Counted from the first letter of the whole stretch, positions 1 to 63,977 are shown. The stretch: 63,977 bases of DNA, filler included, from Folioceros fuciformis (GCA_049999805.1; 14 parts of 14 records of this genome joined end to end with filler, not necessarily neighbours in it), one strand, 5' to 3'. The notes: generated by a model from the letters alone, not told the origin. A program made the numbers and translations.

Positions 1-448
1 CGGCGAGGCCGGACACATTCAAAGACGAGGCAGCCTCCAGAGTAACATTTCGAGCCGCAATTACAAGGGTTCCCGCCACAATCGATGCATTCTGATGCAG
101 ATAGACGTTGCCTGTAAGCGATATAAGTATGGTACATCCATCATAGGGACAGCTCAACCGTGTTCCTGCCAGTATTTCTAGGCTTCCCTTTCCAGAGATG
201 ATAGAATCCTCTGCAAGCCAAACACTTTGGCTCAGTGTGCAGACGCTATCCAAAGAACCTTGCCCTCGCAGCTCCACCTCGCATGAGAGTGCGATACCTG
301 ATGAGCACGAAGGAGTATAAAAGGAATCACAGTCGGGCACTACAGTGGGTGGCCAGGGTAGCAATCCTGCTGCGGACGACCCAGGAAAAAGAAGGGGAAG
401 GAAAACACAAAGTGCTACTAGAGACAACGGCATTGTTGACGGGGCCAT
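1..448 (-). CDS. At5g11700/At4g32920-like large secreted glycine-rich protein, 5' part (runs off the window edge)
   Basis: Manual translation from ATG 448: MAPSTMPLSLVALCVFLPLLFPGSSAAG (signal peptide) ... SCEVELRGQGSLDSVCTLSQSVWLAEDSIISGKGSLEILAGTRLSCPYDGCTILISLTGNVYLHQNASIVAGTLVIAARNVTLEAASSLNVSGLA. This resembles the recalled N-terminus of this plant family. Not in the ORF track. Confidence 0.75.
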   Translation of the reverse strand, partial: MAPSTMPLSLVALCVFLPLLFPGSSAAGLLPWPPTVVPDCDSFYTPSCSSGIALSCEVELRGQGSLDSVCTLSQSVWLAEDSIISGKGSLEILAGTRLSCPYDGCTILISLTGNVYLHQNASIVAGTLVIAARNVTLEAASSLNVSGLA

Positions 449-1791
449 ACTACCCACGTCCCCTGTACATTGCACAAAACTACACAACTGACATGCTCCC
501 AGGAGATAAAAAAAAACTGCTCCCAACTCCCGCTCCAAAATATAAACGGCTACAGGCACCTCCTCAAACTCGGCAGCCTCGAATAAAAGTAGATCACTCA
601 GCTAGTCTTAACCGCAGGCTCTCCTCCCTCCACAGCCGCTGAAGAGCAGTTCATTCTCTAAAGTGCGGCCTAGTGATTACAACACCATTCCCCGTGGTGG
701 TGTTGAGCACGTTTTCATGAGTGTGCGGCGAAGGGCAACCCTCAGAACAAGCTCCAAACCGAAGTTCTTCTCTTCTCTCATCTGACACAGTCCTAAGTCA
801 GGACGCTAGGCTGAAATTCGAAAGAAACGCAGCCCTGCAGTTCCAGTACCCAATTAGTCATGAAAGGCGTCTGGTAGGTCCAAACCATCAACGACAGGCA
901 CGAAAGACTGCAGGGAGACGAAAAAGTGCTAGCAGCAGCTGGGTTTGCTTTGGCAGACATCCGATAAGAATAAGTCATCAAAGAGTCACGAGTATGAGTA
1001 CCTTCATGAACAAGTGGCAGGAGCGTACATGCAGTCAGTCACTGATGCTGTTCCTCCAGCAAACCCTAAAGACTACGAGGGAAGGTGCAACTTGGATTTC
1101 AGTGCTTCCAGTCTTAGTACACCCTCCTGCTCCAAGAGAGACGCATTCCTGAGCACACCGAGCCCGACAATAGACCGATCCAACATCGAAAGCCCGAGAA
1201 ATTCACAGCCCCTGAACCTGACCAGGCGCAAATAGAATCTGTCTCCAGCCATAGAGCAGACAGCGGTCCAAGCCCTACCCCGATGCCAGAATCATGGAAT
1301 TAAGAATAAAATTGGCAGCGGCCCTGTGGTGTCCTGCACTCCCTCTGCAACATATGTACATACGTGACCCAGCCCGGAGCAACTTCCCACGGGTGGCCCG
1401 TACAGCCTGACAAGAAACGGACTCAAGTACAGTACAGTCTAGCAAAACTGAGCTGCAGGCGGAAGCCCCTGGCAGCTCACAGGGGGGGGGGAATCAACGG
1501 CTCAGGGGCGCATGCATCCAGCGCGGCCGTGCTCCCGTGAAGCCCTGGGGCGGTCCAAACGGCGGCCTGAACCCGACGCAGAGCCTGCACAGCAATCCGG
1601 GCTGGGGTCGCGCAACCTGGAGCGCACGCAGCATGCAGGCGATCCCAGAGCGGGCTGCTAGGCTGGGCTGGGCAGCGCAGCGCGGGAGCGATGCCGGGAG
1701 CTCGCAGCTGGCAATTGCGAATTGCGAAAGAGACAGGGCCGAGTGGGAGGCGGGGCGGCGAGGCGAGGTGAGGCGATGCGAGGCAAGGCGA

Positions 1792-1825
1792 GGCGTGGCG
1801 TGGCGTGGCGTGGCGTGGCGTGGCG
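1792..1825. repeat. (GGCGT)n pentanucleotide microsatellite
   Basis: About 6 copies of GGCGT, preceded by degenerate GGCGA units. Confidence 0.8.
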
Positions 1826-1842
1826 AACAGGAGGCGAACAGG

Positions 1843-1942
1843 NNNNNNNNNNNNNNNNNNNNNNNNNNNNNNNNNNNNNNNNNNNNTTAATTAATTAANN
1901 NNNNNNNNNNNNNNNNNNNNNNNNNNNNNNNNNNNNNNNNNN
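1843..1942. other. Artificial contig-joining spacer (first of 13)
   Basis: N44-TTAATTAATTAA-N44, with stops in all six frames. The others start at 8328, 11330, 21114, 23628, 29065, 37914, 47385, 50232, 52126, 54659, 60189 and 61987. Confidence 0.99.
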
Positions 1943-2909
1943 GCAGGGTGTGTGGTCGAGCGCAAGGGAGAACAACTGGCTTGTGCGACGCTCCCGCGCT
2001 TCGCTGTGCTGCCACTGCCTTCGCGTTTGGTGCGCTGTCGGCCGTTGTGTTGGCGCGGGTGGAGTCTGGCGGGCGGGGCGGGGGCGGGGTCGGGCGGGCT
2101 GACCGTTGCAGGCGGGGCCTGGTCCCATTGAGCCCGGCCGGGGATGTGAGTGGAGCGTGATTGTAAAACCAATGGAGGCCACCCACATTCAGGCAGTTCC
2201 ATAATGAATTCGGTGTTGGGCATTAGGGTTGGCGCCAAGCCCATCACCCAAGGCGTCAGCTTCCACTAAGCCCAGCAGAGGCAGGAAGGGAGGACCGTGC
2301 GACCCCACCAGCGCATTATGGGTATGTCTACACATACATAGCTACCGCACTCCAATCGCTTCCCCGGTCGTGGAGACGACACTATCCACGTCAGCTGTCT
2401 ACGGACTTCCGGCCACCCTGCTATCACGTGTTATTCTTTGGTCCTCCCATCTGTCTACATGTAAAAGAGAGAACCTTCCCTTCACTTCCCTCCTCCCCTC
2501 TCTCTACTTCATTTCACATAAAGACTTCACACTTCACACTTTTTCAGGCTGTCTTTGAGCAAGAAGGTTGGGTTCTTCCTCCCCCCAACCCCTCCGTTCC
2601 TACATATGGTCACTATTTCTAATATATAGGTTAGCTAAGAGGTTGGAAAGGAGCTACATGAGTATCAAGATGCACACTCCTCAAATATGGACACGTACCT
2701 GGAATGCATGCTCTCAATGATTGCCGAACAAATCACAAATCTTTAGGGACCACATCATGCTAAGAATGTCGCTATTCTACATACCGGTCGTGCCCAATAT
2801 TCTACATACGGTTCGTGCTTCCCAACACCAATGGGAGAAGCAGCCTAAAGGGATCCATGGCCGCCTCGTGTCTCTCGTGGACAGCTGCCGGGTGGCCCTC
2901 TCAGCTGCT

Positions 2910-5077
2910 TCATGCGCGTCCGCGCCAGTGTTGAATCACACCATTGGAATGAGGAACAATGAAGAAGGACACGGCTGCTGCCATCACCAAAATGCTTGTT
3001 ACCCAAATTAGCCAAGCTCTACTCCACCGCTCCCGCACCATAGCAGCAAGAAGTGCAGCAAATGTGGCCGCTGTCTGTCCTTCCCGCCCACCTGCACCCG
3101 TCGTCAGATACTGGAGACAAGTTCGCAGGCACACCAGCAGGAAGGACTTGCAACTACTACTAGCACGGACTCACGTTCTTCCACCAGGAAATCACCGGCC
3201 CAAGACGAGAGATCTATGTCCACACGGTTTGACCTTGTAATCAGGTCCAGCAATGCTTCATTGACCTGCCACAAGAAAGACAGTAGGCAGTTGACACACC
3301 TTCCAACTGCCATGGTCATCCTACCTGCCGGTCGCCCTACCTCATCTCATCTCCTCTGCTCAACATTTAATAAGAGAAAATGGCACCACGCACCTCATCC
3401 CTGTGTTGATGTGGCACCATGTGCCCGCCAGGCAGCTCCAACATGCGCGCCACCGGGTACAGATGTCTCGCCAACCGTCGGCCATGTCTCACCTGGGCAA
3501 TCACATCACCCCTGTTCAACCATAAACCAGACATTAATTACCTGTTTGTTCATCAAGCAGCTCAATGCGGCCGCGGTACACTTACAACTGTGAAGCCAAC
3601 ACACATCGGCCTTCCTACCTTCCGTGCACCACCAGCACCAAGATGCCGGCATTTCGGATGGTGTGCATGTCTTCCTTGCTCAAGGAGTGCGTCCAACACG
3701 CATGGGCCTGCCCGTCGAACGCATGCTTCGGTTGCATGCCACTCGCCCTAATGTTTTGGACATACCCCTGCAAATGCAGAGGGCAGCTGTCACATCTGCT
3801 TTCCCATCGACGGATCTAAATCTAATGTCTCCGGAGATACGGTACTTCAAGCCATGCATGAATGGAAAGATTCTCCGCCCGAAAGCAGCTAAGCTTCAGG
3901 CGCGATGACGCAGACACACCTGCAGCAGCAAGGCTCTCCTCTTCACGTTCCCCACCTCATCATCGAGATAGTCCTGAACAAATCAGCTTTCATCGAGATG
4001 AGAAAAGCAAGGCGCTTGTACAACGGGGGGTAGGATGCTTCTTTCAGGTGAAGAACGGGCACCAAACCTGCGTGTAATGAGTCTCCAGGTCTACCAGTGC
4101 CCTCTTCTCGGGAGTCTGAGCCCTCAAGAACCGAAACATGAGAGCAATCATTGCCCTGTCAACCTGCACAACCATGGCACTAGTCATGGCAGGTTTGCAC
4201 ATTCGACATGCGATTCTTGCTCGCCGTGCAATGAGATCAAACTACTTACCTTGGGTAGACATTCGTAGCCACCCCTCGTGACCGACAGCAAACAGGCGGA
4301 CGCAACCCGCTTCGGTGCTATGGCAATGAGTTTACTGGCGATCATGCCCCCTGTTGAAGCGGGGAGCCACATAAGGTCACTGGACCTAATCCCTTGCTTC
4401 GTATCAGGGAAGCAGGCAATGGGATGAACCTTGCCAAATACAGCTCACTTGACAAAGAGGACCAGGATGTGGAATGAGCACAGGGTGTAAGAAAGCCATA
4501 CCCATAGAATGACCACAAACGTGCACCTTGAGCCATCCCAAGTGATCCAGCACAGCCAGGGCATCCATCGCCATGACCTTCATTCTGCATGCACCTGTAA
4601 ATTTCCATCAGACACTAACTTAGGGGACCAACCTCGATAGGGTGCCAGGGCACTGACGAGTAGGATTCCTTCTTCGTCGGCTTGGAGCTGTTCCCCACTC
4701 CGCGGTTGTCCAAAGCACAAATCTGAAACTTGGTTCCCTCCGATGACTCCCCCTTCGTGTCCGAAAAGGCGCCATCGTCCTCCTCTTCGTTGGGGACGGT
4801 GGTGCCGCATAGGGCTCTCACTTGAGGCAACCATAACTGATGCGTCGACGCAATTCCTGCACCAGAAACAAAAATCACCATCACACATGAAAACCAATCC
4901 AATACCACAATCACCAAATCCATTCCTCGTAGGCCTCTAATCATCCTGGTCCCGAGAAACCCAACCTGGGATGAGCAAAAGCTTGGTCCTTCCGTGCCCG
5001 TAGAGCTGGTAGAAGATAGTGATTTCCTCATGACTCCCTCCGACAGTACGGCCATGATTCACGACACAGGCGGGCAT
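2910..5077 (-). CDS. Alpha/beta-fold hydrolase (At5g53050-like), multi-exon
   Basis: Exon 1 from ATG 5077: MPACVVNHGRTVGGSHEEITIFYQLYGHGRTKLLLIPG. Later exons give ICALDNRGVGNSSKP, MAMDALAVLDHLGWLKVHVCGHSMG (GxSxG nucleophile elbow), MIASKLIAIAPKRV and VNEALLDLI, and a last exon with a hydrophobic tail ending at 2910. GT-AG boundaries were found at the junctions I checked. Confidence 0.85.
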
Positions 5078-5413
5078 CGCACCGTGCCAGGAATCGTAAG
5101 GCGACACCAGAAATGGATTTCAAGTCGAACGACGACAAAGATATCCGATCAGAAGATGATGAGAGCTGCGCGCGATCCCAGAATCCACACACCTGCAAGA
5201 ACAACGCCACGTGGACGGGCCGAATTGCGCAGCAGAATTTGGGACCCGGTAGTACGCAAATTCCTGTCTAAGACCTCGTATGACTGCAGTTTAAGAAGCG
5301 CGTGCCCTAATGTGGATCAAGGAAAGTACCTAGGAGGTGATGCGCTCTGTGTCGTCGTATTGGAAGTGGCGGGCAGCGAGCTGGAACAAGAAGGCAAGGA
5401 AGCGCCGCCGGCG
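5078..5413. promoter_or_regulatory. Probable bidirectional promoter with G-box (CCACGTGG at 5207-5214)
   Basis: 336 bp between divergent ATGs (hydrolase 5077 on -, F-box 5414 on +), containing a palindromic G-box. Confidence 0.4.
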
Positions 5414-6679
5414 ATGGTGAATCCTTGCCCGAGCCCCTGCGATGGCTTACCGGACGAATTGCTGTGGAACATCCTGGCGCGGCTGGGGACAGTGCATCTG
5501 GTGCAGGCGCGGTCAGTGAGCAGAAAATGGAACCGGGTGGTGGTGACGCAGCCGCTGGACGATCAGGCGTGCTGGTGTCTGGTGGTGTGCCGGCTGGCGG
5601 ATCACCGGTTCTTGTCTAGTGCCGGGGACGGAATCTTGCCGCATGCGCTGCCGGTGACGCAGAGCTGGGCCATGGATCCTGCCTCCGGGCGGTGGCACAG
5701 GCTGAGGCTGCCGGCGGGGCCGACCTCGCACCGCCTGCATCTCTTCCGCTCCAGCGCGCCGGGGTCTGGCCTGCTGGCATTCCGGGATGTGCACCGGGGG
5801 AAGCCGGCGCCGGTGTTCTACTGGGTGGGGAACCCGCTTACCAACAAGTGGCGGCAGATCGGGTTGCCGCCACCCTGCCCGGCTGACCGCGCCAAGAGGG
5901 TGGTATCCGACGAGCTGCTGGTTGACAGCAGCAGCAACAGGTACACCATTGCGCGGTTCCGGAGCAAGGAGGGAGTTCGGGCGGAGGAGCAGTACTCCTG
6001 GGTGTCGGACTTGTACTGCTCGAGCACGGGAAGGTGGAGCCAGGGCCCGTCCGTGGCCGGGGACTGGTGCGACCTGGCGCTCTACTACACCGCCTCCACC
6101 TGCGTGTCACAAGCCCTGGGATGCGTCTTCTTCCTGCAGGTGAGCCATCACTCCCTGCTGGTGCAGGTGGTTGCGTACCACATCCAGCAGCAGCAGTTCC
6201 GCCTCCTCATCCCACCCGCGCCCGTCTCCTGCTCCGACGGCGCGCTCTCCGCGCAGTTCTTCCAGCTTTTCGTTAACCACCGGGACCAGCTGGAGTGCGT
6301 GGCCGGGATTGCCAATGGCATGGCTGGATTCCTGCTCCCGGGGTACGGCTATCCCCTGGACAGATTCGGGGTGCTCACTTACCATCCCGACTCGCACCAG
6401 TGGGAAGTGGACAAGGCCACCGAGGTGGACATCGTGCGCTGCTTTGGGCCCGACGATTCCGAGCAGGTGCATTGCACCTCATTCCATATCACCCCGGGCC
6501 TGGGCTGCCTGTACCTCTCGTCGCACGCGTATTTCACCAAAATTTTGCACTACAATGCTGCCACTAAGCTCTGGTCCCGTCTTTCGGACCCTTTCGATCG
6601 CCACCTGTTGCTGAACCAGCGCGGGCAATGGCAGGAATCAATGGCCTCTTTCCTCCCTCGGCTTGATGTAGAACCCTAG
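5414..6679 (+). CDS. F-box protein with kelch/FBA-like C-terminal region, intronless
   Basis: MVNPCPSPCDGLPDELLWNILARLGTVHLVQARSVSRKWN is an F-box motif; VGNPLTNKWRQI and LYCSSTGRWS are typical C-terminal motifs. The ORF-track start at 4994 is a GTG overlapping the hydrolase; ATG 5414 is preferred. Confidence 0.85.
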   Translation: MVNPCPSPCDGLPDELLWNILARLGTVHLVQARSVSRKWNRVVVTQPLDDQACWCLVVCRLADHRFLSSAGDGILPHALPVTQSWAMDPASGRWHRLRLPAGPTSHRLHLFRSSAPGSGLLAFRDVHRGKPAPVFYWVGNPLTNKWRQIGLPPPCPADRAKRVVSDELLVDSSSNRYTIARFRSKEGVRAEEQYSWVSDLYCSSTGRWSQGPSVAGDWCDLALYYTASTCVSQALGCVFFLQVSHHSLLVQVVAYHIQQQQFRLLIPPAPVSCSDGALSAQFFQLFVNHRDQLECVAGIANGMAGFLLPGYGYPLDRFGVLTYHPDSHQWEVDKATEVDIVRCFGPDDSEQVHCTSFHITPGLGCLYLSSHAYFTKILHYNAATKLWSRLSDPFDRHLLLNQRGQWQESMASFLPRLDVEP

Positions 6680-6798
6680 CTAGCTATAGCTTTCTAAACC
6701 CAAACTCTCACTCTAAAAGAAATTTTGCTCTTGCCTCGGGTCCAGGGTATATATCGCTACATTCGTAGGCTTTGCACGGCACTGCGATCTGCGGAGCC

Positions 6799-7367
6799 AT
6801 GGTGAGTGAATTAGGTGGCGCAATTGTCGCCGCACTCAGTCTTTCGTTCATCCACGTGACGGTTTCTGTGGCTTGTTGTGGCAGTCGGTGCTCTTCAATT
6901 TCCAGTCTTTCCTCACGGTGGTGCTGCTGCTCATCTGCTCCTGCGCTTACATCAAAATTCATTTTCCGCGCATCCTGGATCGGAAGACCGGGTGCGTCCC
7001 CAAGTCTAGCTCATCGCTCTCACTGCTGCAGCTTGATCTTCCGCTCTTGGCCTTTGCACTGACACTTCTGACATGTATGCAGGTTTCGAGGTTTCTTCTG
7101 GCGAGCTGCTCGAATTGGTTAGTAGGGTTTGGTGTTTCATGACACCCTTCTGTTTTCCTTCTCTGGTCAGCTTTGCTCAATTTGTTTGGTGTTGTTTTTT
7201 CCCCCCTTTTCCTTTACCAATTCAAGCCGTCAGTCCAGCTGACTTTCGGTATGAGGGGTTGTGTCATCTGAATCTGCGTATATGCTTCTCTGCTTGCAGG
7301 TGAGCGCTTAAGCCCATGGGTCGCCGGATGTTGTTTGGTCATGGGCTTGACCATTGTATTCTTCTGA
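6799..7367 (+). CDS. Protein kish (TMEM167 family), 4 exons
   Basis: Exon 1 is ATG|gtgagt, then [36 protein letters not shown] | [12 protein letters not shown] | [21 protein letters not shown]. Canonical GT-AG introns. Confidence 0.92.
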
Positions 7368-7918
7368 CTTCTCATGGCCATGCCCACGGCCACACTTCCA
7401 AGTCGGTACAGATTTAGATCTAGTTCAGGCATGTTTGAGAATTGTAGCAGCCCAGGTACAGGATTGTAGCTTTTCGTCCACATCGGTGTTTCCAAAGCCA
7501 GAGGCAGGGCAAAGTAAGCAGAAGGCGCTATGGATCGTAGCAGATGAGTGTTCTTTCGTTTACCTCGGCGTTTGTTCAGTTAAGTCATATCTAACGACTG
7601 GTCAGCATCTCGAGTCTCGAGAGCTGGTAGCGTTTTTCCTTTCGGTGGAAATATCCGATACGTTTTTAGCATATCTCGCTGTTTGTTTTGTTTCGATTGC
7701 AAACAAGAAGCTTTTAATCAATGTAGCTCTTACAACCAATCCGCTGCTAATGACCTCTCTGTCTGCTACTTAAATGTACATTGGACTTGTAAAGAAGTCG
7801 GAACGAAAAATAGGGTCCAGTTGATAGTAAGAGCGTAATAACAATTGGCTGCCCGGGGTCCTCATGACACACGACACACACTTGCCCGTTACACACACCG
7901 CATGAACGCCCTCTACAA

Positions 7919-8232
7919 TCATGGCCCAGACAACTGGCGGCCGGAAATTTTGTGTGCGAATCGGACATCTTGCTCAGAACTAAGGAGTGCCAAGCAAAAC
8001 AGGATCTCGTAAGCAGCAACCATCCAGCGCGCAGCCTGGTGTGGTGTGATGGTGTCCAGCAACCCCTTCAGCGTACAGAGACGGAGCTGCTCAGCTTCGA
8101 TAAGGAGATCCACAGCCGTCTTCAACCTGGACTCCACAGCAGCTTCCAGCTCTCTTACGTCCGCGTCCACCAGCACCTTGTCGCTCCCACTCACTAAATT
8201 ACTAATAACATCATCACTGTTGAGCATCTGCG
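7919..8232 (-). CDS. DOG1-domain protein (DOG1-like/TGA-type), last exon; 5' part cut by contig end
   Basis: LLIEAEQLRLCTLKGLLDTITPHQAARWMVAAYE resembles the DOG1 C-terminal consensus AD.LRL.TL..+..ILTP.QAA.FL.A. Confidence 0.6.
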
Positions 8233-8427
8233 CGCACACACAAAAAGTTCAACACCATCGTGTTTGAAGCAAGTACGACCAGCCGAGGTAACTTGCAGAG
8301 AACTTCACAAGAAGACCATGTCAGTACNNNNNNNNNNNNNNNNNNNNNNNNNNNNNNNNNNNNNNNNNNNNTTAATTAATTAANNNNNNNNNNNNNNNNN
8401 NNNNNNNNNNNNNNNNNNNNNNNNNNN

Positions 8428-10580
8428 TTATCAGGATCTCATGTGTGGATGGCACATAACACTTATATGCCTTCGTGTTTGGTGCATACCCCAGAAAAAC
8501 ACTCTTCACTGCTGTAGGATCCAGCTTCCTACGCTTCTTATCAGGTACATGCACATATGCAATGCACCCAAACACTTTCAAGTGCCTAATATCCGGCTTA
8601 TAGCCATACAATCTCTCAATTGGTGTAGCATCCTGAATTCCTGCCGTAGGAGTTTGATTCAGTACATACACTGCTGGCATCACTGCTTCTGCCCAATAAT
8701 CATTAGGTAAGCACTTCTCATTCAACATTGCCCTTGCTGTTTCCATGACTACCCAGCTCTTCCTCTCTGCAACACCATTCTGCTGTGGTGTGTATTTGCA
8801 AGTCAGCTGTCTTCGTATACCATGATCTACAAGATACCTGTCAAACTCATTTGAGACATATTTTCACCCTCCATCTGATCTTAGACAAGAGATAGAGCAG
8901 CTGAATTCATTTTCAGCATGCTTTTTGAAGTCCTTGGAAGACTCGAACACTTCATCCTTATGCTTCAGTATGTACAGCCACGTGTACCTGCTGAAATCAT
9001 CAATGAAGGAGATATAGTAGTGGGCTCCTCCAAACGATGCATTATGTGAAGGACCCCATACATCATAGTGTATCAATTGCAAAGGTCTCGAGCTGTTCTA
9101 TACATGTCGCACAAATGGAAACCTTGACTGTTTTTCAAATTGACATGCAAAACACACATGACCAAGATCAGCATACTTGAACTTGGGCAATCCTTCCACC
9201 ACGCTTTTCTGTTGCATAGATTTCAGCTTCTCTATGTTCACATGCCCAATCCTCTTATGCCATATTTCAACATCACGTATGGCACCTGCATCATTTGTAA
9301 ACATTGCTGCATTTAGCTCTGGAATGGATGCATCCAGAGTGAACATCCATTCATTCCTACTACCTTTAGCAATCAGTTTGCACCCTCTGTCATATTCTTC
9401 AATAAAGCATCCATCTTTATTGAATCGAACCTGCAGATTTTGTTCAGCCATCTGTCCAATAGACATGAGGTTCTTGTGAGCAATCTTTTGCTCCTGTGAT
9501 GGAGTACGATCCATCTCCGGTTCACTCTCATTACCTATGCAGAGGTCTAATAGCCTCTACCTACCAAGAAGTTCTTCATCCTGAACTTCCACAAAGCAAA
9601 ATTCTTGTTATCTAACTTCTCTCCCACAACCTGAAGATATTGTCTGATCCCTACACGTTAGCCATGATTCAGGCTCCTTTACGCACCAACACTTGTCGTG
9701 CACCTCAGTTCAATTGCCTTCTCTTGTTTGTTGTGCCACTAAGTCCCTTGTGGACATTTTGTCAAAACACTTTCATGCGTCTTCTAACAAATGTTTTTGA
9801 AAATCTTGAATGCAACTCCCTGCATTACTGTAGAGCTCCAGCACTCAACAGGCCTCAATCAAATCTCAACAATTCCTGAATGTGCAGCTGACTCTTCTCT
9901 AAGCAAAAACAGCCTTTGCTCAAGCTTTCAAAAAACAAAAAAAATAGAACACTGTTTGCCAACTTCAGGCCTTCCTCCTCGCAAATCCTGGGCCTGCTGT
10001 GGCTTCCACGGCCTGGTTGCCTCCAGTAGTTGCTGTTCCTCCTGAGTCTCTATCCCTCTTGCGCCTCTGGCGCGCTCTTGCGGCTCTCGCACGCTCTTGC
10101 GCCTCTCGCGCGCTCTTGTGCCTCTCACGCGCTCTTGCGCCTCTCGCGCGCTCTTGCGCTTCTCGAGTGCTCTTGCGCCTCTCGAGCGCTCTTGCGCCTA
10201 TGGCGCCTGTTACGGCTTCCTACACCGCCTATGCCACTGCGCCTCCTACGCCTCTCAATGGCTTGCATTGCCAGCCACCTTCACACTCACGGCCATAGCC
10301 TCAAACCCCCGCCATAGCCACCATGGCCGCCGGCGCTCTCTCTAGCTTTGATACCATGTTGAAATAGCACCACTAGCTTAGATGGACTCCACAGTACATT
10401 CCTTGTGGTGCACAGAATGCTACATATATAGCCTTCAGGCGGGGCAACCTCGATAAGGTAAGCCTTAGTCTTGAGGGTGCAATATCCTGGTATATCCTGA
10501 TAACACTTAGGTGGTAGATAACTACGAGTTCAATATGGGATAATCTACACTATCCTAAGTGTTGTATGCTTTTAATAACA
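8428..10580 (-). mobile_element. Degenerate Ty1/Copia LTR retrotransposon: 5' LTR, PBS, gag remnant, GAG-pre-integrase and integrase
   Basis: LTR at about 10580..10357 (TGTT...AACA) followed by PBS TGGTATCAAAGC (10356..10345). Motifs WHKRIGHVN...CFACQFEKQ, LIHYDVWGPS...FIDDFSRYTW...LRSDGG, QQNGVAER, YWAEAV, LKVFGCIAYVHVP. Stops and frameshifts present. Confidence 0.93.
10056..10199. repeat. 19-bp tandem repeat (CTCTTGCGCCTCTCGCGCG) x ~7.5 in the Copia leader/gag region
   Basis: CTCTTGCG recurs every 19 nt. Confidence 0.9.
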
Positions 10581-11300
10581 ATTTAGTTAGAGCTTGATTT
10601 CTAACAGATCAAGGCACAAGCTCCATTCACGCTGCATCAAACCTCGACACCAGAACAGCAAGAGCCGACGCCGCAGGTGCAAGAGCAACCGCCAGGGTAA
10701 ACCCCACCGATCAGCACCAGCCACTCTAGCCCTAGCTAGAGCGCCCCTCTTCAAATTTGAACTGGTCAGAGCAAGGCTGGAGCTCGCGACAGAGCGCGAG
10801 GCGGCCTTAGAGATGGAAGATACATTGCCACCTTGGAATCGCAAGTGGAGACAGCAGATTTCAAGCACTCGATCAGCAGCAACAACTCTTGAACAGTAGA
10901 GCAATTCTGGGCTACCACGTCTTTAAGAGCCGTAAATCTCTTATTGATCATAGGCATGAGTTTGTAACAGCATGTGCTCGATTTTGTGCACCTATGTTTG
11001 CAGATCCAATTTAGGAAAGTTTCCTAAGGCACCCATGAACATCTAACACTTCGAAACTGTGTAAGTTCTGACCAGAACCTTAGCACACAAGTTCTCATTC
11101 AACAAATTGCTGAGTGAGACTCATGTGCACCGGCATATGACCAATACTACAAATCAAAATGTTGTTTTTGGGCTCTAATACCATGATACGCTACGGAAAT
11201 ATTCTGTGTACAAAGAGAATTGTGAAAAAGCACTTGAATAATGAATGAGGTCAAAATATATACAAATAAAAGTATTAACTGTAGTTATGGTAATCAACCA
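10581..11300 (-). mobile_element. 5' remnant of a second, probably older LTR retrotransposon
   Basis: Second tRNA-iMet-type PBS (TGGTATTAGAGC, 11183..11172) preceded by ...TATCA, followed by decayed ORF pieces. Confidence 0.55.
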
Positions 11301-12981
11301 CTAACCAGGTTTAGGGTTTAGGGTCCGTGNNNNNNNNNNNNNNNNNNNNNNNNNNNNNNNNNNNNNNNNNNNNTTAATTAATTAANNNNNNNNNNNNNNN
11401 NNNNNNNNNNNNNNNNNNNNNNNNNNNNNTCCACATGATGAATAGATCCCCTGGAAAATGGCAAAGTTTGTTTTTTTTGGGTTTCTCATTGAATTTCGTA
11501 GGGGAGTGGTTAGGAGATTAGGTTAGATTAGAGGTTAGGTTAACAGTGAGTCGATAGGGTCTAGGTAGGGTGTGTGGTAGGTACGACACGGGCCCGGTTC
11601 CTCAGGGTAAGATGACCAGACGGAGAGGGAATCCTTGAACTGGTCGTGGGGCGGTGAGTCGGGGTTTCCTGGGAGAGTTCTGGTGGAAGTTGGGAACGGA
11701 GATGGAGATAAAGGTGCCTGGGGCCGAGGCCCTGAAAGCAGGCGGCCATGCAGGACGGGGCTAAGACTGTGGGTGCGCCAGATCCGAAAGGGGGCTGGCT
11801 GGCTAGCAGATCCAACCCGCCAGGAGGCCAGGTTCGGAGCCAGCAAGCTGGATTCGGGCTAAGGCCCGAGGAAGTCAGAGGGCTGGCCAGGGTGATTCAC
11901 GGTGGGCCGCAGATTAGCAGACCAGGTAGAAGCCGGCCAAGGCTGCCAGATCCAGGAGGTAGCCCGATTCGGCCAGGCAGCAGATGCCGGATCGGCGGCT
12001 GCTGTGGAGAAGCCGCCGTGCTGCAGGGGGCTGAGTAGCAGCGGTTTTGTGATCGGCTGGCCGGACCTGGGCTGAGGACGGGGCTGGCTGGCTGGATGCT
12101 GCAGGAGGCAGGGCGGCGCGAGTTCAGCCAACCATGCATGCAGAGCAAGCCAGCTGGGTACGGTTGCAGACAGGCAACTGGGCCAGCAGCGGCTGGCCAA
12201 GGTGGATCCAGCAAGCCAATCGGCAGGCTGGATGTATCGGGTGGCCCGGCTCGATCAGGGTTGGCAGCGACGCGGCGTCTGGATCTGGGGGTGGCGCCAG
12301 ATCCAAGGGAGGCGGCTGGTCGAGCTAGTCGGACTGGCCGGGTTGGACGTGGGTGTGCGGGTTGCCAAGGCAGGGAACCAGCAGCTAGCCGGCCCAGCAT
12401 CCAGCAGCAAGCTACTGCTTGTCGACTGGTGGCCGAGGGAGATCCAGGCCGACTGGCTGGGCTGTGGCCGGTCGGCAGGCAAGGCAGGCTAAGCAGGTGG
12501 GCAGCTTGAGCGACTCGGGACGGATCTGGATGGATGGCAAGCTAGAGGCGGGTCGGCTAGTGCTCGGCATGCGGCCTGGCTGATCGGCCAGACACCGGCT
12601 GGCTTGCAAAGGCCGGCTGTGGGCAACAGCCAAGCGACCTAGGAGCCGGCGGGCGACCAATAGATTAGGTAGGGCCGAAGGCTGGAGGACCCAGTAGGCT
12701 GGCCAGAGTCGGATCCCGAAGGCAGGCGGTCGGCTGGAGCTAGCAGCTAGTCGGATTGGATCCGAATGGAAGGCCAGCTAGGGGTCTCTGGCCAAATAGC
12801 CAGGTAGGCTAGAGCGGATCAGGCAGGGTGTTCCTGTTGGGGGCAGGCAGGCAGCCCGGCAGGGTGTATGGCAAGTGCTGACCGGATTGGGTGCAGGTGG
12901 TGGGCAGCAGCGCGGAGACTCCTTCTGCTCGTGGTGGCCTGGAGTAGCAGTTCGGACTGATTCGGGCATGGCGGGATGTCA

Positions 12982-13155
12982 AAGCTGGATCTTCCGATGT
13001 GAGTGCGAATTGCGTTGGGGGGTACACTGGGGATTGCGTACCTGCACCACGAGGCAAGCCAGCTGATTTTCCACCGAGCCATCAAGGCTAACAATATTTG
13101 GCTGGAAGGAAAGCGGAATGCTAAGGTTGCGGATTTCGGGTGGTCAAAGCTGGGC
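12982..13155 (+). pseudogene. Receptor-like kinase fragment (subdomains VIa-VII, LRR-VIII-1/At1g06840-like)
   Basis: [59 protein letters not shown] is mutated to HRA, there is an in-frame stop, and no flanking kinase sequence is visible. Confidence 0.85.
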
Positions 13156-14184
13156 TGGTGCGGAGCAAGAGGGGTTGAGTCCCGGGCATTGGTCGACGGT
13201 GGTGAAGATTTTGAAGAAGCATGATAACTAGATCGGGGGTGTCCTTGGCATGTCTTATATCCAGACTGTCTTGCACCAGCCTTCTACATGACGGAGCTAC
13301 AGCCTCAGCTGGTGAAAGACTGTAAGGGGACTTGTATGACTCCTTTTCCATGCCACCCATTTTCCAGCAATAGCATGTTATGGAAGTCCTCCTCTTTGAC
13401 GAGGGTGAAAACAATGTGGGCTCCGTAAAGCTCCGGGGATGATGTTGAGTAGACAGATGCTTGTGAGGAGGTTGAGGAGGATCGAAGCCATGAGTGCGAG
13501 CAATGGGTAGCTGGTGGCACATCCCTCCCGAAGTAGCCTGGCTTGCCACAGGCTCTTGCTAAACATCCTGGAGGATCTCCAAAGGTGCGGATTACGGGTA
13601 TGGTATGCTGATGAGTTGCTACACTCTGGCTTGAACCTTGACGAGAAGGTCAAAGGAACTGGACGATTGCTCAGTCAGGATGCAGCCAATCTTGGGATCC
13701 ATTTCCAGTTCAAGGGAGTTACGGTGGCCTGGACAAGGGTCGGAGGCGCAGGTTGCCAGAAGAATGCATGCGGACAAAGCCAAGGGACTGGCAAATTGCC
13801 CCATCCAGATATTGGAGTGTGGTCAACCAGAGGACATAACTAACATTTGGCTTTCCGTCGACAAGCAGCATGTTTGGCTGCTCGTAGGCGGAAGGTTTGA
13901 ATACAGACATGCGGGTTGTAGACGGGGAGCCAAATGGTGGAATGTCACTTTTAGGTGCCAGGTTTACAAGGCTGCTCCTCAAGGGCACCAGACCAACAAC
14001 GTGGAGGCTGAACGAACGTGAAGAGGTAGAGGCTCTGAAGGGTTGTAGGATGCTCTAAAGGAAAGGGATGGAATGATCTGAGAGAAGAGGGAGGGTGTTG
14101 AGAGGCACTAACGATTTTGGTAGTCTTGAGAGGTTGGTCAATTTTGGTAAGGGTACCCAGTGGTGTCCAAGGGACACAATCCGT

Positions 14185-14330
14185 ATTAGGTTGGGGTTAG
14201 GATTAGGTAGGATTAGGGTTAGGTTAGAGTTAGGATTAAGATTAGGTCAGAGTTAGGATTAGGATTAGGTCTGATTAGGTTAGGTCAGACTTAGGGTTAG
14301 GTTTAGGTCAGAGTTAGGTGCGGCTTAGGT
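14185..14330. repeat. Degenerate TTAGG-like (telomere-like) simple repeat
   Basis: Run of TTAGG/TTAGGA/TTAGGG variants; a shorter similar run lies at about 11505-11545. Confidence 0.7.
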
Positions 14331-14746
14331 CAGAGAGAGATGGTTAGGTGGTGATTGGGGTAGACAGAGATGGAGGGTTGGGCCAAGGCAGTACAAGAGG
14401 GCAGACCTACCATTGAGGCGGGGGTGGTCTTACGGTGTGATTTCCCTTGACCTTGCGTGCAGGCTACCGGATTAGAGTGGCTGATCCGGTGTGAGTCTAA
14501 CCAAGGGCTTGAACCCCCTTGCTATTAGGGGGACGTGGTGGATCCCTAGACTACCTAGATCCGTGTGGTCAGATCCGCAATGGCCGATCATTTTGCTGGT
14601 CAGCTGAGGTGAAGTGGCAGGGCCGTGAGCCAAGGAGGCTATCCAGCCCTAGTCCTCATACCTCTGCCTTGAAGACTGCAAGGGGAAAAGTTGTTGAGTC
14701 CTAAATTCCAGGTTGAGCTGCAGATTTTGGGAGTAGAAGATGAAGT

Positions 14747-14910
14747 GAAGTGCTGGAGTGAGTTGAGGATAAGTGTTGAAGTGCTGGAGTTAGTTGAAAA
14801 GAAGTGTTGAAGTGCTGGAGTGAGTTGAAGAGAAGTGCTAAAGTGTTGGAGTGAGTTGGAGAGAAGTGTTGAAGTGCTGGAGTGAGTTGAAGAGAGAGAA
14901 GTGCTGAAGT
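14747..14910. repeat. 31-bp tandem repeat (GAAGTGCTGGAGTGAGTTGAAGAGAAGTGTT) x ~5, decaying into (TGAAG)n to about 15020
   Basis: Unit read directly from the sequence. Confidence 0.85.
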
Positions 14911-15240
14911 GTAGATGAAGTGCTGGAGTGCTGAAGTGTGAAGTGAAGTGAAGAAGTGAAGGATTGAAGTGAGGAAGTGAAAGACTGAACTGAAGAGCTG
15001 AAGGCCTGAAGTGCTGGAGCGTGGAATTGGTGTGCTAAGCTGAAGACAGGCTAGGGATTCTGACCTTTTTGCTGTAGTGTGGTCAGGGCTAGGAACCGGT
15101 TGATAAATAGGGAGAGATTAGGGAATTGTAGGTAACCTTGACACTAGTTCACTCCCTTGGGAGCGAATCATAAGATTGTAACGATAATAAGGAGAAGTGT
15201 GGCCCCTTGGTGGTTCTTGGGTGTAAGAATCACTCCACAA

Positions 15241-15526
15241 AGGGTTTAGGGTGCAGCACCGGGGAGAAAAAAGGGTGGAGGGGGAAGAAAGAAAAAGGAA
15301 GAGGGGAAAGAAAAAAGAAGAAAAAGAGAGAGAAAGAAAGAAAAAAGGCGAAGAAAAAAAGGGGGTAAAGAATAGAAATTATTTTGTGAAGTACCAAGGC
15401 GGAGAAGAACTTCACAAAATAATTACCATTCTTTACCCCCTTTTTTTTCCCTTTAGCTTCATTTTTCTTTTCTATGTATATATATATATATATCCCTTTT
15501 TTTTCTTCCCCTTTTCCTAAACCCTT
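15241..15526. repeat. Foldback-like inverted repeat with a 39-bp near-perfect core hairpin
   Basis: Arms 15354-15392 and 15409-15447, 16-nt loop. Purine-rich left flank, pyrimidine-rich right flank, outer AGGGTTTAGG / CCTAAACCCT. Confidence 0.8.
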
Positions 15527-16123
15527 CCTTCTGTTCAGTTTACCAAATATCTTATTATAACTTAAGATAAATAACTAACATATTTTCAAATTTATCTAAT
15601 GATATTGTTCTGAACTCAATTTCCCTGTCCATCGGAGACGCGAGCGAACAGGAACCGTACGGCCGCAGTGTGCAGTGTTTATTTTATCCATAAACATTTC
15701 ACTTTTCTGCACAATCAATTGTATAAATTACTTAAAAAACTGCAGGTACAGCAACACCCCCTTCAGCGGAGTTGGCAGAGCCAACAACGATGTCTGTTGA
15801 GGTTTGTTACGGCCTCCTCCCTACATGGTGTGCGACAATAAGAGTGTTTCTGTTCGATGTTGTTGATTCCGGCCGCTTCCCAGGATTGGGAAACCAGGAA
15901 TACTTGTAACCTAGGATAACAAGAACTACAGTTCTTCTTCAAGTCTTCCCTGTTTAATGAAGTCTGCCGCAGTCGTTGGATCGAAGGGAGTGCCGTAACG
16001 GGATGAATTTCATAACATTGAAGATATCAACTAGAAAAGCTCACAAGCTACTAGGTAGTACCTGCTGGTGTTTGGTGATTCCAACACCATGGATGTCTTG
16101 TCAGGAGCTTATGGCCGTTGTCC

Positions 16124-18419
16124 TTAAAATGAGGAAGGCTCGCCTTCACCAGAAGATCGGCCATGGACGTGTGAAGGTTGCACTATATGTATTGTCTCAG
16201 GGTGTTCGTGGCTCCTGAGGGGCTCATCAGTCTTCTTGTACTTGTACCACTTGGCCACCACAAGATAGGCAAGGAAGTTGAGGAAGCTGAGGACTGCTAG
16301 GAGCCAGTTGAAGTAGTCGACGTGACCACGATTGAGGTTGTTAGGGATCCAACCAGGACTGTTGCCGCGCCTTGTGATCCGAGTGAGTATGGTCACCAGC
16401 AAACTGCTCAAATATGAGCCTAGTGCAACGGTGGTTAGCTGTAGGGCGCTTCCCAGGCTACGCATGGAATCTGGAGACTGGTCATAGAAGAACTCCAACT
16501 GCCCGATGAAAATGAACACTTCAGCGGCTCCTATCAAAAAATACTGAGGAATCTGCCAGAAGATACTTAGAGGGACTGGGTCCTTGTCGTTGTCCAGCAA
16601 TCCGTCCCGCTTGGCTATCTGCAGCCTCTCCATCTCCAAGATCGCAGCTGCCACCATGGCAAATGTCCCAATGGCGAGTCCGATGCCCATCCTCTGAATC
16701 TGGGTGAACCCTCGGGGATTGCCTGTCCAACGTCGGACCAGTGGGACAAGGAGGCGATCATATATAGGCACGCAGATCAAGACACTCAGGATGTCAAATA
16801 TTGACAGAGCAGCGGCAGGTAATTTAAAGTTGGGGCCTATGTGAACGTCCATTCTTGAACCTTGCAGCACAAAAAGAGAGGACATCTGGGCATATATGGT
16901 GGAGAAGATAATTGCCGTCGCCCACACCGGTAAAATGCGGAGTATGACCTTCACCTCCTCCACCTGAGTGACTGTGCAGAGCTGCCACGCTGTGGGAGCC
17001 TTGCCCGTTGCTTGCGGAATGGGTGTCTCAGTTGCGGCCTTGTCCAAGAATCTGAAATGCAGAGTTCGCTTCATGAGATAAAAGTCAAAATGACTGGTTC
17101 AGCATAACAGCTACCAACCAACAACAGGAGAACAAGGAGGACTGGCTTACGTGAACTGTTGGGTATGTTCAAGCTTGCTGTTTGCCTTCTTGTGTTTCTC
17201 TGCCTCGTCCTCGCTCTCCTCATACAGTACTTTTGCAGGAGCCACCTTCCACTTTCTCACTGCAGCAACCAAGACCTGGGCAATCCTGGTCAAAGGGCTG
17301 CCCCCCGGTTTCTGGTGTCTGTATAAAGGGGTACCCAGAAAGAAAAACACAATGGCAATAGCCATGGCTACTGCTGGTATTCCGAATCCCAGAGCCCAGC
17401 TCACATTGTCTTGGATGTACACAAGAATTGAGGATGAAATCAAAGCTCCCACATTGATTGAGAAATAGAACCAATTAAAGAACGAAGTCTTTTTCTTGTT
17501 CTCCTCCACATCATATTCATCAAACTGGTCAGCTCCAAATGAGGAGACACAAGGCTTGATGCCTCCTGTGCCCAGCGCAATCAAATACAGGGCAAAATAA
17601 AAAACACCGATTTGGAGAGAGCTCGATTTTGGGCATACATCTCCACTGCACGCAGGAGGCTTGAGGGAAGGCAACGCTGCTGACAGCGTAAGTAGGGTTG
17701 TACCCTGCACCCATAAAAGAGATTGAAACAGACAAGAGAAGTTAACAGCAAGCCACACCACTACCTTCTCCTCAGGTGGCTGGAAAGCTGCTGAGAGCAT
17801 TTGAAGCCAGTAACGGATGCAGCTTCTTACAATGAGGTAGACAAAGGAGAAGACGGAAATAGTCAAATATCGGCCCCACAGTGCATCAGCCAGGAAAGCT
17901 CCAATAAGGGGAGTTATGTAACAAGTCCCACCCCAATTGTTGACATTGGTGGAAGCAGGGCCACTGCTCTGCCGTAGAACGCCTGTCAAGTAGACCACAA
18001 GGTTTGTCGAAATTCCATAGTAGGCCAGTCTTTCGCAACACTCGTTTCCTGCGGCTCCAACATGCGTATCCCGAAGATGAGAATGTAGTTGGACACCAAA
18101 AAAAAAAAAAGGACAGACACCCCAGGACCACGTCAGCACTTCGACAGCTCACCCAGGATGAAAGGGCAAGCCTTCCAACCACCGGATGTAGACTTGATGG
18201 CAGGCCTGTGCCGGAGGTCCACAGACTCATCCTCGGTGTGGTATCCCGGTATCCGATCCGTCCCCTGTTCGTTCTGCAATATCCAATTTGCTTATAAGAG
18301 ATGACGCTGAAATCGGCAGCGCAGCTTAACAGTCAGAGTCGTGCAATCCAACACACCACAATCCGGACATCGTCGTCCTTCCGGGGAAGCAGGCCCCAGG
18401 CTCGTAAAACGAAGGCCAT
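16124..18419 (-). CDS. NRT1/PTR family (NPF8/PTR-like) peptide/nitrate transporter, multi-exon
   Basis: [22 protein letters not shown] (ExxER motif), [62 protein letters not shown]. The first exon and start (ATG 18419) are tentative. Confidence 0.95.
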
Positions 18420-19228
18420 TCAACTTGGTCGACAAGAAGTTGGCGCAAACCGAAAAATCCAGTACCAGGAGGCCTGAACTGGCTTGAGACGTGCAAACGG
18501 CTGAATGGGTGTCTGGGCGGGAATTCCAAGGTAATGGGGCTAAGTTGATGCAGCTACATGCTTCAAGACCCTGTCGTGCATAATTGGGCACCAAATCAGC
18601 TTCGCGAAGGACGAGAAATACGTTGCAATCCAAACGCTCTGGGAGCAGAGCACGAGCTGGCCTTACAGGGCTGACATACAGGACATGGCTGCAAAGAGTC
18701 CAAGAGAAAACACCAAAGCAAAAGAGACGAGAAGGATGTTCAGAGACGCCATCCCATCCGTACACGTTCATGTCACTCTTGACGACGACTTGAAACTCAA
18801 ATTTGGATTCCAGCGCTGCAGCATTGCCATCGCTCTCTTTCTGAACACAAGTGGGACGGCTGGGTGACTTGGTGAGCAGAATCTGCTTACCAGTCGCAGA
18901 CTTGCTGCCGGCAGCAGCACCTACCACTGTCACGTTACCACACTGGATCCAGATATATCCAAGCCAAGCCAAATTGCGTTCAAACTGGGCTCTCAATTCT
19001 CAGGGAGGTGAAGTGAGGTTCGTCTATGAAAGCTCACAAGCTCAACTGTGCGCAGGTCGACTCAACAAAACTGACCCATGATTAATTGTTTAATAATGAC
19101 CCCCTAAATTACATATATTTAACCCCTATTATTACTATTAACTAGAGTCTTTTGTATGGAATACGGTCTATGGAATATCGATTCGGAACCCGCATATAGC
19201 ATACTATCCCGTATTTTTAACCTAATGG

Positions 19229-19284
19229 ACATATCGACCGGATTCGGGTATTAGGCATATCGACCGGATTCGGGTATTAGGCAT
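19229..19284. repeat. 26-bp perfect tandem duplication (CATATCGACCGGATTCGGGTATTAGG x2)
   Basis: Read directly from the sequence. Confidence 0.85.
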
Positions 19285-19949
19285 TTCGATGTGATCAAAG
19301 ACTGTTTTTGCCCACACTGCACAACATTTTATATTTTGTCCTAACACAATCTCATTATGGTTTTTAGGGTTTGAGGGCAGATGATGTGAACCAAGTCACC
19401 GTGCTCGTTGTCACCTCCTTTTAGGGAATTAAGTTCATTCTCCCTCAATGCAAAGGTTCACTGCCAATCAAGTCCATCTCCCTCAAGGCAACGATCATGT
19501 TGCAACACCTTTGGCTACGGAAAGGTAGGGGGAATGAAACCATACAATAAAGAGAATGGAATCATATTATAAGGGGAATGGAATGATACAATCTTTATTC
19601 CAAGCCTATGAGGACAACATGACCCAACAACGGTTTATGGACAAAATCATAGATTCCATGGGCCTTTACAAGAAGACCCCACACTACAACAAAGACTAAA
19701 ATAGGCAAATGCTCCTCCATGTCATGGAGTGGCCTCCTCCTGCGTCCATGGCTTGGTTGTAAGTACACCTTCAATGGCTCCATCCTGCTCCTACACTCTC
19801 TACACAATGTCGTAATAGCAATGTGAAGCCAATACTTATCGAGGACGAAGTTCATACCCTCCAAGCCCTTTGCACACACATGGTCCTAGGCAACTTGCAA
19901 AGCTTGCACAACACACACAACGGTGTGGAAGGCATTTTTAGTGACTACA

Positions 19950-20780
19950 ATTGGAATATAAAACTTGCAAGTCAAGTTGCAATTGTAAGTTAGAGGGGCA
20001 TATGGAAGGCAAGGCAAGAGGCATTCTGCAAGGATTTCAGCAACTACACTGGATCTGGTCACCTTTCAAGGCAACCTACATATGCAATCCTCATGTACAG
20101 GTTGCATTTGTTCTTTCCAACTACACAATTTAAGGCCATCTACAATTTGGATATGTTATTTACAAGGAAATCTACAACGAGGATCAGCATTTATATAGTA
20201 CTCTTGCAACTCGTAAGGCCGTTTACAAGCCCAATTGTACAACACCCTTGGGTGTGTGAGAAAGTGATACCTACAGCAATTTGCAATTTGTAAGGCAATA
20301 TGGGGGGCAGCTGCATGACAACTCTACAAGGACATTGTACAACGCAGGGCACATGAACCATTTACAAAACACTTTGCATGTGCAACCCATTGTGCAGGGA
20401 CAATTTGCAAGGGCACCACATTCTACAAAGGCAATATGCTAATGCAACCTAGTCTATTATGACAATCTACAAGTGAAACGAAGTTTGCAAGAACAGTATG
20501 TAAGTTTCCCTCAGTCTGCAGTCTGCAAGGCTTTAGAGTCCTACAATCTTCAATGCAACACCCACATCAATTGGCAATCTACAAGGACATTGCACAACAC
20601 AATGTGCATGGACCATCTACAATGTAGTGTGTTGGGACAATTTGCAAGGTCTACCCACTCTGTAAGGCAACCTGCAAGGTCAACATAATCTGGTGGGACA
20701 GTTTGTAAGTACAACATGAGGTCCAAGGGTTTCCTACATGATGTGGGGAGAAAAATAATATCAACAAGCTTGTGCATCCT
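19950..20780. repeat. Highly degenerate tandem/satellite-like region (TACAAGG / CAATTTGCAAGG motifs)
   Basis: For example CTACAAGGACATTG at about 20324 and 20579, and GGGACAATTTGCAAGG at about 20397 and 20634. Confidence 0.55.
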
Positions 20781-21943
20781 AAACCGAGAAGAAAGATAGT
20801 TATGGACCAGAAAGAAATGTTCATTTGTCCTGATTAGTCCACATGGGTAGCAATGACAGATGAAAAAAAAAAGTATGTGTTGTAGGATAGTACATGATGT
20901 GAAATAAAACCTTGAAACCCATATGTATGTAAGAGATACTATAAAATATTGATGTATAATATATTATTGAAGAAAAAAAAGTTGAATTGCGCATTGTATG
21001 TTTGCATCAATATTCCACATTATTAGTGAAACTACAAAATAAAGTGGTCATTAATGAAAATATGATGCATTTGTCCCTAAAACTGCAAAATAAAATGAAG
21101 TACTCAGTAATGANNNNNNNNNNNNNNNNNNNNNNNNNNNNNNNNNNNNNNNNNNNNTTAATTAATTAANNNNNNNNNNNNNNNNNNNNNNNNNNNNNNN
21201 NNNNNNNNNNNNNTTGGGCGTAACAGTGTGCCGTTAGACTCAACAGGTGCACCTTTTCCCTCACCATTGGAGGCTCCTCCCTCACCGAATGTACCCATTC
21301 GCTCCACAAAGGATCCCCTCGGCTCTCCCCAAGCTCAACTTCTCGGCCATGTTGCAGATTCAAGCACTTTGCTTTATGAAGGTACACCTTGCAAGCTAAC
21401 CTTGAGTGTTGAGCCTCTGGCACCAGTACCACAATTCGTTGCTTCTGGTGGTGATCCGAGCTTACCTCCACAATGGAGACTACTTGCTATGCGCTGTGTG
21501 CCACCACCACAAGTCTTTGTACAAGCTAATTCTCTTCCAAGTTTGACATCTGAGATCAAGCAAGAGGAACTCACTCCTGTTTTCAAGAATCTAGAGACAG
21601 CCTACAAGGAGTACAAACTTGGTGAAGCACAAGCAAGAGATACAACACAGGAGCAACGTACCCAATAGTATCAAGCTCTCTAGCATTCAATCACACAAAT
21701 CAACACCAATTTGGTTTTTGTTGCTAAAATGGTTCGCCAAATCGAATCCACTTTTGATTCTGTGAATCCCATTAACACTGAACTTGATTTTGGGTCCTCT
21801 GAGCCCGTGTTGTGAGTGTGGTGCGGTTATTGTGAGCAGTACATCTCTATTTACATTTATACGCGTGGTTATTGACACGAATTCTTGGTTTTGCGTCATA
21901 ACACAAAGTCAGCTTTCTGTCAATAATCACAAGTTTACTGAAG

Positions 21944-23627
21944 ATGGCTACTCCTCCACCTCCACCACCACCACTGGCACCTTCTCCTCCTGCTCCGATC
22001 ATTAATGTTATGAATGTGAGTACGGATTTTAAGGAGAAAGACCGTTTTGATGACACCAAGTTGAAGTTTGGTCTAAGCGGATGAAGACTGCTCTAAATAC
22101 TCGAGATCTTCTTGCCATCATTGATGGCTCTCTTCCGAAACCACTTGGACCTTCACCCGCTCTCGACTCATGGACAAGGCAAGACAGACAAGCTATGCAC
22201 ATGATTATTTCTAGCTTGGACGAAGTCACTCTCCATCACACCGATGGTGCCCTCACCTTAGCAGAAGCTTGGAGGCAGATCACGAATATTGACCAATCCA
22301 CCAACGTAATGACATTGGTCATGGTTCACAATGAATTTTATTCTTTAAGAATGCAACCTTCTAACAGTGTTGCTACTCATGTGAGCAAGTTTCGGAATTT
22401 GCGTGCTTAACTTGCTGCTTTGGGGTCTCCATTAATAGAGTTCGAAGCTTCGGTGCAGCTACTAGCCAGCCTCCCAGCTAACTTTCAATCTTTTGTTTCT
22501 TCATAGAATGGCATTGTACGTGAAGCTCATCAAGCTGTGCGTGCTAATAAGACACCTTCAATTTCTATCTTCGAGATAGCTGGTGCTCTTTTACAAGAAG
22601 AGGCTTCTAGGTTCAATGTCGACACCTCGAAACATGGTGGTGATAGGGTGATGTTTGTCACCAAAGGTAGACAACCATTCAACAAGCGCAAGAATCCAAA
22701 TGCCAATTGTCGGCCTTCTACTCCTGGTATCACCTCCTTTGGGCCTTCTACACCAAATTCTTCCTCAACCCCTAAACGTAAGGGGACATGTAATTGGTGC
22801 AAAGCCCAAGAACACTGGGAGCAGGAATGCCGTAAGAAGAAGGTTGGTGAGCCCAAGCGGGACACCAAAACCGCTAACACAGCGATTGTTACTAAAGCAA
22901 GGCATAATTCCAAGACCGACATTGCTTTAACAATTTGTTTGGTTGCATTTGAGTATAAATCTTCTTGGCTGCTTGACTCTGCAGCTTCTGCTCACATATG
23001 CAGCCACAAACACATGTTTACGACATATTCGGCGGCTGATGCTCTTCATCGCTTTGTTCTCCTTGGCAATGACTTTGGCCTCTCAATAGCGGGCACTGGC
23101 TCAGAGACTTTCGAATTGGAAGATGGTTCTTCCCTTCTACTCACTGATGTGCTGCATGTACCTCAGATGGCCAAGAATTTAATTTCAGTTCGTCACTTGG
23201 TTAAGGATGGCATCTATAGGCTGGACTTTGGACGTGGTGATTGTCTACTCACTTGGTCTATTCATCCGGGCTGTGTTATTGCACGAGGCCATCCTCGCCA
23301 TGATTATATGTCTTCACCGACAAGCCCATGCTGGCAGTGTTGGCTCCACCGGCGGCTGCTGCTTCGGCTACCACTGACAGGGGGAGCTCACGTCATGGTG
23401 ATGTTTTCTCTGGCACTCTAGGCTTGGCCACATCAATTATTCCAAGCTGTAAACGATGTCTAAGCAAGACTTGTTTAGGGATAGGCTGCCTATTTTTACA
23501 AAGACGTCACTGTTGTGTGAATCTTGTATTTATGCTAAGCAATGCAGTTCACCGTATCCTGATCTTCCTACATGTCGGGCTACTCAGCCCTTGGAGCTTG
23601 TCCACATTGATCTTTGTGGGCCACTCC
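21944..23627 (+). mobile_element. Degenerate Ty1/Copia gag-pol (gag, zinc knuckle, protease, start of integrase)
   Basis: WSKRMKTALNTRDLLAIIDGS, CNWCKAQEHWEQEC, WLLDSAASAHIC, DVLHVPQMAKNLISV, CESCIYAKQ, PLELVHIDLCGP. In-frame stops present. Confidence 0.93.
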
Positions 23628-23727
23628 NNNNNNNNNNNNNNNNNNNNNNNNNNNNNNNNNNNNNNNNNNNNTTAATTAATTAANNNNNNNNNNNNNNNNN
23701 NNNNNNNNNNNNNNNNNNNNNNNNNNN

Positions 23728-24943
23728 CGGCCTCGGACTCGAGCACGATAATGAGCTCAAAAGGGCTGGCCATGGACGCCAGCTCCGGGGGGCAGTACGG
23801 GCCCTGCACGATCCCGGCCCTCTGCGCGCAGAATCTCATCTTCTGCTTGGCTCTGTCGTCCCAGATGGCGGGTACTGTGAGGCACCACTGCACGTGCGCC
23901 ATGTTGAGGTTGCCCGCCGACTGGTAGCTGTTCTTCAGGTGCTGCACGATAAAATCCGCAATGTGTTGCAGGAAATCGGTGATGGCTCTCTCCACCGTCA
24001 CGCCGGGCGGGAGGTTCATGTACGGCTCGTGCCTCAGCCAGGTTTTGCCGTTGTCCGGCTGCGGGAGCTGGACAGCAGCAAGCTGCAAATCTGTCCCTTC
24101 CAGCTCCCGCAGCCCCAGAGCCTCATCCCGATTCTGATTCCGATCAGAGTACCAATCCCGATCCCGTGCCAGGAACTGATTATCAACGCAACCTCCTTCC
24201 GAGGACAGTGGCTGGAACTGATTATCAATGCCACCTCCTGCCGAGGACGGTGGCCGGAACTGATTATCGATGCCACCTCTTGCCGAGGATAGTGGCCGGA
24301 ACTGATTATCAGTGCCACTTCCCGGAGTGGGTGGTGGTTGCTGAGGGGTGACATGCTCGGATTCGGATTCAACATCCTCCACGATATTTCCGCTACCGCA
24401 GAACATCCAACACATACCCGCTCCGGATTTGCCCTTCCCGGACTTGGTCTTGAGCCTGGTCTGAGGCTGGGGCTGGGGCTTGGGCTGCTGTCGCTGCTTG
24501 CCCAGATCTCCGAAATCGGCTGTGTCCAAGCCGTCCACCAGATGGAGCTTGAAGCGATTCACGAAGAATCCGACTTGGTGCTGCACGTCCCGCTCGATGT
24601 GTGGAGCCGCAGATGAGGATGAGTCGTCTGGCTTGGGCTGGGTTGCAGCAACACGGCGATCCCGGCGGACGCCCTGCATACTTCTGAGGAAGTGCTGCTG
24701 GGCGGGCCACGCCCATTTGCTCACCACGTACTCGGGATCGGCATCGGACTGGAGCTGCGAATTGAGCTCATAGAAGAGGCTAGTCTGCGTCTTGATGTAG
24801 GGCACGGGCTGGCTTGGCCAATCGTAGTGGGCGTAGATTCGCTCGGGTTCGTCTGTGTGACAAAAGGCAAAGCCGGAGAATGTCGTCCCGAAATCCAAAC
24901 CAACCACGAGCCTTGGACGCTGGCTCTGGCCGGGCCTGCCCAT
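23728..24943 (-). CDS. HSPA12-like atypical Hsp70 (actin-like ATPase), 5' part, 3' end cut by contig end
   Basis: LVVGLDFGTTFSGFAF...WP...YIKTQTSLFY...WAW...FKLHL...AITDFL...WCLTVPAIWDDRAKQKMRFCAQRAG...LIIVLESEA, which is the HSPA12 nucleotide-binding-domain pattern. Confidence 0.88.
24172..24311 (-). repeat. 42-bp in-frame coding tandem repeat (DNQFRPxSSxGGGI) x ~3.3
   Basis: GGAACTGATTATC starts at 24172, 24214, 24256 and 24298. Confidence 0.92.
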
Positions 24944-25088
24944 TTACTCCGCCTGCAAGCACGAAATCCAAATCACTCTGGTCAGTTCATTGCATTCACT
25001 CCACTCGCTTTCATTCGCTCCTCACGTCACAGCAGGAGCTCGCCGCCGGATGCCATCCGTAAGTGTCACACTACCAGTGCTGCTGCTG

Positions 25089-25140
25089 GCTGGCACTGGC
25101 ACTGGCTCTGGCTCTGGCTCTGGCTTGGGCTCTGGCGCTG
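25089..25140. repeat. (TGGCTC/TGGCAC)n hexamer microsatellite upstream of the HSPA12-like gene
   Basis: Read directly from the sequence. Confidence 0.7.
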
Positions 25141-27079
25141 TCGCTCTTGTTGCTCGCACGATCAATTGACACAGTCACGGCCATTCTCTCCTTGTCATAG
25201 GCCCTGGCGGACAGGCCTCTGTGCATCCCACAACCCGTCCCCACAATCGAGGCAACTGAACGCAAACCCAAGCAACGACTGTACGTCCGGGCTGCAACTT
25301 GCGAGATCGTAACATTACAGTTGTGGCTGGCTGGTGGAGCTCAGCCTTTCCTTTTCCCCGCCTCGCGTCAGGAGACAGCTGTGGTCCAGACAGTCAATGG
25401 TGTGCCTGTGGATCTCCTTATTTTTAGGGATTACAGCCACGCGTGATGCGATATGCATCAGCTCCGGTGTAGCAGGACTAACCAAGAAAGGAGGAGTCCG
25501 GTCACATTACACCGGTGAGGAGCATTTTCGGAGTCCGATATGAACCTTCTTCTGCAAGGGACACACGTGCTCAGCAGCCAAGTTGTTCATTCACGGCACA
25601 CGGTCAAAGACTTCGGAGCCTCGGTCCTATGGAACAGGTCACCACCTTCCCCAGCTGTCCACGAATGCAAAATACAGATAGCAGCGTCGAATGTCATAAA
25701 TGTACAGTACTCGGCAACTGGTTTGCTAATGGGTAGCTCTTCGCAAAATTTTCCGACACCTTGACACTACAGTACGCACGATCTCATTATCAGGCGCGGA
25801 AAGGGCGACGGCGCTGCTACTCACAAGAAACCACCGATGAGCAAGCATGAAACTCAGGAGACGGGAATGGAGAGACAGCCTTCAGTTTCATGGAATGTGA
25901 TGTGTTTTGATCACTGGCACCATACAGAGCAACAGCGCTAGGCTGTCAAGCTTCAATGCACAGCTCCCTCACATCTCCGTTCTTCGGTAATCACAAGGCC
26001 AAAAACACAGACCACCAGAGTAGATCAAACAACAGTACAAGGGAGGGTTCCAGACTGCGAGAATTCACATTGGACAGGTTCGACTGGAGCATAATCAAGC
26101 AAGCAACACAATACAAATAGGACACAGGGCTTTGCATACAGCACATAACGAGCTTGCGCGGTCTCCAGTGGTCTACAGAACCTAACTCACAATTGCACAC
26201 ACACCAGTAATGAAAAAGCAGTCGTGTACACAGGTTGTAAATAATGGGAAGGCAACATGCTCAGAAAGACAATTGGAGCAACACAAGCCAGGCCCACAAG
26301 GCTAGGCAAGTAAGAGTACAATGAACTGAGCGAGAGACTGGGAGCGAAAAATGTTGAGCAGCCCCAAGCACTCTTCAGTCCATGGATTTCACTTTCAGGC
26401 TGTCAGGGATGGGGCCAGCCAACCCTTCCAGCTCTGTGACCCTACCGATTGGTCCCATATCTGCATCGCTAGACGTCAAACCCGTCATAAAGTCAGCCGC
26501 ACTGCTGCTACCTCATCTGTTCTTCAAAATTCGAACTGATATCACAATGAAGGTAGCAACTTAATTATACCTCATCTCTCAAGATTCAACTGCCTTTGGG
26601 CCTTGCCTCCAGCAGAATCAATCCAGGAGGACAGCTTCTCGAAATAGCCTGCAACCGCATATGACGAACACCTCTTACATTGCTTCACCTTTCACCTCTT
26701 ACAGAAAAGAAGTCGACCTCGCGGGACTCTTGTTAGCCCTACTTCCACATGCTGGCTTATGACTAAATACACCTGCAGCACTCGCTAGCCGGTCTCCTGT
26801 AACCACCCATAACATTGTAGACGTTGTCTCCACCTCCAATGTTGCAACGCCTTGAGGGCTATAGAAAAAGCATTGAAGCATGGACAGCCCGGCCTGTAGT
26901 TTAGTGCCCTGTGCTACGGCGCATGAGTTTCAAATCCATTTGTTAGTTTAGCCCCCTACCTGACTGAACAACATAGATAAGAAAATTCCACAAAACTGCA
27001 GCATCCAATTTGCTGACCACTTGAGGTTGCTGCCCTGTTAGGAACTAAGCATACAAGAGCACAAGGCCGGGGGGAATGA

Positions 27080-29064
27080 TCAGGATGATACAGCCAACTT
27101 CTGAAGATGCTCAACAAACACTTGCAAGCTGACGTCATCCGTAAAAATAATGTCTCCTCCTGGAGCAGGACTGTTGACTGAGTTGTATGTAGCAGACGGA
27201 TTCAACTTGGCAAGAAGAAACCTTGCTTGCGACGTATGTTGATCACAATCCACCAGACGAGGCACAGGAAAGCGGTCCTTGATAATAGCCGCAGCATCAT
27301 CATGTGGTGCTTGTAAGAGGGCAGCAAAAGCCTGATGCTCAGGTTGATATTGAAAACCTCTTTGGCGCCACTGGGCAATAGTCATACCTCGGAACACAAC
27401 GATGGTGAAGTAAGAGTCCAGGAGCAACAGACGATCCGCAGCAATGGCTGCCACATCCAGTAACGCAGGCTCCGGCGGGGAGTTGAAGGAGTAAGAAATA
27501 AGGGATGGCTGGATCATGACCAAAGAGTTGGTCACATTCTCTCTGTTGAGAACCATCCGAAAATATGCAGTCTCGTCTGGGCTGTTATTGAACACTTGCA
27601 CAAATTGCGATCTGCGGAGGTTGAACATAAACTGCGGATATATGGTGAACCTGTCAGGGAAGCTGAAAGAGCTAGGGTCATCCTTCCTGTACCCTCCGAA
27701 CCTAGAAGACAACCGGATGAGAGCTCTATCCAGCCAGCGTGTGGCATCGAACTCAGGTTCCGTTTCCATCTGGAAGGAGGCTAACCTGGCCATTACCACA
27801 GCCGCAGCCTCCTGATCAAAACCCAACACCAGTTCCTCCACCGCAGATGGGCCATCCGCAGTCGGTCTTGCCACCGTGGTCGAGCGAAGCCTCATCTGGC
27901 CGTCAGGATGCTGATAGTAAGTCACAAACTGCAAGAAAACCTGCTGCTTCATAGCTAACCCCTGACTAGCTGACGTCCCACCGGGAGTGGCGACCACCTC
28001 GAAAAACACCGCCAGTGTTGTGCTGCGGTCAAGCCCACACAGCTTCCACGCCGTCGTATTTCCCTGCCCAATTACAACGTCCGAACACAAGGGCCCTTTC
28101 TTGTCCACGGAAGAGCAGGGACCTATAGTTCCCTGCACCTTGACGTCCTTGGAGCAGGTTACCTCGAACAAGCCGTTGCAGGCCAGGCCAAGGGCGTGAT
28201 CCCCCACCTCAAAAATCCTCGCAAACGAATCCTTGAACACAGAATGCCCGAAGCTCTCCGCCAGCACCACCAAACCCCCGGTCCGCTCCACTGCCACCTT
28301 CATCTCCGCAACCCCGACCTGATCCAGCGCGCAGGCGAAGAGATCCAGCACATGTCCCTGAGTCACGAGCTGCTTGGCCAACCCCTCGTAAAACTTGAGC
28401 GCCTTGAGGTAGTGCGGAACGGCGTCCTTGTCAATATCCTTGTGCGACCTGATCGCTTCCTGCAAATCCGACGACACGATAGTTCCAGGCCCCTCTGTGC
28501 AGGGGCCCCCGACGAAGGTCAGGATTCGAGCTCCCGTCCCCGGCACGCATGCCCCTAGCAAAGCGGCAGCAACTCCCAACGCCGTGCTGGTACAGCGGGA
28601 GGCCCGCTTGTCGGACTGCACGGGGAAGGGATCCCGCTGCAGCTCCTCAAGCACGGCGGTGAGCGTGAGTTCACACTCCGCCACAGGAAGCAGGAAGCGA
28701 GACACGTTGGTGGGAGCGATCCCATCTCGCCTGGCCCCCGGATGCTGGTGCAGTCCGGCTCCGAGAGCCGTGAGCCCTAGCATGTCCAGAATCTGCTCCC
28801 TGCTCACATCCTTGGACCCCCGGAACACATAGGACTTTGGACACTCGGTGAATCCCAATTCGTGCACATGCACCTGCATCCCGAAGGTTATGAGCCCGAC
28901 CAGCGCATTATCCGGAACCAAGGACACGGCCCGACTCAGCGCTTGCTTCAAGAACCCCAGCTCCTCCTCGATCAGGCACGTGTCCAGCACGAAAAGGAAG
29001 ACGGGAGCCACCGCCGCCTCCCCAGGCATCACATACTCCAAGCTCGTGAACTGCTGGTAGAGCT
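27080..29064 (-). CDS. SEC23: COPII coat protein Sec23, 5'-truncated by contig end
   Basis: [105 protein letters not shown]. Confidence 0.97.
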
Positions 29065-29164
29065 NNNNNNNNNNNNNNNNNNNNNNNNNNNNNNNNNNNN
29101 NNNNNNNNTTAATTAATTAANNNNNNNNNNNNNNNNNNNNNNNNNNNNNNNNNNNNNNNNNNNN

Positions 29165-32100
29165 ATTGAACTGTATAACCAAATGCGACGTGTGAATTTG
29201 GATCCTGATAGCCATGTAGTTGTGGCAGTCCTCAAGGCGTGTGTCCGCGCAGCGGATTTGGCAACTGGCAAGCAGGTTCATGCTGATTGGTTAGGAAGCG
29301 GGACCCAGCCTAGCCTGTTCGTGGGCAGCAGCCTTGTGGACATGTATGTGAAATGTGGCAGCTTAGATGATGCTCGCTTAGTGTTCGATAGTCTCCCGGA
29401 AAGAGATGTGGTGATCTGGACTGCCATAATTGCAGAGTATGCTAACCAGGGGCTTGTTGGAGAAGCTCTCACGCTATACGCGCGTATGCAGAAAAGAAGG
29501 CTTCAGTGTAGCAAATCACTTCACATTTGTTTGCCTACTCAATGCCTGTGCAAGTGCAGGGGCTTCGCGTGAAGGGAGGCATCTGCATTCACATATTCAG
29601 GAAAGGTGTCTGGAAGCTCATGTGTTTGTTGGCAGCAGCTAGGTGGAAATGTACGCTAAATGTGAGAGGTTAGAAGATGCACGAAGGCTGTTTGATCGAT
29701 TGCCAACCAAAGATACAGCAACATGGAATGCCATGATTGGTGGTTACGCGGAGCATGGATATGGTCAAGAAGCCTTGTCACTCTATGCAGGTATGCAACA
29801 GGTCGGTCTGAATCCTGCTGATCAGGTGACAGTTCTGTGTCTCCTGAAAGCTTGTGCAAGCATCAGAGATGTAGGCAATGGGGAGGAGCTCATATCTCAG
29901 CTTCAAGGAAAAGGACTGGAAGGTGACATGATGGTTGGCAGTGCCCTGGTCAACATGTATGTGAAATGTGGGAGCCTAGATGATGCCCAGAGGGTGTTTG
30001 ACAATCTGTCCACAAGAGATGTGGTGACGTGGAGGGCTATGATTGCAGGCTACGTAGAGCACGGGCGTTTTGAAGACGCCGTGTCTCTGTACAGTAGTAT
30101 GGAAGATGGAGCTTGCATCCAACCTGATCAAGTTACATTTGTGTGTCTCCTAAGAGCATGTGCCGGCATCGGAGCTCTGAACCAAGGGAGGCTGCTTCAC
30201 TTGAAACTTCAAGATCGGCAACTGGGAACTGATTTGGTGGTCAGCACCAGCCTAATGGACATGTATGCCAAATGTGGCAGCTTAGAAGAGGCTTGCGAAG
30301 TTTTTGAAAAGGTAAACAGAAAAGATTTGGGAATTTGGAATACAATGATCGCAGGGCATGTGCTACATGGGGACTGTCGGGGGGCACTTGCTCTGTATGC
30401 AAGGATGCGACAGGAGGGAACGAATCCTGACCCAGCTACCTTTGCATGCCTTCTGCAAGCGTGTGCCAGCACTGGCGCTCTGCATGATGGCAAGGAGCTT
30501 CATTCTGAGATTCAAGATCAAGGGATGGAAGATGATCTTGCAGCAAACAACAGTCTGATAAATATGTATGCCAAATGTGGCAACCTAGAAGATGCTCGCT
30601 AAGTGTTTGACAAATTGCCCTCAAAGGATGTTATAACTTGGACAACAATCATTGCGGGATATGCTCATCATGACCTAGGTGAGGAAGCCCTTTCTCTTTA
30701 TGAGGACATGCGCAAGGAAGGCTTAAATGTAGCTGATGACGTGACGTTTGCATGCCTTCTGAAAGCGTGTGCAAATGTTGGAGATATCCAACAGGGGCAG
30801 AAGCTTCATTCTGAGATCCAGAAAAGAGGACTGGACGGTGATGTGGTTATTGGCACCTCCCTTGTGGATATGTACGTAAAGCATGGAAAGTTTGAGCATG
30901 CCTAACGTGTGTTTGATAGGTTGTGCTTGAAAAGCGTGGTTACTTGGAATGCAATGATCACAGGACTTCTTCAGCACGGGTTGGACGAGGAAGTTCTCAA
31001 CCTTCATACAAGAATGCAAGACGAGGGTATTACCGCACCCGATCATCTTACATATTTGAGCATCCTAAAATCTTGTTCCAGAACTGGAAATTTGCGGCTG
31101 GGTCAACAACTTCATTCGCAACTTCAGCAGAAGGGTCTAGAAGCTGATCTGGCCATAGGCAGTAGACTGGTGGACATGTATGCCAAATGTGGCAGTGTAG
31201 AGGATGCTCGCAGGGTGTTTGACAGATTGCCCACAAGAGATGCAGTGACGTAGACTTCCTTAAGTGCAGGATATGCTCAACATGGACTCGGTCAGGACGC
31301 TCTGGCTCTTTACAAAATGATGCAAAATGAGGATCTGCCTCCAGCAGATCCTGTCACATATGTGTCGCTCCTAAGAGCGTGTGCCAGTGTTGGGGCTTTG
31401 CATCTGGGAATGCATCTTCACGCTGAGATTCAGGAAAGAGGGTACGAGGTGGATGGAGTGGTTGGCAACAGCCTGGTGGACATGTATGCAAAATGTGGCA
31501 GCTTACAGGATGCGCGTAGAGTATTCGACAGACTGCCCAAACCAGATGTAGTGACATGGACTGTGCTTATAACTGGTTATGCCCAACACGGTGCGAGCCA
31601 TATGGCAATCCAATGGTTCGAAGAGATGGTGCAGCACGGGGTTGAGCCCACTGATGTGACCTTTACCTGTCTTCTCGTAGCATGCAGTCATGAGGGCCTA
31701 GTGAACCCAGCCCAGCAGTACTTCAAGACGATGGTGGAGGACCATGGCATCAGCCCCAGTGTTCAACATTTCAGTTGCATGGTCGACATTCTTGGACGAT
31801 CAGGCCACCTGGACGAGGCGGAAATGATGCTCCGACAACTTCCTGTAAAATATTCTGTTGGATGGAGAACTTTGCTGAATGCTTGCAAAATCCACGGTGA
31901 CACAGAACGTGGACAGCGATGGTTTGACCATGTTGTTGAGTTAGAACCTGAAAACTCTGCTGCGTACACGTTGTTGGCAAGTACATACGCAACCGCTGGC
32001 AGATGGAGAGATGCACAGAGAATAGAAGACATGAGAAAAGCAGCAGGTGCTTTCAAAAAGCCTGCAAGGGCATGGATTGAGGTGAACAAAAGAATTCAAA

Positions 32101-32459
32101 CATTCATTGTCGGGGAAGAGAGGGATGACACCTCCTCCAAGCTCAAGAGTATGAATATGCAGTTGGTGCAACAAGGGGGCCACGTTCCACACACAGGACT
32201 GGTACTGAAGCCAGTCTCAGAAACTGAAAAGGAAGCCGCCCTGTGTGGTCACGCAGAGAAATTAGCACTGGCGTACGGGATGCTTAACACGGCCGATGGC
32301 TCGACTCTCCGAGTCACAAAAAATCTTCGAATGTGTACTGACTGCCACACTGGAACCAAGATGCTGTCCCGGACTGAAAAGAGGGAAATTATCGTGCGCG
32401 ATGATCATCGTATTCACCATTTTGTCAATGGCATGTGCTCATTTGGAGATGCGCCGTGA
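29165..32459 (+). pseudogene. PLS-class PPR-E-DYW (DYW:KP type) pseudogene
   Basis: Repeated LVDMYAKCGSLEDA.RVFD...DVVTW motifs, then KKPARAWIEV, HAEKLALA, CTDC. Lesions: +1 frameshift at about 29492-29495 and stops at 29640, 30600, 30903 and 31251; terminal CSFGDAP. Confidence 0.92.
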
Positions 32460-32815
32460 GATGGCCCCAACAAGTCTTTTCGTGCCTTCCTGCCGATTGT
32501 GTTGAGATCTCGGACTCTTGCAGAGATTTCCCTTGCAGCCGTCGATACCCACAAGCTCAGATCTGCGGCCTTCGTGTACCTGAAGTGTCAAACGCCAACT
32601 CTTCATGGCTTCCCGTCCCACAAAATTTTCTCCACCCGGTTTTCCTGGATATTGATTAACTTCGAATATATTTATCGTTATTGTTATTATTGTCATCCGC
32701 CAGAGGTATTGTATCAATCCGCCCGTTGTTCCTCCAAACATGGGGACCAGGTCGCCAGCAAAAAGTGTGGTCTCCTAAGCAGAAACCGCCCGTGGAAAGC
32801 AAGCTGAAGATTCTG

Positions 32816-35800
32816 TCAATTGCGATCCCCACAAGAACAGAATCCATTCACAAAATGGTGAACACGGTGCTCATCTCTGACGATGATCTCTCTCTGTTCT
32901 ATTCTGGACATGATCTTAGTGCCATTGTGGCAGTCATGGCACATACGGAGGTTCTTACTGACTCGCAAAACTGTCCTATTCGGGGTGTTGAGGAGGCCAT
33001 ATGCCAGTGCCAGTTTCTCCGCATGTCCACACAAGGAATCTTCCTTCTCGCTCTCTGACGTTGGCTTCATCACCAGCTCCGTGTGTGGAACATGGCCTCC
33101 CTGTTGCTTCAACTGGAGGGTCACGCTGTTCAGTTTGGAATGAATGTCATCTCTTTCGTCCCCAACGATGAAGGAGTGGGTTCTGTCGTTCACTTCGATC
33201 CAGGCCCTTGCCGGCTTCTTGTACGCACCAGCAGATATTCTCAAGCCTTCTATCCGCTCCACGTCTCTCCACATACGGGAGCTGGCATACAAGTTTGCCA
33301 ACAGCACATAAGGCCCAGCATTTCGAGGTTCGACTTGGACGAGAGAGTCGAAGCATCGGGTTGCACGTTGGATATCACCGTGTGCTCTGCAGGCGCTCAG
33401 CAGTGACGTCCATCCCACCACATTGCTCTCAAACGGTAAACTTTGCAGCATGCTTTCTGCCTCGTCGAGGTGGCCTGCCCGACCCAGGACGTCAACCATG
33501 ATGTTGCAGTGATGAACACTGGCTGGGATGCCAAAGTCTTGGACCATAGCTCTGAAATAGTGGCGGGCCTCATGGACAAGGCCGTTGTGACTGCATGCCA
33601 CAAGGAGACACAAAAATGTAGCATCGTTGGGCTCCACGCCCTGGTGCTGCATCTCTTGATAACACCGAACTGCCATTGTGCTGTTGCTGTGCTGGCTATA
33701 GCCATTTAGCAGTGCGTTCCATGTCACCACGTTCTTCGAGGGTAGTCTGTCAAACACCTGTTGGGCGCCGTCTAAGCTTCCACATTTTGCAAACATGTCC
33801 ACAAGGCTGCTGCCGACAGCCACGTCTGCTTCCAGCCCCCTTTCCTGTATCTGTGAATGAAGGTGCCTCCCCTGGTTTAACGCTCCAACACTGGCACATG
33901 CTTTCAGCAGGCAGATAAACGTGACAGTATTGGGTGGTTTTGTGGCCTCCTGTTGCATCCGTGCGAACAGAGTGAGGGCCTCCTGGCCAAGCCCATGCTG
34001 CGCATACCCTGCAATCAGAACGTTCCATGTCACTACATCCTTCGTTGGCAGTCTATCAAACACTGCACGAGCATACTCTAAGCTGCCGCATCTTGCATAC
34101 ATGTCCACCAGGCTGCTGCCAACACCAGCATCAGCTTCCAGTTCTCTTGCTTGAACCTCGCAGTGCAGCTCCTTGCCCTTGCTCAACGCTTCAGCGCAGG
34201 AGCATGCATTCAGGAGGCAGACGAATGTAACTGGATCCGCTAAAATCATTCCTTCTCGCTGCATATCTGCATACAGATCGAAGGCCGCTTGACAAAAGCC
34301 CCATTGAGCATATGCAGTGAGCATGGCATTCCATGTAACAACATTCTTGGTTGACAGGTGGTCAAACACTTTGCGGGCAGCCTCTAGGCTTCCACATTTA
34401 GCATACATAGCCACCAGGCTGCTGCCCAGAGCAACATCAGCTTCGAGTCCCCTTTCCACAATATGGAGATGAAGCTGCTTGCCCTGATGCACAGCTCCAA
34501 TGCTTGCACATGCTTTCAGAAGGGAACCCAATGTCGCAGGATCAGCTGAAACCACGCCCTTCTCCCGCATATCTGCGTACAACATGAGGGCTTCTCGACC
34601 AAGCCCGTGCTGCACGTATCCGGCAATCATCGCATTCCATGTCACGACATCTTTCTTAGGCATCCTATCAAACACCCTGCGAGCTTCCTCTAAGCTGCTA
34701 CACTTAGCATACATGTCGACCACGCAGTTACCAACAGTCACGTCAGCTTCAAACCCTCTTTCCTGAATCTCAAGATGAAGCTCCCTGCCGTCACACAGGG
34801 CTCCAGCACTGGCACATGCTTTAAGAAGGCAAACGAACGTGACATGATTAGCCGGAATCTTGCTCTCCTGCTGCATGATTCTATACAACCCAAGGGCCTC
34901 CTTAAAAAGACCATGCTTGGCATATCCTGTGATCATAGAATTCCATGTCACAACATCTTTCGTGCACAAACTGTTAAATACTCTTCGTGCATCCTCTAGA
35001 CTACCGCACTTGGCATACATGTCCACCAGGGAGTTGCCCACGAATATATTAGGCTCAAGCACACTTCTCACAACATCTGCATGCACCTGCTTGCCAGACT
35101 GTAAATCCACTGCACTCGAACACGCCTTGAGGACTGCCACAAAAACATGGTTGGTAGGCTTCACATTCGATTGCCGCATCTGCTGGTACAGCTGCACAGC
35201 CTGCGCTGGCTGCCCATGTTCAGCATGTGCCAAAATCATGAAAGCCCATGAAAAGGTGTCCGGCGCTGCCAAGCTGCTAAACACCAGGGTTGCCTCTTGC
35301 AATTTCCCATGAGCAGCATACATGCGGATGATATGGTTGGCCAAGAATGTGCTCGACAGCTGCCCATGTTTCATACTGAGAGCATGCACCCGCCTTCCAA
35401 CCACCAAGCCATTCTTTGCACTGCACGCTTTGAGCACACTGTACAAGAGAAAGTCAGGAACATAAGACTGTCGCTGGACCATCAGGTCCAAAGCTTCCAC
35501 AGCCTCAGTAGTTTGTGCCTCGAAGCATACTTTGCTCCAGCCTCCAAACTCTGAAGTCCCATGCCCTGGCAGGCACGTCACCTTGTTCCAACTCCTGTCC
35601 CAACAGTTGTCGAGAAAGACGTCACACAATGCCACTGGTCGCTTTGATTCCACTGCAAGCCCAGTTCAGCGTGAGAATTCCTCCGGCCACCCACAACAGA
35701 ACGTCCCGCGCGTAATCGGCACTTACCGGGGCCAGCAACGGAGTCTCGTTGCTCCGCTGCCCCTTGTAGCGATGACAGATGTCTAAACCATTCCTCCATC

Positions 35801-35877
35801 TGGCTACAGGCTCGTGGTCTGCACTTGAACAGGCTCGACGCAACCGGGACGACTCCACCCAGACCTACCCCTCTCAT
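32816..35877 (-). CDS. Intact PLS-class PPR-E-DYW:KP RNA editing factor (candidate U-to-C editor)
   Basis: A 945-codon uninterrupted exon (35652..32816) with P-L-S arrays, KKPARAWIEV, HAEKLALA, CHDC and the end CSCGDRN. A phase-compatible 74-nt intron (35726..35653, GTAAGT...TGCAG) joins a 5' exon starting at ATG 35799 or 35877. Confidence 0.95.
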
Positions 35878-36184
35878 TTCACTCGAGAAGCCCCTCAGTC
35901 AACGTACGTGGGCAGAGTTAGGCACAGGGGATCCCCGATCGTGACCAAGTTCACTTCCGACCATCTCTAATTCTGCCCGAGGTGGCTGAACTAGCCAACC
36001 TTCCAAGGATTTGTGCAGTGAAAAGGTCTTTGGTGACGATCCACAGCACGAAGAGGTGCAGTCATCAGGAGATGTTGGGCACTTGTCTGTACCGACGTTT
36101 GGAATAGGAACATGCGTACAAGTGCTCGAGACGTAACACACAACAACGAAAGGCGGGACATCTTCCTTGCGAGCATCCATGCCC

Positions 36185-37060
36185 ACCTTTCTGTGCATCC
36201 CCACAAGGAGAGGTGCCATCCACAAACCGACGCACACGATCACTGCGGAAAGTGTTTTTTTCAATTCGAGACAAACCCTTAGACAGTAGTACAGTCTTGG
36301 TGACGGATACTAGTCATCCGCAGCACTTGGCAATCTATGACGTCAGTGATCGGAGTGGCTACACAAGGCGTTTTCCTATTGTTTACTGCGTTTTGGAGAT
36401 GGGATCAAGTACCAGTCCAGAGTGTGGAGAGTTATCTCCGTGCTGCACCGACCTGCAGTTTCACACTCTTGAGCTTGGAGGAAGCTTGGGGTCATTCCTT
36501 CCTTTCCCGACATTGAATTGTTTGAAGTTTCCTTGTCACCCCCATGGATGCCTAGCAGGCTTCTTGGTTACCTGACGCGGATCTCAAGTCCTATCCTCTG
36601 TGGCCAACCACTACATCAACGTCGAGTCAGTCCACGTTCCGAATCTGGGCGTCAAGATGCATTGCTAGCAGCGGCACTAGCGCACAGTCTCTTACGAGGA
36701 AGAGATGTAACTGGATCTGCTGGGCAAGCCGTCAGACACCCTCAAAGCATCCTCTACGCTGCCACGTATGGAATATGAGTGCACCACGCTAGTGCCAGTA
36801 TCGAGATCAGCTCCTCAAACCCTTGTGCTGAGGTTGCGAGTGACGTTGTTGACCCTGCCAGCAATTTCAAATACTCAACAGGCTTCTAGGATATGCTCAG
36901 ATACGTCATATAATCGTGTCCGGTGATGCCTCCTCTGGCATTCTTATAGAAAGCTTGGGCACTTCCTAGTCGAACCCCCATGCTCAAGAAATCCTGCGAT
37001 CATAGCATTCCAAGTAGCCCGCGCTCGAAGCCCGGCCTATCGAACTGAAGGTTAACACGC
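36185..37060 (-). pseudogene. Heavily decayed third PPR-DYW:KP copy
   Basis: Minus-strand remnants in the correct order: ATWNAM (about 37005), GTSVVHSYSIRGSVEDALRVSDGLP (about 36760), KKPAR (about 36555), SSKLKSVKLQ...PHSGLVLDP (about 36440), SRIEK...DRVRRFVDGTSPCGDA (about 36220). Confidence 0.8.
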
Positions 37061-37087
37061 TGAGTCCATCCTCCCTCTGCTTGTCGC

Positions 37088-37913
37088 CTATGCATACAGC
37101 GCTTTCAAGTCGTTAGCGAAAGCCTTCTTCACAGCCTCCCTCTTCAGCTTCAATGCCGCAGTGACAAGCCCAGTCTCGGGAGTCCACGCCTCAGGCAGCA
37201 ACCTAATCCTTGTTGGAATCTCAAAATTCTGCAACTTAGCCTGCTTTCCCGCTTGAACCAAAGACTTCAGCACCTCCTGAGCAGCATCCTTGCTCATACA
37301 CAAATCCTTGAGATCCCCAAACTGCACCCCGGTCCTCTTAGCCCAATCCTGCAACGCCGCCTCAGCCGCAACAACCAATGCCACCACAAAGCTGTGGAAC
37401 GGATCCGCGTGCAGCATAATATTGTCGACATACGGACTCACCACCAACGCCGCCTCCACCTTCCCCAAGGACACATACTCTCCATGCTGCAACTTCACGA
37501 TATCCTTCTTCCTGTCGATGATCTCCAAGCACCCATCAGGATGAAACCGCCCAATGTCCCCAGTATAAAACCATCTTATCCCTGTTGCATCCGTCTTGTA
37601 AACCTCCTGTGTCTTAGCGTCATTCTTGAAATACCCCAGAGTCACGCTCTGTCCCCCGATCACAATTTCCCCTCTCGGGTAGGGGGAATCCGACACCCGG
37701 TACCCACCTTCCTCCCAATTCACCAACCTCACGTAACAATGCGGCACCGGCGGCCCCACCCGACCCACAGACGTGTCATCCCACTCACTGAACGTCGCTC
37801 CCGCACAGGTTTCTGTCAGCCCGTATCCCTGCCCAATGGGAGCTCCAAAGCACACATTGATGAACCTCTGCGTGTCCCCAGACAAGGGCGCCCCTCCCGA
37901 CAAGAGCCCCCTC
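37088..37913 (-). CDS. Long-chain acyl-CoA synthetase (LACS8/9-like), 3' part
   Basis: [77 protein letters not shown]. Confidence 0.96.
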
Positions 37914-39099
37914 NNNNNNNNNNNNNNNNNNNNNNNNNNNNNNNNNNNNNNNNNNNNTTAATTAATTAANNNNNNNNNNNNNNNNNNNNNNNNNNNNNNN
38001 NNNNNNNNNNNNNAGAACAGATACTACACTTGATCTTAGCCAAAAGGCCGAGAAAGGTATATTTTACCCTCCGCCCCCTCACCCTCATATATCCCACACT
38101 CGTCACACTCCCTTCCGCAAACGATATGGGGCAACACATCACTAGGTTTTGCAATACATCACAATGCTGTAGCCTCCCTGTCCCCTCAACCACCTCTCCA
38201 ACGTTTCAATACCCTCCCTGAAATCGCAGTGTCTACTTCGATACCCGTGCCCCATACGCGCTTCGCTCCTCCACCTTACAGACACTCACTCGTGCCCACT
38301 TCTGCCCCTGCCCGGCCGCTCACATCAACCGTCAACGACCTTGTCAGCCCATGATAATTTGCGCGCGCCACCACACTTGCTGTTGTCCAAAACATCTCTC
38401 GATTGAGCCGGGCCTGCTCCGGATTGCTGTGCTCTCCGTAATGTTTGCGTTTGCATGCCACTCGCTTCCACCATGGTTTAGGCGTCTTCTGCGATCGCCT
38501 CATGGACAAATATCAGGTGCCCGTTGTGCCTCTCGTTTCTATCGCTCAAACCCCCTCAGCTCACAAGGCCAAATCTTGGATCCGCCGTGGCTTCCCACCT
38601 TTGCTTATTGCTCTTGCGCACGCGATGGATTGCGGCCCGTTTCGCCGGGGCCTTGTTCGCGGTGAGGCACCATCAAGGGCGGATTTCCTGGGCAGCTTTC
38701 AGCCTGCACTCCTGTCCCTTCCAATATTTACATAACCTCATGGCCAAGGTCTGCCCTAACGCATCTTGTCTCATCTCAGGCTCAAGCCTCTCAGCTCACT
38801 TCTGCTGCCTTCCCACCTGTCGTAGCGCAATCATTTGTTAGCTTGATCCAGTGTCCCCGCGGGGCAAGAAGTTCTTCCCCAGGACAAGCCACCGCATTTG
38901 GTTGCTGCAGCCGCAACGAGGAAATGCCCCAAACAGGGGTGGTCCACGCACGCTCCATTGGTGGATGCCTTAGCATGTTTGATCTTAACCTCTACCGCTC
39001 CCGTGGTCAAACGGTTTCCCTAGCGGACGCAGCTGCTTCCCGATTTTCCGGCCGATTTCATTATTTTTACCGATTTTTTATTAGAATGACAAATCTCCC

Positions 39100-39570
39100 T
39101 TGGACCTCTCATGCGAACCAAGTAGCGCTCTCCACCAATTTCCAAACTCCTCCTCGTCAACCTTTCGGGATGTAGAACAGCATTTCAATCCTGCACTTGG
39201 AGCTCTCATGCGCTCTCCATCCATTTCCAATTCCTCCTCGTTAATCTTTGGGAACGTAGAACAGCCAATTTCCAACCTGCACTTGGAGCTCTCATGCGCT
39301 CTCCACCCATTTCCAACTCCTCCTCGTCAATCTTTGGGGACGTAGAACAGCCAATTTCAAACCTGCACTTGGAGCTCTCATGCAAACCAAGAGGCGCTCT
39401 CCACCAATTTTCAACTCCTCCTCGTCAACCTTTGGGGATGTAGGACAGCATTTCAATCGTGTGCTTGGAGCTCAACATGTCAATCATGCACTTGGAGGTC
39501 TCATCCAAACCAAAAAACGCTCCTACTCCTCCTCATCAACCTTTGGGGATGTAGAACAACATTTCAATCC
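39100..39570. repeat. 86-97-bp tandem repeat x ~5 (TTGGAGCTCTCATGC...CTCCTCCTCGTCAACCTTTGGGGATGTAGAACAGC)
   Basis: Units start at about 39100, 39197, 39283, 39369 and 39492, with long and short variants. Confidence 0.88.
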
Positions 39571-39747
39571 CCCTCGGAATTTGGCAACCTACGATTCCTA
39601 AGCAAACTTTTATAATTACCTCAAACACTAATAATATCATAAACACCTTCACAAAATGGAAGATAAAAAGGTTCCATGTGTCTCAACTTCATCAATTTTG
39701 ATGCGTCGCATGATATTGCAAAACACAAGTGGGATATGCCATTTTAG

Positions 39748-39890
39748 GTGGACAACGGCATCAAATATGCCTTCCATGTGGACAATAGCATCAAGTATGC
39801 CATTCCATGTAGACAACAACATCAAATATGCTGTCCATGTGGCAAACAGCATCAAATATGGCTTCCATGTGGACAACCCCATCAAATTCG
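39748..39890. repeat. 30-bp tandem repeat (GTGGACAACAGCATCAAATATGCCTTCCAT) x ~5
   Basis: Read directly from the sequence. Confidence 0.88.
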
Positions 39891-39996
39891 GTACCTGGCA
39901 TGTCTACCAAATGAATCTTCTTATTACATATCCATCCATAAACCATACTTAGCTTCACAATTCACTCATACTCCAGAGCATTTAGCCATTCTCTTT

Positions 39997-40083
39997 GGAC
40001 AATGGGTAGATAATAGTTGAAGAAAGGACAATGGGTAGATAATAGTTGAAGAAAGGACAATGAGTAGATAATAGTTGAAGAAA
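39997..40083. repeat. 29-bp tandem repeat (GGACAATGGGTAGATAATAGTTGAAGAAA) x3
   Basis: Three near-identical copies. Confidence 0.92.
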
Positions 40084-40680
40084 GCAATTTCAGTTGTGGC
40101 TTTCCTTGCCCATCACCTTATCACCAATGAAAGATACTTGTGACATATCCTATGCCAATTTGGCAAGACCTGACAACTTAGCTAGATAGCCACATAATTG
40201 CCCAGCATGTTTATATATAGTGATCAGCAACTCCACAAAAATTGCGGGCTGCAATGAGCTCTATAGTGGATGCTACCTTGGTAGTCCCGGCAGCCAGCTT
40301 CTTCACAATGCCTGGAGCTCCTTTGAAATTCTGTAGGTTGTTCTTGTACTGGCCATATGTCTTCGTAGAACTAGCTGCATAGTGAGCATTCGCCACATCC
40401 AGCTTCTTTGTCACCTAGTACACGTAGTCAAGTGTGTACTCATCCCCAAACTTATCAAATATCGACAGTAAAATCTAGAATTGCAAAAAGGGTTCAGCCT
40501 CTAGTGCTCCTAGAAACTTTGATGCAACCTCGTTGCTAGTGATGCTCTTCGTGTCCTACATCATCTACATGGTTTCCCCTTTTAAGCGTTTAAACTTGAT
40601 GAAGGATCTTATCTTGTTGGTGCTCTTCGTGGGAAATTCTCTACCCAAGATGGCAAAGAAGGTATCAAAGGGGCTCTATC

Positions 40681-41300
40681 ATGAACAGGTGCATCCTTGA
40701 CAGCTTGCTTCTTCTAAGAGAAGCCAAATTTAATGTCCTAGCTCAACATAAACAAGCAGTCTTTATCTCCCTCGACTTTTGCAAGGCCTACGACTCAGTG
40801 GATTGGCACTTCCTATGGCAATGTTTCCGTAGCTTTGGTTTGGGTAACAACCTTCGTGAGTGGGTTACTATTCTTTGAGAGGAGGCTAGAGCAAAGGTTG
40901 CTGTCAATGGTTCCTTCACAAAGCACTTTCACATCACCCGCTCTATTCGGCAAGGTCGTTGTCTCGCTCCCTCTCTATTCATAATTGTGATCGACTTTCT
41001 ATTGAGAGCAGTGAATCACGATCCAGGAGCGGAAGGCATCTAAGCTCCGGATGGCTCACAACTCCACATATTGGCATTGTGGATGACACTATGCTCGTTT
41101 TCATAGCTTTTGAGGTCTTTCTGAGGGCAATGTTGCAAGAGATTCATACCTTTGGCCAACTATCAGGATGTAAAGTCAATTGGGACAAGACACACATATT
41201 GTGCCTTAATATGGGGGATGAAGTACCGCAATACATCATACACATTAGGCGAGTGCAACATGGCTCCTCTTCCCACACGTACTTAGGGCTACCTTTTCAA
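40681..41300 (+). mobile_element. LINE (L1/Tx1-like) reverse transcriptase pseudogene fragment
   Basis: SLDFCKAYDSVDWHFL, VAVNGSFT..F.ITRSIRQG.CLAPSLF, VDDT (YADD-like), FGQLSGCKVNWDKT, YLGLP. Stops and a frameshift present. Confidence 0.9.
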
Positions 41301-42088
41301 CACACATACATCAACGCTCCTAAGGATTTGCAAAAGAACTACCAGCCCACAACTAGCGCCACCTACAAATTTAGCTTCGAAGCAACAAGAATATGCTGGT
41401 TGTTCTTGGGCGTTGCAACGTCATCTCTCCTCTTGCTGCAATGTCCATCACCAGCTAGCTGCGCTTCCCACGTGCCCAAGATCTGCCCTCCCAATCTTCC
41501 TTGCATGCTCTTGGCCTTAGCCATTTTATTGTTGGCTACTGCCAAAATGGGTGAAAACCCTAAAATCTCAACCAAAACTTGTCTATGTAACCGGTTAGGA
41601 CAACCCTAGCACTAGGACAGTCCCGGGGCATCGGAATAGTCCTAGGACATGAACACACCTTAGACAGCATTAGCACACACATACTCATGACACCTTTGTG
41701 ACAGTCATAGCATGTGCGTACTCGGGACAGCCCCAAGTATCATCGTCTTAACACTACTAAAACATTGGTGCAAAGATGCCCCCAAATCTGTTGGTACTAG
41801 AAGAAAACAAATTTCTCTTGTTCTATGATTCGATGTAGGTCGAAAGCATGAGAAAGCAAACCATGTGATACTACTCGGGAGTTTTGGAGGGTTTTGTCAC
41901 GGGAGTTGAGGAAGGACCATTCCCCCTCAAAGAGTCCCTTAGGAGGGCCTAGGATCTCTTATCCTCACAAGCCCGATTGGTCATGCCTTCTTTTTCCTCC
42001 TTCCTTTGTGGGGGTAGGAGGGGGCTTTAGGCCACCCTTGTGGAAAAGCATTATGGCCAAGAGCTATAGGCCCTCATGCTAGACCATT

Positions 42089-42859
42089 GACAAGAAGGCC
42101 CAGGCATGCCTCTGATCTTATTCGGGGAAGGACGTTGGCTCTTGGTTGTCGGCCCCTCCATGCATCCAGGCTTTCTGAATCGCACTAGCTTCTTTCTCTA
42201 CCGCAATGAGGTTCCGCCTTGGCTTGGTCTAGCTGTTGGCCTGGTCTCTCTCTTCTTGTAGCTGTGGGGTCCCTCTCAATGACCTCGGGAGCCACCTGGC
42301 ATGTTGTACTATTGACGGGCAGCGCATCGCCACTCATAATGTAGTAAGGGACATTATGTTTTCTTTGGCCAAGGAGGGAGGCTTCTTCCCCTATAAGGAG
42401 CACCCATAAATCTTGCTAGATGGCGTCTCGCTCATTGCAAACCTTCCCCTGACCAAGGGGGACCAGGTTTCTATGACGGATGTGGTGGTCAGAGACCCCA
42501 CTCGGATAACCATTAGCGAGCATGTCGTTATCAACCCCCCGGGTTGGGAGGCAGAAGAAAGCGCGACAAGGAAGATGTGCAAGTACACGCCCATGCGGTA
42601 GGGTCACTTGTTCATCCCTCTTGCTATTGAAACGCATGGGGCCATGGGTAAGGATTTTTCCAGGTTCTTGAAGACATGCACGAAGGCCCATCACGTCAGC
42701 AAGAGCGGCATAGAGCTTCCCCTATCCAGCATGTTGGCATTTTTCCGGCAACGGGTTTCGATTGCGCTACAAAAGGCCTTGGCAAATGCGATTTTTTGGA
42801 CAACATCAAGCATAACGAATGCGGCTTCAGCGGCCCCGGTGGTAAGCAGTGCTAATAAA
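42089..42859 (+). mobile_element. CRE-clade-like non-LTR retrotransposon, C-terminal zinc finger and restriction-like endonuclease remnant
   Basis: A single frame with several stops: GSWLSAPP...FSTAMRFRLGL...CSCG...GSHLACC...RIATHNVVRD...KE...DVVVRDP...RKMCKY...FIPLAIETHGAMG...FRQRVSIALQK. Confidence 0.78.
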
Positions 42860-45800
42860 TGTGGAAGCAAGCTAATACAAAAAAAACATAATTAATTATG
42901 TAGAACAAGGAGTATCTTAAATACAAAATTGTTTGTGTCTATTGAGTTAACTAAGTAACCTAGGGTTACCTATAATTAACTATGTTGGGTTAATATCCCA
43001 ACACCCCCACTAAACCTAACATAGGTTATACAGCAGAAGTACTAAAAAGAGCATCATACCGTAATTAATAGTCGCATATGCGCCAGCTACTCACAAACCT
43101 TGTACGTTTAACACATGACGTCCTGACAGCACTCCTCTTAAGCTTTGCATGCCTCCTGCTTGGTACTGCAGTGACAAGAGCAAGGATGAAGACACGGTCA
43201 AGTGCCTCGCATGGCAGTGGTGATGCAGCCCTCGGCGTCCAAGGGAAACCAGAAGTAGGAGCAAAGAGGCAGGAGCAAGTCAGGCGTGCAGGCACCCTGC
43301 AAACTTGAAGAGGAACCCCAGCTACTGTGCATGCTCAGTTTCAAATAGAAGCCCCTGCTCCTGCTGTTCGTCCTCGCAATCCTAGCAATCACCCAGTGAT
43401 AGAGCTAGAATCCTCTGATTCCTTCAAAGCATCCAGGCCTAGCTTGATAGATATAGACCCAAAACCCAATTCCACGGATGACGAAGTGGAGAGCATTCCT
43501 CACAGCAAAGCCAGGGCTCTTGGAGGACCTTCCACAACTCTCATGCTAATTGAACACGTAGAAGCTATCTTTACAACGCTGGTTGAGATAGAGAATCTAC
43601 TAGACGTGAAGAGGGCCGAGGTGGCTAAGCAATAAGTAGCTTTGGTTGAAGAATCTGTTGAGAGAGCTACAGTTGCCGCAAACAAGGCCCTCGAGGACAT
43701 GGGAGTACACAAGGCAAGAAGTGTGGGACGTGATTGTAGTGTGTGCACCCACCGCAGTAGGCTATGCCCCTTGTGTGGAAAGAAGCTGTATGAGGTGAGA
43801 AGTCTATTTACCCAAGTAACAAGTTCTGCCCACGTTTAGATAAAGTTTAACACTGTTGTGATTCACTGGATAGAATTGATGCATAGGCTAACACTAAACC
43901 TATTCTCCTGTGCATAAAGGCTATGAGCCTAGTGTTGTCCCCCTTAAGTAATACCAGTCTACAGAGAAGAAGTGGCAAGAGCCACTAAGGTGCAGAACCT
44001 ATTATGTGGATAGGACAGAGTGTGAACACCAGCACTAGTTGTAGCCCTGCACATAGACATAGTTAGCTATTACCAGTAGCATAGCTGAACTGTTTAAGTC
44101 CAAGTGCAGCCATGTGCAGAAAGTGTTTTGCTTTGGGAAGCCTTTTTGTGAATATGTCGGCTATGTTTTAATGTGTGCTAACATACTCGACCTTGATGGA
44201 GCCTCTCTCTACTGCATCTCGTATATAATGATGATAGAGCTCTATGTGCTTTGTCCTCGCGTGAAATCTTTGATTGGAGACAAGGGCAATAGCGCTCATG
44301 TTATCATACTGCAAAGTTGTTGGTCCTTGCTGTGTCTACTATACTAACTCCAGGAGTTGCTTCTGCCACTCAACTTCTTTGCAGACATGTGTAAGTGCCT
44401 TGTATTCTGCTTCGGTGGAAGACAAAGCCAGAGAAGTCTATTTCTTGCAACTCCAATTGATAGAGCCAGAAGCAAGAATAAAACAGTAGGCGGAGAAACT
44501 CCAACGAGTATATGCATCTGATGCCCAATCAGCGTCGGAATAAGAGATAAGTTCCAGAGTTTTGATTTCGCTTGCAGCATATTATAGGCCATATAAGATA
44601 GTGCCTTTAAGATATCTTTGTATCCTTTTTACAGCAGCCCAGTGTAGTCTTCGTGGTTGCTTAAGGAATTGAGAAGCTTGACTAACAGCGTATTATATAT
44701 CAAGACGAGTTCAATTTGCAAGGGAAGATAAGACAACCCACGGCTTCAACATAAGGTACAGATTCCATGTCTTTGATATCCTCTGCACTTTGAGCAGACA
44801 TATCAGCTATAAGTTTCTCCCCCATTGCTGAGGGCGTGGAGACATGTCTGGCTTCATCAAGATGAAACCTTTTAAGGATCTCCTTCAAATATTTGGTTTG
44901 ATGTAGAGTGATGAGTTTTGCTTGCCTATTCCTCAAAATTTGTATTCCTAAACAAAACGGGAGCTCACCCTGATCAGTCAACTCGAACTCCTGCATGAGA
45001 ATGCTCTTAACCGTATCTAACTGCCTTGTGTCATTGCTCAGGAGCACACAGTCATCAACATATAGGGCTAGTATGACGAAAAGAGATTCTATGGCTAAGA
45101 GGAAAACATTAGTGTCAGCAAGGCTCTAAACAAAACCTAGCTTACGAAGGTACTTCATGATCCTCCTGTACCATGCCCTTGGGCTTTGTTTTAACCCGTA
45201 AATTGTTTTGAGAGGTTTGCATACCTTCTTGGCCCATTTTTTACTAACAAACCCTTGTGGCTGTTGCATGTACAAGGTTTCTTCAAGCTCTCCATGCAAA
45301 AAGGTTGTGCACACATCCATTGGGTGGACCTCCAAGCTGAAATCAGTAGCCATGGCCAGCAAGATACAGACTAATGGAGGTTTAACCATTGCAGAAAACG
45401 TGTCACAGCAATCGATACCCGGAATCTGGCTAAAGCCCCTGGCCACTAAATGTGATTTGTACCTGGCAATGGTGCCATCTGCTATAAGTTTTGTTTTAAA
45501 TACCCATTTGCAACTGATGGGTTTCCTTCTTGCTAGCATATGGACAAGCTCCTAGGTGTTATATTTAATGAGGGATGCATACTTTTTATCAATTGAAGTC
45601 CTCCAATTTCGACCATCAGGCCTATTTACTGCTTCATCGTATGTCTGGGGATCAGGCCTCACTTCAGGTACTTTAAAATCTGAGACATGAGCCTATGCCC
45701 TTCTAAAGTCAATAGCTTGATATGGAGGTTCATCCCACTGTTCACATGGTTGTCTGTCCTTTGTAGGATAGCAAGGAGTAGGCTCATCAGGTTCATCATA

Positions 45801-46563
45801 AGCAACAGCATGGGCAGCAGCAACATCCTCACCATCTAAAAAATCGGCCAGTTCTACCCCCATTATAGAGTCTGGCCGAGCATCTCCAAAACCCCGTATA
45901 GCAGACTCATCCTCCCCTGCAAGACCCATGTCTACATCTGGTAAGGGTGCTAGAGCATCTTGTGCCCCATCAGATTCAGGATAATCAACTAGTTGTTGTT
46001 GGACTAAAGGTGCTGGAACAACTGTAGGAATTACTGGTGGGCCTTGTGCAAGAACTGTCTGGACAGCTGGAGTAGAAGGGTCTAAGAGATCATCTACTTT
46101 GAGTTGGCCAGTATCCTCAGAAGGATCATTAGATACTCGTAAATCAACAATTGGTGGGTTTCTAGGGGCAGTGAGCTCATCGAACGTCACACTGCAAGCT
46201 AGCACAACACGCTGAGTTGAAGGTTCGTATAGCTTGTATGCCTTAGAAACTTTTGAATAGCCAAGGAAAATATATGGCTTGGCCCTATTATTTAATTTCT
46301 TGCGTCGTTGCTTGGATACATACGCATAGGCTGGGGAGCCAAGACTCTCATATGCAAAAGACTCAGCTTTCGCTTCCAAAATGCTTCATAGGGAGTTTTT
46401 TCAGGCACAGAAGTCGTAATAACCTTGTTTAAGATATAGGCCGCTATAGATAAGGCTTCTGCCCAATAGTGCTTGGGTAGTCCTGCCCATCCCAGCATGC
46501 TTCTAGTCATTCCCATGAGTGTGTGATTCTTGAGTTCAGCCACACCGTTTTGTTGTTGGGTGT
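42860..46563 (-). mobile_element. Degenerate Ty1/Copia element: integrase, RT, RNase H, PPT and 3' LTR (43003..42860)
   Basis: QQNGVAE, YWAEA, CKWVFKTK...YKSHLVARGFSQIPGID, LYVDD, NIADIFTK. G-rich PPT followed by TGTTGGG...TTCCACA. Confidence 0.93.
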
Positions 46564-46711
46564 GTTGGGTTATTAAAGCCCAATGTTCTTAGACTAATAT
46601 GTTTAGTCTAAGATTAGTGTATAAGATTAGCTTAACTTAAGCTAATCTTTCGGAAGCTTCTTAAGAAGCTTTCTATGTGCTTCTTGTGAAGCTTCCTTGG
46701 GACTAGGGGGT

Positions 46712-47384
46712 TGTGAACCTCCAAAGTTTGGGGTAGTGGTTTGTTTTGGTTGAAAAATGGTTAATAGTGGTATGGTTTGGTTTTCTTTTTCTACTTCTTT
46801 TCCCTAATTTTTCCTATTTTTCTTTGTGTTAATTAGGTCAATTGACTAGGAAATGGTTGGTTTGGTTATTAGAGTGGGCACAGATCTGGTTCCAGACCTG
46901 GGAAAGTTTAGGGCCGGTACTGGGCCATAGGGTTGGGAAAGGTTGAGTCTAGGTCTGGTGATTAGTTTAATATTAATTAAAGATATAAAATATTAAATGA
47001 ATAAATAATAATAAAATATCATTAAATAATATAATAATGTCGGGTATGTCAGTGTCAGGGGTCAAAGCTGTGGGGTATGTCAGGCTGGCTGATTGCCTGG
47101 CTGTCGTGAATGGTCATGAAGGCTGTGCTAGGGCTAGAGGCAGGGGTTGCGGCCGCCCCCATCCCCCTTCCCCTTTCTCCCTTCCTCCTTCATTTTCGTC
47201 TTGCCCCTCTTCTTCTTCTTCCCCTTCCTTGTCCATCTCTTTTGTCCTTGCTCCCGTTGTTGTCTTGCTGCCGATGCTACCATTTCTTCCCCCCTCCCCT
47301 CTCCTGCCCGCTCCTCCTTCGCCATCCCGCATCCCGCTCCCTCCCCTTGGCCCCTAATCTAATGTTTTAGGGACCGTATACGGT
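46712..47384. mobile_element. Terminus of a dispersed repeat (LTR-like, begins TGTGAACC), shared with 52280-52389
   Basis: 46712-46830 is a close reverse complement of 52280-52389 on another contig, and both end at the same TG/CA boundary. Confidence 0.65.
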
Positions 47385-48029
47385 NNNNNNNNNNNNNNNN
47401 NNNNNNNNNNNNNNNNNNNNNNNNNNNNTTAATTAATTAANNNNNNNNNNNNNNNNNNNNNNNNNNNNNNNNNNNNNNNNNNNNGCACTCGACAAGCATG
47501 ACAGGGGCCAAGCCAACTTGGGTGCGTCAGGAAAATGCAGACAGGGGGCCCCGGAATCCGTGCCCTTGTACTGATTCAGAAGTGTATGTTCCTTGCTGCT
47601 GTTGGGTTGGACAGGATTGTGTGTTTGGTGGGGGGGAGCGACGACGGTGGAAGCTGCTTTGCAGACAACGGTGGCGGTGTCAGATGTGCGCTGCAGGACT
47701 GACAGCATCCAGGGGCTGCCATCTACAGAGGCAGATGTGCAAGCCGTGCCTGGGATCGAACAAGACCAAGGGGAACGAGGCAGGAAGCAGACAGATTTGC
47801 AAAACAGTGCATGAACTCATTCGCAACTGAAAACATATATACAGAGAGAAAATAACTCTTGGTAACTGTTCGGGCTACAATAGCAACTACCAAAACCATC
47901 TGGTAACTTACTAAGAGATGTATCTACCATCACTCCCACTTAGTTCTAGTGTAGTCCGCACACATGAACTCCTTCAGAACTGGATATTAGTGAGCAGTCC
48001 TAGCCTTGGCGCTTGCTGGGATTTATTGA

Positions 48030-49930
48030 ACACCCGCAGCTAACACCCGCAGCTAACATGTTCTTCTCATGAACAGACTTGGGAAGTGCTTTAGCAACAT
48101 TCTCACTAGTAAGAACATACTCAACATATACCTTCTTGGTGTCAGCTGCTTGACAAATAAAATGGAAAGTGGAGTGCTATCTCTATATGGTTTCTTCTCC
48201 AGAAGACAAGATTATGAGATAGAGCTATGGCTGATTGACTATCACATAGGAGTCGAGTTGGCCCAATTGAGAGCTGATGTAGGCCCTTCAAGAAGATTGG
48301 AATCCATAAAATCTCCTTCGCAGCTTGAGTCATTGCTTCATACTCTACTTCATAATATGTACTTGATAAACATATGGTGGGCAACTTTTTACTAGACCAT
48401 GAAACAACTGAACCACGAAGGAAACAGCAATACGCAGCTACACTCCTCCTAGTATTTGGGTCCCCAGCCCAGTCTCCATCCTCCTAGTCTTTGGGTCCCC
48501 AGCCCAGTCTGCATCCTCCTAGTCTTTGGGTCCCCAGCCCAATCTGCATCCTCCTAGTCTTTGGGTCCCCAACCCAGTCTGCATCCTCCTAGTATTTGCG
48601 TCCCCAGCCCAGTCTGCATCCTCCTAGTATTTGCGTCCCCAGCCCAGTTTGCATCCTCCTAGTATTTGCGTCCCCAGCCCAGTCTGCATCCTTCTCATAT
48701 TTGCGTCCCTAGCCCAGTCTGCATCCTCCTCATATTTGCGTCCCCAGCCCAGTTTGCATCCTCCTCATATTTGCGTCCCCAACCCAATCTCCATCCTCCT
48801 AGTATTTGGGTCCAAGCCTAGTTTGCATCCTCCTAGTATTTGGGTCCCCAGCCCAGTTGCATCACACTATGCAGACAGTCCTAATCCACCATGCTGTCTA
48901 GAGTACTTGAGACCTCTCCTAGGTGTCCCCTTAAGGTAAGGGAAAATTCTTTTTACAGCAATCTAGTGTTCCAAACTTGGATTCGCCATGGCTCACATTG
49001 TTGACAACCCTACTAATATATAACCGTGTCCATCCAGCTAGATATAACAAATAGCCTATTGCCTCTCTATATGGCTTCATAGCGATCTCTTCCTTCTTTG
49101 TCAAAGTAGTAGGTGAGTTCTTCTGGAAAGCTTCCCACCAACCACCATGGGGGTGGCCACAGGCTTGGCATCCTCCATTTGGAATCATTGCAAAAGTTGT
49201 TGTGCATAGCACTCTTGGTTTATGTCTATTGTGTGGTCAATATGATTGAAGTGAAATGGAACACCCAAGGAAACAGAAAGTTCACCCAAATCACTCATTT
49301 CAAATCTGGTTAGCAAGACTTTGTTTGATTTGTCCGTCAAAATTATTGAGGTACTGAAAAGGAAATTATCGTCAACATACACAAATAGGATTATAAAATC
49401 TTGGCCCTCATACATGATGTAAACACCGGAATAAGCACCCAAACACATGAAGCCTAGCTCAATCAGCATTGGTGAAACACTTCGTTCCAAGCTCTTGATG
49501 ATTGTTTGAGACCATTCAGGGTCTTGAGCAACTTCAATACCTTGTGAGGGTTTCTGATATATAACCTTTCGGCTGACCCATATATATGTCTTCCTCTAGT
49601 TGGCCATGCACAAAAGCAGTTTTTACATCTAGTTGGTGAACAGTCAGTTGAAACGGGCAGCAATTGCTAGTAGTATTCTAACGAAGGTTGCTTTTACTAT
49701 AGGAGCGAAAGTCTCATTGTAATCAAGACTAGGGACTTGATTATATCCTTTGGCTACTAACCTAGCCTTATACCTCCCCATACTACAATTTGTGTTTTAT
49801 TTTTTCTTGAACACCCATTTGCAAGCAACAAGCTTGCGATTGGGAGGGAGGGCAACTTCCTTCCAGATAAATTGGGTTTGTCCTCAAACTCTTATTTTGC
49901 CTTTTTCTCTAATCATATGGCATCGCACCA
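48030..49930 (-). mobile_element. Degenerate Ty1/Copia RT-RNase H
   Basis: CKWVFK, RLVAKGY, LNGLKQSSRAWN, VYVDD, FEMSDLG, PYREAIGYLLYL, WAGDPNTRRS, LLCDSQSAIALSHN. Confidence 0.92.
48446..48864. repeat. 35-bp minisatellite x ~12 derived from the Copia RNase H motif
   Basis: Unit CTCCTAGTATTTGGGTCCCCAGCCCAGTCTGCATC; its reverse complement reads DADWAGDPNTR. Confidence 0.95.
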
Positions 49931-50339
49931 CCCTCCAAAAATGCCGTCTATTGCAGGTGAAGGGTTTGAGAAGGCCAATAGTTATTGTTACCTGAATTTA
50001 CACACTTCTATTTTTTGTTGAAAGCGAACATTGATATAGGTGCACGTGAAAATTTCCAAACCAGCTATTTTTCTAGTAAACTACAGTACCAAGCCTTAGG
50101 TGCACAGAAGTGTGCACCCACCTACTTCCAGACATGCATTTCATCTAACGAAAGGTCTTATCCTTCGAATCGTGTAGATTTTGGTCTTTCAGTCTTGGGG
50201 ACAGTAATGTAGGGTTGTCTCTAGTTGGGTTNNNNNNNNNNNNNNNNNNNNNNNNNNNNNNNNNNNNNNNNNNNNTTAATTAATTAANNNNNNNNNNNNN
50301 NNNNNNNNNNNNNNNNNNNNNNNNNNNNNNNATACAATA

Positions 50340-50796
50340 GGACAGGAGTCCTATCCCGTTATTCCATGCTAATGTATTTAGAGCATAAGGCATGCTTTGA
50401 GCACTCTACTTTAACATTAAAAAAAGTGAAAAAATAATTTTTTTTAAGTAACATCATCGACTCCGTGTCCCAGGCAATTAAGACCAGGAGCACGTCCCCG
50501 ACCTGAAGGATGAGGTCACCAGTACACACCCAGAGAGGCGGACCAACCACCCCACCCCAAGATCCAACTACGAGCTTTTTAACTGCAACAACTTAAATAT
50601 ACGCTATTGAAGTTGGAATTACTATGGCTGCTGGCACCAAACTTGCCCTCCAATACATCCTCGTTAAGGGATTTAGATTGTACTCATTCCAATTACCAAA
50701 CTTGTAAAAGCCCAGTATTGTTATTTATTGCCACTACCTCCCCGTATTGGAATTGGGTAATTTGCGCACCTGCTGCCTTCCATGGATGTGGTAGCC
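50340..50796 (-). rRNA. 18S rRNA gene fragment (pseudogene)
   Basis: Reverse complement of conserved eukaryotic SSU tracts (TTATTCCATGCTAATGTAT, AACTACGAGCTTTTTAACTGCAACAAC, GATTGTACTCATTCCAATTAC), with substitutions in the otherwise invariant GTGCCAGCAGCCGCGGTAATTCCAGCT motif. Confidence 0.9.
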
Positions 50797-51726
50797 GCAC
50801 CAAACTTGCCCTCCAATAGATCCTCGTTAAGGGATTTAGATTGTACTCACTCCAATTACCAGATTTTTAAAAGCCCAATATTGTTATTTATTGTCACTAC
50901 CTTCCCGTGTCGGGATTGGGTATTTTGCACGCCTACTGCCTTCCTTGGATGTGGTAGCCGCACCAGACTTGCCCTCCAATAGATCTTCGTTACGGGATTT
51001 AGATTGTACTCATTCCAATTACCATACTTGTAAAAGACCAATATTGTTATTTATTGTCACTACCTCCCCGTGTTGGGATTGGGTAATTTGTGCGCCTGCT
51101 ACCTTCCTTTTCTTGGATGAGGCCATGGAGCCAAAGGTTGAACTTAAGACGGGATTTAGATTGTACTCATTCCAATTACCAGACTTGTAAAAGCCCAATA
51201 TTGTTATTTATGTGGAAAATTGGAAGATTAGTCTGAGTGGTCTTAGTAGCTTGCAGTTATCATGATGTAGGGGTACGCCTTCTGAGTGTTAAACTTTTGG
51301 GCTCGAAGTTGGCTTTCCCCTCTCTCATGGTACTCTCACCCTGTACATACGCAAGCAGGGGGTCCCCCTTTGTATTGTCTGTGGAAGATTCATTCCATCA
51401 ATTTAATCAGAATCCTTTTCTCGAAAAATTATATATTTTTATTTATTGTCACTACCTCCTCGTGTCGGGATTGGGTAATTTGTGCGCTTGCTGCCTTCCT
51501 TTTCTCGGATGAGTCAACGGAGCCAAAGGTTGAACTCAAGACGAGATTTAGATTGTACTCATTCTAATTATCAGACTTGTAAAAGCCCAATATTGTTATT
51601 TATTGTCACTACCTCCCCGTGTCAGGATTCGGTAATTTGCACACCTGCTACCTTCCTTGGATGTGGTAGGCATTTCTCGGACAAGTCAATGAATGAGTCA
51701 ATAGAGCCAAAGGTTGAACTCAAGAC
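50634..51726 (-). repeat. Tandem array of a ~163-bp 18S rDNA segment (5 full or partial copies)
   Basis: Copies start at 50634, 50797 and 50960 (period 163). Further copies at about 51151 and 51543 each follow a ~43-bp non-rDNA linker. Confidence 0.92.
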
Positions 51727-51753
51727 CTCCTGTCTAGAAAACTTAATTCCAAC

Positions 51754-52125
51754 CACTACAAGAACAACAATTCCATTCCTATTCATTCTACTGTTATTGA
51801 TAAAGAAAAAAATGCATGGGCGTTAGGGAGAGTGCGCTAGTTTACCGGCGCACTCTGATGTCAGTGCGAAGTGTGTCGGTAGATCAGCGCACTCTGATGT
51901 TACTGCGAAGTGTGTCGGTAGACCGGCACACTCTGATGTCAGTGTGAAGTGTGTCGGTAGGCCGGCGCACTCTGATGTCAGTGCGAAGTGTGTCGGTAGA
52001 TCAGCGCACTCTGATGTTACTGCGAAGTGTGTCGGTAGACCGGCACACTCTGATGTCAGTGTGAAGTGTGTCGGTAGGCCGGCGCACTCTGATGTCAGTG
52101 CGAAGTGTGTCGGTAGATCAGCGCA
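51754..52125. mobile_element. CACTA/En-Spm transposon end: TIR plus subterminal repeats
   Basis: CACTACAAGAA at 51754, followed from 51845 by 39-bp units with internal inverted motifs (CCGGCGCACT / AGTGTGTCGG). Confidence 0.82.
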
Positions 52126-52525
52126 NNNNNNNNNNNNNNNNNNNNNNNNNNNNNNNNNNNNNNNNNNNNTTAATTAATTAANNNNNNNNNNNNNNNNNNN
52201 NNNNNNNNNNNNNNNNNNNNNNNNNAGGTGGAACCCGTCGGCAATCAGTGCCCGAGGTTTTGCCTCCACAAATGACCAAAAAATCAAGGAAAATTAGGGA
52301 AAATAAGTTGAAAAAGAAAACCAAACCATACCACTATTAACCCTTTTTCAACCAAAACAAACTACTACCCCAAACTTTGGAGGTTCACATCAGACCCGGG
52401 ACACGGGGGTACAAAGAACTAAGGGCTCCTCTAATGAGACTCTCTCGATTCCTGGACAGGGGCCTCCTCGCTTCTGGTAGTCGGACCCCACAATCGCGAG
52501 ATGTCTCGGCACATCCCCGCTTACA

Positions 52526-53045
52526 CAAACCCCTAAACTCGAAGAACATGGGCTGATTGCATGGGAAACGAACGCTGGACGGGCGTGCAACCTCTATAGA
52601 TAAAACGCATAACCCATTCCTTGGATTTCTACTCCGTTCAGGTCACCATCATGCATCGTGTATCATGTATATTGTCGAACTTGTCCAAATCGCGATTTTC
52701 GATGCCCGGTGAGAACAATGGGGTACTAGACTCTAGGTCTCGTGGGTTTCTTCTAATACACAAGTTTCTTCTAATACTGACTCTTGCCTAGGTCAGGCCT
52801 TATCCCCTACCGATTCTACTACCTGCTATCGGACCTAGAGTCTAGTACCCCATCGTTCTCACCCGGCATAGGAAATCGCAATTTGGACAAGTCCGACACA
52901 TACACCATACGCGGTGCATGATGGTGACCCAAACGGAGTAGAAATCCAAGCAAGGGGCTACGCGTTGTGCCTATGGAGCTTGCACGCCCGTCCCACGTTC
53001 GTTTCCACATGCAATCAGCCCATGTTCTTCGAGTTTAGGGGTTTG
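52526..53045. repeat. Long inverted repeat: ~214-bp arms (52526-52739 / 52832-53045) with a ~92-bp spacer
   Basis: The arms align end to end as reverse complements with scattered mismatches. Confidence 0.9.
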
Positions 53046-53533
53046 GATCCCATAGCTAGCCCAGGCACGTACATGCGCATGGCACAAGTTTATCAGTTGG
53101 CGCTGCGCTAGGAGAGGGCACCGTGGCTAGCGGAGGAGGCGAGTGAATGCGAAAGGCATCCTACGCTTCAACGACTAGGCACCTCACCTAAACTATAGCT
53201 GGCCAACTGCTCCATCAAGAGCGCCATTCGTGCACGTGTGCGCAGTTGGTGCCGTGCACCAACCTCATCTCGGACACGGCCGTTCGTAGTACACCTTGGA
53301 CCAAAGATTGCTCCTTGGCCCTCGAAATTTGGGAGGTGTAGAGGGAAAAAACTTTTGACACTCCTATTTTGAGTGACAAAATGAGCAGGCTGCGATTTTT
53401 TGTGAAGGAACGAGCAAATCGGCTTAATATGCGAATAAGATGGGGGTAAAAATGGCCTTGGTCTTTGGGTGTTTGGGATACCGAAGACCACGATTTGGAA
53501 GTGAGTGAGTGAGGGTGTCCTTGGGCCTTGGTG

Positions 53534-53582
53534 GTTCGGGGGCATTTAGGAGGTTATATATACCTCCTAAATGCCCCCGAAC
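53534..53582. repeat. Perfect 21-bp hairpin with TATATAT loop
   Basis: GTTCGGGGGCATTTAGGAGGT-TATATAT-ACCTCCTAAATGCCCCCGAAC. Confidence 0.92.
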
Positions 53583-53589
53583 TAGGCCA

Positions 53590-54658
53590 AGATGGACTAG
53601 GAGAGGCAGAATTTGACCCTGCCCTCTCCTCAGCCCTCGATGATTTCCCCGTTTCTAGTGCATATTTATAGTTATGCTAGCCTGGTGTCGGAACTGGAGG
53701 TGTTGGCTTCACTGCACATGTGGAGGCCAATCAGGGATGTAAAATGAAAGCCTGCTGAGCTAGTGAAGGCTGACTTCAGCAGTTGGGTGTCGGGGAGTGG
53801 GGACAGCTCGGAGGGGGAGGTTCCCGTCAGGCCTAAGAAGAGGATAGCAGCTCAGGGGAAGACCCTTGCCAAAAGGAGATGGGTCAGCGGGCAGAGCACG
53901 AGAGGAGGGAGTAGGCCGGAGACAGCCCTAGAGCAAACCGAAGGTCACACAAAGGAGTAGGCTGTACAAGAACAGGAGGTAGAACAAGAGCTCGCTAATC
54001 AGGGGGTTATGGATCAAGGACTGGAAGAGCAAGGGCAGGATGAAGCAGGGCTGGAGGGGTCTCAGGAGCATACGTTAGCCGCCGAGTTAATTCCTCCCAG
54101 GCATGAGAGCGAATTAGGGCACGTTTCCGCGCAAGGAGCTTTTTCAGGATGGGAGGAAATCTTTAGGAGCATTCCTCAGAAGGATAGGCTGCAGGTGGGA
54201 GACCTTGAGAAGCTGAGGGAGTTTCTGGGCAAGCAGATTACGGCAAGAGGAATGAATGTTGGAGAAACGCAGGAGGTGGATCTGCCAGGGCTGACTGCCG
54301 CGATGGTACAGGCCTAAGCAAATCTCCTGGACCAGGCTGCTAGGGCACTGACCTGACTGAGTGTGCAGGCGGAACGGGAAGCCGAGGCCCGAGGGAAGGA
54401 AGCAGAGGCATGCCAGCGGGAGGCTGAAGCGCGGAGGCGACTAGCAGAATCAGAGGCGGCGCGACAACAGCCGGAGGAGAGACAGCGAGTCGTGGATAAA
54501 GAGAGGGCACAGGCACAGGCTGAGGAAGAGGCACGCTAGGCGAAGGCCGAGGTCCAAGTGCTAAGGGAGCAATAGGCGATCCTACTAGCTCAGGTGAGGG
54601 AGGCCCATGAGACTAACCTGGAGATACAGCAGGAGATGGCCAAGGCGCAAGAGCTGGA
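53590..54658 (+). pseudogene. Decayed acidic/coiled-coil ORF, probably a retrotransposon accessory ORF
   Basis: E/Q/R/A-rich frame (EREAEARGKEAEACQREAEARRRLAESE...) broken by TAG/TAA stops; no catalytic motif seen. Confidence 0.45.
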
Positions 54659-57582
54659 NNNNNNNNNNNNNNNNNNNNNNNNNNNNNNNNNNNNNNNNNN
54701 NNTTAATTAATTAANNNNNNNNNNNNNNNNNNNNNNNNNNNNNNNNNNNNNNNNNNNNGAACCTGGAGGGGGCTGTGTATCATAACTCTGATCAAAGCGA
54801 TCGACCAGGTTCACAAAGCCAGGAGTGACGAGGAGGTCCTGCACGACATATCTGCGTGCACATGCTGACGTGCAAAAATCCTCGGCATACCGGAGTACTA
54901 CGTCTTGATAAACTCAACCGAACATAGACTCTCTTACACTACTTCAGCAGGCCTGGGAATCCTTGCAGCTTTGCTCTCGCTGCTGGGCTCAGTGTGCAGG
55001 AACAAAATAAATAAATACAGCTGAATCAATTGTAAGTGCAAGCCACCGACAGGTGACAGGCCACATTCCACGTTTCTGCGCAGATCTTGTTGACAGGTAT
55101 GAGGATCCTCTATGTTTCCAGTCCAGACGAGAGCTGCTCAAGAATCGGGACCAGCAATTTCCCTTCCGGCCTCCAAGTGTGCTGCACGACTTTGGCTCTG
55201 CACATCTCTGCATGACATCCGTCTCCCACTGCCGCCATTGGACATTTCTTTCGTCAGCATCAACCAAGTGACCCTTAACACCCCGCGTCTCGTACCTTAC
55301 AGTGCAGGTTAAGTAAACCTGTGATCCGAAATGGGCATGGTCAGCAATTTCAATGCCATGGTTTGGTAGCAGATATGCGTGTGGAAGTCCTTCAAGGATT
55401 TTGCACACCCGATGCGATGCGATGGTAGGGTCTGGTAAGCTGGCTACTCCTTGGGCTCCTAACCGACGCTCAAGATTGCTGGTTGCTGATTGTTGAGCAG
55501 TTCCAAAAGATGCGGGTAGAGGTCGCTGGCAGTTCCTGTTAGATGCATCTTGGAGGACAGTTCCACAGTTGTGGTGGAACTGCGTCATTAGCCAGCCTAC
55601 TTCTTGAACTGAAGTCAGTGCGTTCTCATGAGCCATGAGCTGCGACACGATGTGTTTGTGCTCCAAGTCCTAATGCAAGCCTGAGGCAGCTTGGTCATTC
55701 CTGGTCCATTTGTTACAGAAATCCACGCCGTTTGTTCCGCATACTAGGTTTATCCATAATGGACTCTGCTTTTTGTGGTGGTGATCTTTGCCTGGCCTTG
55801 CCGGTCGGTTTGACATGTGGTGTTTGACTCGTTGATCTGCTGTATTGTGGCCCCGTAGCAATACATTTCTTGCTGATCATGAGGCTGTGACTGGAGTTTC
55901 CTCTTGTTGACTTGCCTGCCATATGATGATGCCAATTGAGGACGAACATTACCTGGTTGGTGTATCCCCTAATCAAGGATCGATGTCTAAGAAGAGATCC
56001 TGACCCAGAAGCAACTCCCATGCGCGTCGAGGTGTCGGAGCGTGTTTATCAAGATATTGCAGAGACTATTATGGGGTATTTGGCCGCAGACCAGCAGAGA
56101 AGCCAATATGGAGTTTGTACAGAGTGGTGCTCACACCTCAAGTCCGCAAAGTTCAAGGAACAAAGCGCCTCAAGGGCACTCGTTCACCATGGTCAATGTT
56201 TGTTACGGGCTGGCAGTGCATCTAAACACCTGGTGAAAGTAGATCACCCAATTAGGATCGATCTGAGCTTCGTTCCTCCCAAGTATTGGCCGCCACTGAC
56301 AAATTATCCTACTTTTCCGTCACCGTGGGATATTAGCTTTGGCGTGTCCTATTCTCTAACCATTTATGTCTAAGGCGTACCACATGCCACATGGAATTAG
56401 GCACTATTTAGCCACGGTGAACTTGACAAAGAGAGTATATATGGAGTTGCCTTTCCTGCCTGAAGGCCAATCTTTCGTAGGCTCACAAGCTTCATGCATG
56501 AGAGCCATGCAACCTTGAGAGTCTTGGATCCAGTTTGAAATAAATTTTAGATTGAGTGGTAGCAAGCCTTTAACTTAGAGCTGAAGAAAGGTTCCCTTAA
56601 GGCAATTTCTTTACAAGGAAGGTAAGCCTCCATGAAAGGGGATGAGGCTAGGCTTAGAGATCATTTTGCCATGGGAGTTCCCTAGCCTAGAGTCTTCATC
56701 CTAGCCTTTAGAGTTTGGGACCCAAAGGCCTTAGGAGTATACTCATGAGGATAGAACTAGGTGCATAAACGTTGTGGGAGGCTATAGTGCGATGCACTAC
56801 AAGATCTTTTGAGGATGACATCAAGTGGAGAGAGCTAAGGTCCTACCTTAGGCGAAGATGGTAAGTTTTCTAACCTCTTTGTATTCTTGTTGGCTCATGT
56901 GCAATTCAAAGAGCAACTGAAAAAAAGTATTGATTGGAAGACTCAATTCTCTTCTAGGAGGATGATGGGCTACTTCGAGGCCTTCTGTTGGCGTTGTTCT
57001 GATTGTGGCCTCCAAGTGCTTTGTTGGTTAAGCTTACTTTCACTTCTAATTACTTTCTTCATTCCTAGTGCTTTGTTAGTTAAGCTTACTATCACTTCTA
57101 ATTACTTGCTTTGTTCCTAGTGCTTGGCATGGGGTGTTATTAAATGAAAGATAATTTTGTTTTATCAAAACATATTGAATATCTATCATTATCTAGTCTA
57201 CACACCACTTAAACGTTCTTGTAGATGTGCTTATCTTACATAAACTTAGTATGGTATCAATGTTAACCATGGTGATCCACCTATGGCCTAGGTGATACTA
57301 GTTGGTGGCGAGTGACTTTTGACACTTGGTCTGAATATTGATTTGGCAATGCCAGGGTACTATCTTGGACAATGCTATTGGGTGCTGCAAATGGAAAGGA
57401 TTTGGTATGGAGGTAGCATTATTGGGTGTTGCAAATGGAAAGGATTTGGTATGGAGGTAGCATGCGCATAGTACGGGCACAAGATTTCAAGTTAAGAAAA
57501 CAATTGCAAAAGCCTACAAGATCGTTGGCATTTTGGGCCTTTTTGCGTCCTTGAATAACACCTTGAGAGGAGGCTAAGGCTA

Positions 57583-59130
57583 ATGGATGGTGCGGAGAAG
57601 ATGATGGCTAGGGAACATGCAGAGGGTGATGGGGAGAGATCTCAAGTGGAGAAGGAGATTGCAAGAGCCTCCGAGAAAGTTGGAAATATGAGCCTTGATG
57701 TGTCCTTGAACAAGGACATAGTGTTGCATTACAAAGATAGAGTGAGGAGAATGGGATTAACAGATGGTGCAAAAAAGGTGACTGTGGAGGAGCTGGTCCA
57801 AGAGACTATTGAATGGAGCAACTTGCCTCATGAAATTATCACCGGCATCATAGCAATGTTGCCAATGGTGAACCAAGCCTTGTTGCGAGCATTGTGGATT
57901 GAAGAGTGGAGGAGGAATTACGGGTCATGTTCCTCGTTGTTGAAGGAGCAGCAATTGTTGGGGGTGAGAGAACATGTGTTGTGGGTGGTGGACAACTCAC
58001 CACCGGTACCCAACTCTAGTTTTAGTACCAAGAGGTCATGTATCTATGACCCAACTTCCGACCGCTGGCACAAGCTCCAAGACTTGCACATGTATAGCCA
58101 CTCTTGCAATTCAAATTTGTCCTTCCCCAAAGTATGTAGAAGTGGTGCAGCACTAGTGTCTGCCGATACCCATATCTGCAAGTCCAAGATTAGGGGCAAC
58201 CCAGTTGGGTTGTTGTACGTGGGAAACCATGTGGCAAGCTCATGGACCTACTTGCCGGCGTTGCCAAATGATCCTATCTCATGTGACTTTGGAGTGGGGC
58301 ATGTGCGAGGTATGTTAGTGGATGCTAAGGCGCGCTATTTTAAGCTAGTGGTGATGAGGGATTATGGGAATCTCATGCGAACTTTCGTCTTTGATTCTCA
58401 GCTCAAGAAGTGGAAGGTAACAGCCATTACCGGATACATAGGAAAGTTGTTGACCATGTATGACACCATGTACAAACCACCCTACCAAGATGGCGTGGTC
58501 ATGGGAAATGTGCTTTATTGCCTCTCCCCTCTTGGCGACATAGTGGCCTATCATTTGGAGAAAGGTAGGTGGGATAGGCTCAACACACACTATCCTAGAA
58601 ATAACATTGATGCAAATGGGAATGTATGGTACACTCATTCGTGCCATGGGCCCATCGTTGTGCGGGAGAAACTATTGTGCTTGGAAGTAAATGTGCATCA
58701 TATGCGGAGTCTGGAGGAAGAAAAGTTGCAAATTTAACTTTGGGACTGGGGTTTTGAGAGGTTGGTGTGGATAAACGTGGCCACCATGCCTATTGCCATG
58801 CTTAGCCCCTTATATGCCATGCTCAATCCCTTGTATACCACGCTCGACCCTTTAGAAGCCTTACTAACAAGATCCGAACCCCATTACCCGGGATGGGCGA
58901 TTGACAATTGTTTTCTTAAGAGTTTTGGTAAAATCAAGATGGTGGCAAGCCAAGACCAAGTTTATATCATGTTGACCACACTCGAGGACAAGATGTTGGC
59001 TGTAAATTTGCGATACATGCCACCTTATTAGAGATGGCTTCCCCCCTATCCCTATGAGCAAGTTGAAAAAAAAGAGTCTTCAATGTGTAGATCCTTGCCT
59101 AGAATTCAATGGCTAGATTTAGCACCATTA
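57583..59130 (+). pseudogene. F-box (kelch-like) gene with premature stops
   Basis: EWSNLPHEIITGIIAMLP (F-box), IYDPTSDRWHKL, VGNHVASSWTYLPALP, VFDSQLKKWK, GVVMGNVLYCL. The frame continues past TAA 58735 (LWDWGFERLVWINVATMP) and TAG 59029. Confidence 0.75.
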
Positions 59131-59739
59131 ACATTGCAGCTATAGTCTAGTCTAGGGTCGATGTGAGGAAGAATTACTTGCAACTGGCGTGGTTGGAGAA
59201 TAAAAAGAATATCTCCTTGTTATCTGAAGAATAGGAGGTGACCTTAATATACTCATCACTCAAAATATCTCCACAGCATTAAGCAGATTAGGATCATCAT
59301 TGGTAGACCAAGGCTTTGTTGTTGTTTGTTTGCTGAACGCTCTTGATGTTGTTGAGGACAGCAAATCGTTTTTTAGGAAGAAGGTGGATAGCAAGCAGGC
59401 TATCTTAGGCTTTATAAGGTCGACGAGGATGCACAATTCTTCTATTTTTCCTCTCTAGCTCTCTTAGCATGAAAATTCTTGTGGTTGTTTCTTCTTGCCA
59501 TGTTGTATCTTCATATGACATAATAAAGGAAAAATGTCTTTTAATGAATATGAAGGTTAATCATAAAAGAATCCAAACTATTTTATTAGTAAAATGTGTT
59601 TGGTTGAATATAAGAAAAATTATGAACAAGTATAAAATAGCTTCTTATTACAAGTACCAAAAGCATGGAAAGACATTGCACATTAGCATAACATCTAAAA
59701 TAACATCATAATGCATGATGAACTTAGTATTCAAACTAT

Positions 59740-59940
59740 GCTCTGATACCAAGTTTGAGGTGCTTTGCGGAAGCGTTTGATCAAAGTTTAGTGCTTTACT
59801 AATTTTATGCAACTGATTACAAGAGGTGGGCTTTTATAGTTGTGTATGAAGAGTTGTACCTCTTCGGTACAAGATACCGTATGACAATGCTAGGTTAAGC
59901 TAAGCTAACCATAACCAACGAGGTCTGTACTTCTAACTAT
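59740..59940 (-). mobile_element. tRNA-iMet PBS (TGGTATCAGAGC, 59751..59740) and adjacent probable 5' LTR
   Basis: Perfect PBS 12-mer, with a CGCTTCCGCA U5-like motif just upstream on the minus strand. The LTR boundary is approximate. Confidence 0.65.
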
Positions 59941-60288
59941 TTCAGAAGTGCAATCTACAGTTGCGCTGTTTTTGAAATCTCTTGTTCCCACCAAGGAGTG
60001 CAAACCCGGTGCTGGTTCTCAGCCTGGTGCTGGATTTCAGTGCTGTGCGAGGTGAGATTTGAAGCGGCATTCTACCATAGCCGGGAGTTGTGCGAGTTTG
60101 GTCTCCTGCTCTCAATCGGCGCCCTTGATCAATGTGCCTGTTGGGACAGGCTTCCAGCTGTGCAATCTCTGGCCTTGGTCTCCTGCTCNNNNNNNNNNNN
60201 NNNNNNNNNNNNNNNNNNNNNNNNNNNNNNNNTTAATTAATTAANNNNNNNNNNNNNNNNNNNNNNNNNNNNNNNNNNNNNNNNNNNN

Positions 60289-60847
60289 CAAATCGTGCTG
60301 CCCTCTGTAAGCTCATCGGTCTCCATTGAGACTGTCTCGAAACGCCAAGAACGGATGGGCGTCACTGATGCCAGAGCGGTAATTTAGAAGCTGGGTCCGC
60401 TTCGGCAGTCAAGGTCTGGGGATTCGGCTTCTCAGACCCCTCAAACGCAGCATCAAAGCACTCCTGCCAAAACCTGCTGATCCTGATGTGTGGATCCTTG
60501 AGGTACTTGTCCCAAACCCACCGCACGACCTCAGCTCTTGCCGCCAGCTCCCAACGAGCGAGTCCGGCTGCCTCCCGCTTCCCGGCTCCAGAAATTCTTG
60601 CCTCCCGCTGGTCATCCACCTTATTCATCAGCAACGAGGATAGGGCATCCATCCTGTGATCGACCGGCCTGTCGCTGAAGCGATACATCCCCACGGACCA
60701 TCTAATCGCAATCCCTGCACTTCCAGAGAGAACCGACCACGCCGCCAGGCACAAGATGACAGTCAGGCCCCCTGCCTTGTACCTGTTTTTCCCAACCCAT
60801 TCTCTCGCGGGAGGAGCCACGCTCTCCTTCCCATCCTCCTCCATCAT
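60289..60847 (-). CDS. Putative conserved plant protein of unknown function (possibly a pseudogene)
   Basis: Hydrophobic segment followed by VRWVWDKYLKDPHIRISRFWQECFDAAFE, resembling a recalled uncharacterised plant motif S.FWQE.F.AAYE. Not verified. Confidence 0.35.
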
Positions 60848-61254
60848 GATCCCAAGAGCAATCAATCAACTAATCTACAGCCTCGTACGCCGCAGCTCCC
60901 TGACCAATCCCAGCTCCCCTACATCGCGTAGGCCTAGCAGCTGTGTACCATACTCCTCCTCGCTTGCGCTGCCTGCAAGAACGAGCTTCCAGAACCTTCC
61001 TGGAAGAAGCCTCTCCTCCATCTCCAGAAAACCGCAAAGAAAGGGCCTTCTACCCCCTCTCCAAGAAGAGGCCTGATGCGGCCCTTCCGCCGTTAGGACA
61101 AAATGCTGATGTGCACGGTGTCCCCGCCACCAAGCCCTCCCGAGTTCCGGGAGCCGCCGCTGGCCGCATTTTGGGGTCGTCGTGCTGCCTCTCGTCAACC
61201 TCCCGGCCCAGCAGCCTACGACATGATGGCGCCACCCCAGGAGGGCGAGAGCGG

Positions 61255-61345
61255 GATCCTCCAATTACGGCATTCCATGACACCACATCTCTCACGGCCA
61301 GAGAATCGAACACTTTTCGTGCATCTCCGAAGCTCCCGCATCTGG
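61255..61345 (-). pseudogene. Isolated PLS-PPR motif fragment
   Basis: RCGSFGDARKVFDSLAVRDVVSWNAVIGG with no flanking PPR sequence. Confidence 0.75.
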
Positions 61346-61699
61346 TTGGGTTGCACACCCTTGTCTCGCAAACGTAATCCGCAACCGCAGTGCTGAGCCA
61401 CACTACGGGCTTCCAAAAACGCAATCCTGCCAAACCTCAGATCCCATCTTCCGCCACTATGGCTCAATCCACCTCAGCGTCAGGGGCTGCCATCCGTCAC
61501 CACCTTCTTCGGCAATCACCAACTCCTGCCCTGCACGTCAACAAATTTTACCTCCGCCCTTGCCTCCGTTTATTTTCGAAGAACAAATACAAGCTCAGTC
61601 TCCGAGCGCGCTCCCCTTCATTTCGCCTTTTCCTAACCTTCATCACCGTCTCCACAACAACCGCCTTGTCAATAGGATCGACTCCAGTCTACGTGCAAG

Positions 61700-61986
61700 T
61701 GTAGGAGAGGAGAGGAGAGAAGAGAGGGTGGTATTGGTGATCACAACCATGAAAACAATACACATCACCACTGTCTTACTATGGAGGTCCGAGGTCTCCA
61801 TTTAAGTAGTACATTTAGGGCTACACAACTTCCAGGTTCAATATGGGATAATCTACACTATCTTAAGTTCACTAATAACTAGAACTAGTCTAGTATGAAC
61901 CCAACTGGGTTAACTAACACCACATGAGTTTAGCTCATATAGAGCTCGATAACTCAACACTCCCCCTCGAGCTCAACATAGCATCT
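61700..61986 (-). mobile_element. Copia-type PPT and 3' LTR (61959..~61700)
   Basis: PPT AGGGGGAG followed by TGTTGAG. Shares GTTCAATATGGGATAATCTACACTATC(C/T)TAAGT with the LTR at 10528-10560. Confidence 0.72.
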
Positions 61987-62619
61987 NNNNNNNNNNNNNN
62001 NNNNNNNNNNNNNNNNNNNNNNNNNNNNNNTTAATTAATTAANNNNNNNNNNNNNNNNNNNNNNNNNNNNNNNNNNNNNNNNNNNNAAGATGGGGAAACC
62101 CATCTCTACCCCAACAAGATGAGAAAACCCATCTGTACCCCAACAAGGGGGCCGAAAGTATGCAGCATGCAATGGCAAACCTCATGATACAAGGCAAAAT
62201 GTACAACAACGATAGACCATATAGGGCAAAAAATATCATAGAACTTTTAAACAATTAATTGTAGCAAAAGGATTCTTTCTCCTTTTTACTTAAAAACAAA
62301 ATAGAAAAAACCATAAGACGAGTTCTTGTTATGTAGGGAAATTTTTGTTTGGAATAAAAATAATAAAATCATTGTTTGCTTAGAACTTGTGGAAAGAGAT
62401 ACAAAGATCTAACCATGGTTTGGTTTTATGTTCTATCATGTGCAATTTTGGTACATTCAGTTACTTTTGAAATAATCTCCTTAGTTTGAGAAGAATAAGA
62501 TGAGGAAACCCATCTCTACCCGAAAAGAGGTGAGACAAACCACCAAAGGTGACCGAACCCTCGGGGGCTAGCCCTTGAAGTTGTTGAGTCTAAAGACTAT
62601 CAATAGCACCCCAAGATAT

Positions 62620-63977
62620 CATGGTTAGGGAGGGAAATGGTTTACCTAACCACTAAGGTCGTTGACACTACCTCCCTAACCATTGTCGTCGTCTTGTATA
62701 TGGCAATTACCTTGGAAAAGGCAGCCTTGGCCCGGCTCTCTCCTGCACCCGCTCCTCCAGCCACCACCCTTACTCTTGCTCCTTGGAAGAAGGCTCCAAC
62801 CTAGGTCATTCAGCCTAAGGCCCTCGCTACCACTCTGGTCCCCTTGCTTATCTCGGAGACCTCTGAAGGTAGTCGCGGAGTCGCGTTGGACTCGCCATCC
62901 ATGGCTTCAGCACCCAACTTCCCCGCTACTCGACCTCCGAAACGGAAGGTAGAAGCTCCATCTACTTAGGGACCTAAGCCTAAGTAGAGGCACCTCCCCG
63001 CCATGTCAACCACAGGATGGAGGATCCCGATCCAGAGTGCCCCGCCGCCTACTAGACCGGAGCTAGAAGACTTCAGGACTCCTATAGCACCCACAGGCCC
63101 GGCGCCCAAGACTTGGGAAGAAGCGGACCGCATGGAGTTGGTCTGCTTGGTGGGACAATTGGATTACAACAAGGAGCATGACATCGGACCGTCCAGAGTC
63201 ACGCGGACCAGAAGAAGCGGATAGGTCTTCGTTTGCCCAACCCACCGCCCGCCAGAGTGATTTTACCCTCGGCTCCCAACCGACTCCCACTTCGGCCCGG
63301 GAAGAAGAGTACCGCCGGAGAACCCTTCCTTGTTCAATAGTCCTAGAGGACTTGATTGACAAGGGAATCACGGACCTGGAGCCCATGAGAAGGGAGATTT
63401 GGATGTCCTTTGGGAGGGCTAAGCTACCTCCCAACTACCGATTCTACACCAGAGTTACTTTGGAGGGAGCCACACAGGCGGCCCAAGGGATTGTGGCTAG
63501 TATGGCGGAAGGACTTGCATGGTCCTTTGGATAGGTAGCAGCACGAGAGGGCGAAAATATTGCCCTCTGGTGGAGGACAACTGAGTGGTGGCCACTCAGT
63601 TATCCGCTATGAGGGAGAAGGCACTAGGGCATACCACCGAGCTGCAGGAGGAGTTTGCCAAGTACCAGGAAGAGCGGGATAGATACTTACGGGAGTTAAC
63701 GGACCTAAGGTCCCCAAATTGCTATCCGAACCATGGACCTGGAGAACCAACAATTGGGTGACAGCCATGCTTTCTTCCATGGAGAGGTACTCCGGGTCCT
63801 GACTGAAATAGCGGAGATGGTACTGAAAGGACACACGGGTGAATGAACGGCACCTAGTAGCCCCGACCATCCCCGTCGTCGTACCTTCCTCACCGAACCT
63901 CCAACTGCTAGTTCAGTCACCCCAAGCCGGTTCTGCCAACCTACCCATTGCGATTGGAGGAGCAGAATCCTCACCGG
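62620..63977 (+). mobile_element. Decayed ORF-bearing repeat, probably retrotransposon-derived
   Basis: Pro-rich and then helical ORF pieces broken by TAG stops; no diagnostic motif found. Confidence 0.3.

Follow-up and report, generated by a model that had tools for sequence, protein, structure and literature searches.

A contig with three DYW:KP-type pentatricopeptide-repeat gene copies in three states: a probable working gene, a pseudogene and an eroded relic

A single contig, which we read as nuclear DNA of a bryophyte-like land plant and most likely of a hornwort, carries three gene copies of the PLS-class pentatricopeptide-repeat (PPR) family, all from its DYW:KP branch, and they are found there in three states: open (copy 2), lightly broken (copy 1) and heavily eroded (copy 3). 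We think it likely that copy 2 probably works, that copy 1 is a young pseudogene and copy 3 an older inverted duplicate, and that copies 1 and 2 are old paralogues. On this reading, copy 2 would be a two-exon gene with a 74-nt 5' intron and a 995-aa product, copy 1 would have died within this organism's own lineage, and copy 3 would be a much older, truncated and internally deleted inverted duplicate of a copy-1-like gene, lying behind an acyl-CoA-synthetase-like gene.

No enzymes other than DYW:KP proteins are known to carry out U-to-C RNA editing: the PPR array reads organellar RNA base by base, and the deaminase-like domain converts a uridine about 4 bases downstream to cytidine. According to the reports cited, the synthetic consensus proteins KP1-KP6 are demonstrated U-to-C RNA editors and the hornwort DYW:KP proteins are candidates (PMC9478123, PMC11845758, PMC11332814); the demonstration relied on synthetic consensus proteins, since neither hornworts nor ferns could be transformed until recently (PMC9478123).

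Layout of the window and of the contig

The window, the whole stretch analysed (63,977 nucleotides with filler, from Folioceros fuciformis, GCA_049999805.1), contains 13 spacers of the form N44-TTAATTAATTAA-N44 and is therefore 14 separate contigs joined artificially; as a practical warning, its contigs should be read as unrelated to one another. One of them holds all three copies:

29165..37913, no strand: single contig with the whole finding, flanked by the artificial N44-TTAATTAATTAA-N44 spacers
29165..32459, + strand: copy 1, a PLS-E1-E2-DYW:KP pseudogene (ORF reading, Pfam, motif segmentation)
32460..32815, no strand: 356-bp spacer between the convergent stop codons of copies 1 and 2
32816..35652, - strand: copy 2, exon 2 including the stop codon (ORF, Pfam, motif segmentation)
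about 36194..37045, - strand: copy 3, relic of a copy-1-like gene (translated alignment, shuffles, blastn, repeat search)
37088..37913, - strand: C-terminal 274 codons and stop codon of an AMP-binding (long-chain acyl-CoA synthetase-like) gene (Pfam)

The acyl-CoA-synthetase-like gene, a neighbour of the PPR copies from outside their family, is intronless in 37088..37913 and is cut by the contig end. On a neighbouring contig of the window, Sec23 matches liverwort proteins, the closest named ones, at 76-77% and one further contig at 87%. This match and the reported distribution of KP domains, given below, are our grounds for the probable hornwort origin.

The arrangement set out by the earlier note was recovered in full: a + strand copy with four stops and a frameshift, a convergent open - strand copy 356 bp away (although its ATG and leader require a predicted intron), and a third, eroded - strand copy, with KKPARAWIEV in the first two copies and KKPAR in the third. 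That the contig is a chimera joined through PPR repeats, which would make the cluster unreal, strikes us as very improbable. Such repeats do favour misjoins, none of the pieces listed spans the entire 8.7 kb, and many contigs end at the same repeat borders, with hundreds of repeat-induced joints listed; even so, unitigs of run X1 cover the stretch completely and show 0 differences from it, and an independent sample, X3, yields identical pieces, one of which (36316-37913) runs from the acyl-CoA-synthetase-like gene through the PPR part of copy 3 and another (31895-32618) from the DYW domain of copy 1 into the 356-bp spacer.

Assignment to the DYW:KP class

The marks of DYW:KP domains given in PMC9478123 are a KP box, HAE with CxxC kept, xHP missing in most, and an end other than DYW; that paper has KP domains reported only in hornworts, lycophytes and ferns, with DRH and GRP endings as hornwort variants. 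An active-site lysine, Lys88 of KP6, is described as required in U-to-C editing (PMC11845758).

Copies 1 and 2 both have the features of PLS-class PPR-E-DYW proteins, namely P-L-S triplets, then P2-L2-S2, E1, E2 and a DYW deaminase-like domain, which is also the order seen in the DRH and GRP variants of hornwort DYW:KP proteins. In our alignment, KKPARAWIEV of copies 1 and 2 and KKPAR of copy 3 stand at the place of PG-type xPGxSWIEV, where the PG-type rows read PGRTWIEV, PGCSWIEV and PGWSYIEV. The active site of copies 1 and 2 reads GHAEKLA, against HSEKLA in the PG rows, with CTDCH and CHDCH respectively (CxDCH kept), and a 4-column gap opposite HPQM, HPQT, HLRT and the 'shpq' of 9kfx marks the missing xHP. 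Both copies have a lysine in SKNLRMC / TKNLRMC, 21 residues past the E of HAE, its equivalence to Lys88 being a matter of our own counting. The last residues are GDRN in copy 2 and GDAP in copy 1; both final triplets differ from DYW, but neither matches DRH or GRP exactly, and the closest proteins in the database finish with GDRH, GGRP, GDAH and GDSP.

The KP box, HAE, the kept CxxC and the missing xHP are shared with hornwort DYW:KP proteins, and the lysine may be as well; the final triplets, like theirs, are not DYW. The differences are that the ends are DRN (copy 2) and DAP (copy 1) rather than DRH or GRP, and that copy 1 is broken and copy 3 a relic. PG-type domains, which catalyse C-to-U editing, belong to the same deaminase-like fold family: DYW:PG factors (OTP86/At3g63370, 7o4e; DYW1, 7w86; synthetic PPR-DYW, 9kfx) match at sequence E values of 1e-33 to 7e-41, the best solved relatives being the PPR-DYW structures 9kfx (6.6e-41) and 7o4e (1.3e-36). 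Common to both groups are the HxE...CxxC zinc site and the C-terminal CxC, but the PG factors have a PG box, HSE, an extra xHPQ and a DYW end where the copies have a KP box and HAE. In a 45-row tree whose rows and outgroup we picked ourselves, a branch with SH-aLRT 99 parts 8 PG-type rows from 37 KP-like rows, which include P0238 and P0179 from ferns, and the window copies fell on the KP side. We infer U-to-C activity and organellar targeting.

Copy 2, a probable working gene

Exon 2 of copy 2 contains six L1S1/P1L1S1 units, P2L2S2, E1, E2 and DYW:KP, with KKPARAWIEV from 33220 downwards, HAE, CHDCH and the protein end CSCGDRN, and Pfam finds PPR, PPR_2, E_motif (1.8e-12) and DYW_deaminase (4.7e-35). 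The stop-to-stop open frame, 32816-35665, has 949 codons, and its first in-frame ATG (35482) falls within the first PPR-like motif. Two further features are predicted upstream:

35653..35726, - strand: predicted 74-nt GT-AG intron of copy 2, inferred from G/GTAAGT...CAG/ and a phase that suits both exons
35727..35877, - strand: predicted exon 1 of copy 2, from ATG 35877-35875, with 50 codons and 1 base

The predicted intron encloses the in-frame TGA at 35668-35666, and only if it is spliced would copy 2 become a two-exon gene of 995 aa with a leader and an ATG of its own; no spliced read was seen. In the predicted exon 1, R, S, A, G and V are abundant in the leader, which weakly resembles the N-terminal part of P0012 (E 0.002 in one search and 0.04 in another); Pfam found no family in the N-terminal extension of P0004. 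In practice, a label of 'intact' for copy 2 calls for a small 5' intron that the ORF track hides.

A less favourable account, which we consider unlikely, would have copy 2 dead or crippled, with its true 5' part lost and translation from ATG 35482 yielding no targeting leader and a clipped first repeat. No ATG lies between the upstream TGA (35668-66) and 35482, an X3 contig (35322-35691) is unspliced and collinear with the genome through the proposed acceptor, and the homology of exon 1 is weak (E 0.04). Against this, the proposed intron has a perfect donor G/GTAAGT, an acceptor CAG that keeps the phase, and the in-frame stop within it; exon 1 begins with an ATG, exon 2 is lesion-free over 944 codons with all catalytic marks present, and a contig of the related organism C matches copy 2 over 32818-34523 with 109 differences and 0 gaps. 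We regard copy 2 as a probable working gene. Depths in X3 are uneven (2.7 to 44.5, compared with 6-11 in X1), which is at most a hint that X3 might be RNA.

In organism B (X4), the counterpart of copy 2 has many 1-bp deletions, and we considered pseudogenization there; the idea was dropped, as the deletions may be technical given that nearly all adjoin G/C homopolymers and that organism C has none.

Copy 1, a pseudogene with five lesions

The reading frame of copy 1 is frame 2 over 29165 to about 29494 and frame 3 beyond that, as far as the TGA at 32457-32459. Motif-by-motif segmentation gives a partial P1, L1-S1, seven P1L1S1 triplets, P2L2S2, E1, E2 and DYW, and Pfam on the C-terminal part finds the same families as in copy 2 (PPR, E motif, DYW_deaminase). 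The 5' truncation is the contig end and not decay; the damage proper totals four in-frame stops and one frameshift:

29492..29495, + strand: +1 frameshift in an AAAA run (one base fewer in organisms B and C)
29640..29642, + strand: in-frame TAG (TTG in organisms B and C, Leu, the repeat consensus)
30600..30602, + strand: in-frame TAA (same letters in the X1 record, 0 differences)
30903..30905, + strand: in-frame TAA (same letters in X1)
31251..31253, + strand: in-frame TAG at the W of a P1 motif, VTW (same letters in X1)
32037..32456, + strand: DYW:KP domain, stop-free (KKPARAWIEV from 32055, HAE, CTDCH, end CSFGDAP)

The domain's end, CSFGDAP, spoils the C-terminal CxC.

The earlier note had proposed confirming the lesions in raw reads, and assembled contigs of one sequencing run reproduce them: Logan contigs of X1 tile 29331-31490 with 0 differences and contain all five lesions, though X1 is possibly the source of the assembly. 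Because the listed X3 pieces cover none of the five, the lesions rest on this one sample. Two related organisms, B and C, have contigs that match the copy 1 locus at about 92-93% identity, and both lesions compared there (29492-29495 and 29640, two of the five) are absent. Across 29198-29875, this organism differs from organisms B and C at 36 listed positions, 14 synonymous and 22 not, and at four sites (ERG-LEA, AKCG, GAL, SSL) a repeat consensus kept in B and C is lost here.

We judge it highly improbable that the lesions are sequencing or assembly errors in a working gene. It is true that X1, the one run covering them, may be the assembly's own source and that the frameshift sits in a homopolymer; but the lesions are five separate events, of which four are base substitutions, the assembly that Logan made independently from X1 agrees letter for letter (0 differences, depth about 8-11), conserved repeat-consensus positions kept in B and C are altered in copy 1, and its end has CSF rather than CSC. 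Since two related organisms are without two of the five lesions, the death of copy 1 looks recent and specific to this organism's lineage.

Repair of the stops by U-to-C editing was also considered and rejected: the gene is nuclear, the frameshift cannot be mended by editing, and at two of the four stops the lost residues are Leu and Trp, neither of which a T-to-C change would bring back.

Copy 3, an inverted relic of a copy-1-like gene

Copy 3 is 5'-truncated 42 bp past the stop codon of the acyl-CoA-synthetase-like gene and, relative to copy 1, has internal deletions of about 107 nt and about 542 nt. What remains is about 1.7 triplets and a damaged DYW remnant, with HxE gone, CxxC lost together with about 13 surrounding residues, 11 stops in two translated stretches (6 of them in the DYW stretch and 5 in the PPR stretch) and a minimum of two frame changes.

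The interval 36185-37060, on whose translated alignment to its neighbours the earlier note had staked the third copy, gave significant PPR and DYW matches. The PPR stretch 37015-36713 scores 38.5 bits against copy 2, a value reached by 0 of 300 dinucleotide shuffles (mean 17.7, max 26.6), and the DYW remnant 36565-36197 (KKPAR...CGD) scores 28.1 bits, reached by 0 of 500 (mean 16.3, max 24.6). In copy 3, Pfam gave a PPR match that misses the cut-off (E 0.0029) and, at E<=1, nothing from the DYW family, and its identity is apparent from comparison with the neighbouring copies, not from Pfam alone. Two of the matching blocks are:

36721..37045, - strand: copy 3 block A (inverted repeat of copy 1 30911-31233, 75.6% over 328 nt, E 7.7e-58)
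36390..36602, - strand: copy 3 block C (inverted repeat of copy 1 32014-32224, 72% over 218 nt, E 1e-24)

KKPAR of copy 3 (36565-36551) lies inside block C. By blastn, copy 3 and copy 1 share three collinear inverted blocks (E 8e-58, 2e-8 and 1e-24), compared with just 34-67 nt matches (E>=4e-4) between copy 3 and copy 2, and a repeat search of the contig returned the same inverted arms. Judged relative to copy 2 only, copy 1 is the nearest relative of copy 3, and these alignments show it to be a partial duplicate, in inverted orientation, of a copy-1-like gene, not of copy 2. At 90% likeness, X4 and X5 hardly cover copy 3 or the interval between it and copy 2 (35589-36756), an observation from which we conclude nothing.

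According to PMC13386178, the PPR families of hornworts and lycophytes expanded chiefly by dispersed duplication tied to retroposition, and the cluster could on that basis be a coincidence of dispersed, retroposed insertions, with copy 3 derived from an unseen copy-1-like paralogue elsewhere. The deep paralogy of copies 1 and 2 would fit such an origin, which we nonetheless hold to be unlikely. Copy 3 fits a specific triplet of copy 1 at 75.6%, its matches to the other triplets being short (30-35 bits), and the two copies lie 4 kb apart. The 356-bp spacer, the only flank read for a poly(A) tract, has none; the direct repeats of the contig are repeat units within copies and one copy 2/copy 3 match, with none at a copy boundary; and copy 2 seems to have retained an intron. 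Local inverted duplication of a copy-1-like gene remains our preferred origin for copy 3.

Copies 1 and 2 as old paralogues

Copies 1 and 2 are 53.6% identical overall and 64.7% in the last 240 aa (E-DYW), they share 62-64% identity with database proteins and so are about as close to these as to each other, and their third codon positions are 46.8% identical. A protein-database search for orthologues of the PPR copies found none above 65% identity, the organism B and C loci lying outside that collection. The PPR codes of the two copies, read with a PPR code table, differ, and their RNA targets are predicted to differ as well. The E/DYW tree, a check that the earlier note had called for, separates KP from PG rows as described above and leaves copies 1 and 2 within a polytomy. 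Given the low identities, the polytomy and the differing PPR codes, the cluster is not a recent tandem array, and by sequence comparison copies 1 and 2 are old paralogues rather than a recent tandem pair. Neighbours that are closest relatives, as expected of tandem duplicates, are seen only in copy 3 with copy 1, relative to copy 2, and not in copies 1 and 2. The local birth-and-death that had been suggested for the locus accordingly holds for the duplication behind copy 3 but not for copies 1 and 2, which are not close relatives.

Comparison with other PPR gene losses and implications

The Rf-like P-class PPR clusters of flowering plants evolve by birth and death, and like the present locus they hold locally clustered PPR paralogues with pseudogenes among them. 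Those clusters differ in being recently duplicated, highly similar P-class arrays, whereas the long copies of this locus, two in number, are deeply separated paralogues and its sole duplicate is an old inverted fragment. Also comparable with copy 1 are RARE1 and CRR28 of angiosperms, described in PMC4727281 as editing factors lost after loss of their sites: in both situations a site-specific PLS-DYW gene decays in one lineage and is open in close relatives, but RARE1 and CRR28 are C-to-U factors with known lost sites and copy 1 is of the U-to-C kind.

Copy 1 might represent an intermediate in such a process, a natural U-to-C factor made useless in this one species when its organellar target T was fixed as C, with sister organisms keeping both gene and edit; we regard this as possible, though doubtful. 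If it were true, comparing organisms A, B and C in their organelle genomes and editomes would pair a natural DYW:KP protein with its site and require no transformation, and the copy 1/copy 3 pair would indicate that local inverted duplication, and not retroposition alone, can give rise to KP factors. A natural factor that is broken in one species and open at the same places in close relatives offers a cheap comparative route to factor-site pairing. In other respects the locus is a routine case of gene turnover, the family counting many hundreds of genes.

Results and discussion

Three KP-type editing-factor sequences in different states of decay

A single contig carries the whole finding, three PPR editing-factor sequences of the DYW:KP or U-to-C type, here called copies 1 to 3. 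Identical spacers (44 N, TTAATTAATTAA and 44 N) interrupt the window at 13 places within 1843–62086, e.g. 29065–29164 and 37914–38013; it is therefore an artificial join of 14 unrelated short contigs of ~1.7–9.7 kb each, and gene order read across any spacer is meaningless. The features of the contig are as follows:

29165–37913: contig carrying all three copies, 8749 bp
29165–32459, + strand: copy 1
29640 (TAG), 30600 (TAA), 30903 (TAA) and 31251 (TAG), + strand: four in-frame stops of copy 1
35665 to the stop codon at 32816–32818, − strand: open frame of copy 2, 949 codons
~36194–37045, − strand: copy 3

As the earlier note had described, copy 1 is interrupted by four stops and a frameshift. 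With copy 2 as the tblastn query, copy 1 aligns in frame 2 (29165–29545) and frame 3 (29436–32450) with 53.6% of 872 residues identical, the single frame change (+1) falling in an AAAA run at 29492–29495. When the breaks are bridged with X, copy 1 is recognized by Pfam as PPR (8e-117), DYW_deaminase (4.9e-34) and E motif, and its architecture runs from an incomplete first unit through seven P1L1S1 triplets to P2L2S2, E1, E2 and DYW. The final 401 codons are open, with CSF as the C-terminal CxC, and the 5′ cut at 29165 reflects the contig end rather than decay.

Copies 1 and 2 are convergent, and the 356 bp between their stops (32460–32815) agrees with the spacing reported before. Pfam finds PPR, E motif (1.8e-12) and DYW_deaminase (4.7e-35) in copy 2, but the description of this copy as intact needs qualifying because its first in-frame ATG (35482) falls within the first PPR-like motif; homologues align from ~35560. 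An ATG (35877) precedes the frame, as does a perfect donor (G|GTAAGT, 35727/35726), which with an acceptor CAG| at 35653 would define a candidate 74-nt intron that takes in the in-frame TGA and joins the reading frames in phase. The predicted spliced product has 995 residues and begins with a leader in which R, S, A, G and V are abundant. Predicted exon 1 shows weak likeness to other N-termini (E 0.002 in one search, 0.04 in another); no spliced read across the predicted intron was found among the Logan contigs of four runs, and a contig of run X3 is unspliced through the acceptor side, to 35691. We regard this two-exon model as fairly probable.

Copy 1 lesions in sequencing runs and related organisms

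Four runs (X1, X3, X4 and X5) were compared as Logan contigs. Run X1, a possible source of the assembly, tiles 29165–37913 with 0 differences, and its records 29331–30275 and 30260–31490 take in all five copy 1 lesions, so that the lesions reappear in these contigs as assembled. Run X3, a second sample from this organism that is perhaps RNA, gives identical pieces over parts of copy 1 (29944–30219 and 31895–32618), most of copy 2, and 36316–37913; none of the five lesions lies within the X3 pieces listed, and the lesions thus rest on X1.

In the related organisms B (run X4) and C (run X5), copies 1 and 2 and the acyl-CoA-synthetase-like gene all have counterparts, ~92–94% identical. Both carry T at 29641, changing the TAG to TTG (Leu), and in both the AAAA run of copy 1 is one base shorter, so at least two of the five lesions are absent from the relatives. 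Among the 36 differences listed for 29198–29875, 14 are silent and 22 non-silent, and at no fewer than 4 places among the differences listed B and C keep a repeat consensus lost in this organism. The many single-base deletions in X4 adjoin G/C homopolymers and may be technical. In all four runs summed contig depth reaches the thousands at 31209–31500 and 35005–35296 (3499 in X1, 41624 in X5). The best-conserved core of the repeats (...DMYAKCGS...ARRVFD...) falls in these bins; it is common to hundreds of PPR genes at ≥90%, and the assemblies break there.

Copy 3 as a relic of a copy-1-like gene

Pfam alone missed copy 3, and the eroded third copy proposed in the earlier note was borne out by significant alignment to its neighbours. 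Against copy 2, its PPR stretch (37015–36713) scores 38.5 bits, reached by 0 of 300 dinucleotide shuffles (maximum 26.6), and its DYW remnant (36565–36197; KKPAR...CGD) scores 28.1 bits, reached by 0 of 500 (maximum 24.6). The two translated stretches contain 11 stops, with at least two frame changes; HxE is gone, and ~13 residues are missing around CxxC. At the DNA level, three collinear blocks match copy 1:

37045–36721, inverted: copy 1 30911–31233, 75.6% over 328 nt, E 7.7e-58
36723–36598, inverted: copy 1 31341–31471, 70%, E 2e-8
36602–36390, inverted: copy 1 32014–32224, 72%, E 1e-24

DNA matches to copy 2 span only 34–67 nt (E ≥ 4e-4), and a separate inverted-repeat search recovers the copy 1/copy 3 arms as I4, I7, I8, I9 and I11. 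As the blocks are collinear and inverted, and the DYW part is more similar to copy 1 (72.8%) than to copy 2 (65.2%), copy 3 is an inverted duplicate of part of a copy-1-like gene. Nothing that lies 5′ of the sixth triplet in copy 1 is present in it, and it has internal deletions of ~107 nt and ~542 nt, the second of which takes out P2 to E1.

Copy 3 starts 42 bp past the stop codon of the AMP-binding (acyl-CoA-synthetase-like) gene. An X3 contig of 3313 letters runs unbroken across 36316–37913, from this gene into the PPR part of copy 3, at a depth of 44.5 vs 2.7–16.6 for the PPR pieces; if X3 is RNA, which is a guess, the relic would now be the 3′ untranslated region of that gene.

Relationship of copies 1 and 2

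Copies 1 and 2 share 64.7% identity over their last 240 residues, and each is 59–64% identical to its best database proteins. Across 400 aligned codons 46.8% of third positions are identical, and 62 of 143 identical A/G/P/T/V/L/R/S codons have the third base in common; silent sites are saturated. An E/DYW-region tree of 45 rows hand-picked from database searches (2 window copies, 35 KP-like and 8 PG-type, the canonical C-to-U kind) has both copies branching from a basal polytomy of the KP group, where they are nearest by path (0.57) but no fork reaches 80. Judged from these sequences, copies 1 and 2 are not close relatives. Local birth-and-death, as suggested before, is therefore upheld for the three decay states and for one local duplication, that of copy 3, but not as a recent tandem family. 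The copies also have different numbers of repeats, and their aligned motifs, read with a PPR code table, differ at the fifth and last residues, so the two should bind different RNAs. For copy 1 the predicted readout of the P and S positions is A.GU.G..GU.UG.AU.GG.U, continued by the P2–E2 positions.

KP-type features

An alignment set the three copies beside P0001, which is hornwort-like, the named fern protein P0238 and three proteins of the PG type. The KP assignment made earlier holds: copies 1 and 2 have KKPARAWIEV where PG types have the PG box, and copy 3 retains KKPAR. Copies 1 and 2 also have a 4-column gap opposite the PG-type xHPQ and HAE instead of HSE, with CxDCH intact, and they end in DAP and DRN, respectively, where PG types end in DYW; among their nearest relatives the final triplets are DRH and GRP. 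According to PMC9478123, DYW:PG and DYW:KP differ in exactly these regions (PG/KP box, xHP, HxE and C-terminal end), the HAE alanine is highly conserved in KP proteins and xHP absent from most of them, hornworts have two KP variants, DRH and GRP, and KP is confined to hornworts, lycophytes and ferns. PMC11845758 shows that U-to-C activity depends on a conserved lysine of the active site; copies 1 and 2 have a lysine at S/T-KNLRMC, matched to it by hand counting. Unlike the window copies, their relatives of solved structure are all of the PG kind.

Three KP-type homologues (P0004, P0007 and P0012) share a motif, PS(D/Q)WW.NR...PDFRHK...LWL, within their N-terminal 40–110 residues. Pfam found no family in this stretch, and the motif was undetectable upstream of copy 2. 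It resembles the "PDF motif" found in OSB proteins, which bind single-stranded DNA in plant organelles.

Proposed function and history

Family membership predicts that copy 2 enters an organelle, where its ~20 repeats would recognize one or a few RNAs and the protein would change a U ~four bases 3′ of the bound sequence to C. Copy 1 probably had the same role at another site until recently, then gained the A-run slip and four single-base stops in this lineage. Well before its death, part of a copy-1-like gene would have been duplicated and inverted 4 kb away, decaying to copy 3. For C-to-U factors in angiosperms, PMC4727281 states that an editing factor disintegrates fast after its site is lost, and by this rule loss of its editing site is a natural guess for the death of copy 1. 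Hornwort PPR expansion proceeded mainly by dispersed, retroposition-linked duplication, according to PMC13386178, and a local inverted duplicate and a retained (predicted) intron would belong to a minority mode.

Other contigs of the window

Further features lie on other contigs:

60972–61376, − strand: PPR-like stretch, 29–47% identical to copy 2 repeats, E ~1e-6
22507–23418, + strand, and 45696–46385, − strand: retroelement polyprotein fragments (Pol beta-barrel domain, retroviral SH3-like domain)
27080–29064, − strand: Sec23 reading frame, 661 codons, no intron, cut by the contig end
16127–18148, − strand: POT/PTR2 (NRT1-type) transporter, two open frames with a ~50-nt gap (17099–17149)

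The Sec23 gene is left of copy 1 on another contig and thus carries no information on linkage. The fragment shares 87% identity with a 746-aa protein predicted from a 10.8-kb contig, and among named proteins is closest to liverworts (77% and 76%), followed by a lycophyte (73%), Ginkgo (72–73%) and ferns (68–70%). This bryophyte-like affinity, taken with KP-type factors whose closest relatives have DRH and GRP ends, makes a hornwort the likely source. A land-plant gene of this length without an intron is unusual. The small gap between the two transporter frames suggests a very short intron.
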